Shown here: piece by piece, positions 1-64,000 of the stretch
Numbering within the stretch: the first letter of the stretch is position 1
Layout: every line of letters starts with the position of its first letter
Source of the DNA: Lingula anatina
Taxonomy: Eukaryota; Animalia; Brachiopoda
Reading direction: 5' to 3'
NCBI GenBank assembly: GCA_051362555.1
Contig: CM120643.1
Location: 29,268,848-29,332,847, forward strand
DNA: 64,000 nt
Notes under the pieces: generated by a model
The model's input: only the letters and a program-made list of their open reading frames with translations
Databases searched by the model: none
Told to the model about the DNA's origin: nothing
Position numbers and translations under genes: made by a program

Positions 1-542
1 TCGCTTCGTCACAATTGCGTGAATGGAAAGCGCAACAACTTTTACCCATTTGAACGTTTTCCTATGATTTCCTCTTCTTAGGGTTTTGCTTAAACCAAAA
101 CCACCCCGATGTGGACTGCATTTGATTCCATTGTGCTCTTTAATGTCATTGGTGAAACCAAACTAAATCTCAGCATAAAACAAAGACACAGTAAAAAAAT
201 AATTTATCTGGGAAAGCTCCTAGTCGACCTCTCATACAAGGCCTCCTTTACATCATGTATTCAACGTTGACGATGTTCGGGGACTGGCGTTGCGAGAGAG
301 ATATAAAACATTTGTATGTCGTTACGTAAGGTAGAAAGATTCTGTTTGGTCTGGAGCCTATCAAAGAAGCCTTTGTCACTTTGTGGCTCCGTGATAACTC
401 CGCTGGTTTGGACACAGCTAGACACTTTTTCGCGGGTTCAAATTCCAGAATGTTCGCTGTAGCTTTTCTTGCTAGGAATAATCTCTAAAATTTGCGTCTG
501 ATTACTGTAAGAGGAAACTCGTGCGCAGGGAAGGTGGGCGGC

Positions 543-795
543 TAAGTCACGGCGCAGTCGGTAGCGTGCATGCCTTCAGAGACATCATCAATGGCAACGG
601 AAAGTCACGAGTTCGAATCCCAGATGACGCATGTCATTCCGTCACGTATCCCACGGAAAAAGGAAGGTGCGAAAATCGAATGCAGGCTCTCCTGGGTCCG
701 GGCAAATAACCATTTGCATATAATACCGTGGCCGAGAATGTCACTGATCTCTACCTTTTTCCAGCTACACCACAAATCAAACTTGACTTGAATCA
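543..795 (+). mobile_element. Putative tRNA-derived SINE (Pol III A-box/B-box head plus body)
   Basis: CGGCGCAGTCGGTAGCG (550-566) resembles a tRNA D-arm/A-box and GAGTTCGAATCC (609-620) a B-box. Stems are degenerate, with an extra insert between the boxes. The 3' boundary (short TTGAC repeats near 790) is approximate. Confidence 0.5.
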
Positions 796-1054
796 ATACC
801 TAACCGACATGGCGCCATGCACGTCATACTGCCCTTTAATCTAAAAAATCTAAAAAATCTCGGTGGGGCTATCAGCAAGAAGTGTTTTTATTTATTTATT
901 TTTACGAAAGTCACGTCGCCGTTATTGCTTTACTCAAAAATTGATTTAATTTCACAGAGATTAAGATAGATTCAGAAATTGTTAAAAACGTGAGTCATAC
1001 TAATAATGGTGGTCAGCTTCCAAAAGTTTCTAAAACGCGGGATGAAGGCTCAAG

Positions 1055-3837
1055 TTAAGCGTCTCTTTCACAAAGAGGATAATCTCTGCTGGCGGAGCAG
1101 TAACTTCTGCAGTAGGCCCACTGGTAGCTTTTGGACGGGTAGTACGGCCCGGTCATGACCAGATAGTCCGCGTAACTGGGCTGTCCTTGCGACCAGTTGG
1201 TGTAGCCGTCCAGTACTGTCTTTCCGCTATGTGTCCACACTCTGTCCCTGCCGATACGCCGGGCACCCAACCAGATGTACTTGTCAGAGCTGGAGCCTGT
1301 TAATATACAGAGAAATCGATGTTATCTGGGGCTGGTTTCACAAAGTAACCTTTGCCGGAATCAGTGTTGTATTGCTAACAAGCAAAGCACTCGGAAAACG
1401 CAGATCTCCGCCAAGAAAATTTAATAAAAAAAATGGCGCATGCGTTACAGAACGGGGGTCAAACGAAAAGTGCGGAAAATTGAATAAAAATCCCCCACTT
1501 ATACCTTTATGAGTTTGGCTGTTGACAAATAACTACAATTTAAACAAACAGGCAAGCAGAGGTGAAAACATAAAATACTCTTGGCAGAGGAAATTTAAAT
1601 GAAGTATCTGTAATGTTTTAAATGAGAAAATATATTGTAATCTTATGCTGTAACTGTTTCGGCCACCTTGTTACCTTTTTTTTTCAATAGAAAAGTTTGA
1701 AGGTGAAATTCATGTCGCACTTACCGGTTCGTTTCAGAAGTCCTTCGATGAACTTCTGCTCTGCCTCGGTGTCTATTTCCGCTAGGTAGCCTCCATTTCG
1801 TTGGCAGAACTGCTCTGCCTCTGGCCAGGTCATGGAGACACTGTTGTCATACAAATAACAACTAGAACCGAATTTCTCAGTGCATGGGAAGTCACGAGGT
1901 GCTGACATGGAATTTACATACAAATAACACACAAATATTATCAATGATTATATTAGCAATATATCAGTTTGGAATTATTCTAAGGTAAATTGTTTATTGA
2001 TTTGTAATTGATTTTTACCTAATTCAAATAATTACGAAACTCCACGAATGCTGAAGGTGTGGGTAATTAAATTGGATAGCACTGCATCTTCTTAACGACT
2101 TCTATACTTTGCGGCACCATGAAAACGTATTTTAGGAACAGAAGTAATAACTTACCGGGGGTTGTTGTGCTGGGTTTCTGTGTTGTTGGTCTGCATTGCT
2201 CGTAAAGCTACAAAGATATCATAAGGGTGGCAGATTAATATAACCAGTATCTTATGATCATGGTAATACCAATCTTAGCGCCTGACATACCTGTGACACC
2301 GTTTGGATTGGGGATCAGTTTTAAATATGGCACTCGAATAGAAAGTAATTAATTGGGTCAAAAACTAGGACGAGTCTTACCTGCATCAGCACATTTAAAG
2401 GGAAGCAGAAGTCTCTCTGAGTTACTTTAACCTCATATCTGCACTATGTCAAGGAAATGAGGGAACAGATCCATACAGGTTTGGATTAAACCCGTCTTGT
2501 GGATAGGTCAAAATCTAGGACGGGAGGGGTCAAAATCTAGGACAAGTTCGACCTATACAAAGTGATGGGCACCGGATGTTATATCATTGTCAACTGTCTG
2601 GCAAGTGGCACCGCGGTGCTCCTACATATGTGATGAGCGTGCTTGCATCGGTGTTGCATGCCGGTAGCCTATATCATTTTATATCACACCGTGTAGTGTT
2701 CACAAATATAATTCCCAGACATGTAAATTAATTTGATTAGAGTCGATTGCTTGTGCACTCGACTAGTTTATGACTTTACCTGTAATTATGTAACTGAAGT
2801 GGACGTGTGCAATTTGAATAATTAAAATTAGTATGTACCGCCAAATAATGCAGCACAGAATCCACCACTGATAAGAAATATTGTAGAAAAGACGTTCAGA
2901 ATTAATATCGGGGGTTCAGAAGGGAGAAGACTCGAAGGAGACCGCTCGACGGAGCCATGGGAGACGGCCTAGAGCTTGGAGATTTCATGTAGATGATGTA
3001 GTTAGAGTCAACCAATAAACCATTAAACTGGTCATTATGTGGACTTGGGTTTTCTTTGCGCGACCTTACGTAAATCTGACCCGAACTGTGGAATCTTTGG
3101 ATCGCGTTATCCACTAAGTTAGACGAAAACGTAATGTCCTATTTCGAGCCCACGCTTGAATTAAGCGTTCAAAATTATATAAGTTTAGGACATTCATCTC
3201 ATATGTATATCTAAAGGTACATAACAACTTGGTGCATTCTGTTTGGTCCGGAACCAGCAGTTTCAAAAAGGGGGTTCTTTTTCCCAACAAGTGGACCTTT
3301 TATAATGAAACTATGCTGCACCTAGATCAAATTTTACCTGGAATGGACCTTTTCCTGACAAAAAGGGCGGTTCTTTCGAACCCCCCCCCCCCCCCCCGGC
3401 TACGGGCCTGACTTACCACTTTTGATAGCAAAAAAAAGAAAAAAAAAGGTCTATCCTAAGTGTTCAAATCATGGCAAAATGGCAAGGAATATAAAGGTAG
3501 TGTGCTCAAAAAGGATTACCGTGGGGCATTTGGGATTTTGGAATAACATGTTGATTTTTTTTAAATGTATTTTCCGGTAAGACCTTGTGGACCATACCTG
3601 TGTAACATAGGCGAGGTTATTCTTCTCCAGTGCTATCTGCAAGTCCAAATCGTCAATGGCTTGTCGTTTGCCTAAGATGCCCAGGGGATCAGTGCACTCT
3701 CTCGATATTTTTTCTCTCATTTTACCGGACTCTGCCTTCAGTCGGGCCAACTCTGCTGATTTCTCAGCATCTGTGGCGGGTTCGACCGACGAGAGCGACG
3801 ACATCAGCGCGACTGTCAATACAAAGAGGGGAGCCAT
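1055..3837 (-). CDS. Secreted C-type lectin domain protein (~236 aa): signal peptide, helical neck, Thr-rich linker, CTLD
   Basis: Exons 3837-3598, 2207-2156, 1901-1725 and 1296-1055, all GT-AG, phases 0,1,1, with a continuous frame. Hydrophobic N-terminus MAPLFVLTVALMSSLSS. CTLD motifs FGSSCYLY, TWPEAEQFC..GGYLAEID, YIWLGA, YTNWSQGQP and terminal LCE. Confidence 0.88.
1378..1593. mobile_element. Short Helentron-associated (HINE-like) non-autonomous element, family A, copy 1
   Basis: Shares GCAGAxCTCYGCCAAG ... AAACAG..GGTGAAAAYATAA...TTGGCAGAGG inverted subterminal motifs with copies at 10015-10248 and 17169-17600. Confidence 0.55.
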
Positions 3838-4813
3838 CTTGCACAAAGCTAAAAAGGACCAACCTGGCAGCAGGAAAAGCTGGCGCGTCTGAACTGACGA
3901 GTTCAGTTTGAAGAACTTATACTAAGTGTCATAATAACACCTGTTACTTCTCATTTTGTGCGTCCTGCTTTCGTGACTTGCGTTTATGTGCCAATGGCAC
4001 TTTTAATACGGAATATAGGTTGAAGCCCGAGTACTGTCTCACAGAAGATAACAGCGTTATAATTTCGTGTAGAATACCACTCCGCTAAATCGCCATTGCA
4101 ACTATTAAGAGCATTCTGTGCATTTGGCGCAGATTCGTGAATTCGTCTCCTGGTTGAGAGATGATCGAAACAGCATTAGCAAATCTGAAAATACATGCAT
4201 ACTTCATATATATATATGTACGGGTGTTTACAGATTCTTTTGTCTTTCTTTTTTACATCCCCTCTTCTAATCTCAGGGCAAATGGTTTTGAAAATAAAAT
4301 TGTACTTACTCTTTTCGTGTAACAGGTTCGTCATGCTGAGATCTAGTGTGTCCCCATAGCCCAGATATGATGCATTTATGGATGAATTTTTCTTTTTCAT
4401 ATAAGCAGTGTGCAGTGTCAAATTATAACGCCAATTTTAAGGTGTTCAGTTTTCATTTTTGTTTTTAGTCCTTTGCTCGCAAAAGAAAGCAATTTGTGAT
4501 TTATGTTTAAGTTTTATACATTTATTGGTTGAAATAAAAGTATCTAAGAGGTCATTTGTCAAAAGCACAAATAGATATATCCCCAACGCAGGCGTCGTTT
4601 AATATCATAAAAATCCCGCGGTTTACGATCTTAAAACAGCTAAAGCCTGTATCGTTGCAAATATTGACATAATATTTAAACATTCTAATCAGATAACCTC
4701 AGCGTTGTCCTGGGTCGAGCTATCGTATCAGTGGTGGACCCGGCAGGGTCTACTAAGTTCCTTTCGTCCATATCCCATACCAAACCATAGTCTGCTACAG
4801 AAACTGCAGTACC

Positions 4814-6250
4814 ATGGAAAGTCAAACCAGCAAGCAAGGTAAAGTAAGGTCTACAAACAATTGTTTCGGACTGGTGGACTACCGTATACCAAGAATTACA
4901 TACATACATATTATGTGGATTATAGTTTTATCCTTAATTACCTTCACGGATAGGTCTGTGACATAATCGGTAGGGTTGGGGCAAGGGGGGGGGGGAGCAG
5001 GTGCGTGACCATTTTCCCACCTCCGAACTGACATCATATTTTACGTGTGTGACACGCTGAGCGCACCTTGAGTTTCACAATGTTACTTGCTTAATTTGCT
5101 AACAATTTGTTTTGAAATATATGCTGCAACGACTGCCAGCGAGACAAAGACACCTAACCACGATTGCTGTGCAATGGTTTATCTTTTTTAAAAGATTACG
5201 ACGAGTTTTTAGATGATTATATGTCCAGCTGACATGAAATTCCACATATATGATTACACTAATCGACCAATTACACGGGGGTAGGCACTAATCAGTGACA
5301 AATGTTCGGTGCGATTCAGTTGTCAGTTGCGAACAACTTCCTGGTTTCACAAGGTCCTTCAAGGACTCTAAAACGTTAAAATTGCAGCGCATGTCATAAA
5401 ATACCCAAAGATATTTAGATATGGGCATATCAGATTACATACATGCAAAAAATCTACATGACAACGATTTACAGCCTCGCGAGAATTCTTTTCCATTGAC
5501 GCTCTTTGTCGCCCTGTCGGTCGATGCAGCACATATTTAAAAACAAATTGACTGCAACTTAAGCTAGATTTTGCAACTTAAAGTATCGTAACACGTTTTC
5601 ATATCATGTACCTATTGTTTCTACAAGTATTTTTTGCCCAAAATACCAAAAGAAAAAATGTTATATTGCTATGTAGTTTCTCTGAGGCCACATCTTCACT
5701 CCCGTTCACCTCCAGCTAAAAATGACCACTCAGCTTCACGTCTTACACCACTACACGTTACTTCCGGCACAATCCTGTCTCCTCCGGAACTCTCTATTGT
5801 ATTTACTGGTTTGACAGGAATGGTAGTCTACTCCACATTACTTTGTACAGGTGACATTCGTCCCATACAGTAACTGTACCCCAATACCCTAACCTGTACA
5901 AATCATATGGGAGCCCGGGCTTCCAATCCCAGGACTACCATTCTTATCACACCAGAACTAGGTGTCTAGCTTTCCAGCAGGTGGCAGCATCTGTATGTAA
6001 ATTTGAAATGAAATTTCCAGATGACAAGCCTCTATCTGGCAAGGTTGCCGTGGTAACGGGTGCTTCAGTTGGAATTGGTGCAGCCATATCCAAAATGTTG
6101 GCAGCAGAGGGCGCTAGAGTCGTTCTAGTAGCCAGAAAAGAAAGGCCGTTAATGGAGACAAAAGAAGAAATCGAAAAAGAAAGTGGCGTTGTAGTAGCTT
6201 TGAAATGCGACGTAACCAATAGAAATGAGGTAAATGCTGGTTAATCCTCC

Positions 6251-6312
<62 letters not shown>

Positions 6313-6638
6313 CCAATATGATATTTAATGTACCGGTATATATCCATAAAAAACTCATAAATAGCGATATATATCAGAAGCACCATTTTCGTTGCTTTTT
6401 TAACCAGTGAAAACTTCTTTATGATGAAAAGGTCGTCTCCTATACTTGTACCTACTTTTAGGTCAAAGAAATGATAAAAAACACAGAGAGCACATTTGGC
6501 CCGGTAGATATTCTTGTCAACAATGCCGGGGTGTATTATTTCACGTTCATGAAATATGCTAAAGAAGACCAGTGGGAAGAAATGGTTGACGTTAACATTA
6601 AGGTAAAATGAGAAAAGATTCAACATTTGTTATTTCAA

Positions 6639-6673
<35 letters not shown>

Positions 6674-6750
6674 ATGACATGTTATAAAACGTGGAAATTG
6701 AATTTGCTGTTGCGTAGTTAACAAAACTGTGCGCAAAAGTCAACTTCAGT

Positions 6751-6803
<53 letters not shown>

Positions 6804-8172
6804 GCAATGTTGGTCTATTCCAAAAGACAGTGAATGGTGATCTATTTTGATCCTGGATGTATCTGAATTAAACAATTTGAAAAAACTGACAGACTGACAC
6901 CGAATGAAAAAATACTTTCTTCTTGTGAAATAGACCAGTTATCCCCTTATTTGTATACATGCCGATCTGAACAAAACTGAGATCAATATATCATATGAAA
7001 GAAAAACTTGAAGTGCTATGTAGACATTTTCATACTTCTGTGTACCTCTTTGCAAATTTGAATACAATAAACCGAAGGTTCAACATTCCTCGGAGAAATT
7101 GACAATTTCTCACGTTACCTGATTCAAAATGTCACATTTTAATGTTTAACTTGCATTTAACTAGCATAATTAATATTTTTCAAATTTAGGGTGTCCTAAA
7201 TTGTATTGGAGCGGTAATCCCTGGTATGTGTGATAGAAAAAGAGGCCATATTGTCAACATATCGTCTGCCACCGGACGAGAGGTACATCAAATCCTATAT
7301 CAACGTTAATAGAGAAAGTGATGGAATAGATATTTCACTTATGTGAAATAAATTAAAGAGGTGCACCATTTTAAAATTACACAGTAAATTAGCATAACAT
7401 ATCGCTATAGATTTTCAGCATTTTAGATGAAGTGAAATTGAAGACGCTTAGGCACACCATTTAAACATGACATTTTTACAGATACATGTACTGTAAATCA
7501 TTTCTAAAGACAAATAACGCTGAGATCCAAACATTTTTCCCAATCTTGCCCTGAAATCGTAAAATCTCAAAATTCTCGAACAATCATAGGACCTAATACG
7601 GAAAATAAAGCTAATTTCATGATTATTATATTAAAAGGAGAAAGTGTAATTTTCAGGCCTTTAAAGGTGCGGCAGTTTATGGTGGAACTAAACACTTTTT
7701 GGAGGGGATGAGCCGAACGCTAAGACAGGAGGTGTGTCATGAGGGGGTCAAGGTGACCACAGTCCAGCCAGGACCAGTAGACACGCCGGGACTTACTGCA
7801 TGTCTATCCAATATGAACGATGAAGTAAGAACACTTGACAATATGTTAAAACATACATTATAGACTATTAATTAAAAAGTCATATTAAAAACTAAATTCC
7901 AGATTTTTTATTGCACATTTGGAAGTAACAAGAAGGTGAGATATCTATTGGCATCTGAGCGAGACACAGAAAATAATGTAATGTGCGTGAATTTGAATGT
8001 CGGCAGTAATATTCCAATGTCTTTTCAGTGTAAGAACCTCTATGGTACTTTCGAGGAGGGGCCCAACCTTACTGCAGATACTGCCGCAAGAGCTGTTATA
8101 TATGCTTTGAAACAGCCGACAGATACAACAGTCAATGAAATGCTCATCATGCCACAAGAATTTCCTATTTAA
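4814..8172 (+). CDS. Classical SDR oxidoreductase, copy 1 (~259 aa, likely NADP(H)-dependent)
   Basis: Exons 4814-4838, 6021-6229, 6462-6602, 7190-7282, 7657-7824 and 8029-8172, GT-AG and in frame. Motifs TGASVGIG, CDVT, LVNNAG, NISS, YGGTK. An in-frame alternative acceptor at 5970 is possible. Confidence 0.88.
6254..6308. repeat. (CT)n microsatellite
   Basis: Directly visible in SDR1 intron 2. Confidence 0.95.
6637..6803. repeat. (AAAT)n and (ATT)n microsatellites
   Basis: (AAAT)n at 6637-6675 and (ATT)n at 6754-6803 in SDR1 intron 3. Confidence 0.95.
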
Positions 8173-10014
8173 CTAAGTTATACTAACTTACACAAGTCTA
8201 TGGTAAATGCATTGAATTCAGACATTTAATTCCTAAAACTTGGTATGCTAGGAAAAGTTTGAGAAGTTTCCTTTCATGGTTTGAAATAATTGAAAAAATA
8301 AAGTATTGCACACTAGCTGTGATTTTGGAACAACAATAAACAGCTTTTGTATGTTAACCCCCGAACAAGCCTGACTTGTCTCTGGTGACCAAACTTCCAC
8401 CGTCCAACAAGTTCAACCTCAGTGTATCATAACAACCCGTACCCCTTATCTCGATATTTTAACACAGCGAGATACATGTACACACTTTTACTGTAGACTT
8501 TTTTTTTTACTTCTACCGTAAATATTTGGTCAAAACCATCGACAAAATGTGGAAAAATATTGGGAATAATGGCATCATATATCCTCCCTGCCAGCTCTTG
8601 TGGTAACAAAAAGAACAAAGATTGGGATATATGTTCATGCCCACTTTTGAATTTGATTACATTTTAGTCATAACCGTAAGTTCGGCAGGCGTGTTATTTG
8701 AATGTTACAGTGTCCGCAAAGCCAATATTATCGAGTAAAATAAAGGGCTATCAAGCTTAGATACTGGCAATGAAGCAAAACAACGGCATTAATATGAAGT
8801 AAATGCTCAGGTAGACCAGGTCCTGTGTATCAGACATGTAGAATATATGAAGATGTACATGTAGGTGCAGTGGCGGATTTAGGGAGGGGCCAAGGGGGTC
8901 CCCCCTCTTCGATTTCTGAATGATAAGGATAGTGGGGTTATATAATAAAAGAGGCCTTGTTTGACAAAATCTCGCGCAATCGAATTTAGTTGAAGTAACA
9001 CCAAGAAGTCGTTTCATTCTTTTCAGTGTGCAGACTTTAATACATAGAACCTGGGAATCTCTGTAGCAGCTTTACAGATCGCGTTATCCAAAGATGTGAG
9101 TCCGTCATGGCTGACTCCTGGGTTTTATAACGGGTTATTTCATGTAATGTGGGGTGGTCATAAAATGGACCCTCAAAAGTTTTGTTTGAGTTTGTGCTAA
9201 GAACGTTGACAATTTAAAAAAAATAATTAAAAAAATGCAAGCCCAGTATAAGTTTGAACAAGTGCTTGTGTTTGTGCTCACACGCGAGCGGGCGTATGAG
9301 GGTGTGTATGCGTACGTGTGAGTTGAGGGGACATGTTGAGGGTAGTCAACCATTCCCAGCACTAACATTTCACTACAGGGTTACTACTTAATATGGAATA
9401 TTATTTATCATTGTTATTTTTGAGCGCTGATTAATTTTTTTTGGCTTGATTCATCAAACAAGGCAGCAAAGCCGTCAAATGTACAGACAAAAAACAGAAA
9501 ATAAAGATGCAAAAAAAGGTCATTTCGTCAATTTGGATGCAATAATAAATAATGCTCATAATAGCACTGTCAGTCAACACTGAATTTTAATCATGCACAA
9601 CAGGTAACATGGTCAATAACAGGAGCGGACCCTGAGATATTTTCTGACAGTATTCCAAAGTATCTATGTTGATCCATCCTCCATTTTGATGGTCTTCCAA
9701 CAGAAAAAATAGATACCAGTCAATATAAACTTAATAACCTGTCTTCAAGAAGACCCAGAAGATGGTCTCAATCCACCCCTTCAATAAGATTACAGTTTCA
9801 GGACCATGAGAGACTTTAGTCACATGATGAAAGTCTCAATATTTGAAAAATGATGACAGTGCATAAAATAATTTTATATAATGTTTAAAGACATAAAAAA
9901 CAATACAATTGCTTATGTGGAAATACAGAAAATGTGCAGAGCCTCGTGCGGATGAGAGTTAAAAGTCACAAATGCAAGTGTTTGAGAAAAAATTGTAAAG
10001 GAAAACATAACAAA

Positions 10015-10248
10015 ACTAGAAAACCACCGAGAGTGCAGACCTCTGCCAAGGCAGCAATTGTTGATTATTGTTGATTATTGATTGATTATTGAGCCAGACC
10101 ACCACTAAAAACTAATCATTGTCCTCTTTGGCCCAATTCTGACAGTTCCTGAAAATTTCAGCAAAATCGGTCCATAACTTTTTGAGTTATGTTGATGACA
10201 GACAAACAGGGGTGAAAATATAACCTCCTAGGCAGAGCCTGAGGTAAA
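10015..10248. mobile_element. HINE-like family A, copy 2 (nested)
   Basis: AACTAGAAAA..GAGAGTGCAGACCTCTGCCAAGGCAGC ... GACAGACAAACAGGGGTGAAAATATAACCTCC; homologous to 17169-17600. Confidence 0.65.
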
Positions 10249-10289
10249 TATAATTTCAATGAAGCTGCTATTCAAACTTTTAATCTTTG

Positions 10290-10292
<3 letters not shown>

Positions 10293-10366
<74 letters not shown>
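10293..10366. repeat. (TA)n microsatellite
   Basis: Directly visible. Confidence 0.97.
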
Positions 10367-10368
<2 letters not shown>

Positions 10369-11319
10369 ACCTGCATAATTATCACTGCTTCCTTAATATT
10401 AATCTAGCAGAGAGCTTAACTTTTGGGAGTTTACAAGGAAATATCAACAAGTGTGCTTTATGTTATCTCCTTTAATGGCCTATCAATTAGGCAAATGACT
10501 TTATAACTCAGAAATTAGCTAAGTGACACCCAAGGGGTATTAACAGACTGACCCTCTCAAAGGTCTTTCAGGCCCATAAGTCACATCTTAAGAAAAGCAC
10601 AAAACAATAATGCACAAAGTAGGAGACTACCAATTCTGATGCAATAATACATTATGTTTTACTGCATAGTCAACATCAAATTTTAATTATGCACAACAGG
10701 TAACAACGACGAAAGTAAAAGCATAAGGCTTCAGGCCCATCAGAGTTCAAGTTTATACTTAGAAAGTGCCAGAATGAGAAAAATGAAAATTTCACATAAA
10801 ATTGCATAAATTCAATAATAAATGATAACCCAATTGACCTGGCTTTCTAATTTGAACTGCATGCCAATCCTAAAAATCATACTTGTAAGATAAAAATAAT
10901 AATAAGTAACACAGTTTTCTTTTCATAATGTTTGCAGTAGCAATGCAAAAATATTGTTGTCAATTTTGATGTAACATTACATAATAAATTATAGAATAAT
11001 TATCACCAATCTTTGATTATTGACAATAAATAGCATGGACATGTAGAAAATTTGATTACCATTTGGCTTCATGTCCATGGGAGCTCAGAGTCCCACAATG
11101 AATATGCCCAAAAGATAATAAATATTTCACTCAAATGTATAACTTCCAGAAAAAGAAGCCAATTAGACTCATTCTGCATTTTAGTCCTGTGTTTCTTTTT
11201 TAAAGGTTTGACAGTCATAACACGGTTTTCCCATAATGCTCATCATAGCAGCAGCACCAAAAATTGTGTTTTCTTCTATTTTGATGCAATATTACATAAT
11301 GCTTAACAGCATAATGACC

Positions 11320-12500
11320 ATTGTGTTTTCTTCTATTTTGATGCAATATTACATAATGCTTAACAGCATAATGACCATCAATTTTTAATAATATAATATT
11401 AGTAACATGGACATTCAGAAAACGTGACAAGCAAAGGTCTTCAGGATCATGGAACTTCAAAGTCACACCTTGAAAATGCCAATAAGTGAAAAATTAAATT
11501 TTCACAAAAAACTGTTTAACTGCCAGAAAAAATTACCAAACAGACTGCAATGCCAACTGAAGCTGTATTTTAGACCCATGTTTCTTTCCTGTAAGTTTGA
11601 AAACAGTAAGTGACATGATTTTTGTTAAATGGTCATTATGAGAGCAGTGCCCAAAATAGGGGTTTCTTCAAATTTTGATGCAATATTACATAATGTTTAA
11701 CAGCATAATGACCATCAATTTTTAATAATGGAATATTAGTCACATGAACATTCAGAAAACGTGACAAGCAAAGGTCTACAGGCTCATGGAACTTCAAAGT
11801 CACACCTTGAAAATGCCAATAAGTGAAAAATTAAATTTTCACAAAAAACTGTTTAACTGCCAGAAAAAATTACCAAACAGACTGCATTGCCTACTGAAGC
11901 TGTATTTTAGCCTCATGTTTCTTTCCTGTAAGTTTGAAAACAGTAAGTGACATGGTTTTTCTTAAATGGTCATCATGGGAGCAGTGCCCAAAATAGGGGT
12001 TTCTTCAAATTTTGATGCAATATTACATAATGTTTAACAGCATAATGACCATCAATTTTTAATAATAGAATATTAGTAACATGAACATTCAGAAAATGTG
12101 ACTAGCAAAGGTCTGCAGGCTCATGGAACTTCAAAGTCACACCTTGAAAATGCCAATATGTGAAAAATTAAATTTTCACAAAAAACTGTTTAACTGCCAG
12201 AAAAAATTACCAAACAGACTGCATTGTCTACTGAAGCTGTATTTTAGCCCTATGTTTCTTTCCTGTAAGTTTGAAAACAGTAAGTGATATGGTTTTTCTT
12301 AAATGGTCATCATGGGAGCAGTGCCCAAAATAGGGGTTTCTTCAAATTTTGATGCAATATTACATAATGTTTAACAGCATAATGACCATTAATTTTCAAT
12401 CATAAAATATTAGTATCATGGATATTCAGAAAATGTGATTGGCAAAGGTCTGCAGGCTCATGAAACTTCAAAGTCACATCTTAAAAATGCCAAAATGTAA
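11320..12500. repeat. Tandem array, ~337 bp unit, ~3.5 well-conserved copies
   Basis: TTTGATGCAATATTACATAATG recurs at ~11337, 11674, 12010 and 12348. Diverged relatives occur near 9530, 10630 and 10960. Confidence 0.9.
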
Positions 12501-12889
12501 ACAAGACAGCACTGTTCTGAAATGGGTTTCTTTCCATTTTTAACATTTTTTTAACATAAAACAAAATAAACAGTTTGTTGGCATTTTTATATGACCAACT
12601 AAGAAAATTGATGAGATGGGAAAAGTATCAATAGAACAGTGTTTAATGTCCAATTTCCTCCATTCTGAGATTCTGAACATAGTGGATGATTGAATCTGAC
12701 AAACTGCAATGATGAGTTTATTACCGTTTTTGACACTTTATTTCACAATACACGATAACAAGTTTACCATCATTTTTACACAATCAATTAACAATGTTGT
12801 AAAGATTCAGGAAATATCAAGCAAACACTTTTACGTATCTTATTAGTTAAATAATGAGACTGTTAACATGCCTAATAATTGAATCTGAG

Positions 12890-13356
12890 GAAATGTGAAA
12901 AAACAGCATAAATTCTAAAATAAAGACCCGATCATGCTGATTTTCGAACTTGACCTGCGTATTATGAATATCCATCAGTTCTGTTAGTTTCAAGCCAAAA
13001 GGTAAAATGTTATTTCACTTATCGTGTTATCAGTGTTGCATATATGCTGAGAAAAGTGAAAAAACAGCGTAACTTCCCTAAAAATGACCCGATCATGCTG
13101 ATTTTCGAACTTGACCTGCGGATTATGAATATTCATCAGTTTTGTAAGTTTCAAGCCAAAAAGTAAAATGGTTTTCCACTTATCGTGTTATCGGTGCTGC
13201 ATATATGCTGAAAAAAGTGAAAAAACAGCATAACTTCCCTAAAAGTGACCCAATCATGCTGATTTTCGAACTTGACCTGCGTATTAGGAATATTCACCAG
13301 TTCTGTAAGTTTCAAGCCAAAAGCAAAAACGGTGTTCCACTTATCGTGTTATCGGT
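12890..13356. repeat. Tandem array, ~161 bp unit, 3 copies
   Basis: GACCCRATCATGCTGATTTTCGAACTTGACCTGCG at 12925, 13086 and 13247. Confidence 0.9.
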
Positions 13357-13662
13357 AAAAGTGCACGACGGCGACGACGGCGACGACAGACGCAGATGAT
13401 GGCTATATGTACAGACACATCTGTGTCTGTACATAAAAAGAATGTCAATGAGTGATAAAAATATCCAGTCTTATATTATGAGATATTTTGGTCAATAAAA
13501 TCAAATCTGACATAAGATGTCATTCAAAAGAAAAGATAAAATCATATCAACAGTTTGATGTCAGTATTAATTTTAAGCTAAGTTATTAAAGAAAATGATA
13601 GCCTCCGGACAGTGATATGTTACACAGTCAAAGGACTCATTACAGTAAATCATGAAAAGTCA

Positions 13663-14666
13663 TCAATGGCGTGTATGACATCCGGCAGCCGCTTGCAGTG
13701 CCCTCATCCTGCATGGCATACACTGTGACAAGTTTTTTAGAGTTTGGATGGGGATATCATTTCACGCAGTGATATTTGCCTGTCGCAGTTCATCACTATT
13801 GACCGGCCGATGACCATAGCTATTAATTCTGTGAGTTACTTCTGCCCACAGATTTTCAATTGAGTTTTTATCTGGGGAGTTTGTAGGCCAGGGCAGTTGC
13901 TGAACCCATTGGTTTCGAAGAAAAACAGTGATTCTGTGAGCTCGATGTGGGGTTGCGCAGTCGTCTTGGTACCCAGTGTTGTTCCTGAAGATGACTCATA
14001 CAAATCGAAGCATTGTTTGCTGTAGAATGTCTCTGTAGGATCCCTGGTTGAGGTTGCCTCCTAGGAAAACCAACTGGTTCTGGGCACCGGCAGAAAGGTT
14101 ACCACCCCCTTCTTGCACCGTGGGCAGTACACAATCATTGTTTTATACCTCTTGTACACGTCGGCGAACACGGATTCGACCGTCAACCCTAAGAACTCCA
14201 TATCTGGCCTCGTCACCGAAAACGACGTGATTCCTGTGTTTTGGCTGCAAACGCACGTGGTCCCCAGCCCATTGCAGACGTCGCTGTATATGACCTGTTG
14301 TTAACAGTGGTTTCCCTACTGGTCTTCGTGCAAATTAACCGGCTTGCAGTAATCTCTTGTACACGAGAGACCTTGAAACGGGCGTTTGAATGACATTCTG
14401 CCACTCTTTTTTGAGGACACTGGTTGTCTTTGTACGACCAGCACGGCGCACTCTAAGGAGAAGGCGATCCTGTCTTCTAGGTGTGATACGCGGACACCCT
14501 GCTCAAGGTATTGGAGTAGGTGCCCCTGTTGTAGCATTTCTGTGGAAGACTTTACTAACGGTTCCTGATAAATGTTGCATTGCCTGGCAATGGCTGTCCG
14601 TTTCTGGCCATTTTCTCTGAGAGCAAGAATCCCATAGTAAGCTGCGTTGCTTAGCTGTCGAACCAT
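13663..14666 (-). pseudogene. Tc1-family transposase pseudogene
   Basis: Broken frames read MVRQLSNAAYYGILALRENG..AIARQ (HTH), VVFGDEAR, YQDDCATPH and WPTNSPDKNSIENLW, which match Tc1 DDE motifs. Multiple stops and frameshifts. Confidence 0.88.
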
Positions 14667-14989
14667 ATCTTCTTTAAGGTACCTGTCAAGTTTCAGAGCG
14701 ATTCCTTTGTTGCTTCTCTAAATACACTCCAAAGATTGGCCAAACCCATGCGTTTTTATACAAGGGCAGAAATTGCCGAAAAGACCACCCCTTACATTTC
14801 TGACCACAGAACATGCAACTGCATGCATCAATTGCTTCGAGAGTTTGTGGTAATTAGGTAATACACCTGGCTACACATGGAGTGACACCTCAGTTTTGGA
14901 TTTAAAGTAGTTAAAGAGAAAACAAATATTCTGTAGAAAATTTATTCGCCAAAAAATAATATTCCATATTTAGCAGTAAACCTGTATAC

Positions 14990-15014
14990 ACTGTTTGTCT
15001 CTTTGACTTGTCAT
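14990..15014 (-). pseudogene. Orphan SDR first exon (MTSQRDKQ) whose intron is split by the Tc1 insertion
   Basis: Homologous to the exon-1 copies at 30013 and 36545, including the upstream CCAGGTCGCCGCTTTCCATAC. Its intron continues on the far side of the transposon at 9335-9375. Confidence 0.7.
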
Positions 15015-15839
15015 GGTCCCGCTTGGTTGTGTATGGAAAGCGGCGACCTGGTGGATTAATTGGGAGAGGGAGTGGATAATGTAAAGATGCTGCACAACTG
15101 ATAAGAATGACATGTGGGATAACATTGATGTAATGAGTCTAGACAGCTATGCTTTGTAAGCTAAAGCGCATGGCAAAAATGACCAAGTATTAACTTAGTT
15201 ACGAGATATGAATTTAAGGTCATGTTCAATAGTTACGCAGTGGCGGATTTAGATGGGGGGGGGGGGGGGGGGGGGGTGTCAGGGGGTCACATTTTTTTGG
15301 CGGATTTTCAAAGTAATACTGGCAGCCTTTTTGTTTATCAGAATAACTGGACAGCAATGTTTGTTGCTGACCTGTCAGAGGCTCAATATTTGTGCAATGA
15401 TGTGTAAAAATTATATTTTGAAAGATATGGTAAGAATTGTTGTACTAGATTGTACATGAAGTTTCAGCTTATTTGACCCTGAAAGTTGAATAATCGCTAA
15501 TTCATTCATAATCTATGATTTGATTTTTGATACAGATACCAGTACCGTTTTCAAAATGAAAAAATCTTTATGTGACGGCTTCCAACAGCCACCTTCATTA
15601 TATGAATATTATAAAGAAAAATGAAATATGCTGTTTAGTTCCTCATGTTAATATCTTTCATATGGTTCTAGTCTCTTCCAATGGAGTATGCTTTTTATTT
15701 ATTCATTGAACTATTTTTCTTTCATTCTTTTTCTCTTAAAGGCGCATTAATAATGGTTGCATATCCATTTTAAAGCATTATGACATTTCTATTCAATCTG
15801 ATACATTTTCATGGAGATCATCTTGTATTAATATCCCTG

Positions 15840-18800
15840 CTACAGTGGCATCTCTCTTGGTTGAATGAGAACTTCATTGACCGCTACATCTTTTGGTTGC
15901 TTCAAGGCATATATCACTGCACGGGCAGCATCCTCTGCAGTGAGTTTGATACCCTCATCCATATATCTAAAGCATCTCTTACACTGAAAAGTTTAGATAA
16001 AATAATCCTTAAATTTGCGCTTTTTTAGGTTGAAAATTTGACTTACCAAATGTCCTTGCTTAAGCTGAAGCAGATTTTAAACCTTAAAGGAAGGACTACT
16101 ATATGTAAATAATTAATGAAAACGCATGCAAACTTGTTTTCAAACATTTTTCTTGTAAAACTGAATAGTTACTGACATAGTTCTTACTTCATCGTCCATT
16201 TTGGTGACTCTTTCAGCGAGTCCAGGTGTGTCCACTGGCCCCGGTTGGACGCTGGTCACCTTGACTCCATCACGACACATCTCTTGTCTCAGCGTATGTG
16301 ACATCCCTTCCAGGAAATGCTTAGTTCCAACATATATTGCCAAGCCTTGTAAAGGCTGAAAACCAACAGCAACAGAATATTGGTATCAATTAGTCATAAA
16401 CCAAATTTTAGCTTTCTTTTCACGAGAGAAAAAACTCTTAAAAATCAAGTGAATCTAAAAGGCATTCAGCCACATCTACATCTACACAACTTCAAGCCAG
16501 TGCGCATGCGGGGATTCGTGTCCCACCGCTGCCCCCAATTCCACGACAAATAAAGTGCCGTTTTTACAAAACAATTTAGCCTGAAATTTACCTGGTCACT
16601 TTTAGACCAAAATTTTGTTCTACCCCATTCGAAATAAATACTCATCGGACACAAATCATGTCTTTTGTATTATAAAGCAAATGCAGTATTTCATTCAAAT
16701 GGCAGAAAACCTTATTTACGACCAATTTTCGGGTAAAATTCCATTATAAAACAGGCCCCTGTCGCCTCAGTCCTTGGGCAACATCCTAAAAGTGACCATG
16801 CGCAAAAGCGATTTTGGTAACACTCTCGTAAGCGTTTTCACATCTTTTTACACAAATTAGTATAAAAATTATTAGATACGTTATTTGCTGTTTCAAGGTA
16901 CTTGTACCATGATAAAATGGTAATGATGGAATTCCATGTGACCAATTCTAATAATTACCATTCTTCCGGCATCTGATGACACGTTGACAATATGCCCGCT
17001 TCTTCTCTCACACATACCACTTATCACTGCTCCGATACAATTAAGAACGCCCTGAAAAATAGTTCATAACATCTGGATATACTTGACTCATATTAAAATA
17101 TGTTAAATACTTTTAAGTGCATGCTATTCTATGCATTTGTAAAGAACTCTAGAATGTATGAATAAATAAACTAGAAAATCACTCAGAGAGCGCAGACATC
17201 CGCCAAGGCAGCTAAGTGGTTCATCTTATGTCGTTTCACTCCTAAATTTTCATTTTATAATAATTTAGTATTTTGATTTTTGATTATTGATTGATTATGA
17301 ATCCGGATCATCACCAAAAGCTAATCATGTGTTCCTTGCCCCGCTTCTGACAGTTCCTGAAAATTTTATCAAAATCGGTCCATAACCTTTTCTGTAATGT
17401 AGCATTATTATTTTTTGATGTTTGACTATTGATTATTGATCCGGATCACCACCAAAAACTAAGCACTTCTAAGTTAACCTGACTTACGCCGAAAATTCCA
17501 ACGAAGTTCATCCATAACTTTTGGAGAAATGTTGATGACAAACAATCAGACAGGCAAACAAACAAACAGGGGTGAAAACATAACCTTCTTGGTGGAGGTA
17601 TTTAGAAAAGAAGATTATATGTCCTCAAGAATTATGTTTGCGTCAGGAATGTTCTTTTTTTACTTTAGTTTATCACATTCCAGTGCCTTGTTGCTACATG
17701 TTCCCATGTCGTTTTATTTAAGAACTATTTTACAAAAATCAAGAATTTTAATAAGTTACACCATCTGTTTAAAGAAAAGAATCCAAGAAATCTCAGGGTC
17801 AGCAACAATTTTTTAATCCCAATAGTGAAAACGGAGTGTTTAAATCATCCTTTATAATGCACAGTCTTTTAAATTTCATGTAAAATACTGCTCCAAAATG
17901 TCTTATAAGTCTTGTTTTAAAGCTTTGGTCTTTTAGTTTATAATTTATAGTTACTTTTAAATACCTTATGATTTTATTTATGATACATTGTAAAACCTCA
18001 ACCTTTGGGTTGCGATTTTAGCAAAAAAATTATTATTATTATTATTAAAGAATATTAAAGTAGATTACAATTCTCCTTTTTAGGTTAAGACCAACTGCAG
18101 ACTGAATGTCTCTTGAAAACTTCAATTTAGTTTTGAAGGATCCATTCACTAACTAGTCCGAGGGTCAAATATGGCGACCCACTACAAAGCTTGCTGTCTA
18201 ACCCGCTAATAGGCACTGAATAGATATCCCTTGGGGAAGTATTTAAGTGGGTCGGCCATATTTGACCCTTGGACTAGTTAGTCCCCTATTCTGAATGGGA
18301 CCTAAGCCTATTTTGACATCAAAATATTAGTTTTACCTTAATGTTAACGTCAACTATCTCTTCCCACAGGTCTTCTTTGGCATATTTCATGAAGGTGTAG
18401 TGCCACACCCCGGCATTGTTGACAAGAATATCTACCGGACCAAACGTGTTCTCTGTCTGCTTTATCATTTCTTTGACCTTTAAGTAAGCGTGAAACAATC
18501 TTTATTATACAAAATTGACGGACTACTATGTGTTGGATATCCCTTTAAAAATTAACTACTTGTAAATATCCTATTGACTGTTTGGAAAGTTTGGAGAGAG
18601 AGAGAGGTGGCCCGATGCTCAAAATCATACCTCACTTCTTTTGGTTACGTCGCATGTCACAGCGATCACAACGCCGCCTTCTTTCTCGATTGTTTCTTTT
18701 GTCTCCAATAACAGTTTTTCTCCCCTGGCTACTAGGACAACTTTGGCGCCCTCTGCTGCCAACATTTTAGATATGGCCGCACCAATCCCAAATGAGGCTC

Positions 18801-19664
18801 CTGTTACCACGGCAACCTTCCCAGATAGAGGATTGTCTTCTGAAAAAGTCAAAGCACCTAAAATTTTCAAAAGCTTATAGCACGTATTGCTTTTTCACAG
18901 ATGCTTATTTGGAAAATATGGAGATCAAATAAACGATTTTTAAAAATGTTTGTTGTATGACTATGTTTCAGCCACTTATTATTGTTTGCTTAATAAGGTG
19001 AATTCAGTTAAAGAACTGATGTCATAATTACACTGAATAGATCTTCAAAGATATTAAAACATGATAAAAATCTTTGTTTTTATTTATTAGTCGGAAAAGT
19101 AGGGAAGTAATCAAAGAAGAATGACCTGGAAAAATATTCCATATAAAATGTCAAGTCTGTACATATAAGGACTGGGAGGGAGGGTTAATAAAGTGTAGAC
19201 AACCACTCTCTGAAGAAATAACTAGGTCACATTGTGATTTGTATAGGAAGGGGTGCAGACATCTAAAAGATACAAACCAACTTTTCACGTGACTTGTACA
19301 TGTATTTAAGGTCGTCTACAGAGGGGTCATAACGATAGATTCCTGCATGACAAAACCCGGCGTCGTAAGAGACCCTCTTAACATTCCTGTGAACAGACAT
19401 ATTATAGGTGAAGTTGCCCCCAATTTCGAACGCTGAGGTCATAGGTGCAATAAATAAACTTTAATTCAGACGTGATAAGAATATTGACGATATTACAAAG
19501 AAAACGCAACTAACATAAGTGGATAAAAAAGAGTTCTAAACGTGCGCACGTGCGCATGTGAGAGAGAGTGAGGGATGAGAGGGCACATATAGAGGGAAGT
19601 CAACCATTCCCCGAAATGAAAGAAGCAATTCAACTTTACCTTGCTTGTTGGTTTGATTTGCCAT
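15840..19664 (-). CDS. Classical SDR oxidoreductase, copy 2 (inverted, ~259 aa)
   Basis: Exons 19664-19640, 18839-18631, 18477-18337, 17051-16959, 16355-16188 and 15983-15840; same sizes as copy 1. Motifs TGASFGIG, NVSSDAGR, YVGTK. Confidence 0.88.
17169..17600. mobile_element. HINE-like family A, copy 3
   Basis: AACTAGAAAATCACTCAGAGAGCGCAGACATCCGCCAAGG ... CTTCTTGGTGGAGGTA, with an internal duplicated core and (AAAC)n. Confidence 0.65.
18138..18302. mobile_element. Foldback MITE (PIF/Harbinger-like), related to 32652 and 38159
   Basis: Inverted arms TAACTAGTCCGAGGGTCAAATATGGCGACCCACT / AGTGGGTCGGCCATATTTGACCCTTGGACTAGTTA. Termini GGATCCATTCA ... TGAATGGGACC. Confidence 0.6.
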
Positions 19665-20541
19665 AGTACTGCAGTTTCTTAAGCAGACTGGTTTTGTATG
19701 GAAAGCAGTGACCTGGTGGATTGACTCTGAGTGAAGAAGTACCAGACTCCCTGCACTACTGGTATATAAGGCTGATTATGGGTGAACTCTAACGTAATGT
19801 GTTTTATATAGATATATTGAGTAAGCTTACGCGCACAGTGTAAATAAGTAGGTCAATATTAAAGTACACCTGTAGTTACGTGATCTGCAAACATTGAGGG
19901 GGGGGGGTGATCACAGTTCACGGGAAATAAAACCATCAATTTAGAAATAACGGGAAATGAACCTTGCAAATCACAATTCAAGGTAAATAACAAAAAAGTT
20001 CTTCCACCAAAATTAATGTTCAAACACAGTGTGCTGAAGCTTTGTAAACTGGGTATATACAAAACAGCTAGATCTAATATTTAAATAAACCAAGTTGCTT
20101 GCGTTTTTTTCCTCTTTGCTCATATTTAAGTGAATGATCCGATGTCTCTGTTAAAATGGTATACTGTTACAGAGATAGATTTAGAGCTACTTTCTTACAT
20201 CATATACACAAATTAACAATACGGCAGTCTGCCCACCCCAACCCCATCAAATTTTGACTTCCCGTCTAAGGAAACTGCGGTTGGACTTAACTTGTATGTT
20301 ACCAGGGTTTGACTGAATATTGACTTAATATTATGCACAGTGGGCTAAATAACATTATTTTATTCGCATATGATAGAAATCACAGTACAAAGAACACAAA
20401 GTTTAACATGTGTACATGATAGTGAATAGCAGAAAAGCTATTTAAAATGATAAAGAAATTGCATAACAAATAATTTTTCAAAATTACAGTAAGTATCATA
20501 CTAATACCAACAACAATAACCATTATACATCAGTCTTTCAG

Positions 20542-20900
20542 TGTAAGAACCTCTACGGTACCTTCCAAGCTTACGACAGATACTGCCGCCAGAGCTGTTA
20601 TATATAGGGGCCTACCTTGAAACAGCCGACAGATACGACAGTCAATGAAATGCTCTTCATGCCACAGGTATTTCCTATTTAACTAAGTAATAAATAATAT
20701 TAATAATATTAACTTATACTACGGAAAATGCAGTGAATTCGGACATTAAATTCCTAAATCTTGGAGTGCCAGTAAAAGATGGAGAAGAATCTTATTATGG
20801 ATTGAGATCACTGAAAATAATAGTGTTGTACACTAGCTGCACGTGGGTTTGGGACAATTAAAGAGCTTTTTGTATTTTAACCCGAATAAGCCTCACCTAT
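20542..20900 (+). pseudogene. Relic of SDR copy 1 last exon plus 3' UTR
   Basis: Aligns to 8029-8380, with a deletion and a TAGGGGCCTA insertion in the coding part. No upstream exons seen. Confidence 0.85.
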
Positions 20901-20932
20901 CACCCTTCAGTGGGCCCCGAACCCCACGCCAA

Positions 20933-20968
<36 letters not shown>

Positions 20969-21893
20969 CGAGGTGGGCTTCGCATCCGCAGCCTGTAATT
21001 CCTAAAATAACGGACCTCTTCAAATAATCCTGGATCCGCCTCTGCTCACCTTGCCTTATAAATGATGAGCAAGCACTGGCAATTTCACTGGGAAAACCTG
21101 ACAGTGCAGTGACCTTTGGTAGTTCGGCTGACACATACATAAGAGAAGTTCGGAAGGTGCTATCAGCAGATTGACTAGTGTTTGACAGATACAGGGAAGA
21201 AACAATAAAAGGTGATACTCGGACACGATTCACAAAGTCAGTGCTACCCATCAGACAAGACATCTGATTTATCACATTCCCTGACCCTGAGAACATAGGT
21301 GTAGACACTTCATGTGTCATGTTTGCTTGCCTAGTTACAGAGATACAGAAGTAAAACGGTTTTTCAGTAATGGCCATCCTAATTTGCATATTTAGAAAAA
21401 TTGTGTAAATCTAATTCTAACAGAAATATCTTAATAATGTTCCTCGACCCTGAAAATATAGGTAAAGACACTTTATTTGTCATATTCGCCTGTCTAGTTA
21501 CAGAGATATTGCAGAAAATTAGAAACCTGGCGGTCATTTTGTTTTTTGCAAATTAGACAGTTAAAAACGCAAAATTTCGCTTGAGAACCGGGTTAATCGG
21601 ATTCAGCATGCCAAAATTATGCTAATAAGCCTGGTTACCAACTTTTACCCCAAAATACCCCTTGCTTCTTATACAGGGCCTTTTTTCAAAAATCCCACTA
21701 GACCAATAGATGTTTTGAAATTCAAACCACACATGACCTACTTCTTTACTTTTCATGTGCGTCCGTCTACTCTGCGTTGTACCACGTCAGTCTTTGATAT
21801 TAGTGGTGCAACGTCCAGGGTTAATTTTATTCCCTCTGTCTCTCGGTTCATTCACCAGGTACAAAACCAGTCTGCTGCGGGACCTGGAGTGCA

Positions 21894-24668
21894 ATGGCGA
21901 CGCAAACTGGCAAGCAAGACACAGGTGCGTTAACAGATTACTTCAGCAGTGGCGGTTTTAGTGGGGGGGGGGGGGGGGGGGGGGGGTCAGGGGGGTCCTG
22001 ACCCCCCCCCCCCCCTTCAGTTTCTGAAAAATATATCACACCAATAATCCCCTCTTGAAATGAGAGTTTTGACCAGCTAAACCATAGTTCTAAATCGTAC
22101 CAATAGGCGCTGTTTGCTCACCATATCACCAAAAATTTTGGGGCCTTTGAGCAGGCCCCGAACCCCACACGATGGTCGGCTTCGCATCCGAGGCTTGCCG
22201 TTCCGCCCCCCCCCCCCCCCCCCCTTTAAATAATCCTGAATCCGCCACTGTACAGGGAATGGTTGGCTATCCTCTGCCAGCACCAGGTCTTATAAACGGA
22301 TTAGGTGTTTGCTGGGGTAATTTGTCGATGGGATACTTAATTTGTGGCTGGAGTCGTTAACTTGAGAGTTTGTGCTCCAAAGCTTTATGCTTGAGTTAGC
22401 AAACGGCAATTATCGTTTACAAGGCCTAATTACGTACCCACCCACTGCTTTAGTAGGTTGGAAAATGTGAATTGATTTATAAGAGGCTGTGATAACACCA
22501 AGTCCAGTATAGGCTCCTGTTATCGTAGTTATCATTTCCCTTTGTTCTATTATTATTGTTATCATTTGTTGAAAGGATCGGAATTATTTTACGTACTATA
22601 CATGGACATTATTTATTTGTATGAAAATAAAGTGAATACCAGTCAGCAGAATGGTTATGTCTTACGCATTGCCCTCTGACGCAGATTATTATTTTTATTT
22701 ATTTCTCCCAATTTTGTCAGCGGACAGTATCTGCATATACGTCTAACAAAAAATGAAATATATGCATCCATTGGATTTTCCAGAAGACAGACCTCTATTT
22801 GGCAAGGTTGCCGTGGTAACAGGGGCTTCATTTGGGATTGGTGCGGCCATATCTAAAATGTTGGCAGCAGAGGGTGCTAAAGTTGTTTTGGTAGCCAGGG
22901 GAGAAAAAATGTTATTAGAGACAAAAGACAAAATCGAGAAAGAAGGTGGTGTAGCATTAGCCGTGAAATGTGATGTGACAAAAAGGAACGAGGTACAAAA
23001 GTGGCTTCCGTCCTTCTCTCGTCCATCTCTCTCTCAATGCCGTATTCTCTAATCTGTTATGTGTTATACATATATTGCTAATCTGAACTTTTAAGATAGT
23101 AAAAATACAACATCATGGTTACATCTTGTATTTCAGAGTCATTTGTGTACTGATGGACTGATGAAATATTAGTTTTTGTACAAACTTTTAGGTCAAAGAA
23201 ATGATAAAGCGTTCAGAGAGTACATTTGGTCCGGTAGATATTCTTGTCAACAATGCCGGCTTGTGGCACTTCACCTATATGAAATATGCCAAAGAAGACC
23301 TGTGGGAAGAGATAGTTGACGTTAAAATTAAGGTATAACCTAAATTTATAACAATATTATAAAAGTTTGACTTCTACCGATGTACTGTGGTTCAAAGTGT
23401 ACAAACGGGTCTACAAATCTGACCAACTTTCGACCGAGGTCTTGGAACGATTTTACAAAAAAAAAAAATAAAATAAAATAAATTCCTTTGGTTGTCTCCA
23501 TCCGATTATTGCGTACTTCTTTAATCTAGTCTACATCTGTAATAGTGAAGAAACAGATGGTCTAAAACTTAAATCGCGTGTACCTTGACAATATATTGTT
23601 TTCATTTTAAAAAAGTGCTTTAAGCTATATCAAAGACATCTTTTCTCTAGGGCGTTTTAAATTGCATTGGGGCTGTGATCAATGACATGTGTGAAAGAAA
23701 AGGAGGACATATTATCAACGTATCAGGAGTCAGAGATCTGGTAAAATATAAACTGGTTAAATTCTATTTAAGTTTGAGTATGTCATACTGTAGATTAAGT
23801 GTATTTTAGATTTATTTCTATTTTCTTTCTTATTTCTAACTAATTTATTATTTATCATTTATATTCCTTATAACTTATTTTTGAGGGATACAAATATTTG
23901 AGAGATGTATTTTCTCTAATAGAAAGATTTTAAATCAGTAACAAATAGGTGACCTAGGAGAAGTAACTGTGACACTCATAATGTGGTTCTATTGTTTTCT
24001 AGCCTTTGAAAGGGTTGGCTGTGTATTCTGGTGCGAAGTATTTCTTGGAGGGGATGACACGAACGCTAAGACAGGAGGTGTGTCAGGAGGGTGTCAAGGT
24101 GACCAATGTCCACCTGGGTCCAGTGGACACGCCCGGACTGGCTGCCTCTGTATCCAAGATGGACGATGAGGTAAGAACTGTTAACAATACATTATATCAC
24201 TTTTGACATTCTAGTTCTTGCAAAGTTTCAAATGAAGTTTGAGTCTTAAGCTAGTCAAGATATGTCGCATTGTGAGATTGGTGAAATAGTGGCTGAACTA
24301 CCCCATGAAGAGGAATTTTGATAATCATCATGTAATCATTATACGTTATATTTGGCACCGTTGACACGCTCATAAGGAATACAAAGAATTAAGTTTATAA
24401 GTGTTACCCACAGTTAGCCAGATATAATTGTATTTTAAGGTTCCAATTTACATTTTTCCAAGGCATATTACCAATAAACTTAGATTTGAATCTTGACAGT
24501 GACATGCATATTCCAATGTCTTTTCAGTGTAAGAACCTGTACAATTTTGCCGAAAGTACCAATCTTACTGCGGATGCTTCTGCTCGTGCAGTTATACAAG
24601 CTTTGAAACAACCTCAAGATGTGGCAGTCAATGACGTTTGTCTCGTGCCGCAAGCGTTTGCAGTTTAG
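21894..24668 (+). CDS. SDR oxidoreductase, copy 3 (~259 aa; atypical active site)
   Basis: Exons 21894-21924, 22784-22992, 23192-23332, 23651-23740, 24003-24170 and 24528-24668, in frame. YSGAK is retained, but NVSGVRDL and DVKIK deviate from the other copies. Confidence 0.85.
21947..22250. mobile_element. MITE with CAGTGGCGG termini and poly-G/poly-C tracts (hAT-like)
   Basis: CAGTGGCGG ... CCGCCACTG; absent from paralogous intron 1 of copy 4. Related fragments at ~8868, 15239, 20908-21043, 29746-29943, 41780 and 57103. Confidence 0.7.
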
Positions 24669-25660
24669 TTGATAGCATGTAACTAAGATTTATGTCAAGA
24701 AAAGTTTGACAAGCGAGAAAAAGGAAGTGATGTTTCTACCTCTATGAAAAAGCCCACAGACAAGACTTCAATGTGAGAACTTCACCGCGTCAAATGCTTC
24801 ACCAAATCAATCCACAAACTAAGAAATAAACATTTTACCAAAAAAAAAAAAAAAAAAAAAAAAAGCCTGAATATTATGGAAAAAAATTGTCCGAATGTAG
24901 CTCCTGCGCTCGACTCGGCTTCTGGTGTGTCTCTGTAACCCAGATATGATGCTGTTATGGATGAATTTTGTCCTTTATATATAAGATACTGTGCAGTGTC
25001 AAATTTTAACCCCAATTGACAAGTGTTAACAACTCTTGTGATGTGAAAATTGAAATACGACATACGCAGACTCTCCAAATATAGGCACTTTGAGATTCAG
25101 CTGAGCGGTGTTTCTAATCTAAGCACCCCTTTTCTCTCTTATCTAAGATATCGTGGTACCTGCAAGGTTGGCTCTGGTTACTGAATTTACCACGCACTTT
25201 GATTATTTCTATTATCAGGTAGCAGTAGAAAGCATGTGCTCTTAATACATGCTGCAATGCATCCACTGCTTATCTAATTTATCTCGACCCGACCTCGTAT
25301 ATGCTCTTCCGATGAATTTTCTTAGGAAATCTTAAACCAAAAAGGTCACAGCACATCTTTTTAAGCAACATTCTTGAGCATGACCCATGGGACCTCGATA
25401 CCTCGGCGCAGACATTCATTACTTTCACGCCTGTATATATCAATGGGTAATGTACATCAATAGACATTTTGAAATTCAAACCACACATGACCTAATTCTT
25501 TACTTTTTTTATGCGTCTGTCTACTCTGCGTTGTACCACGTCTGCCTTTCATATCAGTGGTGCAACGTCCAGGGTTTATTTCATTCCCTCCGTCTCTCGG
25601 TCGATCCACCAGGCCCCCGCTTCCTATACAAAACCAGTCTGCTGCACGACCTGTAGTGCA

Positions 25661-28600
25661 ATGGCAACGCAAATCGGCACTCAAGGTAAAGGTGGGTTAA
25701 GAGATTACTTCAGGGCTATCCTTTGCCAGCACCAGACCTTATAAACAGATTTTTGCTGGGCTTGTGGCTGGAGTCGTTAACTTGTGAATTTGTGCTCCAA
25801 AAGTTAAGGCTTAAGCTTGAGCAAGCAAACAGCAATTACCGTTTATGAGGCCTTATTACGTGCTCCTACTGCTTTAGTAGGTTGGAAAATGTGAATTGCA
25901 TCGACTTATAGGGGGCATATGATAACATACAAAGTCCATCATAGGCTTTTTGCTATCGTGGTTATCATGTCCCTTAGTGCTATTATTATTGTTATCATTT
26001 TTTTGAAAGGATGGGAATCATTTTACCTACTTTACATGGACGTGATTTATTTGTATGTTAGTAGAATGGTTCCGCCTTGCCCTCTCTCGCTGATTATTAT
26101 TTTTTTATTGTTTCCCATTTTTGTCAGCGGACAGTATCTACGTCTAACAAACAATGAAATACATGCATCCATTGGCTTTTCCAGAAGACAAGCCTCTATC
26201 TGGCAAGGTTGCCGTGGTAACAGGGGCTTCATTTGGGATTGGTGCGTCCATATCTAAAATGTTGGCAGCAGAGGGTGCTAAAGTTGTTTTGGTAGCCAGG
26301 GGAGAAAAAATGTTATTAGAGACAAAAGACAAAATCGAGAAAGAAGGTGGTGTAGCATTAGCCGTGAAATGTGATGTGACAAAAAGGAACGAGGTACAGA
26401 GGTGGATTCCGTCCACCGGCTTCTCTCTCTATATATATATCTCTCTATTTCTCTCTCTCTTTCTCTCTCTCTCAATGCCGTATTCTCTTATATGTTGTAT
26501 GTTATATATTGTTAATCTGAACTTTTAAAAAAAGTAAAAATAAAGCAGCAGCAACATCCTGGTTACATCTTGTATTTTAGAGTTATCTGTGTAGGGACTG
26601 GTTAACATATTAGTTTTTTGTACAAACTTTTAGGTCAAAGAAATGATAAAGCGTTCAGAGAGCACGTTTGGTCCGGTAGATATTCTTGTTAACAATGCCG
26701 GGGTGTGGCACTTTACCTTCATGAAATATGCCAAAGAAGACCTGTGGGAAGAGATAGTTGATGTTAATATTAAGGTACAACCAATATTTTAACATAAAAA
26801 TAAAGTGGTATATTATAGAAGAATAAATATGTAGAAATCGACTTAAATAAAGATATTGTGCAATATAACAATTAAAGTCATAATAACTCTTCATTTTGGC
26901 CAAAAATTGGATTTTCCTGGAGTAAACGGCAATTTTCCCGTACTTACCAATGGTCAGCGACCCCATTCCTGCATTCAAAGTTAATCCAGGGTTTTTTTCC
27001 TAAACGTACGGTTTTTTGTTTAAATCTCTTAAGAGACTGACGGAGCTCTCTCTGACATCGCATAGTCACTGTTGACCTACTTAAAACCGCGGGAAAAGCA
27101 GACAACAACAACACTATATAAGATTCATGAGATATATTCGTCTTTTTGTTAAAAATACATTAATATCCACAATGTGTGCCATTCTGGGCTTTTCGTTATC
27201 CGACGCACTGTACAAAAACTCGCAACTTACGTCTGCGTCTGCATTAATGCGTTTGCCGCCATATGTTATTTTGGTCTCGAATGAACGCGAGAATCCGCGT
27301 GACACCATTACGTCATTAGCAACGAATGCCTTGATGACATGAAGAAAAGCATCGTAAGCCCTATTGACAAGCACAGATTTTAGTTTTACTACAATAACGG
27401 CCGTTTTAGTGGTAAAATACAATAGAATATATTTCCATGCGTTGTTTACAATGTATTTCATGCGGAATTTTGAATCTCAAAGGAAGAGTTATTATTGCTT
27501 TAAATTTTGACTATTATTGATGTACCTTGGCTCAAAGTGAAGAATTTGGTCTAAAAATTTGACCCACTTTTGACCGGGCTCCGGGGTTGATTTTGCAAAA
27601 AGTTCTTTTAGTTGTCTCCACCTGATTGTTGCGTACTTCTTTAATCTAGCCTACACCTGTCCTAGTGAAGAAACAGATGGTCTAAAGTCATTTTCTTATT
27701 GTTTTATGAGGGGGGGCTTCGATGTTGTTCTATACTGCAAAATAATTTAAAACTACAAAGGGGTATACCTTGACAATACATTGCTTAAATTTCCATAAAA
27801 AAAAACAGTTTTTTCTATGTTAAGGTCTAAAGCGTATATTGCAGCAGACACAACTTTAATTATGATAGGGAGGATAATAGTACAAATAGGTTAGTGTAAC
27901 TTAATGGTGGTACTACCTGTCATGGAGGAATTTAATTCTCCTCGAATAATGGTACAGAATGCCACATTTGCACATTTGGACCTCCACCTGTGGTGCTTTA
28001 GGCTCTATTAAAGACATCTTTTCTCTAGGGCGTCTTAAATTGTATCGGAGCTGTGATCAGTGACATGTGTGTAAGAAAAAGAGGACATATCATCAACGTA
28101 ACAGGAGTCAGAGATTTGGTAAAATATAAACTCTATACTGTTATATCACGCTGCAGATGAAGAGTATTTGAGATTTATTTCTTATTTTTAACTTTATAAT
28201 TTATAATTTCTTCTTTATAACTTATTTCTGAAGGATTAAAACATTTAAGCAATGTTTTGTTTCCAAAAGAAAGTTTTAAACTCAATAATAAAGACTTGAC
28301 TGGTGAGAAGTAATGGTACTGCTCATAATCTGGTTCTATTGTTTTCCAGCCTTTGAGAGGAATGGCATTGTATACTGGTGCGAAGTATTTCTTGGAGGGG
28401 ATGACACGAACGCTAAGACAGGAGGTGTGCCAGGAGGGGGTCAAGGTGACCAATGTCCACCTGGGTCCAGTGGACACGCCGGGACTGGCTACCTCTCTAT
28501 CCAATATGGACGATGATGTAAGATCTGTTAACAACACGTTGCATCACTAAAGGCACCATAGTTCTTGCATTGTTTCGGATGAAGTTTGAGTCTTCAGTTG

Positions 28601-29017
28601 GTCAATGTATGTCGCATTGTGAGATTGATGAAATAATGGCTGAAATAGTACGCGAAGGGGAATTTTGATAAAAGCCATCATGTAATCATTAACGTTATAT
28701 TTGACACCGTTGACACGCTCATAAAGAATACAAAGAATTAAGTTTTTAAGTGTTACCCACAGTTAGCCAGATATAAATGTATTTTAAGGTTCCAATTTAC
28801 ATCTTTCCGAAGCAGATTACCAATATACTTAGATTTGAATCTTGACAGTGACATGCATATTCCAATGTCTTTTCAGTGTAAGAAACTTTACAATTTTGCC
28901 GAGAGTACCAATCTTACTGCAGATGCTGCTGCTCGTGCAGTTATACAGGCCTTGAAACAACCTCAAGATTTGGCAGTCAACGACGTTTGCCTCGTGCCGC
29001 AAGCGTTTGCAGTTTAG
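25661..29017 (+). CDS. SDR oxidoreductase, copy 4 (~257 aa; atypical active site)
   Basis: Exons 25661-25685, 26185-26393, 26634-26774, 28029-28118, 28350-28517 and 28877-29017. Recent duplicate of copy 3 including introns. Motifs NVTGVRDL, YTGAK. Confidence 0.86.
26876..27499. mobile_element. Non-autonomous DNA transposon with TTAA target duplication (Kolobok-like)
   Basis: TTAA|AGTCATAATAACTCTTC ... GAAGAGTTATTATTGCT|TTAA; absent from the paralogous intron of copy 3. Confidence 0.72.
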
Positions 29018-30012
29018 ATGATAGCATGTAACTAAGATTTCTTGATGTATTAATCAGAACATTATTCAGCTATGCCATGAAAAGTTTCACAAGCGAGAAA
29101 AAGGAAGTGATGTTTCTACCTCTATGAAAAAGACCACAGACAAGACTTCAATGTGAAAACTTCACCACGTTAAATGCTTTACCAAATCAATTCACAACCT
29201 AAGAAATAAAGAATTTATCTAAATAGCCTGAATATATTACGGAAAAATTGTCCGAATCGACTCAGCTTGGTGCCCCGATTAATTTTAATTGATTGCGTGT
29301 TATGACCAGTTAGAATGCCGTGATAAAGGTCAGTATACCGTTCGTCGTGAAAATGGTCTTTGTCAAAATGTGCCAAATTTTCTTTTTCAAAACACAGGTA
29401 TCTGTGCTCAAAACGTTTGATGAGTGTTTTCCCGCATCCACCGAATGGTATTCCATATCGGTGGTGCAGCACCTAATTTTTATTGTATTCACTTTGTCAC
29501 GTGTTTAATTCGGGTCGCTGCTTAACTGGCTTAATCGGCAAGCAAGATGACATTGTAAAAGACATTAGAAAAGAAATACTTTGAGCAATGGGTCGCTAAC
29601 TTCCACCTCCCCCTTCAACTCATGCGCGCACTTCTTTAAAATGTTACTTATTTTCACTAATTAAGTATCATTGATGTTTGTTACAAAGACCTTGGTCTAG
29701 GTATATGAACAGAGTATCTTTAAGCGTCGGATTCTGGTGATAATGCAGTAGCGAAGTTAGGGGGTGCCAGGGGGGTCCTGACCCCCTTCGATTTCTGAAA
29801 AAAAAAATCACGCCAACGATCTCCCCTTCAAATTAGAATTTTGACTAACTGAATCATAGTTCTAAACCGTACCAAATGGCACCGTTCGCCCTCTAAAATA
29901 CCATGGGGGGGGGGGGGGGGTCGCATCCGCGGATCCGCCCCTGTACATCATTTCCTCTCTCTTCCAATCAATCAAACAAGTCACCGCTTTCCATACAAAA
30001 CCAGGCAGTACC

Positions 30013-31450
30013 ATTACAACTCAAACAGACAAACAAGGTAAAGCTAAATGTGTCTGCTGGGAACTGTTGACTACCCTATTTCCTATTTTTATTGGGCTTC
30101 AGCTAGAGTAAAGCTATTTGGGAATTGCTAAATTGACCAAGCTTGTTTCAAGATAATTATCCGTAAACTAAAATATGTGATAGATACAATACGAGTCGCC
30201 GAGCTGTACGTGAAATATTACGAGTGTATTGGCGAGCCGCAGGCGAGACAATACACGAGTAATTTTCACGTACAGCTCGGCGACGAGTGTTGTATCTGGC
30301 TTAAACCACGGCCTCTGATTGGCTACTACACTAGTAGTGCAACAGACCGTGGAACGCACTCGTACATGACGTGCTTGTATGTCGAATACAGCACGGCCGA
30401 GTCTTTTGTTCTACGCGCTAGCCGTGGTTTAAATGAATTTATTGTCGTTTAACGAGTCAACGCAAAATGTGTTAGAGAAGCAATTCAGGTGAGGAAATGA
30501 GTTCATAGGGCGGGGAGTTTGACATGCGCAGATTGTGCATTGCACAATAGTATAAAAGGAAATGTGAGATGAGCAGATTTCAGCTTGCTGCGTCAGGTCC
30601 AAGTAAATCGCAAATATAAAACAAAGAATATTTTAAATGATATAGAAGTTTGGTCAAGAAAGTAATACATCAGAGAAGGCACAAAATGGAACAGTTGTAA
30701 TAAGTTAATTGGAGTATGAAAGGGTATGTGCTTAGAAATAATTATGATTAATGAAGAAAACATAGATCAGTGTAAAATGTACAAAATTGGTAATAAAGAA
30801 GAGATAGTAGTTGGGATAAGACATTAGAAAATAGTGGTTTCTGATGTACAGTAAATTCTGGGCATTTACACATTCGGTAATATATTTATAAAAATGAAAT
30901 AGTTCAAATATGGAACGAAAGAATTTATTGAAATATATAAAAGGTGGTTGAAAAGAAAATAGCAGAAGTAGAGGAAATAAGAGAAGTTTGTAAATGGTTA
31001 TAGTCGGAGAGTTTGTGAAGGACAGTCAGTGCGTGGTGTGTACGCATTCTGTAACGCAGCCAAGCAAACAACAGCTCATAGCAAGGGTTAACGAAATAAA
31101 TGATTTGTATTGGAAACGGTGGTTGGTGTTTTCGTTGCGAGTTATTAGACAATAAATGATTTATATGCGATTAAGTGAAACGAATAAGTATATAAATATA
31201 TTTCATGTTATCACTGAAGAGTAAAGTCGTCGACAGTTATATCGAAGAGGATATCAGTCTCGCTGCAGATGATGTTGCTCGTGCAGTGATATGTGACTTT
31301 TTTGTCTCTGATATATGTCGGTGGCTTGTAGTCCCACGAGGCCGGGTGGTGTATTTATATCATATCTCACGTTAATTAATAAATACTTACTTACTTAAAC
31401 AACCAAAAGATGTGGCGGTCAATAAAGTTCTCATTCAGCCAACAGAGATG
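30013..31450 (+). pseudogene. Internally deleted SDR relic (exon 1 with ATG>ATT, degraded exon 6)
   Basis: Exon-1 homolog at 30013-30037 with GTAAAG donor. Exon-6 homolog at ~31236-31450 (..AADDVARAVI..KQPKDVAVNKVLIQP) interrupted by an insertion ending in (ACTT)n. Confidence 0.75.
30177..31195. mobile_element. ~1 kb insertion with a long terminal hairpin (unclassified)
   Basis: Absent from the duplicated segment near 36700. 30182-30298 is a ~50 bp-arm imperfect inverted repeat around GCGAGCCGCAGGCGAG. Confidence 0.6.
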
Positions 31451-32115
31451 ATTTTTTTACTCTCAGAAAGAATTTATCGAAATCAGCAGAAGATCAGTGG
31501 AAATTCCTTTTTAATGCTTTGGACTGCTTTGACCTGAAGAAATTGATAACTAGCCTCGGCAGACTTCCTGAGTTTCGTTGACATATTAATAATAATAACA
31601 CTGATGTGTTTTTCTCTTCAACTGTGGATGGCCACAGGTTGATGGGTGCTCATATTTTTCCTTTCACGAATTTCAAACGGTCAAAATGGTCGCCGAAAAT
31701 CCTTCAAATACATCGACTCTTATCAGTATTTAAACAAAAATGTGGGTCAAACTTGATGTGACCCCGCCACGTCCTGGCTCCCAAAGTAAACTATACACAC
31801 TCAACTTGTCGATGTTAATATGAGACCAGATAAACAGCTGAGAACAGTCAGTAAAGTCGTCTCCCTTTGCTTGGTATCTCCACTTTCACAGATATTGTTA
31901 TCCTAGATAGCCATCAAGTGAGTAGCACATTTTGTTGCGCTTTATTTTTCTTTTTGTTTGAATGCTAAATAAACGTATGGTCAAAAAGAAATGTGATATT
32001 TTTTTATTTGTATAATTTCGTTTGAAATGATAATGACCTTATACTGAGCAAGAAGTTGTAAAAAGTGTTTCATACTCTAATCACGGCTATCGTCTGCTGT
32101 AGGAACTGCTTAACC

Positions 32116-35100
32116 ATGGAGGCAACTCAGATGAATAAGCAAGGTAAATGCACCCCTTAAAATTGTGGCTCAAATAATGCGCCATGTTCACTCTTTCTGA
32201 GTAGACTTGGAGAAATTATCAAGATGGTGTTGAGGAAATTAAACCTGTTCATTTTAATTAAAAGTCTCGAACTGTACAGATCCCAAAATATCATATAATA
32301 ATGATACATAATGATGATGATACTAACTTATGATAGGGCTTTGTTGTTTTTTTAATGGAATCATGGTCTGAAATTAATTAGATACATTTCCAGACGACAA
32401 GCCTCTTTCTGGGAAGGTTGCCGTGGTTACAGGAGCTTCGTGCGGTATTGGTGCTGCCATCTCTCGGCACCTAGCAGCGGCAGGAGCTAAGGTTGCCATG
32501 GCAGCAAGACGCGAAGAGATGTTAAATGAGTTAAAAGAAACAATTAAAAAAGAAGGTGGCGAGGCGATCGCTGTGAAATGTGACGTGTCAAACAGAACTC
32601 AGGTACTTTTGTTTTCTGGGCGCGTTCACAGCTGATTTAAAACAAAACTAAGGCCCCATTCAGAATGGATGATCCGAGTACTTATTGATCCGCCATCGAA
32701 ATATGGCCGACCACAGTTCAAAGCGACGCTGCTGACTCGTTATGGTCTCCCCGCCTCCACACGCGCCTTAAAACGGATTTAATCTGTGCTCCGAGGTTTA
32801 AATGCCATCTGGAGACAATAAAACCATCAGGAATCAGAGGCATCGCTTTTGGAATGTGGTTGGCCATATTTAGTCGGCGGATCAGTTAGTACTCGGATCA
32901 TCCATTGTCACAAATAAGAATTTTGAAACATGGCATAGATATCTCGTGAATAATATTTCTAAAATTTACCCAATTTTAATGCCAGTCTTCCCCCATGCCT
33001 TAAATTTAACTCTAATTCTTACACAAAATCTTATGACTTATCAGTAATCTATTGTATTAAACATACAAGTAAGTATTAAACGTGTTAGAAATGAATTTCT
33101 AAAGTATATTTTGTTAGTGTTTAAAAACAACAACAACAACAACAACAACAATAATAATAATAATAATAATATGGAAAAACATGCCACATGTTCGTGTTTA
33201 GGTGAAAGAGATGATAAAGCAGACAGAGGAGTCCTTTGGTCCCGTGGATATTTTGGTCAATAGTGCTGGGGTGTGGTACTTCTCCTTTATGAAGAACGCG
33301 CAAGAAGACGAATGGGAACGCACTGTCGACGTTAACATCAAGGTAAAGGATAAAAACTAATATATACTTATATATATTTGAATAATTGAATCAATATCTT
33401 TTTAATGCTAGAATAAAATTCATATCAGTATACAAGAAAGACTCTAACACTAAAAATAACTTAATTAAAAGGTTAATAGATCGTACTTCTGTGAAGTGTA
33501 TATTTGGTATGGTGTACCTTGACAATCAAGGAGGAACTGTTCATACTTTCAGGGAAATTAATATATTATTCACTGTGAAATAAATTTAATTCTGTTAAGT
33601 ATCTTTAAATTTATTTGTTATTTATTTATTTCTTTTAAAGGGTGTCCTTAACTGTATCGGAGCCGTGCTAAGTGACATGTGTGAGAGACGAAGCGGGCAT
33701 ATTGTCAACATATCGTCAGATAGCGGCAGAGTGGTAATTATTAAAATTGGCCACATATGGGAAAGGTCACGATTTTCTTTTCTTTCTTTCTTTTTTTATT
33801 GGTTATCATGTGACTATAAATATTCCATGACTACAGCTTCGTTGGGTTTATAAATGCATGAGGGAAAATAGATAAACAAAAGACATTAATCAGAAGAATT
33901 GGTTTTTAAAATTATATATATAACATTTTGGGTTACCAGGCGTCTATCGGGATGGCAGTTTACACCGGCACTAAGTTCTTCATGGAAGGAATGACACGAA
34001 CGCTGAGGCAGGAGGTATGCAAAGAAGGGGTCAAGGTGACCAGCGTCCAACCAGGAGCCGTGGACACGCCAGGGCTGACGGATTCTTGCTTAGTGATGGA
34101 CGACGAGGTATTCTGGGGCATGGTGGCTGGAAGACGGCTATGTACTACAGAAGGCGCACAGGGGTCATGCGACCACCCTTCCTTGCCGAGGGCACATCTC
34201 TTTCGTCCTACCCCTCCTCAAATTAAAAAAATGGACGTGATATATGTATACAACATTGGTCAAAAATGTTGTCCCACCCCCAGTTTCTTGTGTTTTTATT
34301 TATAAATGATCACATCACAGGAGTTAATTGCTATGAATGGTGATTTTCATTCCAGACACCATAACTAGCATTATAAGTGGTACAAAAAATACAAGCTAGA
34401 GGTGAATATATCGTTATTTATTACCATTTATTTACATTTATTACATGTACCTCCTCAAACCCGACGTTTCATTCTGATTTTCACAGAGGTAAAGAAATGC
34501 CCGTTAAATTAAAAAGACGCCACCAAATGTCACCAAATTTACACACGTTTAGCATTAGGGTGTGCTCGTTAAAGGTCACGTGTCAAATAGCGTGTGTGTC
34601 TACCGCGTACTGTAATTATCTCCTGTAGGCGGCGCTGCCTGCTTTCAACAAGGATAACAATCTGTTTTGTGGAATATTGTCCCATTCTTCCTAAAGAGCT
34701 TGGGGGATTTGGTCCAGATTATTAGGAGTTGGCTTCTCCTTTGCATTGCATACTTCAATTCATGCCACATGTGCATAGTAGGGTTAATATCAGGGCTCAA
34801 AGATGGTTGCTTCATCCTATGAACATTGGGTTTCTGCAACAAATCACTCAGCAGAAGAGAACTGTGTGCAAGTGCATTTCCACGATGTCGCCTGTAGTAT
34901 CTCTGAAGTCACCTCTTGCAAATGGAGTTAGATATTTGTTGAGAATGTTTTTTCAGTGAATTGCCCCAGTAACGTTCTTTTCTGGAAAGAACAATGTACT
35001 AAAACCATGGGCTTAGAATGCTCTCCAAACATGGACTGACCTGACACCTCAGGCGGTATTATCCTGCACACACCTTCCCAAAAGCATTCTGCAACATATC

Positions 35101-36108
35101 CACGGCCCCTTATTTGACCATCAAAGGCATAGAGAAATACCTTGATTCTTCAGCAAAACCAGCTTGCTCCTAGTGATGGTTGACCAAGCTGTGGTAGTGA
35201 TGGGGTCACTGAACCTAACATTATCAACTGATACCTCATTCCATCTGCAAGAAAGGACGTCGGGGTTGATCCAGGCTTCATAATGACATCACACTTGCAC
35301 ACAGCTCTTGTCTGGTTAGAAAACCCAATGTTCTGACCTTTAATGAACACACCCTAATGCTAAATGTGTGTAAATTTGGTGACATTTGATGGTGTCTTTT
35401 CAACTTAATGAGTATTTCTTTATCTCTCTGGAATGAAAATCACTATTCATAGCAATTAACTCCTGGAATGCACATGGAACTGGGGGTGGGTCAACCTTTT
35501 TGACCAATGTTGTATATAAAAAGAACAGGGTCAAAAACAAATAAATCTTATCCCAGTGCCCTATATATTATAGTAAAGTGCCCTTGTGCAATTTTTCTAC
35601 ATTCATCCTCAGAGCAAAATCCCGTGTCGGCCGGATTTGGAGGGTTAATTTTACATAGGGTACTTTTACAAATAATGAAATGCAATTTAATGTTTTAAGA
35701 TTTGAAGGGAACTGTGAACATCTGAGCGTTCTGACAGCGTCCATTTGATAGTAGTAATTTAAAAGATATTTTAGTTAAAACTATTTTAAGAGTTTCATAC
35801 AAAAATGCGGAACTTAATTGATAGACAAGTTATAATTTATACTCAGTCTTAAAGATACAGCTGACCGCACATGTTAACACTTTAATTTCAAGCTTTTTAT
35901 TCCAGTATCAAAATGAAAGTGTTCATTTATCCATTCATTCCACCTGTTCCTTTTGTGATTTCAGTGCAAGAAAATTTACAGTGAACTCGCAGAAGGCATC
36001 AAAGTTTCAGCTGACGATATTGCTCGTGTTGTGTTATATGCCCTGAAACAACCGGATGAAGTGTCCATCAACGAAGTTCTTATTCAGCCACGAGATGCTC
36101 CACTTTAA
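32116..36108 (+). CDS. Classical SDR oxidoreductase, copy 5 (~260 aa)
   Basis: Exons 32116-32143, 32394-32602, 33202-33342, 33641-33733, 33940-34107 and 35965-36108. Motifs TGASCGIG, AARR (NADP-type), NISSDSGR, YTGTK. Confidence 0.88.
32652..32907. mobile_element. Foldback MITE (PIF/Harbinger-like), right end truncated
   Basis: AATGGATGATCCGAGTACT ... AGTACTCGGATCATCCATT inverted arms; present at the equivalent position in copy 6. Confidence 0.6.
34251..35512 (-). mobile_element. Second Tc1/mariner element (long TIRs, decayed transposase)
   Basis: TA|CAACATTGGTCAAAAATGTTGTCCCACCCCCAGTT ... AACTGGGGGTGGGTCAACCTTTTTGACCAATGTTG|TA. Inverted similarity extends ~180 bp. Remnant QPSLSPDINPTMHMWHELK. 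Empty site in copy 6 near 39812. Confidence 0.88.
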
Positions 36109-36544
36109 AAATGGGAACCTCAGAAAATATTTAATACAACTTAACACCTCCAGAAGTTTGCTACAAAAGGAGGCAGATGGGTAGGGTGGGTTGGTGGAGG
36201 TGGGGGTGGGGGGTGGAGGTGGGGGTGGGGGGGCACAAGGCTTAAAGCCACGCTTTACTTGACCAAATTCAAACAGTAAGCAAGGACATTATAGAGTACG
36301 GGACTTTTGTTTATTAAAATGTACATATTTATTCATTTGTTTATTTATTCATTTGGGAGCTAGAAGAAGGAGTTGGGATATACATGTATGCATGTAAGAA
36401 CATACGGGCGTGGGCACGAGGCTTCATACAGTGCAACCCCCTAGATACGGCCTCGAGCGTCTGTTATCCACCGTGTACATTATCCCCTCTCTCTTCTAAT
36501 CAATCAACTAGGTCGCCGCTTTAGATACAAAACCAGGTGGTACC

Positions 36545-36860
36545 ATGACAACTCAAACAGACAAACAAGGTAAAGTTAAATGTGTCTGCTGGGAACTGTT
36601 GACTACCCTATTTCCTATTTTTATTGAGCTTTAGCTAGAGTAAAGCTATTTGGGAATTGACCTAGCTTGCTACAAGATAATTATCCATAAACTAAAATAT
36701 ATATTTCATATGTTATCACTGAAGAGTAAGGTCGTCCACAGTTATATCGAAGAGGGTATCAATCTCGCTGCCCGTGCAGTGATATACATACGTTTTTAAG
36801 CAACCGAAAGATGAAGCGGTCAATAAAGTTCTCTTTCAGCTAACAGAGATTCCATTGTAG
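36545..36860 (+). pseudogene. Internally deleted SDR relic (intact exon 1 MTTQTDKQ, degraded exon 6)
   Basis: Duplicate of the 30013 relic. Exon 1 at 36545-36569 keeps its ATG and phase-1 GTAAAG donor. The exon-6 homolog at 36741-36860 has indels. Confidence 0.75.
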
Positions 36861-37596
36861 TGCACGTTCACGGATCCAAGATGCCTTTTAAACTCTCATC
36901 AAGAATGTATCGAAATTAGTGGAAATTCCTTTTTAATGATTTGGACTGCTTTGACCTGAAGAAATTGATAAGTATCCTCAGCAGACTTCTGAGTTTCATT
37001 GACATGTAAACAATACCATGGAAGTATAAATATCTTCCATAATAATACTGAGGTGTTTCCCCTATGTTCTCTTCAACTGTGGATGGCCACAGGTTGATGG
37101 GTGCTCATATTTTTCCTTTCACGAATTTCAAACAGCCAAAATGGTCGCCGAAAACTCTTCAAATAGGCCTACATTTACTCTTTTTATCAGTATTTAAACA
37201 AATATACATTTACTCTTACTAGTATTTAAACAACTATTTGGGTCAAACTAGGCTCCCAAAGTAAACTATACACACTCAACTTGTCGATGTTAATATGGGA
37301 CCAGGTAAACAGCTGAGAACAGTCAGTAAAGTCGTCTCCATTTGCTCGGTATCTCCACTTTCACAGATATTGTTATCCTAGATAGTCATCAAGAGCAAGT
37401 GAGTAGCACATTTTGTTGCGTTATATTTTTCTTTTTGTTTGAATGCTTAATAAACGTATGGTCAAAAAGAAATGTGATGATTTTTTATTTGATTAATTTC
37501 GTTTGAAATGATAATGACCTTATACTGAGCAAGAAGTTGTAAAGAGTGTGTCATACTCTAATTACGGCTATCGTCTGCTGCAGGAACTGCTAAACC

Positions 37597-37795
37597 ATGG
37601 AGGTAACTCAGAGATTAATAAGCAAGGTAAATGCAACCTTTTATTATATTTTCGCTCAAATAATGCGCCATGTTCGCTTTTTCTGAGTAGATTTGGAGAA
37701 ATTATCAAGATGATGTTAAGAAAATTAAACCTGTTCATTTTATTTAAAAATCTCGAACTGTACAGATAGCAAAATATTATAAATAATGATACTTC

Positions 37796-37832
<37 letters not shown>

Positions 37833-40399
37833 CCTATGATAGGGCTTTGTTGTTTTTTTGTATGGAATTACGGTCTGAAATTAAATAGATACATTTCCAG
37901 ACGACAAGCCTCTTTCTGGGAAGGTTGCCGTGGTAACAGGAGCTTCGAGCGGTATTGGTGCTGCCATCTCTCGGCACCTGGCAGCGGCAGGAGCTAAGGT
38001 TGCCATGACAGCAAGGCGCGAAGAGATGTTAAATGAGTTAAAAGAAACAATTAAAAAAGAAGGTGGCGAGGCGATTGCTTTGAAATGTGACGTGTCGAAC
38101 AGAACTCAGGTACTTTTGTTTTCTGCACACGTTCACAGCTGATTTAAACCAAAACTAAGACCCCATTCAGAATGGATGATCCGAGTAACTACTGATCCGC
38201 CGACTAAATACTACATTTCAAAGCGACGCCGCTGACTCGTGATGGTCTCCCCGCCTCCACACGATCCTTACAACAGATTAAATCTCTACTCCGAGGTTAA
38301 AATGCCACCTGGAGACCATGAGACCATTAGGAATCAGCGGCATCGATTATTACTCGGACCATCCATTGTGAATGGATCCTTATCGGATCTCGGACACTTT
38401 CTCTAAACGCGCTCAGATCGGTTTCCAATCACAGATTTTAGACCTTCCCTTTGTAAGAAGTAAGAAGTTTGTAACATGTCATAGATATCTCATGAATAAT
38501 ATTTCTTAAAATTATCCAATTTTTATGCTTGAGCTCAAGACAGTCTTCCAACATGCCTTAAATTTAATTTTCATTCTTACACAAAATGTTATGACTTATC
38601 AGTTATCTGTTGTATTACATCTTTAACATATTATTAAACGTGTTTGAAATGAATTTCTAAGGTATATTTTGTTGGTGTTAAATAATAATAATAATATGGA
38701 AAAGCAGGCCACACATTCGTGTTCAGGTCAAAGAGATGATAAAGCAGACAGAGGAGTCCTTTGGTCCCGTGGATATTTTGGTCAATAGTGCTGGGGTGTG
38801 GTACTTCTCCTTTATGAAGAACGCGCAAGAAGACGAATGGGAACGCACCGTCGACGTTAACATCAAGGTAAAGGATAAAAAACTAAATTTAGTTGAATTA
38901 TTGAATCAATGGCTTTTTAATGCTAGAATAAATTTCATATCAGTATACAAGAAAGACTCTAACACTAATAACTTTTAATTAAAATTATAAGGTTCAGATA
39001 TCGTACTTCTGTGAAGTGTATATTTGGTATGGTGTACCTTGACAATCAAGGAAGAAGTGTTCATACTTTCATGGAAATGAATATATTATTCACTGTGAAA
39101 TAAATTTAATTCTGTTTAGTGTCTTTAAGTATATTGGTTTCTTTTTTTCAAAAAATTAAAGTCATTTCTGTTTAAGGGTGTCCTAAACTGTATCGGAGCA
39201 GTGCTAAGTGGCATGTGTAAAAGACGAAGCGGGCACATTGTCAACATTTCTTCAGAAAGCGGCAGAATGGTAATTATTAAAGTTAGTCACATGTGGTAAA
39301 GGTCACGATTTTAAACACAGAAAGATATGGCAAGCATATTTCATTTCTTTTCCTTCCTTTCTTTCTTTCCCTTTTTTATCAATTGGCCATCATGTGACCA
39401 TAAATATGCCATGACTACAACTTCATTAGGTGTATAAATACATGGGAGAATAGATAAATAAAAGAAATTAATCAAAACAATATATATATAATATTTGGGT
39501 TACCAGGCGTCTATCGGGATGGCAGTTTACACCGGCACTAAGTTCTTCATGGAAGGAATGACACGAACGCTGAGGCAGGAGGTATGCAAAGAAGGGTCAA
39601 GGTGACCTGCGTTCAACCAGGAGCCGTGGACACGCCAGGGCTGACGGACTCTTGCTTAGTGATGGACGACGAGGTATTCTGGGGCATGGTGGCTGGGGGA
39701 CGGCTACATACTATACAGAGAATACATAGGGGTCACGTGATCACCCCTCCTTGTCCTCGGGAACATCTCTTTCGTCCTACCCCACAAATTAAAAGATGGA
39801 CGTGAATTATGTATATAGCAAGAGAACAGAGTCAAAAACATATAAATCTTATCCATGTGCGCCAGATATTGTAGTAAAATTATACTTGTTCAAGCAAAAT
39901 TCTGGGTCAATCGGATTCGGAGCGTTTACAGAAGGCAAATTTACAAAAAAACGAAACGTAATTTAATGTTTCGAGATTTGGGGGGGGGGGGGGGGGGGCT
40001 GTGAACATTTGAGCGTTCTGACAGTGTCCATTTTATAGTAGTAATTTAAAAAATATTTTAGTTTAACATTTTAAGAGTTTCATACAAGAATTTGGAACTT
40101 CTTCTGTAGACAAGCTATGATTTTTAAATTGTTAAATCACTCAATCTTCAAGATATTTTATCGATACAGTTGACATTGCCAATCTCCTTATTCCATTATC
40201 AAAATGAAAATCTTCATTTATCCATTCATTCCACCTGTTCCTTTTGTGATTTCAGTGCAAGAAAATTTACAGTGAAGTTGCAGAAGGCATCAAAGTTTCA
40301 GCTGACGATATTGCTCGTGTTGTGTTATATGCCTTGAAACAACCGGATGAAGTGTCCCTCAACGAAGTTCTTATTCAGCCACGAGATGCTCCACTTTAA
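37597..40399 (+). pseudogene. SDR copy 6, frameshifted (pseudogene or assembly error)
   Basis: Exons 37597-37626, 37901-38109, 38727-38867, 39177-39269, 39507-39673 and 40256-40399. Exon 1 is +2 nt and exon 5 is -1 nt (GGG versus GGGG) relative to copy 5. Confidence 0.75.
38159..38379. mobile_element. Foldback MITE (PIF/Harbinger-like)
   Basis: TAA|GACCCCATTCAGAATGGATGATCCGAG ... CTCGGACCATCCATTGTGAATGGATCC|TTA. Confidence 0.62.
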
Positions 40400-41828
40400 A
40401 AATGGGAACCTCGGAAAGTATCTAATACAACTGAACAGTAGTGGGTACAGAAGTTTACTACAGAAGGAGGCAGATGGGTAGGGTGGGTTGGTGGAGGTGG
40501 GGGTGAGGGGTGGGGGGTGGGGTGGGGGCAAAAGGCTTAAAGCCACGCTTGACGAAATTCAAACGGAAGGCAAGGACATTTTAGAGCACGAGACTGAAAA
40601 ATTCATACTTTTGACTGCTTTTGCTCATTAAAATTTATTTATTTATTTGAGAGAGAGAAGGAGTCAGGGGTATATATCTACAGATAGGAACATAAGGGAG
40701 GAGTCACGAGCCTACATGTAGGCTACATACACTGGATACGCCCTTCGATCGTCTATCGTCTGTTATCTACCATGTGCTAGGTTGATGATAAAAAGTACAT
40801 GTAGTTCAGATCGATATCTGTAGTCTACTTTGTAGTCCAATATTGCACTAAATTTCGCGTGCCTCGTCTTATGCAGAGAATAATAATTAAAAAAACTTTA
40901 CCTCTTCGGCTGGTCACTTAATTACTATCTATCCTAATAAGGTAAGACTTTAAAATATTCCCAAATAAATAAATGGGCATACAACTACAGATAAAACAAT
41001 ACTGGTTTTTGTACAATGTGCTTTTACATGACCGCCAATCAAACGAGAGCAATAAATAACTGCTTAATTATGGAACTGGGCAATTTAAAGGAGTTCGAGC
41101 GTCTTTAAAGAAAATACAGTCAATATACATGAATATATAATCCTTGCGATGATTTTGACCAGTAGCGAGGCCTATGAGATGAGTAACAATAAATTCTTGG
41201 TTTGTTTAGGAAATAATAAAATTAATAAAGAAGAATGCGTCCTTTTCTACGTGCATGTCGATCCGATAACTATGAATAATTACAACGTTTCTGAATGTAA
41301 AACAGGCCTATGTGCCCTTTTTGTAGGCTCCATCTCAGCCTACTACGCACCCAAACCTAATATACAGAGGTGTATTTGATGTCACAGGAATGCTGTTATA
41401 AATAAAGTATTTAGTGCACAGATTGCAAACTATGTTTAATTAAATTTGGGTCTCGTGGACGTGAAGAAGTTTCATTGTCCTCGAACCATATGAAGAATAA
41501 AAGATAATTCATCATCTAACCCCAAAAGGAACATGCACCGGTACGTTCGTTACCGTCACAAATGGAAAACTATCAGCTGACTTTGAAAATTCGATCAGTA
41601 CTGTTTTTCTTAATAACATTGTAAAAACATGATAATTTTCTGTAGGCATATAGCGCGATGTATATTTTTATGCGCGATTTAGGCTTGTTTGTCACTGAAT
41701 ATTAAAAAAAAAAATAAAAAGAAAAATGCAACATGCTGACAGAAAAAAGCAATGTTTTTTGTAGTGCAAAAACTTCAAATAATCTTGGATCCGCCCCTGA
41801 CTACTTTGATTTATTTAATGCACACTTA

Positions 41829-42419
41829 CAAGGTTGCTACTTATTATGGAATATTTTTTATCATTGTTATTTTTGAGTGCTGATTAAATATTTTTTGGCC
41901 TGATTCATCAAAAAGTATGTCATTGAGTAATAAAAGTATCCAGTCTTCTGTTGTGGTCAATAATATCAAATCTGACATAAGATGTCATTCAAAAGAAAAG
42001 AACACCCCCAGAAAACCATATCAACAGTTTGATAGCAAATTAACTTTAAACTAAGATATTAAAGAAAATGATAGCCTCCGGACAGTGGTAGGGGCCTATG
42101 TTATATTTTCTTTAAGGTACCTGGCAAGTTTCAGAGCGATCCCTTTGTTGCTTCTCTTAATACACTCCAAAGATTGACCAAACCCATGCGTTTTTATACA
42201 AGGGCAGAAATTGCCGAAAAGACCACCCCTCACATTTCTGACCACAGAACATGCATGCAACTGCATGCATCAATTGTTTCGAGAGTTGTGTGGTAATTAG
42301 GTAACACACCTGGCTACACATGGAGTAGTTTTGTATTTAAAAGAGTAAGAGAGAAAATAAATATTTTGTAGAAAATTTACTCGCCAAAAAATAATATTCC
42401 ATATTAAGTAGTAACCCTG
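41829..42419. mobile_element. Internally deleted derivative of the 9376-14984 Tc1 element
   Basis: Same TIRs with TA flanks. Colinear with 9376-9458, 13435-13622 and 14665-14984; transposase missing. Confidence 0.9.
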
Positions 42420-42891
42420 TAAATTGGATTCGGGTGACTATTTTAATTAGGCCCTATATGTGCGTTTCGGCAACCGCCTTTAATTTATTGTTCTTAATGA
42501 TTTAACATAAATATAAGTCAAATTTATTGCAGTTTTTGTTTTTAATTTGTTTAACAAAACAAGCATTTGGAAAATGGAAATCCTAATACACATAAAGTGT
42601 CTTCATCATCTGCCACGCAGGTTACGTACATGCGTTCATCAAGAACTGGCAAAATCAAGTAGCGGAGTTATATTTATTTACCGGAAATAACTACACCGAC
42701 TGACGTATGCGTGCTGCGGCTGGCAATTTCACAAGAACTGTGCGTGAAGTTAATACCCCTTTAAGCAAAGCTTGTGTTCATATCTATCAAAAAAGCAAAT
42801 TTACCAAAAATTATACTACAAATATTTGTCAACGTACACTTTTTATTTAATACGTCTGACGTGTTCAAAATATAGTACCATTAGTGCCAAG

Positions 42892-43699
42892 ATGGCCGAC
42901 CACAGACGTGTCCTTCCGATCTTCGCAGTATTTTTACTGCTACATTGCGTATGGGGGGAAGGCGAAATTAACCAAAATGCTCTCCCGAACGAGAATTCTA
43001 ATTCACATCATGAGATACCGTTGAAGCGACAAAAACGTATCGAAACAAATGGAAATGGACAGTTTGCGAACGCTATCAACATGCAACAACATCCGCGGCA
43101 ACCAGCGGGGGCCGTCCCCCAAGTGCCGGCTGGCGGGCAGGGGCAGGGAAACATGCAACAACAAGGCAACCAAATCGGCGGAGGAGGATTGGCATTTAAA
43201 CAAAACCCTGCCGTTGATTATAAAAGCCCAAACCGGAGTCCGGGGAGCTTTCAGCAGCAACAACAAGCTGCCCACCCCACGCCTCCTATGAAACTTGCAG
43301 AAAACCCTGACTGTAAGGAGGAGATAAAACATTACTGCAGCCACAACCTTGCCAACTCCATGAGCAATAATTTCGCCGTGTTGGATTGCTTGCAGAATGA
43401 TCTGAAGGTGAGTTTGACGTCGAGACTTGTTGTTAGACAGTATAGATAATTGTTAGGCTATCCAATGTCTGACAGTGAACTTTAGAGTTACTGTGAATGA
43501 GGGAAATGAAATATATGCTGAGGAACACAGAGGGGAAAATAGCTGTGGGTTGTCAGTATATATAAGCGTCCACATGGGGGGCAGTAGTTCTACTGGAAGG
43601 AGTACTAGTAGGGTAATGCTTTCTCCTGTTGTAACCATGTACTCTCCCACCCCCTTGTATTCTACCAGTGCACCCCCTCCCACCCACCCACCCACACCC

Positions 43700-43730
<31 letters not shown>

Positions 43731-46700
43731 ACACACAAATCCTTTGGACCCTTCTCTGATCTCATTGCATAGTCATTGACAGCTGAAGCCTTTTAAATAG
43801 TGCATCTGAACAGAATGAAGTTCACAAAAATTACTGGAGGAGGCTGTAGCGTGAGTTGCACAAATGTATCTCAGCATCTGCCCCAACTTTGTGTCTGCAG
43901 TTCTGGACTTGTTTCTGAAATTTCTTTGGCTGTTACAATATGGTTTTAATTAAGTCTTAGAAACATTTTCCTTTTGCTTTGTGGATGTAAATAGGTGTCT
44001 TAAACATATCCTGTATTATGATCTGCCATTGCATTCCATTATAGAGTGTAAGTCGACGTTTACCTGATTTGATGATCTGGTAGAATTCAACAATAATAAT
44101 AGTAAAATAAAAATTCTTCATACTCATATTATAATGATCACAAAAATGAATTTGGTTCATTTTATCATTTCACAATTTTTGCATTGTGTAACACTTGTAG
44201 GGAACAATATTTTGACAGTGTTATATAAGGTTAATAAATTCTCCCCCATGATTTATACAGGTACTAAGTCACATGGGCTTAGCTGCAGGGGGTGGGAGGG
44301 GGGGGGATTACGGGCCAAACGATGCAACTGCTTTCTATTGTATTTGAGGTTGAAGACCTTGTTGAAACTTTCTTCTGGTGTATGTGAAAAGAGATATTTT
44401 TCTGAAATGACATTAATTTATTGGTAATGCAAGTCCAAATGAAATAAATCAACAAACTTGTCAGTCATATATTACTATCAGTCTATGTTACCTGCATGTG
44501 GCTGAGAATTGTCTTCTCCCTGGATCTGTAGTACACATAAGGATCTAAAGCTGATTATTCAAAGTGAAGATTTGACTCATCTTCAAGTGATCTGAAAGGA
44601 AACAAAAACAATACCTGTCACAACCACACTCAAAGGCAATATTTCCCTCATTGATGGCAGTTCAGAAAGTATTTTATTGCCAGGTTATAAACAGCTGCTG
44701 GCAGTATTTTAGAATTTTTTGCTCAGTATAAATCTGGGTCCAGAGTACAATTGAGTCATAATCAGGTGTTTTATTTTAGACCAGTAATTGGAGGATTAAG
44801 TATGATTGACATATTTTGTTCATTGGAGGTTTTTTCCCTGCATTTTGTAGAATTTTGTGGTAGGTTAAAAGCCATGATTTCCTGGTATCCAAGAAATAAA
44901 TTTTAAGGTGTCTTTAAAAGGATTCCTAATAATGGATGTGGTATGGTAATAAAAAGATATCTCCATACTGGTAGCCAACTTTGTTACTTTACCAGTATCT
45001 TTTCTTCAATATGCCTGAAGTTTTTTTTTTTTTTCAATGAATAAATTCATTTGCTATCAGGGTGTTTCATAAAAACCCTGATTTTGAAGGATATGTAAAT
45101 GTAAGGCTTACTGATAGAGTTTACAAGGGTTTTATTTTTAAATTAATTAATTTGTTTGTTTGTTATTGTTAAAATCCATATCAGTGTGCTTTGTATTGTG
45201 AAAGAACTTATAAACTGATGTGTATCTGTATTTGTTTTTTCATTCAGTGGAGTGAGTTGATTTCAATTTTTTCATGGGTATTACCTGGATTGAAAAAAAA
45301 AACACTTAACCACTTCAGTAACTGATCTCAGTCCTGGATCATGCTGGTATTCATTGTCTGAGCTTGAGTGAGTCTAGTATGTAGCCTGCAAATAGTCTTA
45401 GGCTTCGTTCACATGCAATGTCTATTTTCTATTTTCTATTTTCTATTTTCGGTATGTCTTATGATCACGGTCTGTGCACTGAATATCCCGCCGCGTAATT
45501 ACTGGCAGCGCGAGCCAGTTACTTATAGTAACTTATAGTAACTGGCTCGCGCTGCCAGTAATTACGCCGCGGGATATTCAGTGCACAGACCGTGATCATA
45601 AGACATACCGAAAATTATATAATAGAAAATAGAAAATAGACATTGCATGTGAACGAAGCCTTAATTTCCCAAAGGACACACACACAAATATTGACATCGA
45701 TCACTGTGAAAATCAGTTAAAGAGGGTTTTCATTATTTTTATTGTTAATGTTATATATACATGGCCCTTAATAAGTTCAGTTTGTCTCCAATTTGGGAGG
45801 CTAAAAGCCTTTCAAGCATTGTGTGTTTTTTACCATGCATTTAATGTCTTTCCCATGTCATGTGTGTTTCCTGCACTGCACTTTACCAGTAGTTCATTGG
45901 TGAAGGATGTGCTGAACCATATTTGCTTGCTACAGTTACTTTCCTTGCGAACAGAAAAATAAAGAAGTAAATAAATTAACAAATAAAGAAAATGAGATAA
46001 AATAAGATCAACTAAAATAACTTACAATTAATGTGAATAAAATTTTTTAAAAAATGATGGTAATAATAATGATGATGATGATGATGAATAGAGAAAAATA
46101 TAAGTAAACAAGGAAATGAATAAATAGACTCTTACACAGATACATAAATAGATATCTTTATGATTTATTTCAATAAGGAAGTACATAATGAATAAATAAT
46201 GAGTAAATAGATCTATAGAAAAGTTAAATAGATAAAACTTAAGTCACACTGCAGTGATGCATTAGTGTATTAACGTTAGTGGTCCTATGTCCAGTGTTTA
46301 CCTGGTCACCAAGGGTCACTGGGCTGGAAGTAGTTGTCAGTATAGAGACAGTGTCAACATCAGGGCAGGCACCCATTATTAAAGATGTTTGCATACTTTC
46401 ACTGGCTTTACAACGGTCAGATGCTGGGCGATTGTCAAATGCTGATAATTGTTGTTAATGACAGCCAAGCTACACTTAGTTAATGATTTATTTGTTTATG
46501 TGTTGCTATAGAAATGATTCAAGTATATATTTTTTCCTAGTTGTAATATGGAGAGAAAGGTCTTTTTATCTTTGTTTTAGAATAGAATAACTATGATTTT
46601 TGCAATGTACAGGTCTGGTTAGAAATATGGTACTGGTGTTTGAAAAACGGCAAGTTATTGCTAACAGCAATAAGCTCTCCCCCCTCTCCCACCCCCCTTT

Positions 46701-49700
46701 ACCCCCCTTCTTACCCTGGGGATTAAAACAAAGTTGATTTTCCCAAATAAAATCTGAATTAAGTGATAGAACTAATGAAACACAGTCTCCTTTGTTGGTA
46801 GAGGTAGTAAATTCACTTAAACCAAGTGACATGGAGATCTCTCTCTCTGTGCACAAATCTATGTATGCTGAGACCACCTGTTTTTAATAACTTAGGACCA
46901 TCTGTCCAAATAGGAGTGATAATTTCATTATCCTAGGCCATGTTTCTCCATAGGTCATGACATCCTGATTATACTTAACATGCTGAGGGGAGGTTTACTG
47001 AAGATTTCTGTGAATCCAGGTTACATAATGCATATTAACTCTGAGGAGGAAAGCCAAGCATTGTTATAATTGAACCCTGTTTAGTGGTAAATTGTGAGAA
47101 ATTTGTGAATCTAGAATTGAGGGTCAGTAAATCTAATTAAATACTCTCATAATAGAACTGATTTTTTGCATTTCTTTACAGGAAAATCAGCAGTTGACAC
47201 CCAAATGCCAGCATGTGAGTATGAGTACTATAAGCTGAATTAAAAATTTAATTAAATTTAATGTAATTATTAAAAATGGTGTCTTTTTTAAGCTTCTCTC
47301 ATCCCAAGACTTTATTCTAGTTATTTTATGCTGTCAGGTGTAATAAATGTGCCATAAAATCAATGTGTTAAGCTGTTTATATGACTGTCATATTGTATAC
47401 TCTGTTATATCAGTCAGTGAGAATGGTTATTATATTGTAACTGGTATCAGTTTGAATGTTTTGTTTTATAATGGCATGGATGACATTTCCAATGGTAAAC
47501 CTGAAAGGAAATGGCATTGGATTATATTATGACAGAGAACTATAAAATTGAAGTACACTGAGCTAAAATATAAACGCTTCTTGCAATCTTATCAACAATA
47601 TGGGTAATATACATAGTAAATCATACAGTGTGAATTTTGTTGTTGTGTTCACACATTACTGCCCATAAATACACATTGTCGCCTGAAGCCCAAGTCACAT
47701 AAATGATTCACCTGGGGTTTTATATATTTGCTCAGTGTATATGTTAAAGCTTATTGTTTGATTTTTATTAATGGATTGAATGTTTTATTTTTCCACAATA
47801 GGTTGTGTATGACTACAAGCGTCAGTTAACAACAGATGTTCGTTTTGATTCTGCAGCATTTGAGGTTTGCAAAGACCCACTTTCCAAGGTAAGGAAATAA
47901 TGGGCTCCCATCTCTTTGACCACACGGAGGCTGCAGATGAACACTAAAATTGTTTAGTAATAAAAATGATGATGATGATGATGATGTTAATAATAGTAAT
48001 AATAACAATTATAAAAAAGAGCCAGGTTTAAAGTAATATATGTGTAATAGCAATGCAAATGTCAACTTCATGCCTTGCTGATGAGTGGTGCACCTGACTG
48101 ATACCACAGCGGATGTTCACAACAAAAGACCCAAACATGGAGAATTGTACATTTTTTTTCTGTTCCTCTGAAGTGGTTTACAGTCCTATGTTATGAAGAG
48201 ATAGATCAGTGTACCTTGTACATTTCAGTTCGTTCCATATGATTTCCTCCTTTTTCCTTTCAGCTGCCAGAATGCAACAAGTTACAACAAGGAGGAGGGG
48301 AGATCATTCCCTGCTTGATAGAAAACATGGAGAACATCACCAACCAAAACTGCCAGTTGTTCCTAAAGAAAATGGCCAGTCTTATATTCTCAGATTACCG
48401 TCTCATCAAAAATTTTGTTGAGAGGTGCAGTAACGACATCAGTCGTTTTAAGTGTGGACGGAGTGAGGATGACAGGGATGATGTGAGTTTGAAAACACAT
48501 TAAAGCATATTTATAATTCTGATTGAGGGTTATGATGTTGACTAGCATAACTAGTTTCCACTACATATTTATTTTTGATGAGGGGTTTCTCCAGCATTTG
48601 GGTTACAAGGAGTCCAAAATGTAAATCTGTAATTTGGCCCTTAACAAATATTGAAATTAAGATAATCACTAAAAGACCAGGTTTAATAATACTTCATATT
48701 TAGATTAAGCTTAGAAGAAATTGAAATACACCAAACCTTGAACTACATTACATAAGAAAATATCCTTCTACACGTAATCATAGGGTTATTTATCTGAATA
48801 TATAATTTCAGTCCCCCCACAACCAAGGCAGAACAATCAAGTGTTTAGAGCGTCACTATAGTGAACTTGACGAGGGATGTAATCAGCAGATTATGAGGGT
48901 GGCTGAACTACAGTCTGACGACTATCACATGGACAGGCCGCTCTACTTCGCCTGTAAAGATGATCGCGAGAAGTTCTGTCGAGACGTGAAAGCGGGACAT
49001 GGACGCATCTTTAAGTGCTTGTACAAACACAAATTTGAGAGGACAATGAGCGCAGAGGTAAAGTTTTGACAGTTATTTCTGTATGTTCTGTTTGTTTTTA
49101 TAGGTTATATTTTACTTGGATGTCATGGCTTGAGCACTGCATTTAATAAAATGTTCATTAAAATCTTAGGTTTGAAAACCCCATCAGTAGAATTTTGCTA
49201 ATGATAGATTCACCTAATTGGCCAGTAAATTAACCAATCTCCATGTCACTGTTATTCAGTGCCAAGAGATGGTGACTCTACGCCAGAAGCTGGTGCATGC
49301 TGACTATAAAGTGGGTCATGCTCTGGCAGAGGGCTGTGCTAAGGACATCAAGATGTTCAAGTGTGCCAAACATGCCAGAGAGCACCAGAATCAGCCGGGA
49401 CGACTGTCAGAGATTTTGCTCTGTTTGGAGAATGAGAGGAAGAAAGGTAAGGTCATGGGTAGAAACAGACGGTAGTCACTCGTAAATTCCAGATAGTGAA
49501 AGCACGGGGACGACCCATTGTGACAGGTTACTTTAGTCCTTTCTGACGAGTGTCAGTTTTGATCAGAAACAGTGGTTACTGATGCTACTTCACCATTTCT
49601 GTCAATATTTTCGCATTTATTTTCCGTAAATCTTGTGAATTCAACATATTTTCTCACTTGCTTCCTTTAGAACGTGGGCCGCACCATATTGGATATCACT

Positions 49701-52700
49701 GCACATGCGCGCATAGCAAAACTACGGGAATCATTAGTTCGGCAAATTCCATGCATAAGCGTAAGGGAGTGATATTCTACGTAGTTTTGGAGATCGTTAT
49801 TGGTCCGACTGATACAAAAGAACGGCTCTCATTGGTCTTAGATGATGTTAAAAATAGAAATCCCACAAAAAAGTTACATGCGCTCTGCATTTGACAGCTT
49901 AGCCACCATTTTTCGGGTATTTGCATTAGCTGCGATGTGAAATTTTTTGCATATGGCGTAAGCAAGCCAAAGCAACGAGATATTCTGAAGTACCAAGCAC
50001 TAGTTCGTTTAGTCAAGAATCCAGCGCTGATTCAGAATGTAAGAAAGTCTAAAATGACTATCTTTAAGATTCACTTCTAAAATTAAGTCAGAGGGAGGCT
50101 GAAAACATTTATCATGAAAAGATGGGTTTTTAGTAAGGCTTTTAAACTATCGCCGTCACTTTCAGTTCTGATATTTTAACATTAATTAATTCTTTTAAAA
50201 AAGAATGAAGAACTGTGATTTGGATAAAACTTGTGATGTGTGAAATATTAAGTTTATTTGAATAAATAAAGTCATTTGAAAACAGTGTAATATGTGATTG
50301 TGGAAATGCATACCACATCATGAGGACCACTAAAAATTAGCTTGGACTAGTAACACAGCAAAGTCACTTGTCCCATAGGACCAGTGACCCAAAATTTCTG
50401 TTTCAACCCCTGTAAGGTGTTGATTAGCAACTGTGTAGAATTTTAGACTGTTTAGAATTTTAATACATTTTCCATTTGAATCCAGAAGGTGGCAGCACTT
50501 TCTGATGAGGCTTAGATTACTTTGTCTTGGCTGCTTTTTTGATAAACCTTGTTTCCATTCATTGTTTCTTGGCATCAACATATATTTCCAGATTTCATGA
50601 CAAATTTGTCAGTTTTTTGTATTTGTCATCCCTGAAAAAAAGGAATATTGGTTGAAAAGCAGCCAAAGTTCTACAAAATGAATTATAATTTTTTAAGTAT
50701 TCATGATATTAACAGGATTCTTTAAAATGCAAAAAGACCATTTTTATGAGTTCTGCTCATCTTGAAAAGTACTGACAGCGCTGGTCCCAAGTAAGACGAT
50801 TCATTTCTGTCAAAATTCTGTCATTCTGTCAAAATTCACCATCACCTGGGGTGGGCTTAGCCATATCACCACTTTTATGTCAATTTGTTATCAAAATGGT
50901 TATAATTTGACTAAAACAAGTCAAATCAAGCCCATTTTCTTTAGCCAATGAAGGCCAGTTTTAGCATTTGGCTAAATTGGCAAGTGTTAGCGCTACCCCA
51001 GATCACTTTTTTCAGGCAAAAAGGTCTCCGCAGAGTGTCAGTCAGAGATGAACAACTGGCGTCGCAGCTTAATGGAAGATTACCAGCTGACGCCTGAGGT
51101 AGCCAAGGACTGTTCGACTGAGGTGACCCAATACTGTGATGGTGGCACGGAGAGAGGCGGGAAGACACTACACTGTCTGATGGACCTGGCCAGACCCAGA
51201 GAGAGACAGTTTGATAAACAGCCCAGGATTAGTGAGCAATGTCTCAGAGCGGTGAGTTGGGAGAATCTTAATTGTGGTTTGTCATTGGGGCTTGTGGTAA
51301 TTTTAGGTGATGAAATCTTTGAACGAGGTAAAAATGAAAATTTATCAGTTAAATTCAGGGATTTTATGGAAATCATCTTCTGGGTCATTCGGAGACAGAA
51401 TATTTCAAGTTAACATTGACGGGCATCTAATTTTTTCAGAAGACGGTCAAAAATGAAAAATGGCTCAACAAAAAAAATTTGTAAGCCTGTCAGAAAATGT
51501 CTCTGGATCCACCCCTGAAAATTGCAACTTTAGCCATGTTATGGCAGATTTTTTGCATGAAGATCTTAAAACTGTTCACAGCAACAAGCGTATAAAGTGA
51601 TGTATTAAATCATTTCAGCTGGAGGGTCTGATTAAGGTGGCGGATGCGGCAGAAGACATCAGGGTGGATCCCTCCGTGATGCAGGCGTGTCAACCTGTGG
51701 CTAGTGTGCTGTGTAAAGATGTCAAACCAGGAGATGCCAAGTAAGACCAGTTTCACAAAAAAAACTAAGTCAGGTTCCCTGGCTAAGAGCTTAATTACCA
51801 AGGTTACATGGTCACATGGGCACATCTTACCCTATCAGGAGCAGTGTGACAGCATTCACATGGAAATCATAGTCAACTTAGCCAGGGGACTGACTTAAGT
51901 TTTTTTGTGAAACTGGCACCAGGTTACGTACTTATAGATTTTACCTTAGACTAGTTAAACTAAAACATTTTTGGACCATATGAAGTAAAGTTCAGGTAGA
52001 TTTTGTGTAAGATTTGTAAAACAGTTGAATTAAAAAGAAAGGTTTTCAACAAAGTCACTAAGCATGCTTATTCCTATACAGCCAAAAGATTAAGAATTGT
52101 TTTATTTGATTAAATCTTGTGCAAATCGTGCAAATTTCTATAGAGGTGGGAGAGGGTGGGTTGAAAAGTTTCCAGTGCAGGTTAGATTGGTCTAGGTAAT
52201 ACAAAGTCCTAATGGCAGCTATACCTATTTCCAGTGTGATGGCATGCCTGATGGACAAGATGGAGTCAGACAAAATGACAGACGAATGCGAAGAGCGCCT
52301 GGTAGAAATACAGTACTTTGTAGCTAGGGACTTCAAGTAAGTGATTTTACACATAATATTGCCATTTTTAAAGTGATGTTACCTTTTGCTAGGATGTAGT
52401 TGTATAATTATTACTGGAAAAACTGAAAAACTGTTTAGTTCACTTTGAACTCTCACTTTTTTTATTAATTGGAAAATAGTATGGCAAACTACAAAATTGG
52501 ATATTATTTTTAAAAATAACTTAAAGTTGTCTTTAAAAACTGGTCATTACAGTTTGTGTGTAGTTGTTTATTTAGAATATATCTTATTTTAAAATATAAT
52601 CACACGACAGGGATTTCTGTGAACTTGATATGAACAACACTTTGTAATTGTTTTGTGCATGTTATTGTACCACCAGCGTTAGCGCTGGCGGTACACATGG

Positions 52701-55700
52701 TTTCGGTCTCGTCCGGATCGTTCCGCCGGCTCCGCCGGCTCCGCCGGACGGCTACCGTTACCGCTTCTCCTCCTAGACGGTAAGGCCCCCCATACCCATC
52801 TCATGGATTTAGGTCACCTATAATCTCAACTCGTTCCACGTAAAATTTGGGCTTTGTCGGTATTGGGGTCTGGGTGTGGCACTCATTGCAATGCACCCTT
52901 GTCCAAAAATGGCAAAATTAAATGCTAATTATCTACCCTACGGAAGGAGTTACGGGAAAAATTTCTACAGACGGCTTTCCAAAAGTCATATGTGTAGATT
53001 TCAAATATACCCTCGGATTTGACCTTTGACCTTTACTTCAAGGTCAAATGGGCCAAAATTTTCAAAAAAATGAAATTTTTTACGAAAAAAAAATTTTTTG
53101 CCCTGTTATTCAGACACCACACAGACTTAACCAATAATATTATTGGAAAGTGTTACCCTTCAGGTCATCTTTCATCTCCGTGAATTTGGGGTCAATCGGT
53201 GCATTTTCACAGGAGTAGCGGCCATAAGATACCGAAACTGAAAACTGTCTCTAATTCGGGAACCGTTAATGCTAGAGACCCATTCTTTTTTGCATTTTGT
53301 AGAGCATGTAAAGCCCAACACTGGAGGTGGTCTCGGTTTTTTTGTATTCCATACGGTTTTCGAGTTACGCTGTATCAAAAAGTACATATTGGTGGTGAAA
53401 GGAAAATGTACGGAAGCCCACTGGTGCCATATGTAGAAAAAAAAATTATCTCGAAATTTCGAGATACTATTTTGAAATTTGAACAAAAAAATTTACCACC
53501 AGCGTTAGCGCTGGCGGTACACATGGTTTCGGTCCCGTCCGGTCCGTTCCGCCGGCTCCGCCGCCATGTTACCGTTACCGCTTCTCCTCCTAGACGGTAA
53601 GGGCCCCCGTACCCATCTCATGGATTTAAGTCACCTATAATCTCAACTCGTTCCACGTAAAATTTGGGCTTTGTCGGTATTGGGGTCTGGGTGTGGCACT
53701 CATTGCAATGCACCCTTGTCTAAAAATGGCAAAATTAAATGCTAATTATCTACCCTACAGAAGGAGTTACGGGAAAAATTTCTATAGACGGCTTTCCAAA
53801 AGTCATATGTGTAGATTTCAAATATACCCTCGGATTTGACCTTTGACCTTTACTTCAAGGTCAAATGGGTCAAAATTTTCAAAAAAATGAAATTTTTTAC
53901 GAAAAAAAATTTTTTTGCCCTGTTATTCAGACGCCACACAGACTTAACCAATAATATTATTGGAAAGTGTTACCCTTCAGGTCATCTTTCATCTCCGTGA
54001 ATTTGGGGTCAATCGGTGCATTTTCACAGGAGTAGCGGCCATAAGATACCGAAACTGAAAACTGTCTCTAATTCGGGAACCGTTAATGCTAGAGACCCAT
54101 TCTTTTTTGCATTTTGTAGAGCATGTAAAGCCCAACACTGGAAGTGGTCTCGGTTTTTTTGTATTCCATACGGTTTTCGAGTTACGCTGTATCAGAAAGT
54201 ACATATTGGTGGTGAAAGGAAAATGTACGGAAGCCGACTGGTGCCATATGTAGAAAAAAAAATTATCTCGAAATTTCGAGATACTATTTTGAAATTTGAA
54301 CAAAAAAAATTTTTATCTCGAAATTTCGAGATAGCATTTTGAAATTTGAACAAAAAAAAAATTATCTCGAAATTTCGAGATAGCATTTTGATATTTGAGC
54401 AAAAAAATTTATCTCGAAATTTCGAGATAGTATTTTGAAATTTGAACAAAAAAAATGCTATCTCGAAATTTCGAGATAATTTTTTTTTTCAACATATGGC
54501 ACCAGTCGGCTTCCGTAAAAATGTGCAGTACGGTAATGGATAATAAATTTTGAACTCCGGAAAAATAAAACATAATGCTTGGCAAAGCAGACAACTTGTG
54601 GTCAAAAATGACATTATTTTATCAAATTTAAACTTCTGCAACTTCAGAGAACCTCCCATTTCAAGAACTTTGACCAAAATGACCTTTTCTTTATTTTAAT
54701 TAATTTTTTCTGTAGGAAATTTATGGCACATTATGGTAACTCCAAAATTATAACATTTAGTCCCTTATATCTCCAAAACTGGCAGAGATAGGTCCATAGT
54801 TACTATTGAAGTTGAATAGGAAGTCATATACTGGCAATCTTACTGTGACCTTGACATTGACCTTTGACCTACTTTTCACCATGAACTGAACTTTGCAAAT
54901 TTTGCTTCCCTTTTATCTCCAAAACTGGCAGAGATAGGTCCATAGTTACTATTGAAGTTGAATAGGAAGTCATATACTGGCAATCTTACTGTGACCTTGA
55001 AATTGACCTTTGACCTACTTATCACCATGAACTGAACTTTGCAAATTTTGCTTCCCTTTTATCTCCAAAACTGGCAGAGATAGGTCCATAGTTACTATTG
55101 AAGTTGAATAGGAAGTCATATACTGGCAATCTTACTGTGACCTTGAAATTGACCTTTGACCTACTTATCACCATGAACTGAACTTTGCAAATTTTGCTTC
55201 CCTTTTATCTCCAAAACTGGCAGAGATAGGTCCATAGTTACTATTGAACTTGAATAGGAAGTCATATACTGGCAATTTTACTGTGACCTTGAAATTGACC
55301 TTTGACCTACTTTTCACCTTGAACTGAACTTTGCAAAATTTGCTTCCCTTTTATCTCCAAAACTGGCAGAGATAGGTCCATAGTTACTATTGAACTTGCA
55401 TAGGAAGTCATATACTGGCAATTTTACTGTGACCTTGAAATTGACCTTTGACCTTCTTTTCACCATGAACTGAACTTTGCAAATTTTGCTTCCCTTTTAT
55501 CTCCAAAACTGACAGAGATAGGTCCATAGTTACTATTGAAGTTGAATAGGAAGTCATATACTGGCAATCTAAATGTGACCTTGAAATTGACCTTTGACCT
55601 ACTTTTCACCATGAACTGAACTTTGCAAATTTTGCTTCCCTTTTATCTCCAAAACTGGCAGAGATAGGTCCATAGTTACTATTGAAGTTGAATAGGAAGT

Positions 55701-58700
55701 CATATACTGGCAATCTTACTGTGACCTTGAAATTGACCTTTGACCTACTTATCACCATGAACTGAACTTTGCAAATTTTGCTTCCCTTTTATCTCCAAAA
55801 CTGGCAGAGATAGGTCCATAGTTACTATTGAACTTGAATAGGAAGTCATATACTGGCAATTTTACTGTGACCTTGAAATTGACCTTTGACCTACTTTTCA
55901 CCTTGAACTGAACTTTGCAAAATTTGCTTCCCTTTTATCTCCAAAACTGGCAGAGATAGGTCCATAGTTACTATTGAACTTGCATAGGAAGTCATATACT
56001 GGCAATTTTACTGTGACCTTGAAATTGACCTTTGACCTTCTTTTCACCATGAACTGAACTTTGCAAATTTTGCTTCCCTTTTATCTCCAAAACTGGCAGA
56101 GATAGGTCCATAGTTACTATTGAAGTTGAATAGGAAGTCATATACTGGCAATCTAAATGTGACCTTGAAATTGACCTTTGACCTACTTTTCACCATGAAC
56201 TGAACTTTGCAAATTTTGCTTCCCTTTTATCTCCAAAACTGGCAGAGATAGGTCCATAGTTACTATTGAAGTTGAATAGGAAGTCATATACTGGCAATCT
56301 TACTGTGACCTTGAAATTGACCTTTGACCTACTTTTCACCATGAACTGAACTTTGCAAATTTTGCTTCCCTTTTATCTCCAAAACTGGCAGAGATAGGTC
56401 CATAGTTACTATTGAAGTTGGATAGGAAATCATATACTGGCAATTTACTGTGACCTTGAAATTGACCTTTGACCTACCTTACAATGAACTTAACTTTGAT
56501 TGCACCATTTTTAGTTATATATATTTTTTGCATATTTTGAAAATTCTTGTTGATTGCATTTTTACAGCTTGTCAAGCACAAGACTGGTGGCTGCACCCCT
56601 TATTTTGTGTATGTGGGGGTCTACACGAATGCGCTTGCTCCAGCTGGTGGTACAATATTCGGAGGCGGTATCGCCTCTCTGATCCTCTAGTTTAAGATAT
56701 TTCTGTGTGTGTGTATTTGTTGTTGAAGTATGCCGACTCATGGTAGCAGGTACTGATGTCCTCAAAACCCTGACTGTATTGTTGTCCAACTGTTGGCTTG
56801 TCTGCTGTCTTCAGGGACCAGTTTCTTTGTATATTTTAAATTATTACTCAAGAATGAACACTCGCAAAAAAAAAAAAAAAAAAAAAAAACTAATGTACAA
56901 ATGTGCATCTTGTTTCTCTTTTCCTCTTGATTACTCTGCATTTACCTTTTTATTTACCAAAAAAAAAAAGTATTAAATGCTAGTTTCTACCTGAATCTTC
57001 AAATCTGAAGACCATGTTCTCCTGTCAAGCTATGGAGAGGCCTTAGTTACTACATCTTTTTATTTCTCTGTCTATGCATACAGTTATATGAAGTCTCTCT
57101 CATCAGGGGTGGATCAGCCCCCCCCTTCCCACAAGACCTTCCTATTTTTTCTAATTATGAAATTGTTGATTTTTATTTTAAAAGTACAAAAAAGGGAAAG
57201 GTATTATTTTTTCTCTATTTTTTCTTTCTCCCTATGTTAGCATTCTCTGTTGCCAGCTCCTCTTGCTCACACTGCCACCTATATTTCCAGTCTAGACTCC
57301 AGACTACACAAACTATGTCACAAAGATGCAGTAAAGCACTGCCACGCCTCTGAGAACTGGTACGATCCTGACACGGAAGGGCCCAGTAACGGCCCCTTAA
57401 TCCTGCCTTGCCTTTACGGCAGAATCATGCATCACGAAAACGATCCTCATATGCAGGTAATTCTGTGCGATGTTGTCTTTGTTTGTTGCAGTCTGGCGCA
57501 GTGGATAGTTGCAGGTATGGAATAACCAACCCAGGATGTCTGTTTTGACTCATTGTCTTTCTTTTCCTTTTTAGCCTTAGATGTGGAAGAATCTACCCCT
57601 TGGCGTGGTTTTTGTTTAATTTCTGATGTTGTATTAAATGAAGGTTGTGTTCTTTAGTTCCAGGTGAAAACTTCCTATTTCATAACTTTGGTGGACTGAC
57701 ATATTGAAGAGGGGACTTATTAAATATCACCATAACTTCAGAGTTCATAATTTGTTTTGTGAATCGCATACAGATATCTTTTGTACGACCAGTCAAAATT
57801 TTTTTAAGACTACCAGTCAAAATTTTTTTTAGGATCATATTGCTACCTGAATTTTATCTTAAGTGTCCTAAGTGCCATAAAGTTATAATTTTTTTCAAAA
57901 GTTGCTAATTTATTGGCAAGATGAGCCCCGTTTCACAAAGCAGGTTGTGTCCTCTCTGATTTTATGTGTGGTATTTACACCAGTGGTCTCCATATTTATA
58001 CAACTTTTTTTCGATGTTTCTAACGTCTCTGTGTCTATCCCTTGTCTCAGTCTGGCGCCTCGTCTTTACCGGAAGTGTTGGAAGGTGGCACAGAATTACT
58101 GTGGGGTCCAGGACTGGAGGACGGAGATGTCCGAAAATGAGCGAAAAAAGAGGCCACCGGGTTTTGTTCTCGCATGCCTGCATCGCAAATTTAAGGAAAT
58201 GCCCAAGGATCATTTGCAGAAGGACGATGTGAATAATAAATGAATTTGTGCTTTTGTTTTCTTCTCATGAATATTGATGCACTTTTTTATATCACAAGTT
58301 GTTTGATTTGAAAAAAAATTGGAATATTTATGCATGGCTGATTAAATATGCACTTTTCATCCAGTATTCAAAGTAACAGGCTGTTTTTATCAAACATCTC
58401 AATCTTCAAGCAACTTTTTAAACATTTAACATTTTTATGAACTGAAAGCAAACCCAGAAGAAACATCTGCTTCCATGATAGACAAACAGCTTTCAGTGCA
58501 AATTTCCGCAACACAGTTGGGATACACTGATAGAGTATGGTCATGCTTTGATTGCTATCTAGAAGCTTGTCATTTACATAACTCTGTCATGAAATTTCAT
58601 TTTAAATATGATGATGAAAAGAGTGCATGGATATTGTGTTAGCTGTTGATCCAAGGCTTTAATTTCCCTGCAGTGTGTCTTGTGTGTGATCGTCTGCTGT

Positions 58701-61700
58701 TTCATTGATGGAAGTTATTCTTAATTTTAGGTGTCTTGGGTTGAAGTTTTCCACTTCTTTACCTTCTTTTCCATTTTTTTTGATTACATAATGGAAGAAG
58801 TGCTGTTAGTTTATTCATATATAATAAACATGTTTCTGTTAGTGTCTGAAGGTTCTAACAATTTACTAACAATTTCAGAGTTACAAATTATGTATTCTGT
58901 TGAGTCTTGCACTTGATTTTTGAAGGTGTTGAAATCTGGAGAAAAAAAAACAAAGTCAACCCAGTTTCCAAACTCCTGAGTTCTGCACTTTTTGTGGATG
59001 ATGTTTGTATTTTGCACATTCTTGATAATTTTCTTCTGTTTTTCTACTTGATTTCAGCTCATGCTTTATCTAATTCCAATTACTAGTTTCTTTTAGTCAT
59101 GATAGCCCCCGTATCCTGCTGTTGTTAATATTGATTGGATTATTTTCTATTATGATTTATGTCATTTACTACAATTTATAGCAAAAGTGAAGTTCAAGAG
59201 AAACAAAACCAACAAACAAATCGAAAAAAGTTGATTTAAAAAGTTTGGATAAGATCATAATGTTGTAATGATGATTCTATTCAACCAGTTTGTGTTTAAA
59301 AAGTAATTATTCAAATAACTTGTAGCCTACGAGAAAGTTAATACAAATAATGCTTTGCTGTTACTTGTAGTAAATTGCATTTGTGAAGGATTTTATATTG
59401 AGTTTATGGCTTTGTTTCTATTAAGTTTTGTGGAATGAAATGGTTTTATATGTTTGGTTATGTCGTAAATATCTACAAATGTATGGAGATATTTTTCTTT
59501 TATTTTGTATTACATAATATTTGAGGGCTTTAAAAGTTTAAGGTAATATTTGTGATTAAAAATTAATTTTAGATAGATATATTTACAAGGTAACAAGTTT
59601 TCCTTGGGACTGTAGAAAAAAATAAAGATTCATTCTTAAATAAGTTTGAAATATGAATATTATAAAACAACCAGATCTTTGCCCTTTTTGTTCTTCAGAT
59701 TTCCCGCCAGTGTGCACTGGAAGTGAAGCGTGTGATGCACCAGAGGGCGCTAAATGTAGATCTGGAACCACGTATTGAGGAGCCGTGTATGGCTGATCTT
59801 GCCACGTACTGTTCACAGGAGACAGAGAAAGGAGCTGTGAGTATACACAGTTTGATGAAAATCTTGGCCTTTGATTCTTACTCAGTTTTCCAGTAGATGG
59901 AGAGAGAGGCCATGACAGTCTGCTTTAAGTTTGCAGGTGTTGACATGTCTGCCAATTTTAGCTTAATATAAATTTCTGTCATACTCTTATTATTTGAGCC
60001 ATTACAGGAATAAGGAAAATTAAAAAATCATTTTCCTACAATTTTCAGTCAAATTTCACTTGCTAAATTTGTTTTTTCTTTTTGTTTTTCTATTTTTTAT
60101 TTTTCCTTGTATACAGGAAGTGGAATGTCTCCAAGACAACTATGATAGTTTGAGTGACGAATGCCAGGAAGCAGTGGGTAACTTCACAGAAGACGAGGAT
60201 GCAGACATAGAACTAGACAAGATCCTGATGAAGGCTTGTATGCCAATGTTGAGGACTTTCTGCCAGGTTGGTTCTTCTCCTTATCTGTACAGACAGCAGA
60301 CCAGTAGTCGGGGGTGGGGTGGGGGTGGGGTGGGGGGGGTTGAAAGTGCCTATTTTTGCTGCCAATTTACTGTAGGAATAGATTAACTTTAAGTAATCTT
60401 CTTCATATGATTCAGAAAGTATTTAAAAACATAATAGTGTTTAATGAGAATATATATACATTTTATTTTTCATTATTATAAGAAACCAATTAACAAAAAA
60501 AGGAAAAATTAAATAAGAACATTTTCTGCATTTATTGTTTCAAGCTACAGGGGATTTGTGAAAAAAAATAATAAAAAAATAACCAAAAAGCAATCTTGTT
60601 TATGTTATTAGAAAGAGATGGAGGATGACAGAGATACAGGAGAAGTAATGGAGTGCCTTATCAAACAGAAACACTCCCCCCAGATGGACCTCAAGTGTGC
60701 AGCAGGCATAGAGCATCATCAGCTGGTATGTAGGCAACACATAGGACACTTGTTCTTTAGTTTTTTCTTTCTCCATAAATCAAGCAATGATTCAAGACAT
60801 CAGACATTGCTGTTTTTACTTGGGAGGAAAATTAGATTTGGTGCAAATAATCTTATGCTGAATAGCTCAAACACAGTGGCACAGTTACTGCAGTAACATG
60901 TCCAACACAATTGGAAAAACTTGTATTTTCACAATGAACACATTAGCACATTTGGTGTATTATCACACCTAACACAATGGCAAAACATTGTATATTCACA
61001 TCTTACACAATGCTCTCTCTGTTCCAGATCACACTTAAGGACTACAGATTTAGCCACAAGTTTAAAGAAGCCTGCAAAGCTGATGTTATGAAGTTATGCA
61101 AAAATGCCAAATCAAAGTGAGTACAGAGTTTCAAAATTTAAACTATTTCTTGAAATGTCTACCTTGTATTTTGCATAAAAGCAGTCCTTTTGAGGTTGAA
61201 TAAAAAAAATGCTTTACTATTGGCCATTCCACAGTAACACACAGTTTGTGTTCTTTGCATAATTTTAACTTATCCCAATATTTTGCATGTTTGACACTGA
61301 AGAAATATCAGATATGGCTGGGGTAGGGCTAGCAATTTTTTTCGCTTAGCCAAATCACCACTTTGTCAGTTTGTTATCCAAATGGTTATAATTTGACTAA
61401 AACAAATCAAATCAAGCCCTTTTTGTTTAGCCAATTTAAGTCAGTTTTAGCATTTGGCTAAATTGGCGAGTGTTAGCGCTACCCCAGTATGGGAAGATTT
61501 CGACAGTAATTAAAAAATGGTATAAAACAGTTATGAAATATTTCACACAAAATGTGTCTCTGATGTGAATTTTTTGTGGATTGACCCAAAACTGTCATGG
61601 AGAATATTTTCTCTTTATAAATTCCTTTCTGATGTCTATTTCTCCTTTAATCTTCACATCTGTGTTCTTTGTTTTTCAATAAAGAATTTATTTGTTAATG

Positions 61701-62635
61701 CATTTCTTCCTCAGGTCCCAGGTAGTGGTCTGCCTTAGTGAACACATGAGAAATGACACCCTGCTGGATAAAGTACAGAGATTGTCTGCTAAGTGTCTGT
61801 CACAGCTGAAGTTTGAACTGTTACAGAGGGTAAGTTAACACACTGCTGGATAAAGTACAGAGATTGTCTGCTAAGTGTCTGTCACAGCTGAAGTTTGAAC
61901 TGTTACAGAGGGTAAGTTAACACACTGCTGGATAAAGTACAGAGATTGTCTGCTAAGTGTCTGTCACAGCTGAAGTTTGAACTGTTACAGAGGGTAAGTT
62001 AACACCTTGCTAGATAAAGTACAGATATTGATTTTCAGAATAACTTTATCTTCAAGTTATCAGTTGTGGTTGAAGTTTGTGCTGTGGTAGCCAGTAAGTG
62101 GGGAAAGGAATCTACTTTGAACAAGGACTACATCTTTTTTTTATCCATAACTTTAACAAAAATCAATTTTTCAAGATGTGTGATTTTAGCAAAAAAAAAA
62201 AAAAAAAGAAACTAAATAATGCCCACACTAAAAAAACACTGCTGTTCCGTCTTTGTCAGTTCTTGAGCTTAAACTTGGAAATCACAATATTGAGTGAATT
62301 CTTGTCAAACTTACATATCTTTAAGATTCCTTATTGTATGAGCATTAGTGTACTAATCATTCTCTCTTTGATATTTTAAAAACAAAATTATTGCTATATT
62401 AATTTATGTACAGCATTTAGTATGGTTGCATATATTTGTAATTATTTCTTATTTACTGATTTTTTAGTCGGAGTCGATTAAACTGGACCCAGATCTTCTC
62501 CGGTCATGCCAGGAAGATATTGACCAGTTTTGCCCAGACAAGAATGCAGGGAACGCAGAGGTCACCGAGTGCCTTAGGAAGAAAAACCCAAAGAAACTGT
62601 CCAGTTCATGTAGAAGTATGTTGTTTAAACGAGAG
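42892..62635 (+). CDS. GLG1: Golgi apparatus protein 1 (cysteine-rich FGF receptor / ESL-1 / MG-160), 5' part; continues beyond the window
   Basis: Exons 42892-43407, 47182-47214, 47802-47888, 48264-48482, 48812-49057, 49260-49446, 51016-51251, 51619-51740, 52235-52336, 57291-57456 or 58051-58228, 59699-59836, 60117-60266, 60612-60725, 61028-61116, 61715-61829 and 62468-62635; GT-AG with continuous frame. Signal peptide, Gln-rich N-terminus, and repeated three-Cys units with GLG1-typical motifs (IFSDYRLI, AELQSDDYHMDRPLYFAC, EIQYFVARD, CAAGIEHHQL, KDYRFSHKFKEAC). Confidence 0.93.
45401..45660. mobile_element. Fully palindromic MITE with 3-bp TTA target duplication (PIF/Harbinger-type)
   Basis: TTA|GGCTTCGTTCACATGCAATGTCTATTTTC ... 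GAAAATAGACATTGCATGTGAACGAAGCC|TTA, with arms of ~120 bp. Confidence 0.88.
50846..51001. mobile_element. MITE with CTGGGGT...ACCCCAG termini and 5-bp TSD (ATCAC)
   Basis: Homologous to 61318-61487; flanked by ATCAC on both sides. Confidence 0.75.
51746..51917. mobile_element. MITE remnant adjacent to a GLG1 splice donor
   Basis: CCAGTTTCACAAAAAAAACTAAGTCAG..CCCTGGCTAAG versus CTTAGCCAGGGGACTGACTTAAGTTTTTTTGTGAAACTGG. Confidence 0.7.
52664..56690 (+). mobile_element. Helentron-type non-autonomous element (HINE-like, ~4 kb) in a GLG1 intron
   Basis: 5' subTIR ATTGTACCACCAG with adjacent inverted copy (GTACCACCAGCG-ttag-CGCTGGCGGTAC), (CCGGCT)n, a duplicated ~820 bp block, TCTCGAAATTTCGAGA repeats, 146-bp array, 3' subTIR CTGGTGGTACAAT at 56644-56656, hairpin at 56661-56678, CTAG-TT end. 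Confidence 0.82.
54769..56480. repeat. Tandem array, 146 bp unit, ~12 copies
   Basis: ATCTCCAAAACTG recurs at 54769, 54915, 55061 ... 56375. Confidence 0.97.
61318..61487. mobile_element. MITE with CTGGGGT...ACCCCAG termini and 5-bp TSD (TATGG)
   Basis: TATGG|CTGGGGTAGGGCTAGC ... GTTAGCGCTACCCCAG|TATGG. Confidence 0.8.
61761..62025 (+). repeat. 82-bp tandem repeat (3 full copies plus a partial) spanning a GLG1 exon end and donor
   Basis: CTGCTGGATAAAGTACAGAG...TTACAGAGGGTAAGTTAACAC starts at 61761, 61843 and 61925. Confidence 0.95.
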
Positions 62636-62709
62636 GTATGTACCTATGTACACAAAGAAACTGTCCAGTTCATGTAGTAGTATGTTGTTTAAACAAGAGG
62701 TATGTACCT
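62590..62709 (+). repeat. ~65-bp duplication spanning the next GLG1 exon end and donor
   Basis: AAAGAAACTGTCCAGTTCATGTAG.AGTATGTTGTTTAAAC.AGAGGTATGTACCT occurs twice. Confidence 0.92.
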
Positions 62710-62915
62710 GCATGCATACGCGCAGGCAAACAAAACAAACACAAACACGCACACACTTCATAAGACTGGAATTTCTCACATTTTATTAACAAGCCTTTAA
62801 GAACATCAAATTCGGATCAAATATAATCTCAAAATGAAACCTATAGATGATGGAATGATTTAAAAACCCCACCAATCCCATAATATTGTGCACCTTCAAG
62901 AATATATTCACAAGT

Positions 62916-63925
62916 CAGATGTCCTATCTCCTGGTCACTTGTCTGATATTGGTGTCAATAGGGTCATTCAGATGTCCTATCTCCTGGTCACTTGTCTGAT
63001 ATTGGTGTCAATAGGGTCATTCAGATGTCCTATCTCCTGGTCATTTGTCTGATATTGGTGTCAATAGGGCCATTCAGATGTCCTATCTCCTGGTCATTTG
63101 TCTGATATTGGTGTCAATAGGGTCATCCAGATGTCCTATCTCCTGGTCACTTGTCTGATATTGGTGTCAATAGGGTCATTCAGATGTCCTATCTCCTGGT
63201 CATTTGTCTGATATTGGTGTCAATAGGGTCATTCAGATGTCCTATCTCCTGGTCATTTGTCTGATATTGGTGTCAGTAGGGGCATTCAGATGTCCTATCT
63301 CCTGGTCATTTGTCTGATATTGGTGTCAGTAGGGGCATTCAGATGTCCTATCTACTGGTCATTTGCCTGATATTGGTGTCAGTAGGGGCATTCAGATGTC
63401 CTATCTACTGGTCACTTGTCTGATATTGGTGTCAATAGGGGCATTCAGATGTCCTATCTCCTGGTCATTTGTCTGATATTGGTGTCAGTAGGGGCATTCA
63501 GATGTCCTATCTACTGGTCATTTGTCTGATATTGGTGTCAGTAGGGGCATTCAGTTGTCCCATCTCCTGGTCATTTGTCTGATATTGGTGTCAGTAGGGG
63601 CATTCAGATGTCCTATCTACTGGTCATTTGTCTGATATTGGTGTCAGTAGGGACATTGAGATGTCCTATCTCCTGGTCTCTTGCCTGATATTGGTGTCAA
63701 TAGGGACATTGAGATGTCCTATCTACTGGTCACTTGCCTGATATTTGTGTCAATAGGGACATTCAGATGTCCTATCTACTGGTCACTTGTCTGATATTGG
63801 TGTCAATAGGGGCATTCAGATGTCCTATCTCCTGGTCATTTGTCTGATATTGGTGTCAATAGGGGCATTCAGATGTCCTATCTACTGGTCATTTGCCTGA
63901 TATTGGTGTCAACAGGGGTGTTCAG
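62916..63925. repeat. 53-bp minisatellite, ~19 copies
   Basis: Unit CAGATGTCCTATCTCCTGGTCAYTTGTCTGATATTGGTGTCAATAGGGKCATT. Confidence 0.97.
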
Positions 63926-64000
63926 AACCACTTTGTCTGCGGACTAACTAGTCTGCAAATAATGGAAATATGGCGCACATTTGACCATGGATCCCTGCCT

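Follow-up and report, generated by a model that had tools for sequence, protein, structure and literature searches.

The question raised by this locus is whether two homologous, highly diverged exons lying between the same pair of constitutive exons of the Lingula anatina GLG1 gene are used as alternatives in the transcript, for how long such an alternative has been kept, and what it may do to the protein. The stretch analysed, hereafter the window, comprises 64,000 nucleotides of contig CM120643.1 (assembly GCA_051362555.1, positions 29,268,848 to 29,332,847 of the forward strand); its features are listed in Table 1. Exon A was a 100% match to GLG1 isoform X2 of L. anatina (XP_013408738.1; P0001), and isoform X1 (XP_013408737.1; P0002) carries exon B, the two proteins differing only in the swapped segment; a protein search with the exon B sequence alone returned no candidate. 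RefSeq thus holds exactly the same exon swap as the window pair, which is therefore already known as an automatic annotation, although that annotation says nothing on conservation, charge or function and the flanking exons of the window differ from it by up to ~6%. The other GLG1 exons of the window were ~94-100% identical per exon to the RefSeq proteins, so that the window represents another haplotype or a close relative.

Both Lingula isoforms contain 16 PF00839 repeats with a four-cysteine period, an architecture in common with GLG1/MG-160/ESL-1/cysteine-rich FGF receptor, and Lingula GLG1 is 40-52% identical to GLG1 across animals. By the cysteine period, the swapped segment corresponds to most of repeat 8 of 16 and includes Cys 592, 600 and 623 of P0001, the next cysteine (Cys 643) lying in a constitutive exon. 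Compared singly with Pfam PF00839, the exons gave E values of 0.015 (A) and 0.00037 (B), both below the gathering score. The hydrophobic N- and C-terminal stretches of P0001, judged by eye, fit a signal peptide and a single C-terminal membrane helix followed by a short tail, and structure models of the oyster protein likewise predict helices at the N- and C-terminal hydrophobic stretches. A sequence search of the PDB for a GLG1 structure gave 0 matches.

Table 1. Coordinates of the GLG1 exons and neighbouring elements in the window.
Feature	Position	Strand	Description	Basis
GLG1 first coding exon	42892..43407	+	signal peptide, Gln-rich stretch, start of repeat 1	
Constitutive upstream exon	52235..52336	+	phase 2 end, donor CAA/GTAAGT	loose ends of reads
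Repeats, most of upstream intron	52668..56520		~817-nt two-copy element, short palindromic units, 146-nt tandem array	repeat search
Exon A branch-like motif and acceptor	57265..57290	+	putative branch point	sequence; acceptor use from reads
Exon A	57291..57456	+	most of CFR repeat 8, P0001 residues 584-638; net charge -3, 7 His; major form	
Exon B branch-like motif and acceptor	58018..58050	+		sequence; 3 reads in run X8 continue into upstream exon
Exon B	58051..58228	+	alternative repeat 8, P0002 residues 584-642; net charge +6, 2 His; minor form	
Constitutive downstream exon	59699..59836	+	phase 0 start; next Cys (643 in P0001), most of repeat 9	read joints, tblastn

The first coding exon was placed by tblastn with P0001 residues 1-172 (94.8% identity), its limit at 43407 being the end of the alignment and not a read-checked donor, and the gene extends beyond the window end, with the C-terminal exons outside it. 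Within the window, the interval 61760-62010 contains three occurrences, spaced 82 nt apart, of the 3' part of a GLG1 exon together with its donor (P0001 residues 816-840), the extra copies being without an obvious acceptor. At 5800-40000, repeated Rossmann-type exons in the + strand translation mark a tandem cluster of about six genes, presumably short-chain dehydrogenase-like, one of which apparently lies on the - strand at ~18600-18900.

Exons A (166 nt, AG..GTAATT) and B (178 nt, AG..GTGAAT) both have lengths of 3n+1, are preceded by an AG and a pyrimidine tract, and show no stop in the reading frame passed on by the upstream exon, the start of which was inferred from an AG at 52233-52234 and the protein match. 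The A-B intron measures 594 nt, the branch-like motifs lie at 57265-57270 for exon A and at 58018-58024 for exon B, 27 nt before the latter, and the exon B donor (GAT/GTGAAT) is weak, with a poor match to the consensus. Each exon encodes three cysteines, and A and B are identical at 16 of 61 aligned columns. Spliced in silico, A alone or B alone gave an open frame; inclusion of A+B led to a stop at 58138, inside B, and skipping of both to a stop at 59724. These stops fall ~90-110 nt ahead of the next junction, with further junctions downstream, so that nonsense-mediated decay of such products is likely. The first-pass annotation, made from the sequence, had described the pair with the same coordinates, phases and translations, pyrimidine-rich acceptors, branch-like motifs and three cysteines per exon; it had also taken the exons to be homologous yet highly diverged, and had held that having both in or both out would break the frame. 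All of this was borne out on rechecking. An exhaustive scan of all AG..GT/GC intervals in 52337-59698 (100-279 nt, 3n+1, open, at least 3 Cys, at least 13/20 pyrimidines) yielded no third repeat-like exon. The repeats filling most of the upstream intron have no part in the exon switch as far as tested; the 817-nt element has inverted ends, the 146-nt array that follows it runs to ~12 copies at 96-99% identity, and from their sequence these repeats look like a young mobile or satellite insertion.

The use of both exons was assessed in RNA from eight of nine Lingula runs (X6 left out), of which 6-30% each was aligned to stretches from 56900, with joints and loose ends listed from at least 3 reads from 2 starts; the upstream exon lies outside these stretches, so joins to it are visible as loose read ends only. 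The junction 57456>59699 was covered by 6, 10, 8, 3, 0, 15, 13 and 11 reads in runs X1, X2, X3, X4, X5, X7, X8 and X9, respectively (66 in total), and 58228>59699 by 1, 0, 0, 0, 0, 3, 5 and 4 reads (13 in total). Loose ends matching the end of the upstream exon were found before A in 17, 6 and 10 reads of runs X7, X8 and X9 (33), and before B in three reads, all of run X8. The junctions foreseen in the first-pass annotation, from 52336 into either exon and from either exon to 59699, were thus recovered, the former two as loose ends. The case that would have spoken against it, A joined to B in frame, was not encountered: no 57456>58051 joint was listed in the eight runs, at a low depth that leaves rare A+B forms possible. 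Similarly, no direct join of the upstream exon to 59699 was found among the loose ends listed in the eight runs, and rare skipped forms are possible. Exons A and B are mutually exclusive and both are spliced in RNA, a conclusion we regard as practically certain. B is the minor form (13/79 junction reads), with 0 B junction reads in 4/8 runs. Its share was 1/25 junction reads in study P1, 12/51 in P3 (Fisher p 0.05) and 0/3 in P2, but tissue of origin and genotype are both confounding factors, the P3 animals differing in genotype, so that the contrast between P1 and P3 is only a hint.

Variants among the reads were biased towards silent changes in both exons. Among those listed, 8/8 in exon A were silent (P 3e-6 against 80% expected non-synonymous) and 5/7 in exon B (P 0.005 against the same expectation), the two non-silent variants of B being Q>K and K>R, by which charge is kept or added. 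Many exon positions in runs X7-X9 differed from the window in nearly all reads, most reads being 90-99% alike, which indicates a diverged population or a sister form under the same species label. In run X7, 11 reads enter the downstream exon at 59696 from sequence foreign to the window (median 66 loose letters, in frame; best ungapped match to the window, 10 mismatches in 30), and this sequence was not among the rows listed for runs X8 and X9; it may come from a third exon present in another haplotype, from an alternative first exon, or from a chimera made in library preparation. Read-through of the B donor adds four residues and then a stop, with an AATAAA at ~58234 and some read depth over 58268-58609 in runs X2 and X9; a truncated secreted isoform is possible, though intronic background occurs elsewhere too.

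The exclusive choice may be kept by the two donors competing with each other, that of A being strong and that of B weak, with nonsense-mediated decay removing the A+B and skipped products. Mutually exclusive duplicated exons are also found in the docking/selector clusters of the Dscam type. GLG1 resembles these in being an invertebrate cell-surface or secretory protein with such exons, and differs from them in that it has just two such exons and that no pairing scored above shuffles. The docking/selector pairing proposed for checking by the first-pass annotation was looked for as ungapped pairing in 11 region pairs with 30 shuffles each, and none stood clearly above the shuffles, the best two scores being reached by 1/30 and 3/30 of them. 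When six donors were compared with the U12 consensus, no U12-type site was found, all being ordinary GT. Steric exclusion, for which the branch point of the second exon would lie within ~50 nt of the donor of the first, may be unlikely with an A-B intron of 594 nt, in which the putative branch point lies 27 nt before B. The pair resembles the frame-incompatible class described by Hatje et al. 2017 (PMC5740500), namely tandem homologous exons in the same frame, of a length other than 3n, the joint inclusion of which leads to decay. According to that atlas, 60% of human mutually exclusive exon clusters are frame-incompatible, the commonest class, and only five genes have exon clusters homologous between human and fly, which suggests that deep conservation of such clusters is uncommon; GLG1 is not named in the available main text or 10 supplement files (PMC5740500).

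The conservation of the swap was examined in 22 isoform sets, clusters having been looked up for 20 of 120 listed homologues, with exon layouts and intron positions in relatives deduced from protein sequences. The same segment was swapped at the same boundaries in 10/14 other lophotrochozoan sets, from nemerteans, bivalves, gastropods and a cuttlefish (11/15 with Lingula), the swapping sets being those of Lingula, Lineus, Tubulanus, Ostrea, Saccostrea, Magallana, Mytilus, two Haliotis species, Patella and Sepia; one version only was found in Owenia (B-like) and in Babylonia, Liolophura and Octopus (A-like). The swap was seen in 0/7 non-lophotrochozoan sets: unlike in Lingula, repeat 8 was unswapped in those of a crinoid, a sea anemone, two spiders and two amphioxus, as well as in the one vertebrate set examined, from a pipefish. 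In a count that left out the Pinctada merged model and used the A isoform as query, cluster representatives were B-like by >10 bits in 11/35 lophotrochozoans and 0/51 arthropods. The arthropod single exons were clearly A-like in 44/51 cases and B-like in none, and those of deuterostomes lean slightly to B (median 6.9 bits), so that each great lineage may show one arm of the switch. The duplication may predate the arthropod split.

Two further alternatives within GLG1 came to light in these comparisons. Amphioxus isoforms swap another segment (P0030 residues 432-474, corresponding to Lingula 286-324), apparently, to judge from the protein sequences, a second, independent mutually exclusive pair, which suggests that GLG1 exons have duplicated more than once. 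Isoforms of Haliotis (P0058/P0136) and Mytilus (P0063/P0147) differ by a shared 7-residue insert at residues ~709-725, which is probably due to a micro-exon that has been conserved or to an alternative splice site.

The two versions of the segment differ consistently in charge. B was more basic than A in 12/12 pairs from five clades (the A/B charges of Lingula, Saccostrea and Patella, for instance, being -3/+6, 0/+8 and +4/+11, respectively), and the His count was higher in A in 8/12 pairs and equal in 4/12; since the pairs come from related species and their A/B labels were assigned by likeness to Lingula A, these counts describe a pattern and not 12 independent tests. Along the Lingula chain, the stretches around repeats 7-10 carry charges of -5, -3 (A) or +7 (B), -9 and -7, and with B repeat 8 is more basic than any other repeat. 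The first-pass annotation had anticipated a switch altering the surface charge or ligand binding of one luminal repeat, with A His-rich and B Lys/Arg-rich, and the charges of repeat 8 (-3 against +7) and the His counts of the exons (7 against 2) agree with the change of charge. In the AlphaFold2 models of the oyster isoforms (A: P0007; B: P0125), which are all-helical, the swapped segment is predicted to form the same two helices (528-541/559-571 in A, 528-542/559-577 in B) around a variable loop, with loop pLDDT falling to ~50-55 and pTM of 0.45-0.47; a fold search with the oyster A model returned generic helical solenoids only, at TM <=0.16. Neither Lingula exon contains a sequon, and no glycosylation sequon or basic cleavage motif common to the B exons was seen in the alignment by eye. 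A furin-type site, considered as a conserved function of B on account of a basic run followed by Pro in Lingula, was rejected because these are not found in other B exons.

The FGF-binding fragment of chicken GLG1 reportedly covers the middle repeats. A human GLG1 isoform reportedly differs at the C-terminal tail. This isoform has a different localisation, according to a title in the reference list of PMC13601173. Vertebrate GLG1 has been linked to FGF, heparin/heparan sulfate, TGF-beta maturation and E-selectin in PMC10202991, and it is for vertebrates only that this binding and a Golgi localisation are known. From these ties and the location of the FGF-binding fragment, a ligand-surface role of A and B is proposed. 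The two exons provide repeat 8, which lies midway along a luminal chain of helical repeats, in two versions; both peptides would fold as the same helix-loop-helix with the same three cysteines, and the swap would thus change the surface and not the scaffold. With A, repeats 7-10 would remain one acidic, His-bearing stretch for basic cargo (FGF, TGF-beta family), with a surface that is possibly pH-sensitive. B would provide a fixed basic patch favouring sulfated glycans or acidic partners, or pairing with adjacent acidic repeats. Overall, we consider it probable that an old exclusive pair supplies two versions of repeat 8, the swap likely changing ligand choice; that it tunes ligand binding as such is, in our estimate, evenly balanced.

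In a tree of 49 segments and 53 columns, built under LG+G4 and a mixture model, the Owenia segment fell together with the B exons found in Lingula, cuttlefish, bivalves and gastropods (94/79 and 94/96, respectively, with no starred support) and the arthropod single exons grouped with A. Together with the order of A before B, which Lingula has in common with the merged gene models of Pinctada, Magallana and Sepia, the tree makes it quite likely that one duplication preceded the split of brachiopods, annelids and molluscs and that the pair is of shared origin across phyla. These phyla separated more than 500 million years ago. Brachiopods, nemerteans and molluscs might instead each have made a second copy of an exon prone to duplication, with this copy drifting or converging to a basic surface, which we judge improbable, and the common A-then-B order speaks against it. 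Such repeated duplication would accommodate the nemertean B exons, which form a separate pair outside the main B group (99/94 and 98/93), and the existence of the amphioxus swap at another segment lends it some plausibility. In AU tests of groups chosen after the first tree had been seen, it was favoured in that nemertean A+B as one clade was not rejected (p 0.26) and the mixture model allowed Lingula A and B as sisters (p 0.105), which LG+G4 rejected (p 0.036); it was opposed by the rejection under both models of a mollusc-only (p 0.019, 0.018) and a cephalopod-only origin (p 0.048, 0.014), and by all B as one clade not being rejected (p 0.44). A lophotrochozoan-only clade was also not rejected (p 0.23). 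With leave-one-clade-out profiles, A segments were assigned to A in 12/12 cases and B segments to B by >8 bits in 9/12, the nemertean and Pinctada B segments scoring about equally on both; when scored on a B profile from which it had been left out, Lingula B reached 52.9 bits, compared with 32.4 on the A profile, which again argues against an independent brachiopod copy. The nemertean exons may reflect a separate duplication, or the duplication as a whole may be older. As for the earlier suggestion of an old duplication kept by selection, it is supported by the presence of the same swap across lophotrochozoan phyla and by the silent-biased variants in both exons.

The pair may be real and old and its role structural or regulatory, acting on the bend of the chain, Golgi retention, shedding, or the amount of GLG1 via decay, a reading we regard as rather unlikely. 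The basic patch of B, placed between the acidic repeats 7, 9 and 10, could pair within the chain, B is the minor form, its donor is weak with a read-through stop four codons on, and vertebrate GLG1 is shed from cells according to PMC10202991, all of which would suit such a role; however, a pure decay switch would not need both exons to be open with silent-biased variation, and the B exons have no basic cleavage motif or sequon in common. Far less probable is that exon B represents a duplicate in decay, a leaky one, or an artefact of assembly or alleles. The runs lacking B junction reads (4/8), the weak donor and some intronic depth near B in runs X2, X3 and X9 would be expected of a leaky copy, but A and B have only 16/61 residues in common and yet are both open, reads show splicing at either end of B, segments resembling it are kept in molluscs and an annelid, and RefSeq proteins of a differing haplotype (94-100% per flanking exon) carry both segments, so that this explanation is largely refuted.

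The preferred reading, an exclusive pair that alters the ligand-facing surface of repeat 8, has a parallel in the FGFR IIIb/IIIc exons, where a duplicated exon swaps half of a ligand-facing domain and ligand switching is established. As in the proposed model, the duplicated exon lies in an FGF-binding protein, the ligand switch of GLG1 being our inference; the folds are unrelated, an Ig domain in FGFR versus a helical cysteine repeat in GLG1. At its boldest, the proposal would make GLG1 a ligand switch more than 500 million years old, a Golgi-side counterpart of FGFR IIIb/IIIc in which tissues choose for the centre of the luminal chain between A, a pH-sensitive acidic surface with His for growth factors, and B, a fixed basic one that binds glycans, a version that we hold to be rather doubtful. 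In the full-text literature, which mostly excludes subscription journals, no published description was found of the GLG1 repeat 8 swap as a switch that is conserved and contrasts in charge. Mutually exclusive exon events are called by MetazExp on 16 Lingula runs (PMC8728262), and the GLG1 A/B swap may be listed there. What is new here is how deep the conservation goes and that the contrast in charge is fixed, the class of mechanism being already known.

The 16 GLG1 repeats have been mapped poorly with respect to the ligands that each binds. That repeat 8 has been kept in two versions by several phyla, with the same contrast of charge throughout, points to a functional surface and provides a ready natural pair of variants. 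To the few such clusters described in lophotrochozoans, the finding adds a deeply conserved one, with an apparent loss of one arm in some lineages and, in amphioxus, an apparent second, independent swap. If the bold version of the proposal were true, repeat 8 would be a ligand-specificity site of GLG1 in all animals.
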